Origin: Somniosus microcephalus
Taxonomy: Eukaryota
Direction of reading: 5' to 3'
NCBI GenBank assembly: GCA_052327205.1
Contig: JBMRGM010000035.1
Coordinates: 139,996,001 to 140,040,239 of the forward strand
DNA length: 44,239 bases
Of this stretch, positions 1 to 44,239 are shown one piece after another (position 1 is the stretch's first letter; each line of letters begins with the position of its first letter). Both the position numbers and the translations under genes were made by a program. Under the pieces are notes generated by a model. That model was not told where the DNA came from, searched no databases, and saw only the letters and a program-made list of their open reading frames with translations.

Positions 1-153
1 TGGGATTGGGTGCAATGCTGGGTTTCTACCCCGCCCAATATTACTCTTCAATGGAGAGTAAAATCAAGGGCGGGGAGGGGAGGTAAAGCCAGCGTTGAAC
101 CGGATCCCATCAGTTACCCAACGGAGCGGGTAAGGTTAAAATAACAACCCCCC
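1..153. mobile_element. Partial palindromic MITE-like element (centre and right arm)
   Basis: Imperfect inverted repeat TGGGATTGGGTGCAATGCTGG ... CCAGCGTTGAACCGGATCCCA around TTACTCTTCAATGGAGAGTAA. A related half copy lies at about 24740-24875. Confidence 0.55.
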
Positions 154-164
154 CATGTCCATTA

Positions 165-507
165 TCATCCGCTTGGCTCAGTTGGTAGCATTCTTACTTG
201 AACTTAAAGGTCATGGGTTCAAGCCCCACATTTGCACACACAATCTAGGTCGACACTTCAGTACTGAAGAAGCGCTTATGGTCAGAGGTGCGTGCCCGCG
301 AGACCAGCCGCTAAACCAAGGGCCCAACCGCCGTCTCAGGCGGACGTAAAAGATCCCACGGCCACTATCTTGAAGGGGAACAGGGCCATCTCCCCACATG
401 CTGGTCAACATTCCTCCCTCAAACAAAACAATACACAAACAAAAAGTTGTCGGGTCATTCATTTATTTGCTGTTTTGAGGGATCTTGCTGTGCACAATTG
501 GCCGCCA
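165..507 (+). mobile_element. tRNA-derived Deu-domain SINE (SacSINE1-like), decayed
   Basis: A box TGGCTCAGTTGG, B box GGTTCAAGCCC, Deu-like core TAAACCAAGGGCCC...GACGTAAAAGATCCCACGGCCACTAT. Matches about nine other copies in the window. Confidence 0.75.
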
Positions 508-514
508 TAATGGA

Positions 515-1455
515 GGGGAGAGGAGATGATTTTTTTTATCGCAGCGAGTTATGATGATCTGGAATGCACTGCCTGAAAGGGTGGTGGAAGCAGCTTCAGA
601 AGTGCCAGGCAATATCTCCAACAAACGAGAGTCTAACCACTTCCTCTTGACATTCAATGGCATTACCATCGCCGAATTCCCCCACTATCAACATCCTGGG
701 GGGTCACCATTAACCAGAAACTTAACTGGACCAGCCACATAAATACTGTGGCAACAAGAGCAGGTCAGAGGCTAGGTATTCTGCGGCAAGTGTCTCACCT
801 TCTGACTCCGCAAGTAGGGAGTGTGATGGAATACTCTCCACTTGCCTGGGTGAGTGCAGCTCCAACAACACTCAAGAAGCTCGACACCATCCAGGACAAA
901 GCAGCCCGCTTGATTGGCAGCCCATCCACCACCTTAAACATTCACTCCCTCCACCACAGGCGTACCGTGGCTGCAGTGTGTATCATCTACAAGGTGCACT
1001 GCAGCAACTCGCCAAGGCTTCTTTGGCAGCACCTCCCAAACCAGCGACCTCTTCCACCTAGAAGGACAAGGGCAGCAGGCGCATGGGAACACCACCACCT
1101 CCAAGTCACACACCATCCTGCCTTAGAAGTACATCGCTGATCCTTCATCGTCGCTGGGTCAAAATCCTGGATCTCCCTACCCAACAGCACTGTGGGAGTA
1201 TCTTCACCACATGGACTGCAGCGGTTCAAGGCGGCGGCTCACCACCACCTTCTCAAGGGCAACAAATGCTTGCCTTGCCAGCGACGCCCAGATCCCATAA
1301 ATGAATTTAAAAAAAAACTTGTAAAGGAAATAATTGCAGGGCTAAGGAGAAACAGCAGCAAGGAGGAGTAGAACTAATTGGATCGCTCTTTCAAAGAGCT
1401 GGCACAGGCACGATGGGCTGAATGGCCTCCTTCTGTACTGTACGAGTCTATGATT
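515..1455 (+). mobile_element. CR1 3' fragment (about 515-600 and 1318-1455) interrupted by the 3' end of a second LINE family (about 600-1317)
   Basis: CR1 motif IWNALPERVVEA, then RT C-terminal remnant MEYSPLAW...KKLDTIQDKAARLI with its own A-ending tail, then the CR1 terminal hairpin resumes. Confidence 0.7.
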
Positions 1456-1869
1456 ACAACCTAATAGACTACCTTTTAAAGTGTTAAGTGCTTTGGGACA
1501 TCCCAAGGACGCGATAATGGTGTATATAAATCTGAGTGCTCCCTTCATAATCGAAATGCAACACTGTATTCACACCGAGTGCTATCGTCAGACATCATTT
1601 ATGGTTCCTTCAGTAAAGAAACATGCTCCTTCAGTAAAGAAACATTCTCCTTCTGTGGCACGGCCCCAAACACAGCGCACACATTGCTTACGGGTCACAA
1701 GCACAAAAGCTTCCCTGTGACACTCCTCACCAGAACACACTTTTCAAGCAGGCCAGATAGGACCAGGGTTGTGGGGCGGGTCTTGATCCCGCAACCTTCT
1801 GACTCAGAGGCGAGAGTGCTACCCACTGAGCCACTGGCCGACACCTAACAGACTTGCAAGAAGGGGAGT

Positions 1870-2345
1870 GGAGGAGATTCACCAGGATGTTACCTGGAGC
1901 ATTTCAGCTATGAAGAGAGACTGGACAGGCTGGGGTTGTTTTCCTTAGAGCAGAGAAGGCTGAGGGGGGACCTGATTGAGGTGTACAAAATTATGAGGGG
2001 CGTAGATAGAAAGGAACTTCTCCCCTTAGTAGAGGGGTCAATAATCGGGGGCCGAGATTCAAGGTAAGGGGCAGGAGGTTTAGAGGGGATTTGAGGAAAA
2101 ACTTTTTCACCCAGAGGGTGGTTGGAATCTGGAACTCGCTGCCTGAAAGGGTGGTAGAGGCAGGAACCCTCACAACATTCAAGAAGCATTTAGATGAGCA
2201 CTTGAAACGTCATAGCATACAAGGCTACGGACCAAGTGCTGGAAAGTGGGATTTGAATAGACAGGGCTTGATGGCCGGCGCAGACACGATGGGCCGAAGG
2301 GCCTCTTTCTGTGCTGTATAACTCTGTGACTCTCTATGACTATAA
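1870..2345 (+). mobile_element. 5'-truncated CR1 LINE
   Basis: RRFTRM...RKNFFTQRVVGIWNSLPERVVEA, similar to the ORF2 C-terminus at 10680-11079. Terminal hairpin and (ACTCT(G/A)TG)n-type tail. Confidence 0.85.
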
Positions 2346-2801
2346 CAAACCTCGAGTGGTTGGAGGCACAATTGGAAGCGGTTGTTGGGCCCGAGCTGGC
2401 CTGTCGGAATTTTTCCTCCCGGGCCAAATGGGCATCTCTCATCCAGATCGAACACGTGACTCAATCGAGACCGCAAACAAACAGCAAGTTGGCAGACTTT
2501 CTCCCACAACAGGGCGGGCCACCGCTGTCCTCCAGGACATTGTTGCTGGAACTGCTTCCAACTTGACAATCCAATATCTATGGGAGGCGGCCCACAGTCC
2601 CTTCGGGCTCTACTGATGATTGACCAGACGCACTGGCTCATTAACACGAACCTGGGAGGGTTAGATTTGTCCCTGGACCCGGGATTCTTCCCACCCACTC
2701 TGCACTGGATCGCCTTACAATGGGTAAGGCGATCCTGGTTGGATAAATATTTGGCCAGCACAGCAGTGTTCTGTTGACAAACTGCAGTTTTAGCTTTAAT
2801 T

Positions 2802-3530
2802 ACATAGGAAGAGGAGGAGGCCATTCAGCCCCTTGGGCCTGTTCTGCCATTGAATTAGATCATTGTTAATCTGTATCTCAACTCCCATCTACCAGTCTTG
2901 GTTCCGTAACCCTTAATACCCTTGCCTAACAAAAATCTATCGATCTCAGTTTTGATATTGTCAATTGACACCACCCACCCCCCGCCAGACGCAACAGATT
3001 TTTTTTGGGAGAAGGGTGGGGGGGGGGGGGAAGGGAGAGAGAAGGGGGAGAAGAGAGAAAGAGTTCCAGATTTCCACTACCCTTTATGTGAAGTAGTGCT
3101 TCCTGAAATCACCCCTGAACAGCCTGGCTCTAATTTGAAGGTTCTGCCTTAAATCAGTTATCAAGATGGAAAGCTATCTGCTGAGATCTGATTGGCTCTG
3201 GGTGTGAGCTTTCCATTCTGGTCTTCGAATCAGAATAGTACAGCACAGAAAGGGGCCATTCGGCCCATCGAGTCTGCGCCAGCTCTTTCGAAGAGCAATC
3301 CAGTTAGTCCACTCCCTCCGCTCTTTCCCCATATCCCTGCAATTTTTTCTCCTTCAAGTATTTATCCAATTCCCTTTTGAGGGCTACTATTGACTCTGTA
3401 TCCACCACCCTATCAGGCAGTGCATTCCAAATCCTAACCACTCGTTGCATAAAAAAGATTTTCCTCACGTCACCCCTGGTACTTTTGCCAACCAACTTAT
3501 ATCTGTGCCCCCTCCTTGGTTATCAACCCT
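2802..3530 (-). mobile_element. Two 5'-truncated CR1 3' ends (about 2802-3150 and 3225-3530)
   Basis: Minus-strand FFMQRVVRIWNALPDRVV and reverse-complemented CR1 terminal hairpins. Confidence 0.75.
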
Positions 3531-3939
3531 TCAGAGCCAATGTTGTCTCCTTCAGAATCTGACCAACCTATTGTGCATCTCCAGAATTTTCTTTTAAATT
3601 TAGATACCCCAGCACTTATATTTTTGAAACATATCTATTAAGTATCAAGTCCTTCAGGAGCACTGCATGTGGGATGAAAAATCACATGATTTAAAAATAT
3701 AAATCTTGTAACTACTTATAATTTCCCCTCCCTGTTTTACCACAGTCTGCAGGAGCCAGAGTAGGTTTGTAATCTCCCCTCCTTCAGCTTTTATCACCGT
3801 CTCTGCGAGCTGCCCATTCTGCACCGTGTTACTAAGCACAGCCCTGCTGTGAAGTTCCACAGCCCGCTCCTCTCCACCCAGCCAGGTCTCAGCAAGTCTC
3901 TCACGTCCCATCTCAATCAGCCCAGCAGGGGAGGTAGGA

Positions 3940-4470
3940 GTGCAACCACACTGGAGTTCTGTGCGCAGGTCTGGGCTCCAGATTCCAAAAAGGGTACAGA
4001 GGCACTGGAGAATGTGCAAAAAAATATAGATTTATAAAAAGGATGATACCAGAACGGAGGTGTCTTAACGATAAGATTGAACAGGCTCTAGAAAAAAAAG
4101 AGAAGGCCGAGTGGTGAACTGATAGGTCTTTAAAAGTACGAAGGGGTTTGATAGGGTAGATGTTTCCACTGGAGGGGGGAGAGCAGAGCTAGGGGTCATA
4201 AATATAAGATAGTCATTCATAAATCCAATAGGGAATTCAGGAGAGGTTCTTCACTCAGAGTGGTTTGAATGTGGATCTTAGTACCACATGGAGTGCTTGA
4301 GGCAAATAGCATAGATTCCTTTAAAGAGAAGCTGGATGAACACACGAAGGAGAAAGGAATAGGAGGATATGCTGATAGGGTGAGATGAAGTAGAGCGAGA
4401 GGGGGCTCGTGTGGAGCATAAACATCAGCAGGGACCAGTTGGGCCGAAGAGCCTGGTTCCGTGCAGTAAA
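3940..4470 (+). mobile_element. Decayed CR1 3' fragment
   Basis: CCACACTGGAGTTCTGTGCGCAGGTCTGG (PHLEYC.QFW-like) through the 3' UTR. Same subfamily as 14530-15055 and 39165-39580. Confidence 0.75.
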
Positions 4471-5294
4471 TACTGTGCAATTGGCCACAGCANNNNNNNN
4501 NNNNNNNNNNNNNNNNNNNNNNNNNNNNNNNNNNNNNNNNNNNNNNNNNNNNNNNNNNNNNNNNNNNNNNNNNNNNNNNNNNNNNNNNNNNNNNNNNNNN
4601 NNNNNNNNNNNNNNNNNNNNNNNNNNNNNNNNNNNNNNNNNNNNNNNNNNNNNNNNNNNNNNNNNNNNNNNNNNNNNNNNNNNNNNNNNNNNNNNNNNNN
4701 NNNNNNNNNNNNNNNNNNNNNNNNNNNNNNNNNNNNNNNNNNNNNNNNNNNNNNNNNNNNNNNNNNNNNNNNNNNNNNNNNNNNNNNNNNNNNNNNNNNN
4801 NNNNNNNNNNNNNNNNNNNNNNNNNNNNNNNNNNNNNNNNNNNNNNNNNNNNNNNNNNNNNNNNNNNNNNNNNNNNNNNNNNNNNNNNNNNNNNNNNNNN
4901 NNNNNNNNNNNNNNNNNNNNNNNNNNNNNNNNNNNNNNNNNNNNNNNNNNNNNNNNNNNNNNNNNNNNNNNNNNNNNNNNNNNNNNNNNNNNNNNNNNNN
5001 NNNNNNNNNNNNNNNNNNNNNNNNNNNNNNNNNNNNNNNNNNNNNNNNNNNNNNNNNNNNNNNNNNNNNNNNNNNNNNNNNNNNNNNNNNNNNNNNNNNN
5101 NNNNNNNNNNNNNNNNNNNNNNNNNNNNNNNNNNNNNNNNNNNNNNNNNNNNNNNNNNNNNNNNNNNNNNNNNNNNNNNNNNNNNNNNNNNNNNNNNNNN
5201 NNNNNNNNNNNNNNNNNNNNNNNNNNNNNNNNNNNNNNNNNNNNNNNNNNNNNNNNNNNNNNNNNNNNNNNNNNNNNNNNNNNNNNNNNNNNCA

Positions 5295-6602
5295 TTGTCT
5301 GTGCTTGGCCGGGCCTGTGGTTGTAAGGATGTAAAGGCCGCCGTGTACACAGAGGAACTTATCCGGGACGCTTTTGTAGCGGGCCACAGATCCAATTACA
5401 CCCGACAGCGACTGTTGGAGCAGAGTAACCTCGACCTCAACAAGGCCTCTGAACTCGCACTATCGTTGGATGCAGCCTACCAGGGCATGGATGCCTACTC
5501 CTCTGCACCGTGGACGCCGCGGGGAATGACAGCCTGGGACACGGTAGGACCGCCTCATAGCGCCGTGCCACCCCAGCCACACCCCAACAACGGCCCAACT
5601 ACCGCAGCAGTGTCCCAAGGCCAGACAGCAGTGCCCCAAGGCCAGAAATGCTACTTCTGTGGCCAGGCAAAACACCCCAGAGCGCGCTGCCCGGCGAAAA
5701 ACGCGATCTGCTCGGGCTGCGGGAAGAAGGGACACTACGCTAGCGTCTGCAGGGCCAAAGCCACCCCGAACCCCAGCAGCGCCGCGTGTGGGCCATGCGG
5801 GCCGCCATCTTGGACCTCCCCGGCCATGTGCGAATCACCGGTACAGCAGCCATTTTGGACGCCTCCAGCCACATGGGGATCATGGACGCCGCCATCTTGG
5901 ACGACAGCCGGGACGCAGCAGGCCCCCGACACCGCCTCATCTGATACCCGCAGCGACACACCGACCCCTACGCTGGCATCCGTTACACTGGACCAAGCGA
6001 GACCGCACCAACTGGCCAGTTCCACAATGGACATTAAGGTAAATGGTCACGATACAATCTGCCTTTTTGACTCTGGGAGCACGGAGAGCTTCATCCACCC
6101 CGACACGGTGCGGCGTTGCTCTCTCCCAGTCCTGCCTGCGCAACAGCGGATTTCTATGGCCTCCGAGTCCCAGTCGGCGGACATCGGCGGCTACTGCGTG
6201 GTGACACTCGTAGTAGACGGGACCGTGTACGATCATTTTAAACTTCTGGTCCTGCCTGACCTCTGCGCTGCCGTCCTGCTGGGGTTAGATTTTCAGTGCC
6301 ACCTTAAAAGTGTTACGATGGCGTACGGTGGACCCCTACCCCCACTCACAGTCCACAGCCAGCAGCTTCCAAATTGCCCGCCGCGCACCAGGTGCAACCT
6401 CTCCACACTCAGAGTCACCCCCCCACCACTGTTTGCTAACCTCACCCCCGACTGTAAGCCCTTCGCCACAAAGAGCAGGCGATACAGTGCCGGGGACAGG
6501 GTTTTCATTAAAACCGAAGTGGAGCGGCTCCTGAAAGAAGGGATTATTGAGGGCAGCACCAGCCCCTGGCGAGCCCAGGTTGTGGTCATTAAGACCGGCG
6601 AG
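5295..6602 (+). CDS. Gypsy A gag-pol, N-terminal part (gag zinc knuckles, aspartic protease, start of RT); 5'-partial
   Basis: CYFCGQAKHPRARC and CSGCGKKGHYASVC knuckles, protease LFDSGS, RT start GIIEGSTSPWRAQVVV. Confidence 0.9.
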
Positions 6603-6750
6603 TGCTTTGTGCATTGAGTGCTGTTGGAGTTTTGCTAAGTGGGAGAAAAATCATTTAAGTGTATTTTGTGAATTTTAGTGTGTTAAGAAGTCAATTATTT
6701 GAAGTAAGTTTAATTTTTTAAGGGTTTTTTAAACTCTTGGGCAGTTTAAA

Positions 6751-6800
6751 CAGGAAGTAGAATCCGGGTATAAAAGGGGAGGGGCTAGTGCAGTGCACGG
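6751..6800 (+). promoter_or_regulatory. Candidate Pol II core promoter in the CR1 5' UTR (ETS site and TATA box)
   Basis: CAGGAAGT at 6751-6758 and TATAAAAG at 6769-6776. The TATA starts 31 nt upstream of the second copy of the 47-nt repeat. Confidence 0.6.
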
Positions 6801-7135
6801 AGTGCTTTGTGCATTGAGTGCTGTTGGAGTTTTGCTAAGTGGGAGAGTTCGGATAAGTGGGAGGTGAGGGTGTGTTTTTTGCTCTGTTTTATTCCCCACT
6901 CCCAGGCTTAGACAGCACTGCAGAGGCGGAGCAGCGAGACGAGTCAACCAAACAGGCTCCACAGACAGTATTCAAGGAGGAGGTTGGTGATCAGCTGGTT
7001 GGTTGGTTTTCTTCCTTCTCTTCTCTTTCATACCTTTAAGTTGGTAATTCCTATTGAATAGTGGTGTGATATTATCATATATATCCGGGCAGGGTCTTCA
7101 TAACTAATAATAAGAAATTTAATTAATTATATAGA

Positions 7136-8089
7136 ATGGAGCAGGTGATGTGTTACTGTTGCGAGATGTGGGAGCCGGTGAACCCCATTGAGGCTAACGG
7201 TGATTACATCTGCGACAAGTGTTTGCTGCTAGAGGAACTCAAGTTCCATGTTATGGAGCTTGAGACTGAGCTTCGGACACTGCGACACATCAGGGAGGGG
7301 GAGAAGTTCCTGGACTCTATGTTTCAGGAGATGGTCACACCTATGAAGTTAATTACTGCAGATGTAGTCCGTGGTCAGGGACAGGACGGTGTGACTACGA
7401 GTGAGGAAGGTACAGGGATCCAGGATGTAGTGTTGAAGGAGACGCAGCCCTTGTTCTTGTCCAGCAGGATCGAGGTTCTTACTCCCTGTGAGGGCGGGAG
7501 CGGGGACTGCAGGGAGGATGAGCAACCTGGCCACAGCACCGTGGTACAGGGGGCCATTCAAGTGGAGGGAGTAAAAAGAAATGTTGTAGTGGTAGGGGAT
7601 AGTATCATTAGGGGGATAGATAGGGTTCTCTGCAGTCAAGAGCGGGAGTCCCGAAGGCTGTGTTGCCTGCCTGGTGCCAGGGTTAAGGACATCTCTTCTG
7701 GGCTGGAAAGAAACTTGCAGTGGGAGGGGGAGGATCCAGTTGTCGTGGTCCATGTTGGTACAAACGACGTAGATAGGACAAGGAAGACGGTTCTGTTAAA
7801 GGAGTATGAGCAGCTAGGGGTCAAATTAAAAAACAGAACCTCAAGGGTAATAATCTCTGGGTTATTACCTGAGCCACGAGCGAATTTGGCTAGGATAAAT
7901 AAAATTAAAGAGTTAAATGCGTGGCTCAAAGACTGGTGTGGGAGAAATGGGTTTTGCTTCTTGGGACACTGGCACCAGTACTGGGACAGGAGGGAGCTGT
8001 TCTGTTGGGACGGACTCCACTTGGCCAGTGCTGGGACTAGAGTCCTGGCGAATCATATAACTAGGGCTGTAGAGAGGGCTTTAAACTAA
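7136..8089 (+). CDS. CR1 ORF1p: Cys4 zinc finger, coiled coil and SGNH/GDSL esterase domain
   Basis: CYCC...CDKC, heptad region LEELKFHVMELETELRTL, SGNH blocks VVVVGDSIIR, PGA, VHVGTND and DGLHL. Confidence 0.93.
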   Translation: MEQVMCYCCEMWEPVNPIEANGDYICDKCLLLEELKFHVMELETELRTLRHIREGEKFLDSMFQEMVTPMKLITADVVRGQGQDGVTTSEEGTGIQDVVLKETQPLFLSSRIEVLTPCEGGSGDCREDEQPGHSTVVQGAIQVEGVKRNVVVVGDSIIRGIDRVLCSQERESRRLCCLPGARVKDISSGLERNLQWEGEDPVVVVHVGTNDVDRTRKTVLLKEYEQLGVKLKNRTSRVIISGLLPEPRANLARINKIKELNAWLKDWCGRNGFCFLGHWHQYWDRRELFCWDGLHLASAGTRVLANHITRAVERALN

Positions 8090-8127
8090 TTAGTGGGGGG
8101 GAGGTTTCTAGAGAGCAAATAATAGAA

Positions 8128-11079
8128 ATGACAACAGAGAAGGTCATAGACTTAGGTAGCAGTGGGGGAATTAAAAAACAGAATGTGTCAGGAAGGGACA
8201 GAAGGTATGGAGTAAAAAGTAAAGTAATAAAAAGGGAAAAAACAGGAACTAAGTGTTGCAAAACATATTTGAAAGTTCTTTATCTGAATGCACGTAGCAT
8301 TCGTAACAAAATGAATGAGTTAACGGCACAAATAATGACATATGGGTATGATCTTGTGGCCATTACAGAAACATGGCTGCAGGGTGACCATGACTGGGAA
8401 TTAAACATACCAGGTTATTTAACAATCAGGAAGGACAGGCAGGAAGGGAGAGGAGGTGGGGTGGCTATGTTAATAAAGGAAGGAATCACTATAATACAGA
8501 GAAATGATATTGGGTCAAAGGAGCAGGATAGTGAAACAGTTTGGGTGGAGGTAAGGAGTAATAAGGGGAAAAAAACACTAGTGGGTGTAGTCTATAGGCC
8601 TCCGAACAGTTGCAACTCTGTTGGACGGAGTATTAATCAGGAAATAGTTGAGGCTTGTAATAAGGGAACAGCTATAATTATGGGGGATTTTAATTATCAT
8701 ATTAACTGGACAAATCAAATTGGGCAGAGCAGCCTTGAGGAAGAGTTCATTGAGTGTATTAGGGATGGGTTTCTTGAGCAGTATGTAACTGAACCGACCA
8801 GGGGGCAAGCAACCTTAGATCTGGTCCTGTGTAATGAGACGGGATTAATTAAAAATGTCCTAGTAAAGGATCCCCTTGGAATGAGTGACCATAACATGGT
8901 TGAATTCCATATTCAATTAGAGGGTGAGAAGGTTGGATCTCAAACAAGCATGCTGAGCTTGAATAAAGGAGACTATGAAGGTATGAGAGCGGAATTAATT
9001 AGAGTGGACTGGGAAAATAGGTTAAAGGGTAAGACGGTACATGACCAGTGGTGTACATTTAAGGAGTTATTTTACAACTTCCAAAAAAAATATATTCCAC
9101 TGAGGAAAAAAGGGTGTAAAAGAAAAGATAGCCATCCGTGGCTAAGTAAAGTAATTAAGGATAGTATCCGACTAAAAACAAGGGCATATAAGGTAGCCAA
9201 ATCTAGTGGGAGGATGGAAGATTGGGAAGTCTTTAAAAGACAGCAAAAAATAACAAAAAGATTGATTAAGAAAGGGAAGATAGATTATGAAAGTAAATTA
9301 GCAAAAAATATAAAAACAGACAGTAAAAGTTTCTATAGTTATATAAAAAGAAAAAGGGTGGCTAAAGTAAATGTTGGTCCCTTAGAGGATGAGACCGGGA
9401 AATTAATGGTGGGAAACATGGAGATGGCAAAAACATTGAACAATTATTTTGTATCAGTCTTTACAGTAGAGGACATTAAGAATATCCCAACATTGGACAA
9501 ACAGGGGGCTCTAGGGGGGGAGGAACTAAATACAATTAAAATCACTAAGGAAGTGGTACTTGGTAAAATAATGGGACTCAAGGCGGATAAATCCCCTGGA
9601 CCTGATGGCTTACATCCTAGGGTCTTGAGGGAAGTAGCGGTAGGGATTGTGGATGCATTGGTAATAATTTTCCAAAACTCACTGGACTCAGCAAAGGTCC
9701 CGGCAGATTGGAAAACTGCTAATGTAACACCCTTATTTAAAAAGGGTAGTAGGCAGAAGGCTGGAAACTATAGACCTGTTAGCCTAACATCTGTGGTTGG
9801 TAAAATGTTAGAGTCCATTATTAAGGAGACAGTAACGGGACATTTGGATAAACATAATTTAATAGGGCAAACTCAGCATGGTTTCATGAAGGGGAAGTCA
9901 TGTTTAACAAATTTGCTTGAGTTTTTTGAGGAAGTAACATACAGGGTGGATAAAGGGGAACCAGTGGACGTAGTGTATTTAGACTTCCAAAAGGCATTTG
10001 ACAAGGTGCCACACAAAAGATTATTGCTCAAGATAAAAAATCACGGGATTGGGGGTAATATTCTGGCGTGGGTGGAGGATTGGCTCTCAAACAGAAAGCA
10101 GAGAGTTGGGATAAATGGTTCATTCTCAGATTGGCAACCAGTAACTAGTGGTGTTCCGCAGGGGTCAGTGCTGGGTCCCCAACTCTTTACAATCTATATT
10201 AATGATTTGGAGGAGGGGACCGAGTGTAACATATCAAAGTTTGCAGATGATACAAAGATGGGACGGAAAGTAGTGAGTGAGGAGGACATAAAAAACCTGC
10301 AAAGGGACATAGACAGGCTAAGTAAGTGGGCAGAGATTTGGCAGATGGAATACAATACTGGAAAGTGTGAGGTTATGCACTTTGGCAGGAAAAATCATAG
10401 AGCAAGTTATTATCTTAATGGCAAGAAACTGGAAAGTACTGTAGTACAAAGGGATCTGGGGGTCCTGGTGCACGAAACTCAAAAAGTTAGTATTCAGGTG
10501 CAGCAAGTGATTAAGAAGGCCAATGGAATGTTGGCTTTTATTGCTAGGGGGTTGGAATATAAAAACAGGGAGGTATTGCTGCAGTTGTACAAGGTATTGG
10601 TGAGGCCGCACCTGGAATACTGCATACAGTTTTGGTGTCCATACTTAAGAAAAGACATACTTGCTCTCGAGTCAGTACAAAGAAGGTTCACTCGGTTAAT
10701 CCCGGGGATGAGGGGGTGGTCATATGAGGAGAGGTTGAGTAGATTGGGACTCTACTCATTGGAGTTCAGAAGAATGAGAGGCGATCTTATTGAAACATAT
10801 AAGATTGTGAAGGGGCTTGATCGGGTGGATGCGGTGAGGATGTTCCCAATGATGGGTGAAACTAGAACTAGGGGGCATAATCTTAAAATAAGGGGCTGCT
10901 CATTCAAAACTGAGATGAGGAGAAACTTCTTCACTCAGAGGGTGGTAGATTTGTGGAATTTGCTGCCCCAGAAAGCTGTGGAAGCTACATCATTAAATAA
11001 ATTTAAAACAGAAATAGATAGTTTCCTAGAAGTAAAGGGAATTAAGGGTTACGGGGAGCGGGCAGGAAATTGGACATGA
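8128..11079 (+). CDS. CR1 ORF2p: APE endonuclease and reverse transcriptase
   Basis: APE motifs YLNARS, ITETWL, YRPP, MGDFN, SDHN. RT motifs QHGF, LDFQKAFD, GVPQGSVLGP, FADDT. 983 aa with no stop; the true start codon is uncertain. Confidence 0.96.
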   Translation: MTTEKVIDLGSSGGIKKQNVSGRDRRYGVKSKVIKREKTGTKCCKTYLKVLYLNARSIRNKMNELTAQIMTYGYDLVAITETWLQGDHDWELNIPGYLTIRKDRQEGRGGGVAMLIKEGITIIQRNDIGSKEQDSETVWVEVRSNKGKKTLVGVVYRPPNSCNSVGRSINQEIVEACNKGTAIIMGDFNYHINWTNQIGQSSLEEEFIECIRDGFLEQYVTEPTRGQATLDLVLCNETGLIKNVLVKDPLGMSDHNMVEFHIQLEGEKVGSQTSMLSLNKGDYEGMRAELIRVDWENRLKGKTVHDQWCTFKELFYNFQKKYIPLRKKGCKRKDSHPWLSKVIKDSIRLKTRAYKVAKSSGRMEDWEVFKRQQKITKRLIKKGKIDYESKLAKNIKTDSKSFYSYIKRKRVAKVNVGPLEDETGKLMVGNMEMAKTLNNYFVSVFTVEDIKNIPTLDKQGALGGEELNTIKITKEVVLGKIMGLKADKSPGPDGLHPRVLREVAVGIVDALVIIFQNSLDSAKVPADWKTANVTPLFKKGSRQKAGNYRPVSLTSVVGKMLESIIKETVTGHLDKHNLIGQTQHGFMKGKSCLTNLLEFFEEVTYRVDKGEPVDVVYLDFQKAFDKVPHKRLLLKIKNHGIGGNILAWVEDWLSNRKQRVGINGSFSDWQPVTSGVPQGSVLGPQLFTIYINDLEEGTECNISKFADDTKMGRKVVSEEDIKNLQRDIDRLSKWAEIWQMEYNTGKCEVMHFGRKNHRASYYLNGKKLESTVVQRDLGVLVHETQKVSIQVQQVIKKANGMLAFIARGLEYKNREVLLQLYKVLVRPHLEYCIQFWCPYLRKDILALESVQRRFTRLIPGMRGWSYEERLSRLGLYSLEFRRMRGDLIETYKIVKGLDRVDAVRMFPMMGETRTRGHNLKIRGCSFKTEMRRNFFTQRVVDLWNLLPQKAVEATSLNKFKTEIDSFLEVKGIKGYGERAGNWT

Positions 11080-11521
11080 GTCTAGGTTCGGAATGGTCAT
11101 GGCCCTGTGGGTAGTGGAGTGGGCCCAGGGGCCGTGTAGCCTTGTTCTGCTCCTACTGTGTTCTAATTCTGTTAGATTTCAGGAGATGGTTTTATTCCTG
11201 TTCCTGGCTGGGGTGGAGATCGCCTTTACAGAAGGTAAGTACTGTAGAAAATATAGGGACAGAGTGATCTCCTGGAAGAATTTCGATCGCCTAGATGGGT
11301 CGGAGAGGAATTTCCCAGATTTTTTTCTCCCAAATTGGCCATTGGGTCTTTATCTGGTTTTTTGCCTCTCCCGGGAGATCACATGGGTTCGGGTGGATGC
11401 AGAGTGATAGAAGATTTGAGGTTAGGATCAGATCAGCCATGATCTTATTGAATGGTGGAGCAGGCTCGAGGGGCCGATTGGCCTACTCCTGCTCCTATTT
11501 CTTATGTTCTTATGTTCTTAT

Positions 11522-13729
11522 GAGAAGCAGCGCCTGGTCATCGACTACAGCCAGACAATAAATCGCTACACCCTGCTGGACGCCTACCCACTCCCCCGTA
11601 TAGCTGATATGGTCAACCAGATTGCGCAGTACCGCGTCTTCTCGACCATTGACCTGAAATCAGCATACCACCAGCTCCCCATCCGCCCTGAGGACCGCCA
11701 GTACACTGCCTTTGAGGCAAACGGCCGCCTCTATCACTTCCTTAGGGTTCCCTTTGGCGTCACCAACGGGGTCTCCATCTTCCAAAGGGAGATGGACCGG
11801 ATGGTAGATCAAAATGCGTTGCAGGCCACTTTCCCATATCTGGACAATGTGACCATCTGCGGCCGTGACTTGCAGGACCATGACGCAAACCTCGAAAAAT
11901 TCCTCCGCACCGCCCAACTCCTAAACCTGACATATAACAAGGAGAAGTGCATATTCCGCACAAACCGCCTCGCCATCCTTGGCTGTGTTGTGGAACACGG
12001 AGTCATCGGCCCCGACCCCGACCGGATGCGTCCCCTTATGGAACTTCCACTGCCCCACTGCCTCAAGGCCCTGAAGAGGTGCCTAGGGTTTTTCTCCTAT
12101 TACGCCCAGTGGGTCCCCTACTATGCGGACAAGGCCCGTCCGCTGATCAAGTCCACCTCTTTTCCCTTGACGGCAGAGGCCCGCTTAGCCTTCCACCGTA
12201 TCAAGGAGGACATTGCCAAAGCCACCATGCACGCAGTGGACGAATCCATCCCCTTCCAGGTGGAAAGCGACGCGTCCGACTTTGCCCTGGCCGCTACCCT
12301 CAATCAGGCGGGGAGACCCGTGGCCTTCTTTTCACGAACCCTCCAAGGCCCGGAGACCAGACACTCCGCTGTTGAGAAGGAGGCCCAGGCGATTGTGGAG
12401 GCTGTGCGTCATTGGAGGCACTACCTGGCCGGAAAACGATTTACCCTGCTCACTGGCCAGCGTTCACTTGCTTTTATGTTTAACAACAAGCAGAGGGGCA
12501 AAATCAAAAATGACAAGATCTTGAGGTGGAGAATCGAACTTTCCACCTACAACTACGAGATCTTGTACCGGCCCGGGAAGCTAAATGAACCCCCGGATGC
12601 GCTATCGCGTGGCACCTGCGCCAGCGCGCAGATCGATAGACTACGGGTCCTCCACAATGACCTCTGCCACCCGGGGGTCACCAGGTTCTTCCACCTCATC
12701 AAGGCCCGCAACCTGCCTTACTCTATTGAGGAGGTCAGGACCATGACCAGGAACTGCCAAGTCTGCGCTGAGTGCAAACCGCACTTTTATAGACCAGACA
12801 GGGCCCACCTGATAAAAGCCACTCGCCCCTTCGAGCGCCTGAGCATTGATTTTAAAGGGCCTCTCCCCTCCTCCGACCGCAATGTGTACTTCCTCAATAT
12901 TATTGATGAGTACTCCCGTTTCCCGTTTGCCTTCCCCTGCCCGGACATGACCAGTGCCACGGTCATTAAATGTCTGAACAACCTCTTCACCCTGTTCGGC
13001 TTCCCCAGCTATATCCATAGCGACCGGGGCTCATCGTTTATGAGCGACGAACTCCGTCAGTACCTGCTAACTAGGGGTATTGCCACAAGCAGGACCACCA
13101 GTTACAACCCCCGGGGGAACGGACAAGTGGAAAGAGAAAATGCGACAGTTTGGAAGGCCGTCCTGCTAGCCTTAAAGTCTAGGGGCCTTCCAACCTCCCG
13201 CTGGCAGGATGTGCTCCCCGATGCGCTCCACTCTATTCGGTCACTGCTCTGCACTGCCACTAACGCCACCCCTCATGAGAAAATGTTCGTCTTCCCAAGG
13301 AAGTCCACATCGGGGACATCGCTACCGCCATGGCTGACGTCCCCAGGGCCGGTCCTACTGAGAAGACACGTGAGGACCCATAAAACGGACCCCCTGGTCG
13401 AGAGGGTCGACCTCCTCCACGCCAACCCCCAGTATGCTTACATCGCATACCCGGACGGGCGGGAGGACACAGTCTCCATAAGAGACCTTGCACCCTCGGG
13501 GACCGCAGTAACCCACTACCCACTATCACCCCCCCCCACGATCCGATATCCAGCCCCAGCAGACGGCAGGCCTGGGCCCCGCGACCCGCTCGACATCTAC
13601 GAGGACGACACGCCTGTGCCACAGCCTACGCTGGACTCGACGCCGGAAGCTTCACTACCCCTGCCGTCGCCACGCCGATCACAGCGGCAGACAAGACCTC
13701 CGGAGAGACTCCAATACACTAACTTTTAA
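11522..13729 (+). CDS. Gypsy A pol, C-terminal part (RT, RNase H, integrase)
   Basis: RT IDLKSAYHQ, PFG, YLDN. RNase H SDAS and EKEA. Integrase H-x4-H...C-x2-C, IDFKG, SDRG, NGQVER. The track's start at 11504 lies in the CR1 tail. Confidence 0.93.
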   Translation, partial: EKQRLVIDYSQTINRYTLLDAYPLPRIADMVNQIAQYRVFSTIDLKSAYHQLPIRPEDRQYTAFEANGRLYHFLRVPFGVTNGVSIFQREMDRMVDQNALQATFPYLDNVTICGRDLQDHDANLEKFLRTAQLLNLTYNKEKCIFRTNRLAILGCVVEHGVIGPDPDRMRPLMELPLPHCLKALKRCLGFFSYYAQWVPYYADKARPLIKSTSFPLTAEARLAFHRIKEDIAKATMHAVDESIPFQVESDASDFALAATLNQAGRPVAFFSRTLQGPETRHSAVEKEAQAIVEAVRHWRHYLAGKRFTLLTGQRSLAFMFNNKQRGKIKNDKILRWRIELSTYNYEILYRPGKLNEPPDALSRGTCASAQIDRLRVLHNDLCHPGVTRFFHLIKARNLPYSIEEVRTMTRNCQVCAECKPHFYRPDRAHLIKATRPFERLSIDFKGPLPSSDRNVYFLNIIDEYSRFPFAFPCPDMTSATVIKCLNNLFTLFGFPSYIHSDRGSSFMSDELRQYLLTRGIATSRTTSYNPRGNGQVERENATVWKAVLLALKSRGLPTSRWQDVLPDALHSIRSLLCTATNATPHEKMFVFPRKSTSGTSLPPWLTSPGPVLLRRHVRTHKTDPLVERVDLLHANPQYAYIAYPDGREDTVSIRDLAPSGTAVTHYPLSPPPTIRYPAPADGRPGPRDPLDIYEDDTPVPQPTLDSTPEASLPLPSPRRSQRQTRPPERLQYTNF

Positions 13730-13771
13730 TACACTTCACCCCGCCGGACTCAATTTTAAACAAGGGGTGAA

Positions 13772-14006
13772 TGTGGTAAACCACTGTTTGTATTCCTGTT
13801 TGTCCTGTTTGTATTCCACTGTGTACATGCCTGGACATGCCTCGGCTGACTCCTCCCACAGGTCCTAGTATAAAGGTGACTGCTCCCCAGCCCTTTGTAT
13901 CCTGGACCGGTCGACCACTCGAGGCAGACCTCCATTCTGTTGTTAATAAAAGCCTTTAGTTACTCTTCTAACTCTCAGTCTTTTATGAGTAATTGATAGC
14001 GCATCA
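13772..14006 (+). repeat. 3' LTR of Gypsy A
   Basis: Starts TGTGG after the PPT, TATAAA at 13869, AATAAA at 13945, ends GCATCA where L2-like sequence begins. Confidence 0.8.
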
Positions 14007-14290
14007 CTCTGTAACCTCCTCCTGCCCTACAAACCTCTGAGAACTTGGCGCTCCTTCAATTCCGGCCTCTTGCGTATCCCCCGATTTCCGTCGCCCCATC
14101 ATTGGCGGCTGCGCCTTCAGCCGCCTGGGCTCTAAACCTCTCCGTCACTCTCTCCTCCTTTAAGACCCTCCTTAAAACTTACCTCTTTCACTAAATTTTT
14201 GGTCACCTTACTGTCCTAATGTCTCCTTCTTTGGGTCGGTGTCAGTTTTTGTCTGATAGCGCTCCTGTGCAGCGACTTGGGAAGCTTTGC
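14007..14290 (+). mobile_element. L2-like LINE 3' end (likely target of Gypsy A)
   Basis: Shares its 3' sequence (TAAACCTCTCCG...CTCCTTAAAAC.TACCTCT...GCTCCTGTG.AGCG.CTTGGGA) with the copy at 26625-26850. Confidence 0.6.
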
Positions 14291-14293
14291 TCA

Positions 14294-14527
14294 GTGTCAG
14301 CTGTGGCTCAGTGGGGAGCGCTCTCTCTCGCCTCTGAGTCAGAAGGTCATGGGATCAGGCCCCACTCTAGAGCCTGGCGTGCAAAATCTAGGCCGACACT
14401 CCCAGTGCAGTACTGAGGGAGCGCTGCACTGTCGGAGGTGCCACCTTTCGGATGAGACATTAAACCGAGGCCCCGTCTGCTCTTTCAGGTGGACATAAAA
14501 GATCCCATGGCACTGTTTGAAGAAAAA
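14294..14527 (+). mobile_element. Deu-domain SINE, 3'-truncated
   Basis: GTGTCAGCTGTGGCTCAGTGG head and Deu core. Confidence 0.8.
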
Positions 14528-14529
14528 GA

Positions 14530-15055
14530 GTTAAACTTGTTATGTAAAGCACCTTAGTTGACCACACTTGGAGTACTGTGAATAGTTCTGGTCTCTGTAT
14601 TTTAAAAAGGTTATAGAGGCACGTGAGAAGGTGCAATAAATGATCTAGAAAAGAGAAGGCTGAGGGGGGTGACCTGATAGAGGTCTTTAAAAATTATGAA
14701 ACTGTTTAATAGGGTAGATGTAGAGAAGATGTTTCCACTTGTGGGGAAGACCAAAACTAGGGCCGTAAATAGAAGATAGTCACTAATAAATCCAATAGGG
14801 AATTCACGAGAAACCTCTTTACCCCGAGAGTGGTGAGAATGTGGAACTCGCTACCACGGGGAGTGGTTGAGGCGAATAGCACAGATACATTTAAGGGGAA
14901 GCTGGATAAGTACATGAGGGAGAAAGGAATAGAAGGATGTGCTGATGGGGTGAGATGAAATAAGATGGGAGGCGGCTCGTATGGAGCATACACACTGGCA
15001 CAGACAAGTTGGGCCCAATGGCTGTACATGTACATTGTGCTGTACATTCTATGTA
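14530..15055 (+). mobile_element. Decayed CR1 3' fragment
   Basis: CCACACTTGGAGTACTGTG...GAGAGTGGTGAGAATGTGGAACTCGCTACC and terminal hairpin. Confidence 0.75.
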
Positions 15056-15403
15056 AGTAAATGTAAGTCTTTTTTCATAGACACTGAAGCCCTGCAGTAG
15101 AAACCTGGTAACAGAGAAAACACCTTTATTAACTTCCTATAAAGGAGTCTTGTGACATTCTTCTGCTCACCACAAAAATCAATCACTGACTCCCCCCCAG
15201 AAAATCCCGACCTGTAACAAACCAAGATCCTGTTCCAAACCACACCATCTACTACCTAACTCGCCCCCCCCACACGCACTGTATTTGTGTCACAGCAGTG
15301 CTGAGCTCTGTCGTCTTATTAAAACGTAAGCCTTTGTTCACCTTGTTCTTCACTATTCTTAGACTCTTTGGATTGCAATTTGTGCTCTTTGAGGTGGGCT
15401 GAG

Positions 15404-15576
15404 TATTGCGTCCGTGAATGATTGAAACACGGAGTGGAACAAAATAAGTCTTTACTGATGGAAGTCAATAGTGAAACTAAAAAAACAGAGGCTCACTAGT
15501 GCCTTTTATACAGGGGTGGTCACTGCCGGTACTGCAGTCTGAGACCAGTTATTCTCTTAAAGGTACATACACAACA
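15404..15576 (-). repeat. 3' LTR of Gypsy B (173 bp)
   Basis: Near-identical to 20171-20351. Confidence 0.93.
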
Positions 15577-15684
15577 ATTCCTTCCCTTTTAGATAAACAG
15601 TACATAACATTCATTTAACAACTAAATGATAACTAATTACAATCACAATTACTGTTGCTAGATACATTGGTTAAGTTTAAGCAA

Positions 15685-18441
15685 TTATAAGTTCAGTCTT
15701 TGAGGAGGCTTCCTGATTCTGTCTGGATAACGTCTCTTTGGGGTATCAGGTTCTTCTGGCAATGTTGAGTCGGGATCAATGTCGTTGTTTGGTTCATCTG
15801 CTTCCAATATCACCGGTTCTGCGGTAGCTGCAATTGGAACGTCGACTTCATCACCAGGTGTATCAGATCGTGGTGTGGAGTTGACATTTTCCCGTGACTC
15901 TAGAATCTGGCCAGCATGGCGTCTTACAATGCTCTCCCCAACGTCCACGGTATACATGAGAGGTCCTTGTCGTGTACAAATCGTTCCTGGCTGCCATTTC
16001 TCAGTGCGGTAGTCCCGGGCCAAAACTGGTTGACCTATCTTAAAACTCCTGGTCGGCCTTTCATTCATATTCTGAAACTGCCTGTTCTCTACATCTCTTC
16101 GGACGTTTGGCTTAACCAAATCCAAGCGGCATCGTAGTCTTCGATTGAAGAACATCATGGCTGGAGTTTGGTTGGTAACCGCATGCGTCGCATTCCGGTA
16201 GGCAAACAAGAAGTTGTCCACGTTGTGTTGTAGGGGTATGTCTTCATTACACATTGCCTTGATAGCCTTCTTGAATGTTTGGACAAACCTCTCGGCCAAT
16301 CCATTAGTGGCTGGATGATATGGGGCAGATGTGTAATGCTTAACACCATTGTTCTTTAAGAACCTCCGGAACTCTTCAGACACAAACTGTGGTCCATTGT
16401 CAGAGCAAATCTGTTCAGGCAGCCCATTCCTGGCGAATATGGTTCGTAAAACTGTGATAGTTTTTTCCGTGGTGGTTGAGGACATTTTTATTACCTCTGG
16501 CCACTTTGAATGTGCATCCACCGCAATTAAAAACATCGAGTCCATGGAGGGACCAGCAAAATCAATGTGCACCCTTTGCCATGGAGATGAGGGCCACTCC
16601 CATGGATGCAGAGGAGCTTGTGGTGGGGCGTTTTGGACCTTCTGGCATCCTGCACAGCTCTTGGTCATCTCTTCGATTTCTCTATCGATTCCCGGCCACC
16701 ACACAAACGCTCTGGCTAAGTTCTTCATTTTTACCCCACCCAGATAACCCTCATGAAGCTCATTGAGCACTCTATCCGTCAACTTAGGTGGAATTACTAC
16801 TCTGGATCCACACATCAAGGTTCCTCTGCACACTGACAGCTGTTCTCTTCTCGGCGAGAATGCTGGCCGCAGTGGTTCGCCATGTGCTGGCCATCCCTTC
16901 ACCGTTAAATCATAGACCCGTGATAGTGTCGGGTCATTCCGTGTTTCGTTTTCTATGTTTGCATTCGTCATAGGGAGACATTCGACTATGGTCGAGTGGA
17001 ATAACTCCATTGGATCCACTGCAAGGTCTTCTTCTTCCACCATCGGCAACGGTAGGCATGACAATCTATCAGCATTTCCATGCTGTTTAGTTCCTTTGTA
17101 CTCGATGTCATATTGGTGTGCCCCTAGGAAAAGGGACCATCTCTGCAGCCGTTGTGCTGTCATTATCGGTACGCCCTTCTGAGGGTTGAAAATGGAGACA
17201 AGAGGTTGATGATCGGTTAGTAGAGTACATTTTTGACCGTGCAGGTAGTGATTGAACTTCTTCACCCCCCACACTAGGTTGAGGGCCTCTCTGTCAATCT
17301 GGGCGTAGTTACGCTCGGCAGAAGTTAACGAGCGTGACGCAAAAGCTATCGGCCTCTCTAAACCATCAAGGAATTTATGTGACAGTACCGCCCCAATGCC
17401 GTAGGGAGACGCATCACACGCCAGTCTGATCGGCAGTGCTGGGTTGTAGTGAGCCAATACTTCCCTTGAAGTGATTAAGTCCTTACTCTTCTGAAAAGCA
17501 CGCTTACAATCATCGCTCCATTTCCATGCTACCCCCGTTCGTAGCAGGGCATTCAGTGGGTGCAGAATTGTCGACAAATTCGGCAAAAACTTATGATAGT
17601 AATTCACCAATCCGAGGAATGACCTCAGTTGCGACACATTTTCAGGCGCTGGGGCCTTAACAACCGCTTCAATTTTCTCAGGGGACTTATGTAACCCGTC
17701 TTCATCAATCACGTGGCCACAATACGATATCTGTTTCTTAAAAAATTCGCACTTTGGGTGGTTGGCTCGCAGCCCATGTTCCCGTAGTCTAGTGAGCACC
17801 TGTTCTAGGTTGTTAAGGTGTTCACTGTCATCTTCACCTGTCACAAGGATGTCGTCCAAGTAACACTGAGTCCCCGGAATCCCTTGCAGGACTTGTTCCA
17901 TCGCTCTTTGCCATATCGCCGGAGCCGATGCTACTCCGAATACCAATCGATGATACTGGTAAAGACCTTTGTGAGTTTTTATCGTGAGATACTTCCTAGA
18001 GGACTCTTCAACCTCCATCTGCAAATATGCTTGTGCTAGGTCAATTTTTGTAAAACGCTTCCCTCCAGACAGTGAGACGAAGATGTCTTCTACCCTTGGA
18101 AGAGGATATTGTACTGTGTGAAGGACTGGGTTCACCGTCACCTTGAAATCCCCACAGATGCGAATCTTCCTTGGCTCCCCAGACTTATTGCTTAACGTTT
18201 TCTTCATGACAGGAACGATGGGTGTCGCCCACTCGCTCCAGTCGACCTTAGACAACACGCCCGCCTTCTCCAGATTCTCCAGCTCTGCCTCGACGGCTGG
18301 GCGAATTGCATATGGTACCGGTCTTGCTTTGAAAAACTTGGGAACTGCGTTCTCTTCTATTTTTATCGAGGCGGTTACGCCTTTAAGCGTGCCCAGTTCT
18401 TGTTGAAATACCTCTTTGGCGTTAGCTAAGATTGTTGACAA
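15685..18441 (-). pseudogene. Gypsy B pol (RT, RNase H, integrase), in frame with gag-PR but behind a TGA
   Basis: RICGDFK, IDLAQAYLQ, YLDD, CDAS, TDHQPL, HIDFAG, SDNG, NGLAER. Several conserved motifs look eroded (HEGYLG, NADRLSCLP). Confidence 0.88.
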
Positions 18442-19641
18442 TCATCCAGGAGTGACGTCTTCATCTTTTTCACCGTCCACCGTCATTGCATGAATGGAGT
18501 GCCAATCTAAGTTTATCTTTCTGATCCATTCCCATCCCAATAACGGTGGTCCACCATTTGGCAGTATGTAGAGATACAATTTCCGTATTTTCTTGCCATT
18601 GTATTCGACAGGCACCCTTATTTTTCCTCTGGGGTATACTTTTTGCCCCGTATACGTCATCAAGACGATGGATGTCTCTCTCAAGGGTATGTGTGAAAAT
18701 AGCCACTCGTAGTCTCGTCGATTCATGATGGTTAGCGCTGATCCTGTATCCAATTCCATTTTAACTTGGGACCCTGCTATCGTGAGGGTGACCCAAATGG
18801 TTCGGTGATCCTCTTTTGCGATTACATTGTGAAGTTTGAGACAGCTTAGTCTCCTGTTCCCGGATTCACTATCGCTCATCTGGTCTTCGGAACTACTGTC
18901 CATCATCTTTTGTACTTTCTTGTACGGTTCCTTAGTAGCCTTTTTGTTGTCGCTGGTCTTCTTCCCAGACCTGCAAACTCGTGCAATGTGTCCCATCTTC
19001 CCGCATTGCCTGCATATTTTGTCTTTGGACCAGCAGTCCTTCTGGTCATGGTTAGTTCTGCTGCAGCGATAACATTTTGCAAATCCCCGTGTCATTTTGT
19101 GGGTGCCGTATTCCTGTGGTTTTTGTTGAATTTCTGCAGCTCCCCTGGCTGCTGCTTCATACGATACTGCCACGCTGAAAGCCTTGTCTAGCGTCAGCTC
19201 TTTCTCTGAGAGTAACTTCTTCTGTGTTCCTTCACTCAGTCCACAGACAAATTTGTCCCGTAGGGTATCTGCCAGTCCTGCTCCGAACTGGCAGTGCTTT
19301 GATAGCTTGCGTAGTTCCGTAAGATACTCAGCATTGCTCTCATCTTTGTGCTGAGTTCTCCTGTGGAATTTAAATCTTTCTGCTATCAACAGCGGTGCAG
19401 GGTTTAGGTGTTCCTGTAGGACAGCAACAATTTCGTTAAAACTCTTCGCCTTCGGTTTGGCTGGAGTAATCAGGTCCCGCAATAGGCCGTACGTTCTAGC
19501 GCCCATTAAGTTTAGCAATATCGATGCCTTTTTCTCCTCCGCTATTTCGTTTGCCTCGAAATATACCTCGACTCTTTCCACATACGTGGTCCAGTCCTCT
19601 ATTGTATTATCAAAAGCAGTGATACAGCCAGTCTTCGGCAT
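18442..19641 (-). CDS. Gypsy B gag and protease
   Basis: DWTTYVER, LRDKFVCGL, CCHC knuckles CYRCSRTNHDQKDC and CRQCGKMGHIARVC, protease MELDTGS. Confidence 0.9.
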   Translation of the reverse strand: MPKTGCITAFDNTIEDWTTYVERVEVYFEANEIAEEKKASILLNLMGARTYGLLRDLITPAKPKAKSFNEIVAVLQEHLNPAPLLIAERFKFHRRTQHKDESNAEYLTELRKLSKHCQFGAGLADTLRDKFVCGLSEGTQKKLLSEKELTLDKAFSVAVSYEAAARGAAEIQQKPQEYGTHKMTRGFAKCYRCSRTNHDQKDCWSKDKICRQCGKMGHIARVCRSGKKTSDNKKATKEPYKKVQKMMDSSSEDQMSDSESGNRRLSCLKLHNVIAKEDHRTIWVTLTIAGSQVKMELDTGSALTIMNRRDYEWLFSHIPLRETSIVLMTYTGQKVYPRGKIRVPVEYNGKKIRKLYLYILPNGGPPLLGWEWIRKINLDWHSIHAMTVDGEKDEDVTPG

Positions 19642-20170
19642 CTTGCAAATCTAAAATGGCGCCTCCCGCGCTTTGCCTTCTTGTTAGCGCTGCTTTCCAC
19701 GGTTTCTTGCGTGTTTAATATTTTTTTTAAAATTATTTTCCCGTCGTGGAACAACCCTGTGGGACTCTTGCCTCCCTCTTCGCGGGTCTATTCGCAGCCC
19801 GGCTTCGTAGCACCGGCCGCGCCCTGTGTGCTCCACCCTCTCTCTCTCTTCTTCCCGACAACGCTGCTCGGCCCCGTTGCAAACCACCCGCTCGAGTTCG
19901 CGACCGCCGCAGCCCAGGAAGGATCAGAGCACTACCTGCCACCAGCCCGATTAGCTGAAGCACCGTCGACAGGAACCAGGCCCCGCATCCAACAGCTTCT
20001 CCAGCAATCTTCAACTCTGCAACACAGGGCGGATGCCCACGGTCGACGCCCGTTTCTACTGCCTCTTACTGTCTTTTCTTTCTGGCCTCGACCTCTGCTC
20101 ACTTCGCTGTAGGAATGGATCCCAGGAGGTGGTGCAGACTGTAGGTAGGTTCGTAGCTGCTCGTCGCCAG

Positions 20171-20351
20171 TATTACGTCCGTGAATGATTGAGACACGGA
20201 CAGCAGGAGTGGAACAAAATAAGTCTTTACTGATGGAAGTCAATAGTGAAACTAAAAAAACAGAGGCTCACTAGCACCTTTTATACAGGGGTGGTCACTG
20301 CCGGTACTGCAGTCTGAGACCAGTTATTCTCTTAAAGGTACATACACAACA
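20171..20351 (-). repeat. 5' LTR of Gypsy B (181 bp)
   Basis: Starts TGTTG on the minus strand, contains TATAAAA, and is followed by the PBS. Confidence 0.93.
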
Positions 20352-20429
20352 CTGAGGTGTGGGCAGAATTTTCCATGGTTACTGTGGTGCCTACAATGCA
20401 GCGGGAGGATTATCGTAAGATCGACATTG

Positions 20430-22370
20430 CGCTGTCCATCTGGGGAAGGTGGTTAGACTCTCTCTTGTTGGAGATGGTAATTGCCTGGCACTCAGAGTTT
20501 TCCCCCCCATGACCATCATTGACTTCAGTTTTACTAGGGCTCCTTGATACCACACTCAGTCAAATACTGCCTTGATGTCAAGGGCAGTCATTCTCACCTC
20601 ACCTCTGGAATTCAGCTCTTTTGTCCATGTTTGGACCAAGGCTGTAATGAGGTCGGGAGCCAACTGGTCTTGGCGGAACCCAAACTGAGCATTGGTGAGC
20701 AGGCTGTTGGTGAGTAAGTGCCGCTTGATAGCACTGTCGATGGCACCTTCCATCACTTTGCTGATGATTGAGTAGACTGACGGAGCGGTAATTGGCCGGA
20801 TTGGATTTGTCCTGCTTTTTGTGGACAGGACATACCTGGGCAGTTTTCCACATTGTCGGATAGATGCCAGATGTTGTAGCTGTACTGGAACAGCTTGGCT
20901 AGAGACGCAGCTAGTTCTGGAGCACAAGTCTTCAGCACGATAGCCAGGATGTTGTCAGGGCCCATAGCCTTTGCAGTATCCAGTGTGCTCAGCCATTCCT
21001 TGATATCTGACACTTGTGATGGTGGGGACCTCAGGAGGAGGCCAATATGGATCATCCACTCGGCACTTCTGGCTGAAGATGGTTGCAAACATAGAAACAT
21101 AGAAGATACGAGCAGGGGTAGGCCATTCGGCCCTTTGAGCCTGCTCCACCATTCAATGAGATCATGGCTGATCATCCAAATTCAGTACCCTGTCCCTGCC
21201 TTCTCCCCATATCCCTTGATCCCTTTAGCCTTAAGAAATATATCCAACTCTTTCTTGAATATATTTAATGAACTGGCCTCCACCGCCCTCTGTGGCAGAG
21301 AATTCCACAGGTTCACCACTCTCTGGGTGAAGAAATTCCTCCTCATTTCAGTCCTAAATGGCTTACCCCTTATCCTTAGACTATGACCCCTGGTTCTGGA
21401 CTCCCCGGCCATCAGAAACATCCTTCCTGCATCTAGTCTGTCCAGGCCTGACAGAATTTTATAGGTTTCGATGAGATCCCCTCTCAATCTTCTAAACTCC
21501 AGTGAGTATAAGCCCAATCGACACGCTTCAGCCTTGTCTTTTGCACTCACGTGCTGGGCTCCACTATCGTTGAGGATGAGGATATTCATGGAGCCTCCTC
21601 CTCCCGTTAGTTGTTTAATGGTCCACCACCATTCATGACTGGATGTGGCAAGACTGCAGAGCTTTGATCTGATTCGTTGATTATGGGATCGCTTAGCCCT
21701 GTCCATAGCATGCTGCTTCTGCTTTTTAGCATGCATGTAGTCCTGTGTTGCAGCTTCCCCAGATTGGCACCTCATTTTTAGGTATGCCTGGTGCTGCTCC
21801 TGGCATGCTCTTCTACACTCCTTATTGAACCAGGGTTGGTCCCCTGGCTTGATCATAATGGTAGAGTGAGGGATATGCTGGGCCATGAGGTTAGATTGTG
21901 ATGGAATACAATTCTGCTGCTGCTGAAGGCCCACAGCGCCTCATGGATGTCCAGTTTTGAGCTGTGAGATCTGTTCTGAATCTATCCCATTGAGCATGGT
22001 GGTAGTGCCACACAACATGATGGAGGGTGTCCTCAATGTGAAGATGAGATTTCATCCCCACAATGACTGTATGGTGGTCACTGCTACCAGTACTGTCATG
22101 GACAGATACCTCTGCGACAGGTTGATTGGTGAGGACGAGGTCAAGTAGGTTTTTCCCTCATGTTGGTTCTCTCACCACCTGCCGCAGGCCCAGTCTGGCA
22201 GTTATATCCTTCAGGACTTGGCCGGCTCAGTCAGTAGTGGTGCTACTGAGCCACTCTTGGTGATGGACATCAAAGTCCCCCACCCAGAGTACATTCTGTG
22301 CCTTTGCTACCCTCAGTGCTTCTTTCAAGTGGTGTTCAACATGGAGGAGCACTGATTCATCAGTTGAGAA
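20430..22370 (-). mobile_element. Decayed internal fragment of a second LINE family (CR1/L2 group), interrupted by a CR1 at about 21088-21521
   Basis: KPGDQPWFNKEC, KAMGPDNI, VCPVHKKQDKSNPANYR, QFGFR, ALDIKAVFD, with frameshifts. Confidence 0.85.
21088..21521 (-). mobile_element. 5'-truncated CR1 LINE
   Basis: [21 protein letters not shown]...GYGEKAG and a (TTTCTATG)n tail. Confidence 0.9.
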
Positions 22371-22496
22371 ATATATGAAAATATGATAACCTCACCCGGA
22401 AACTTAGAGATTGCCATTAATGTATTTATGTAAGTATGTTTTGAGAACAAACTCGTTAAGGGCGGATATAACACAAGATTAAACACCACTTAAATC

Positions 22497-23390
22497 TAAC
22501 TGCTGATGATTGAGAGTAGACTGATGGGGCGGTAATTGGCCGGATTGGATTTGTCCTGCTTTTTGTGGACAGGACATCCCTGGGCAGTTTTCCACATTGT
22601 CAGATAGATGTCAGTGTTGTAGCTGTACTGGAACAGCTTGGCTAGAGGCGCAGCTAGTTCTGGAGCACGTCTTAAGCATGACAGCCGGGATGTCATCGGG
22701 GCCCATAGCCTTTGCTGGATCCAGTGCGCTCAGCTGTTTCTTGATATCACATTGGCTGGAGACTGGCTTCTGTAATGGTGGGGACCTCAGGAGGAGGCCG
22801 ATGTGGATCATCCACTTTGTACTTCTGGCTGAAGATGGTTGCAAATGCTTCAGTCTTGTCTTTTGCACTCACGTGCTGGGCTCCACCATCATTGAGGATG
22901 GGGATGTTCTTGGAGCCTCCTCCTCCTCCCGTTAGTTGTTTAATGGTCCACCACCATTCACGACTGGATGTGGCAGAATTGCAGAGCTTTGATCTGATCC
23001 ATTGATTGTGGGATCTCTTAACCCTGTCTATAGCATGCTGCGTCCGCTTTTTAGCATGCATATAGTTCTGTGTTGTAGCTTCCCCAGGTTGGCATCTCAT
23101 TTTTAGGTATGCCTGGTGCTGCTCCTGGCATGCTCTTCTACACTCCTTACTGAACCAGGATTGGTCCCCTGGCTTGATGGTAATGGTAGAGTGAGGGATA
23201 TGCCGGGCCATGAGGTTACAGATTGTGGTGGAATACATTTCTGCTGCTGTTGATGGCCCACAGCGCCTCATGGATACCCAGTTTTAAGCTGCTAGATCTG
23301 TTCTGAATCTATCCCATTGAGCACGGTGTTAGTGCCACACAACACGATGGAGGGTGTCCTCAGTGTGAAGACAGGACTTCATCTCCACAA
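22497..23390 (-). mobile_element. Second copy of the same LINE region as 20760-22070
   Basis: KPGDQSWFSKEC...NPANYRPISLLSIIS, colinear with the neighbouring copy but without the CR1 insertion. Confidence 0.85.
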
Positions 23391-23684
23391 TGAAAGTAAT
23401 TAAGTGAGGTGTTTGTTTAATGGGAGGTGTAACATCTGATGGACTGTTCTAATGTGGGAAGAAGGTTAATCTGATCCTAGGAAGGAGCCAACTTAAATCT
23501 GACCAACAGGTGTCCCCTGGACGAGCTATGCAAGTGTAAGAGATCCCTGGGACGAGATAAAATACATAACTTTAGTAACCCGGTTATCCCCGCAGGAGGA
23601 GATCCATATAGTGTTTCTGGGTAGAGGAGGTTGAATGACAGTTCGATGCCCATGTAGAGATATATCTTGGGCCATGTGCACATT

Positions 23685-24280
23685 CATACACACAAACACG
23701 CATATACACAGACAGACAGACACACACCCATACCTACACATCCTCACCCACACCCCCAAACACACATCCTCACCCACACACACGCCCACCCAAACACACA
23801 TCCTCACCCACACACCCCACACACACCAACACACATCCTCACCCAAACACACATCCTCACCCACACACATGCCCACCCAAACACACATCCTCACCCACAC
23901 ACCCCACACACACCAACACACATCCTCACCCACACACACACCCACCCAAACACACATCCTCACCCACACACACCAACACACATCCTCACCCACACACACA
24001 CCCACCCAAATACACATCCTCACCCACACACACACACACCCACCCAAATACACATCCTCACCCACACACACACCCACCCAAACTCACACATCCTCACCCA
24101 CACACACACACACCCAAACACACATCCTCACCCACACACACGCCCACCCAAACACACATCCTCACCCACACACACACCCACCCAAACACACATCCTCACC
24201 CACACACCCCACACACACCAACACACATCCTCACCCACACACACACCCACCCAAACACACACAGCCTCACTCACACACTC
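23685..24280. repeat. Compound CA-rich minisatellite (CACACATCCTCACCCACAC-type units)
   Basis: Recurrent ACACATCCTCACCC separated by variable (CA)n and CCCAAA spacers. Confidence 0.9.
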
Positions 24281-24889
24281 ACTATCACCTGTTTTACACC
24301 ATCGATCAAAGTCGAGCTCCACCCCAAAGAGTGATCAAGGCGGGGAACTCATGGCACCATCTCCCCAATTTTCGGACAATCAGCAGCCTTTGTTAAAAAA
24401 CTAAACGGAAGCCGCAAACCTCGACTGATCCGGTGCTTCCTCTCGCTCACACTTTGAGCCTTAGTCCTTCATTCAGCTCATCCGAGTGTAATGAAGGAGA
24501 GAATGGAATGTTGCTCCACTGAGCAGAGACACAGCTAGCAGGACATGGACAGTGACACACAGGGAGGGAAGGAAGTCCTTGAGTTCTGAGCGTGGGCATC
24601 CGCAGGAATCCTTCGACCGGGAAGTGCAGGACCAGACGGTGCATCACCTGCTGACACCGGCCGTGCCCCTCTAGGACTTTTTTATATCATTCGGGTCGAG
24701 AAACAAAAACGCAGTGGATGATGGCAATCTGAAACAAAGGCGGTAGGTGGGGGACGGGCGGAGGAGGACTTGCGCCTAACCCGTCCATCGGGGAAACTGA
24801 CGGGACCGGGTGCGACGCTGGTTTCACACCCCGCTCTGATTTTACTCTCCAGTTGAAGTCAGTATCGGGTGGGAGTGTACTCTTCTGGT

Positions 24890-25420
24890 GAAGCTGTAAA
24901 CAAACAAACTGTAACTTAAAACATTAAAGGAAACTTAATAAATTTAATTTAAATTCCGTTGCCAGTGGTGATGATGCACTCCAGTCCCTGCGGTGCCCAA
25001 CTGGTCGCAGAAGAACATAAGACGTATGAGCAGGAGGAGGTCATTTGGCCCCTCGAGCCTGCTCCACCATTCAATGAGATCATGGCTGATCTGATCTTGG
25101 TCTCAACTCCACTTCCCTGCCCGCTCCCCATAACCCTTGACTCCCTTATCATTTAAATATCTGTCTATCTCCGTCTTGAATATACTCAATAACCCAGCCT
25201 CCACAGCTCTCTGGGGCAGAGAATTCCAAAGATTCACGAGCCTCTGAGTGAAGAAATTCCTCCTCATCTCCGATTTAAAAGGGTGCCCTCCTTATTCTGA
25301 AATTATGCCCCTTAGGAAGGCCTCGAACGTGCCGGCGGACACCGCGTGCTCCATCTCCAGGGCCACCCGGGCGTGAACGTGGCCGTGGAACAGAGGCAGG
25401 CAATCGGGCCGAGCGACCCC
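24890..25420 (-). mobile_element. Tx1/L1-like LINE 3' end, split by a CR1 fragment (about 25012-25312, minus)
   Basis: Hand translation gives PDCLPLFHGHVHARVALEMEHAVSAGTFEAF [CR1 insert] WAPQGLECIITTGNGI*, then a T-rich 3' UTR. The Tx1 assignment is from recalled C-terminal motifs. Confidence 0.6.
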
Positions 25421-25719
25421 CCCCCCCCCCGGTAAAGTCGGCGTTCCACCGGATCCCGTGGAATTACCGCCCGGCGAATGAGGTTAACATTGACCCCCGA
25501 ATTCTGCAGGCCGGGCAACAGAAGCGTTAACATTTTGGCTTGGTTTTTGAAGAAAGGGACCGCACCCGAACCGTTAACCTGTCCGTCCTGGCCGGCTGAC
25601 TGACCGGCCGTGTGTTTCCAGCATTGCTTTTTTTTTTGATTTGTATAACATTCTTGTGCGGTTTGGAGCAGGAGGCTTCATGTACAGGCCGGGGGACTGA
25701 CTTGAGTCGGCGAGTGAAA

Positions 25720-26150
25720 AGAAAGGCTTGCATTTATATCGTGCCTTTCACAGATGCAGGGTATCCCGCAGCACTCTTGAAGCGTAGTCACTGTTGTAAT
25801 GTAGGGAAGCGCGGCAGTCAGTTTGAGCGCAGCAACAGCAATGTGATGATGACATTGATAATCTGTTTATTAGCTGTTGGTTGAGGGATAAATGTTTGTC
25901 AGGAGAACTCCCCAGCTCATTTTCACAGTAGTGCCGGGGGATCTTTTACGTCCACCATGAGGGGGCAGACAGGGCCTCGGTTTAAAAACCTCATCTGAAA
26001 GACGGCACCTCCGACAGTGCAGCACTCCCTTGGTACTGCTACTGGGAGTGTCGGCCTGGATTTTGTGCTCGAGTCCCTGGAAGTGGGACCTGAACCCACG
26101 ACCTTCTGACTCGGAGGCGAGAGAGCTGCCCACTGAGCCACGGTCGACAC
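25720..26150 (-). mobile_element. Deu-domain SINE
   Basis: Reverse complement of the SINE at 36551. Confidence 0.8.
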
Positions 26151-26624
26151 GGTCAACCTCTGAAGGATTCTTGCCGTACCTCTGTGAGCTATACAGGGGC
26201 CTGTCAGATCCTGTACATCAATTTATTAAGCAAGTTTAGAGACGACAGATTAATTGCCGTGACTGCTGATAAACAGCCTCACACTGATTGACTGGGGTGG
26301 GGGTGGGGGTGGATGTGCGTGAATACAACCGGCATCATTTCCTGCCTTGTCCCGGCAGTAAACTGGACTTTTCTGGGAAAAAAATGTTCACCTCAATCCT
26401 GACGTTGGTGAGTGGATGAGGCACAGTCCTCTTAATAAGATTAACGGTCTGTATGTTAGACTAACATAGGTCAGAGGGACAGAGCCACTGTTTATTCCTT
26501 CTGGGTTCATATACTTAGTCCACGAGCAGCGCCCGATTGTTTTGTTATCCTCAAGGCTACTGGTCGCCACGATAGTGCGGAATACGATCTCGCGGAATAC
26601 GATCTCCTGCTGTAAACAAATCGG

Positions 26625-26850
26625 GCCTGCCTAGGTTCTGGAATTCCCTCCCCTAAACCTCTCCGCCTCTCTCTCTCTCCCCCTTTAAGACGCTCCTTAA
26701 AACCTACCTCTCTGACCAAGCTTTTGGTCACTTGTCCCTAATATCTCCTTGTGTGTGGCTCGGTGTCAATTTTTGTTTGATAGTCGCTCCTGTGAAGCGC
26801 CTTGGGACGTTTTACGAGATTAAAGGCACTATATGAAGTAGTTGTTGTAC
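26625..26850 (+). mobile_element. L2-like LINE 3' end
   Basis: CTGGAATTCCCTCCCTAAACCTCTCCG...CTTAAAACCTACCTCT...GTGAAGCGCCTTGGGACGTTTTA and a short (GTT)n tail. Confidence 0.65.
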
Positions 26851-27083
26851 ATTACAGCAGTGACTGCAGTTCGGAAGTACTTGTAAAGCTAGAACAATGA
26901 AAACCTTTCTTTTTTCTTTCTATCTTTCTCCCTTTCATTTTCTCTCTTTTTTTCTTCCTTTCGTTTTTTCTTTTTCTTTTTCTTTCTTTCTTCCTGAGCA
27001 CCTGCCATTGAGCAGACAGCTCGTCATTGACGCCAAAAGGCTGCTCAACCAGTTCTGTCTCAACCCAAGTGACACCTCTATTT

Positions 27084-27220
27084 CTCTGACGAAGGGTCAT
27101 CGACCTGAAACGTTAACTCTGTTTCTCTCTCTCTTCACAGATGCTGCTTGACCTGCTGAGTATTTCAGCATTTTCTGTTTTTATTTCAGATTGCCAGCAT
27201 CTGCAGTATTTTCTTTTTGT
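27084..27220 (+). mobile_element. Short interspersed repeat (Penelope-associated/retrozyme-like) with a minimal hammerhead-like core
   Basis: CTGACGA (27086-27092), hairpin GGGTC-ATC-GACCT, GAAA, palindrome AACGTT. Degenerate relative at about 25545-25640. Confidence 0.5.
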
Positions 27221-27724
27221 GATACCTCTCTCTCTCTCTCTCTCGAGGCAAGGTCGTGTAGCTCTACCCATCCCTGCACTTGGCTTTGTTGCACTGAACA
27301 CAATGTTCTCTCAAGTGTGTCTGTCCTCTTTTGCGCAATGTGTAACACCCAGGATTTTGAAACTGCAGCAACTTCCTGCCACTGCCGGTTTGGTTCACTT
27401 AAAAGCCTGTGGCTTCCTCCCGAGGGGGGAGTTTTTACACCCCGCCCGTCCCCAATTTTACATTGCTGGCGCCAAGGACACACGCCCAAAGCTGGCCAGG
27501 TCCTTGCCTAATTGTGCTGAGCCGGTCACGGTAACATCATCGAGACCTGCCTGCACTATTAACCCCAGGCTTTGTCGCCAAACCTGAAGGGAACTCAAGA
27601 GCCGGGGACAGAAACGACCCAGCGAGGTAGGTTTGTTTTAGAAGTTTCGTAGCTTCCTCGTGGGACAGCAGGAACAAGAGAGCTCCCCCAAGCCCCGCAA
27701 GGAGACCTTTGGTCTCCTGTGCCC

Positions 27725-27912
27725 CGACCTCCCTCCCCTCCCCCTCCCTCTTCCCCTCTACCTCCCTCCCTCCACCTCCCTCCACCTCCCCCCCTCTCCC
27801 CACCACCTCCCTCCCTCCCCTCCACCTCCCTCCCCTCCCCACCTCTCTCCCCTCCACCTCCCTCCCCTCCCCTCCCCACCTCTCCACCTCACCCCCCCCC
27901 CCCCCTCCTCCA
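27725..27912. repeat. Polypyrimidine (C/T) low-complexity tract
   Basis: Runs of CCCT/CCT; G-runs on the minus strand. Confidence 0.85.
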
Positions 27913-27919
27913 TCAACCG

Positions 27920-28225
27920 CGAGAAAAGACGTTTCTCCTGAATTCCTTATTGGATCTATTCGCAACTTTCTTATATTGATGGCTCCCGAGGTTTGGAACC
28001 CCCCCCCCCCACACACACAGTCAGAGACATCATCTCTACGTCTATCCTATTGAACCCCTTCGTAATTAAAAAAAATCAGGTCATCTCTCAGCCTTCGGTG
28101 TTCTAGAGTAAAGAGCCCCAGCCTGTTCAGTCTTTGCTGATAGCTATTATCTCTCATCTGTGTAAATCTTTTTACACCTTCTCCAGTGCCTCTATATCCT
28201 AGTTATAATATGGAGACCAGAACTG
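27920..28225 (-). mobile_element. Decayed CR1 fragment
   Basis: Reverse complement resembles 14580-14820. Confidence 0.65.
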
Positions 28226-28234
28226 TAAAAAGTA

Positions 28235-28667
28235 AAAGAAAGACTTGTATTTATATAGTGCCGGACATTCCAAAGCGCTTTACAGCCAATGAAGTTCTGG
28301 CACTGTTGTAATGTGGGAAACGCAGCAGCCAATTTGCGCGCAGCAAGCTCCCACAAACAGCAATTTGATAATGACCAGATACTGTTTTAGTGATGTTGGT
28401 CGTGGGATAGATTGGCCAGGACACCGGGGATAACTCCCCTACTCGTCTTCGAAATAATGCCATGGGATCTTTGACGTCCACCTGAGGGGACAGACGGGGA
28501 CTCGGTTTAATGTCTCATCCGAAAGACGACATCTCCGACAGTGCAGCGCTCCCTCAGTACCGCAGAGTGTCCGCCTAGATTTTGATGGTCACGTCTCTGG
28601 AGTGGGACTTGAACCCGCAACCTTCTGACTCAGGCAAGGGTGCTACCCACTGAGCCACAGCTGACAC
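28235..28667 (-). mobile_element. Deu-domain SINE, near full length
   Basis: Head, Deu core and tail (...TAAATACAAGTCTTTCTT) all present. Confidence 0.85.
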
Positions 28668-29008
28668 AAGTAATCTAGGTGTAGTCTTTATCAGACTGTG
28701 ACACACTGATTACAAACACTATGATGTAAGCACGTCATTGGACTGGGCAAAGGTCAGTGAAAGGTTATTCATTTTATACCACGGCCTGGCACACCGTACA
28801 ATCACCGGGTGTATTAATGTCCCTGAGTTCATGACTCAGGCACGGGGATAGAAAAGTCCAATTCTGCATCAGCCAGCAAAAGCTGCACAATGGAATAACC
28901 AGCTTACTCTGCAAATGGGGGGGGGGGGAAAGAGCTGATGTCTCCTCAGTCCGTTCACCGGGGCTTCCTCACAGCTGCTGCTCACTGAATCTCCAAGTCT
29001 CCTTGGTG

Positions 29009-29452
29009 GTGTCGGCCGTGGATCAGTGGGCCTCGCAATCAGAAGGTTGTCGGTCCCACTCCAGAGACTTGAGCACATAATCCAGGTCGACACGTCCAGT
29101 GCGGTGCTGAGCGAGTGCTGCACTGTCGGAGGTACCGTCTTTCAGATAAGACGTTAAACCAAGGGAGCCCCATCTGCCCCCTCTCAGGTGGCCATAAAAG
29201 ATCCTACGTCACTATTTTGAAGAAGAGCATCCGAGTTCTCCCCGGTTTCCTGGGCCAATATTTATCCTTTAAGCAACATCCCTATATCTGGTCATTATCA
29301 CATTGCTGTTTGTGGGAGCTTGCTGTGCGCAAATTGGCTGCCGCGTTTCCTACATTACAACAGCAACTACACTTCAAAAAAGTACTTCGTTGGCTGGAAA
29401 GTGCGTTGGGACATCCTGAGGTCGTGAGCAGCGCTAAAGTATAAATGCAAGT
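29009..29452 (+). mobile_element. Deu-domain SINE, near full length
   Basis: Same family; faces away from the minus copy at 28235-28667. Confidence 0.8.
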
Positions 29453-29896
29453 CATTAAGTGTCCATTTGACTGTGGGAGGCCTCGCAGCCCAGCCCAGCC
29501 CAATCCCAGTCCTTGTTCGATGCCCACCTGCCTGCATTTCCCAGTGGAGTCACTGAGTGGCGATCAGGCAGGGAATCCATGGGCTGATTGCCCCACCTTA
29601 ACATAGGAACGGGAGGAGGCCAATCAGCCCCTCGAGCCAGGTTCCGCCATTCAACGAGATTGTGGCTGATCTCCATCCACCCGCCTTTGGGCTCCATATA
29701 CTCTTAATACCCACGGCCAGCAAAAAAAAAAATCTGTCGATCTTGGATTTAAAATGATGTGACCTGATCTAAAGTCAACCAACTCCACACAGACCGAGAA
29801 TGGAACCTATTGGTCTGCCTGCCTCAGTTTTTATATTATGCAGGGAATTTACTAACTGGTGAAGCACGTGAAATGTGTCCCCCTGATGCACTGTGT

Positions 29897-30360
29897 ATAA
29901 GAACATAAGATATAGGAGCAGGAGTAGGCCCTAGGGCCCATCGAGCCTGCTCCGCCATTCAGTAAAATCATGGCTGAACTTTTACCTCGTGGTGGGAGAC
30001 TAGAACTAGAGGGCATAGTTTCAGGATAAGGGGTCGCCCATTTAAGATGGAGATGAAGAGGAATTTCTTCTCTGAGGGTCGTGAATCTTTGGAATTCTCT
30101 ACCCCAGAGAGCGGTGGAGGCGGAGTCACTGAATATTTTCAAGGCAGAGAGAGATATTTGAGCTACAGGAGAGTCGAGGGCTATGGGGAGCAGGCAGGAA
30201 AGTGGAGTTAAGCCAAAATCAGATCAGCCATGATCTTATTGAATGGCAGAGCAGGCTCGAGGGGCCGAATGGCCTACTCCTGCTCCTATTTCTTATGTTC
30301 TTATGTTTTAACTCCACTTTTCCACACTATGCCCATGTCCCTTGATTCCCCTAGTGCCCT
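29897..30360. mobile_element. Minus-strand CR1 3' end interrupted by a plus-strand CR1 3' fragment (about 29990-30305)
   Basis: TAAGAACATAAG...CATGGCTGA (minus), then a plus fragment ending TTCTTATGTTCTTATG, then the minus copy resumes (AACTCCACTTT...CCCTTGATTCCC). Confidence 0.8.
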
Positions 30361-30712
30361 AAAACACAATTCTCTTGTGTCTGTAAAACCATGAGAGAAA
30401 AGTCCCCACCAGGGTTCTGGGCTGACCACACCCCTTTAAGATTTGTTAAACATCTACAGGGAGTATTTCAACGTCATTTTCGATGGGAATTTTAAAGCTT
30501 TCTTTTCACGGGCTCGCTCAGATAACCACTGAATGTTTCAATCCTCTCAGTTGAATTTTGATGCCCAGAGTCAACAGTATCAGGAAGCAGAATGTGACGA
30601 TAAAGCCAAACCCTGACAAGTTACTCCAGTTAATTCCCTGAAAATGTTGGGTTAACTCATAGCCAGTTGGTAGCAAAGACATTTAACCCATCAGTTTGAC
30701 CCAAGATTGATA

Positions 30713-32370
30713 CCCAGTCCCAGAGTGGGAAAGGACAGTGTCTGACCCACTGCACCACCCAGTCCCAGAGGGGGAAAGGACAGTGTCTGACCCACTGCGC
30801 CACCCAGTCCCAGAGGGGGAAAGGACAGTGTCTGACCCACTGCACCACCCAGTCCCAGAGGGTGAAAGGGCAGTGTCTGACCCACTGCACCACCCAGTCC
30901 CAGAGGGGGAAAGGACAGTGTCTGACCCACTGCACCACCCAGTCCCAGAGGGGGAAAGGACAGTGTCTGACCCACTGCACCACCCAGTCCCAGAGAGGGA
31001 AAGGACAGTGTCTGATCCACTGCACCACCCAGTCCCAGAGGGGGAAAGGACAGTGTCTGACCCACTGCGCCACCCAGTCCCAGAGGGGGAAAGGACAGTG
31101 TCTGACCCACTGCGCCACCCAGTCCCAGAGGGGGAAAGGACAGTGTCTGACCCACTGCACCACCCAGTCCCAGAGGGGGAAAGGACAGTGTCTGACCCAC
31201 TGCGCCACCCAGTCCCAGAGGGGGAAAGGACAGTGTCTGACCCACTGCACCACCCAGTCCCAGAGGGGGAAAAGACAGTGTCTGACCCACCGCACTGCCC
31301 AGTCCCAGAGGGGGAAAGGTCAGTGTCTGACCCACCGCACCGCCCAGTCCCAGAGGGGGAAAGGACAGTGTCTGACCCACCGCACTGCCCAGTCCCAGAG
31401 GGGGAAAGGTCAGTGTCTGACCCACTGCACCGCCCAGTCCCAGAGGGGGAAAGGACAGTGTCTGACCCACCGCACTGCCCAGTCCCAGAAGGGGAAAGGA
31501 CAGTGTCTGACCCACCGCAGCGCCCAGTCCCAGAGGCGGAAAGGACAGTGTCCGACCCACTGCACCGCCCAGTCCCAGAGGCGGAAAGGACAGTGTCTGA
31601 CACAATGCACCGCCCAGTCCCAGAGGCGGAAAGGACAGTGTCTGACCCACCGCAGCGCCCAGTCCCAGAGGGGAAAGGACAGTGTCTGACCCAGTCCCAG
31701 AGGGGGAAAGGACAGAGTCTGACCCACTGCACCACCCTGTCCCAGAGGGGGAAAGGACAGAGTCTGACCCACCGCACCACCCAGTCCCAGAGGCGGAAAG
31801 GACAGTGTCTGACCCACTGCACCACCCAGTCCCAGAGGGGGAAAGGACAGTATCTGACCCACCGCACCGCCCAGTCCCAGAGGGGGAAAGGACAGTGTCT
31901 GACCCACCGCACCGCCCAGTCCCAGAGGGGGAAAGGACAGTGTCTGACCCACTGCACCACCCAGTCCCAGAGGGGGAAAGGACAGTGTCTGACCCACCGC
32001 ACTGCCCAGTCCCAGAGGGGGAAAGGACAGTGTCTGACCCACCGCACCGCCCAGTCCCAGAGGGGGAAAGGACAGTGTCTGAACCAGTGCACCACCCAGT
32101 CCCAGAGGGGAAAGGACAGTGTCTGACCCAGTCCCAGAGGGGGAAAGGACAGTGTCTGACCCACCGCAGCGCCCAGTCCCAGAGGGGAAAGGACAGTGTC
32201 TGACCCACCGCAGCGCCCAGTCCCAGAGGCGGAAAGGACAGAGTCTGACCCACTGCACCACCCAGTCCCAGAGGGGAAAGGACAGTGTCTGACCCACTGC
32301 ACCACCCTGTCCCAGAGGGGGAAAGGACAGAGTCTGACCCACCGCACCGCCCAGTCCCAGAGGGGGAAAG
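30713..32370 (-). repeat. 45-bp minisatellite, array 1 (roughly 37 units)
   Basis: Unit CCCAGTCCCAGAGGGGGAAAGGACAGTGTCTGACCCACTGCACCA; gives 15-aa periodic ORFs. Confidence 0.97.

Positions 32371-44239: not shown

Follow-up and report, generated by a model that had tools for sequence, protein, structure and literature searches.

LINEs are expected to need internal promoters. A CR1-type element in the window (the whole stretch of 44,239 nucleotides of Somniosus microcephalus DNA analysed here) opens with a 47-nt sequence that recurs just below a TATA box, which raises the question of whether such an element can run on a promoter that its own transcripts leave behind, and by what route the lost promoter returns. 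The preliminary description proposed a self-regenerating promoter, with modules lost in each cycle and regained by strand transfer of cDNA; the loss is upheld below, but not the regain by that route, change at the DNA level having been seen instead.

Anatomy of the element and its insertion site

The 47-mer at 6600-6646 is repeated at 6800-6846 with all bases identical and a spacing of exactly 200 nt, as the preliminary description had stated, and the window has two occurrences of its leading 22 nt versus 0.00 expected (100 shuffles). The TATA box is likewise where it had been placed: TATAAAA starts at 6769 and AGGAAGT at 6752, and position 6800 is 31 nt past T6769. The repeat had also been read as a bracket around an ETS and TATA module; the module does lie between the two copies, but they are no stand-alone bracket, 6600-6799 being a single 200-bp monomer (present up to 11 times elsewhere) and both 47-mers being monomer fronts.

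From its 5' end the element, on the plus strand throughout, comprises a terminal R segment (6600-6646, the 47-nt front of the distal 200-bp monomer, of which 6600-6602 doubles as target sequence), which would be the remnant of a start inside the parent's array; the remainder of that monomer (6647-6799), an AT-rich spacer and promoter core that form the sole TATA module of this copy; a proximal R segment (6800-6846), which is a partial monomer fused to the unique 5' UTR; and that UTR, or tether (6847-7135), which across 267 nt is 85% identical to its counterpart in family D (described below). The core contains an ETS-like AGGAAGT (6752-6758; CCGGAAGT at the ETS site in family D), the TATA box TATAAAA (6769-6775; TTTAAAAA in family D, a weak, non-canonical TATA) and, directly after it, a G-rich, GC-box-like stretch (6776-6784), motif names that denote candidate sites only. 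A candidate start site at 6798-6803, deduced from phased 5' ends, includes the pyrimidine-purine step C6798-G6799 at TATA+30. The proximal R and tether (6800-6920) fold as a long hairpin (z -1.95, 10/200 shuffles as good).

ORF1 (7136-8089) is intact and joins a zinc-finger-like N-terminus with CxxC pairs to an SGNH/GDSL esterase domain (PF13472, 4.6e-10; PDB 4c1b, 7e-29), as in the CR1/L2 group; ORF2 (8128-11079), also intact, encodes an APE endonuclease and a non-LTR reverse transcriptase (PF03372, PF14529 and PF00078), and the 3' UTR (11080-11522) closes with a tail of an 8-nt repeat (11501-11522). An ORF1 esterase, an APE-RT ORF2, a short repeat tail and a short or absent target duplication are features of the CR1-clade LINEs of birds, turtles and cartilaginous fishes. 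The best named matches of ORF2 are bird and turtle reverse transcriptases (~50%), which we take to be CR1, and ray and shark proteins (66-70%), none of them labelled CR1; the element is filed here as CR1 from these matches and its anatomy rather than from a tree of named references. An inverted repeat (11264-11279 with 11367-11382) lies in the ~420 nt of 3' UTR at 11080-11500.

The insertion lies within the pol frame of a Gypsy-type LTR retrotransposon, also on the plus strand, which it splits into a gag-protease part (5307-6599) and an RT-RNase H-integrase part (11525-13729). RNA reads of uninterrupted copies of this host (224 and 96 reads in two RNA-seq runs, not cap-selected and matched to the organism by label only) match the window up to 6602, and the same three bases stand after the tail at 11522-11524, as a 3-nt target duplication or a microhomology; the 5' end of the element is therefore placed only to 6600-6603. 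That the element begins at the 47-mer, as first described, is thus settled only to within 3 nt. Junction matches of at least 4 nt occur in 27 of 72 cases, versus ~9 in shuffled pairs, and exceed 5 nt in only three; since the target duplications are short, mapped 5' ends may include a few bases of microhomology. In one RNA-seq run, the CR1 reads at 6604-7830 are mostly opposite in orientation to those of the flanking Gypsy frame, which suggests mainly antisense CR1 RNA in that sample. A further Gypsy-type element, from a different family and with gag and pol frames that are both long, occupies 15685-19650 of the window on the minus strand; one 45-bp minisatellite forms two arrays (30712-32370, 37.5 copies; 41170-42300, 25 copies).

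Tandem monomers and the phase of 5' ends

A search of the element's own 6.4-Gb genome found, upstream of other copies, series of matches spaced 200 nt apart. A 28-mer at the junction of array and unique UTR has 791 exact matches, by which the duplication is family-wide, as had been foreseen, and a TATA-proximal 23-mer has 1822. Copies of the window's family (family A), which is young, carry from 0 to 11 tandem 5' monomers followed by the unique tether, in agreement with the earlier prediction of 0, 1, 2 or more 200-bp monomers. The family A monomer is CpG-poor (2 CpG in 200 nt) and is not a CpG island. A one-off duplication or an assembly error in the window copy can be dismissed with near certainty: hundreds of copies share the duplication, and reads support the monomer-to-monomer joint.

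5' ends were mapped by anchored alignment in the first 100 listed of the 791 junction matches (contigs C1 and C2), chosen regardless of upstream sequence, from which 4 duplicates were dropped; the 30 best matches to 6600-6950, a query-biased set, were kept out of the statistics. In 62 of the 96 independent copies the end falls at TATA+26 to +45, a span of one tenth of the monomer (p 3e-38), as it does in 54 of the 84 arrays longer than 60 nt, and 51/96 end at TATA+28 to +38. The 5' ends do pile up, as predicted, in phase below the TATA box, but with a spread of ~20 nt and only 7/96 at precisely the base where the 47-mer begins. The longest family A arrays, picked by genome search, have 11 monomers, and the same end phase is found in 7/8 long arrays. 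All eight copies that end at monomer position 4 (L042, L054, L073, L078, L116, L121, L122 and L123) have an A directly before the end, which may reflect either a variant at position 3 or the addition of a base.

The 62 phased copies keep zero to eight modules in 8, 35, 7, 5, 3, 1, 1, 1 and 1 cases, respectively. Ends at the proximal start account for 8 of the 93 copies that reach it, versus 35/64 at the next start (p 2e-10) and 19/59 at starts from the third onwards (p 4e-4 against the proximal start), with a roughly constant stop rate of ~0.3 per further monomer. Three readings bear on the rarity of zero-module copies and on the one-module mode: the proximal start may be weak, having no monomer sequence downstream; arrays may collapse to the one-module state, in which only 47 nt of homology are left; or module-less cDNAs may be rescued by a jump. 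If arrays collapse to one module, a trend with age is expected. Monomer number and copy age are not correlated in family A (rho -0.02, p 0.89, 43 copies), and one-module copies are not significantly commoner among old copies (11/17) than among younger ones (10/26; p ~0.1). Genome-wide, the upstream junctions per copy number 1.35 (303/225) in the older type versus 1.58 (728/460) in the younger, a weak difference (z 1.8), and in the older family D one module is found in 9/10 phased copies.

The flanks of sampled family A copies held other CR1-like elements bearing 5' arrays. Families B, C and D were found with searches by unique UTR, of which the best matches were read, a procedure biased towards young copies though neutral as to 5' structure. 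In family B (ORF1 37-39% identical) the monomers measure 68-80 bp and contain TATAAAAA; among 30 of 40 listed matches read, from which 6 duplicates were dropped, 17/24 distinct insertions end at TATA+26 to +45 when ends are scored per monomer type (p 2e-5). The monomer of family C (ORF1 41%) is 125 bp long, and 12/26 ends (30 of 40 listed matches read, of which 4 ran off the locus) fall in the span from +26 to +45 of a TATA or TATA-like sequence (p 3e-4); a further 6/26 fall where the start motif recurs inside the monomer, and 69-nt deletions in copies L175, L190 and L197 amount to a 56-bp short monomer. Family D, an older sister of family A, has a 198-bp monomer identical to that of the window in 154 of 202 aligned columns, and 10/20 copies end in phase (p 8e-6; 20 of the 40 best matches). 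Between A and D the block from ETS to TATA (6743-6779) is identical at 35 of 37 nt, versus 119/163 elsewhere (p 0.004). The one-module mode is absent from families B and C in the samples read, which have broad distributions instead. At least four CR1 families, with three unrelated monomer types, coexist in this genome, and the TATA-phased array design appears to be common to several related CR1 families and not the quirk of one.

CR1 families nest in or abut one another's 5' regions (L052/L143, L091 and L116); a family B copy lies antisense inside the proximal R of a family A copy, and a family A copy is inserted at the ORF1 start of a family D copy. The upstream flank of L091 (1482-1774, oriented) pairs a family D UTR with an array of another kind (3.9 units, each 74-77 bp), likely a promoter swap on the same tether; an array of this type is absent from the 20 family D loci read. 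One multiplied family B insertion (L144-L148 and L161) ends just before a TATA box, not below it, and the length of its array is variable in the manner of a VNTR.

Probable transcription starts and the turnover of modules

A fixed spacing of ~30 nt between TATA box and start is as expected of an upstream core promoter. The phased 5' ends are very probably transcription start sites, and the starts would depend on the TATA box; because the TATA-to-end distance is fixed at ~30 nt in unrelated monomers, our reading is that every monomer drives a start in the one after it. In the model preferred here, the ETS-TATA-GC core at the end of a monomer would start Pol II transcription ~30 nt downstream, at the front of the next monomer; the transcript would be without the module that fired, and a full-length daughter would begin with the 47-nt R and be short of its parent by one module or more. 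The copy in the window would be a daughter of this kind, with one module left, whereas donors with long arrays would hand on multi-monomer arrays via RNA. Modules would be regained, lost and homogenised mainly at the DNA level, by unequal exchange or slippage between the monomers of inserted copies. The part of the model in which an upstream monomer drives the start in the next, one module being lost per cycle, is well supported by the phase of the ends in the four families and by the conservation of the ETS-to-TATA block, and the earlier proposal that the parent had an upstream monomer is supported. The whole model, a promoter of arrayed TATA monomers turned over mainly at the DNA level, is favoured with moderate confidence, and it has a weak point: loss of one module per cycle does not by itself explain 8/93 ends at the proximal start versus 35/64 at the next. 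Multi-monomer RNA exists, as shown by the 7 and 10 reads in the two RNA-seq runs that extend across a boundary between monomers; neither a pile-up nor a depth step was found at 6799-6800 in these runs, which are not cap-selected.

The promoter may instead be internal, as that of mouse L1 monomers is, with an initiator and downstream elements located in R and the AT-rich part that follows it, and the TATA match may be secondary; a one-module copy would then reproduce itself without an upstream TATA. Such a promoter would directly explain the one-module mode and the rarity of ends at the proximal start, where R is followed by the tether, and it is favoured by the 9/10 phased family D copies that have one module and a non-canonical TATA, as well as by the six family C ends at the second copy of the start motif. 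These six ends, however, also fit the 56-bp short monomer of L175, L190 and L197, the most conserved block is upstream of the start and not downstream, and the distance from TATA to end is common to families A, B and C despite unrelated downstream sequences; we consider an internal promoter distinctly unlikely. Some non-LTR elements have 5' ribozymes, and the phased ends, which scatter over ~20 nt, might be points of structure-set RNA cleavage or stops of reverse transcription. Little credence is given to this explanation: an Rfam search of 6550-7200 found no family near threshold (best 18 bits versus 45), R and spacer fold worse than shuffles (z +1.3), and the equal TATA distance recurs in unrelated monomers.

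How the modules come back is a separate matter from how they fire. Array copy number changes at the DNA level after insertion, as duplicates of single insertions show: L139 and L140, which agree at 100% of 1734 nt of flank and have 2 differences in the body, are a single insertion with 6.25 and 2.25 monomers, respectively, and, be they paralogues or haplotypes, no retrotransposition lies between them; six duplicates of one family B insertion (contig C39, flanks 97-100%) have 8, 10, 8, 7, 9 and 9 units. Among the four duplicate sets in family A, monomer number differs in only one and is the same in the other three. The duplicates reveal the change without its direction and stop short of proving a net DNA-level gain of modules. 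Block variants occur in 11 of the 17 arrays of four or more modules, in 7/17 at non-CpG sites and in some as higher-order repeats; the block pattern is absent from the other 6/17, two of which are 11 perfect monomers, and these also fit amplification at insertion. Among 208 non-CpG variant calls, 77 are in all units of a copy, 112 in one unit and 19 partial, and a 3-nt deletion is in all four units of L049; the arrays are homogenised, subfamily variants usually filling every unit of a copy. Position-specific variants are common to sibling copies (L099/L136 and L077/L095), and these, with the block variants, imply that long arrays pass down through RNA, being reshuffled step by step, and are not rebuilt every time from one-module RNA. 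DNA-level exchange is probably the main source of new modules.

Modules may alternatively be regained mainly in reverse transcription, a cDNA that ends in R annealing to an R farther inside, whether on the same RNA or on a different one, and being extended from there, so that module-less RNAs would be rescued to one module. This could account for the zero-module deficit (8/93 at the proximal start versus 19/59 at the third and later starts), for the roughly constant stop rate per further monomer, for the six long arrays without block variants, including the two of 11 perfect monomers, and for arrays that do not grow with age; L076 carries an R variant in its upstream R copies and not in the proximal one, as a jump predicts. 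Template switching by LINE reverse transcriptase is, moreover, invoked for monomer regain in 10.1101/2022.08.06.500894. Nevertheless we find it doubtful, given that monomer number differs among duplicates of one insertion, for which reverse transcription is not needed, that the added units of L044 carry the proximal R allele and L137 has a variant in the terminal R only, both opposite to a full-length jump, that the block and higher-order patterns in 7/17 long arrays would not come from repeated jumps on one-module RNA, that the breakpoint interval spans the start site in only one of the three placeable old/new chimeras (L031, L034 and L065), few as the informative sites are, and that families B and C have no one-module mode. 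The R repeat is not found at both RNA ends, as it would be in an LTR element; the window has two copies, both of them 5'. It is improbable that these CR1s, losing an external TATA promoter with each transcript, regain it by strand transfer of reverse transcriptase through the 47-nt R, and the return of modules via the DNA level is more likely than via strand transfer. If true, strand transfer would give a LINE with a programmed, LTR-like jump confined to its 5' end, in several families of one lineage, and would explain both the rare module-less copies and the one-module mode.

Comparison with known systems

Several CR1 families thus appear to run on ordinary upstream TATA promoters that are stacked, a convergent solution in another clade. 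These elements also spread thousands of TATA modules across the genome, in arrays whose length varies. The sharp register (TATA+30), the hundreds of young, intact copies and the duplicated insertions make DNA-level exchange and template switching by reverse transcriptase separable. No description of tandem TATA monomer promoters on CR1 was found in a literature search of titles and the starts of abstracts, with Repbase, Dfam, most subscription journals and supplements outside its scope.

The A-module of the Dictyostelium element TRE5-A occurs in tandem. It is likewise 200 bp long, sits at the 5' end of a non-LTR element and has promoter activity (PMC3159450), but TRE5-A is an L1-type element of an amoeba, and TATA-phased ends are not seen for it in the available part of that source. 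The pseudo-LTRs of Penelope-like elements and the R redundancy of LTRs resemble the arrangement in that an upstream partial copy provides a terminal redundancy with a start site (PMC8557442); the Penelope-like repeat is the element's own 3' end, however, whereas the CR1 repeat here is of the 5' UTR only, without a 3' copy.

Mouse L1 (L1Md A, Tf and Gf), like family A, has ~200-bp tandem monomers and a tether, with 5' ends that cluster at one place in the outermost monomer. It belongs to a different clade, the element here being a CR1 with an esterase ORF1 and an 8-nt tail; its ends lie near a YY1 site, whereas the CR1 ends are phased to an upstream TATA box, and its young monomers are CpG islands, whereas the family A monomer is CpG-poor. 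The word TATA is absent from the main text of PMC6454616 on mouse L1, in which the replenishment of the arrays is called unclear and 5' arrays are called a special feature of mouse L1. Tandem motifs are described in other mammalian L1 UTRs (PMC5381506), older mouse L1 subfamilies have fewer monomers (10.1101/2021.12.03.471143), and the text of 10.1101/2022.08.06.500894 mentions promoter capture by chicken CR1 and daughters of mouse L1 with fewer monomers than their donors. The same text puts forward unequal crossing over, replication slippage, second-strand mispairing and intra- or intermolecular template switching by reverse transcriptase as routes of regain. DNA-level and reverse-transcription routes have therefore both been proposed in print for mouse L1 monomers, and strand transfer, which is spelled out there for these monomers (10.1101/2022.08.06.500894), is not new as a hypothesis. 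The array architecture of these shark elements appears to be that of mouse L1 monomers, and what seems to be new here is the clade, the CpG-poor monomer and the phasing to a TATA box in several families.
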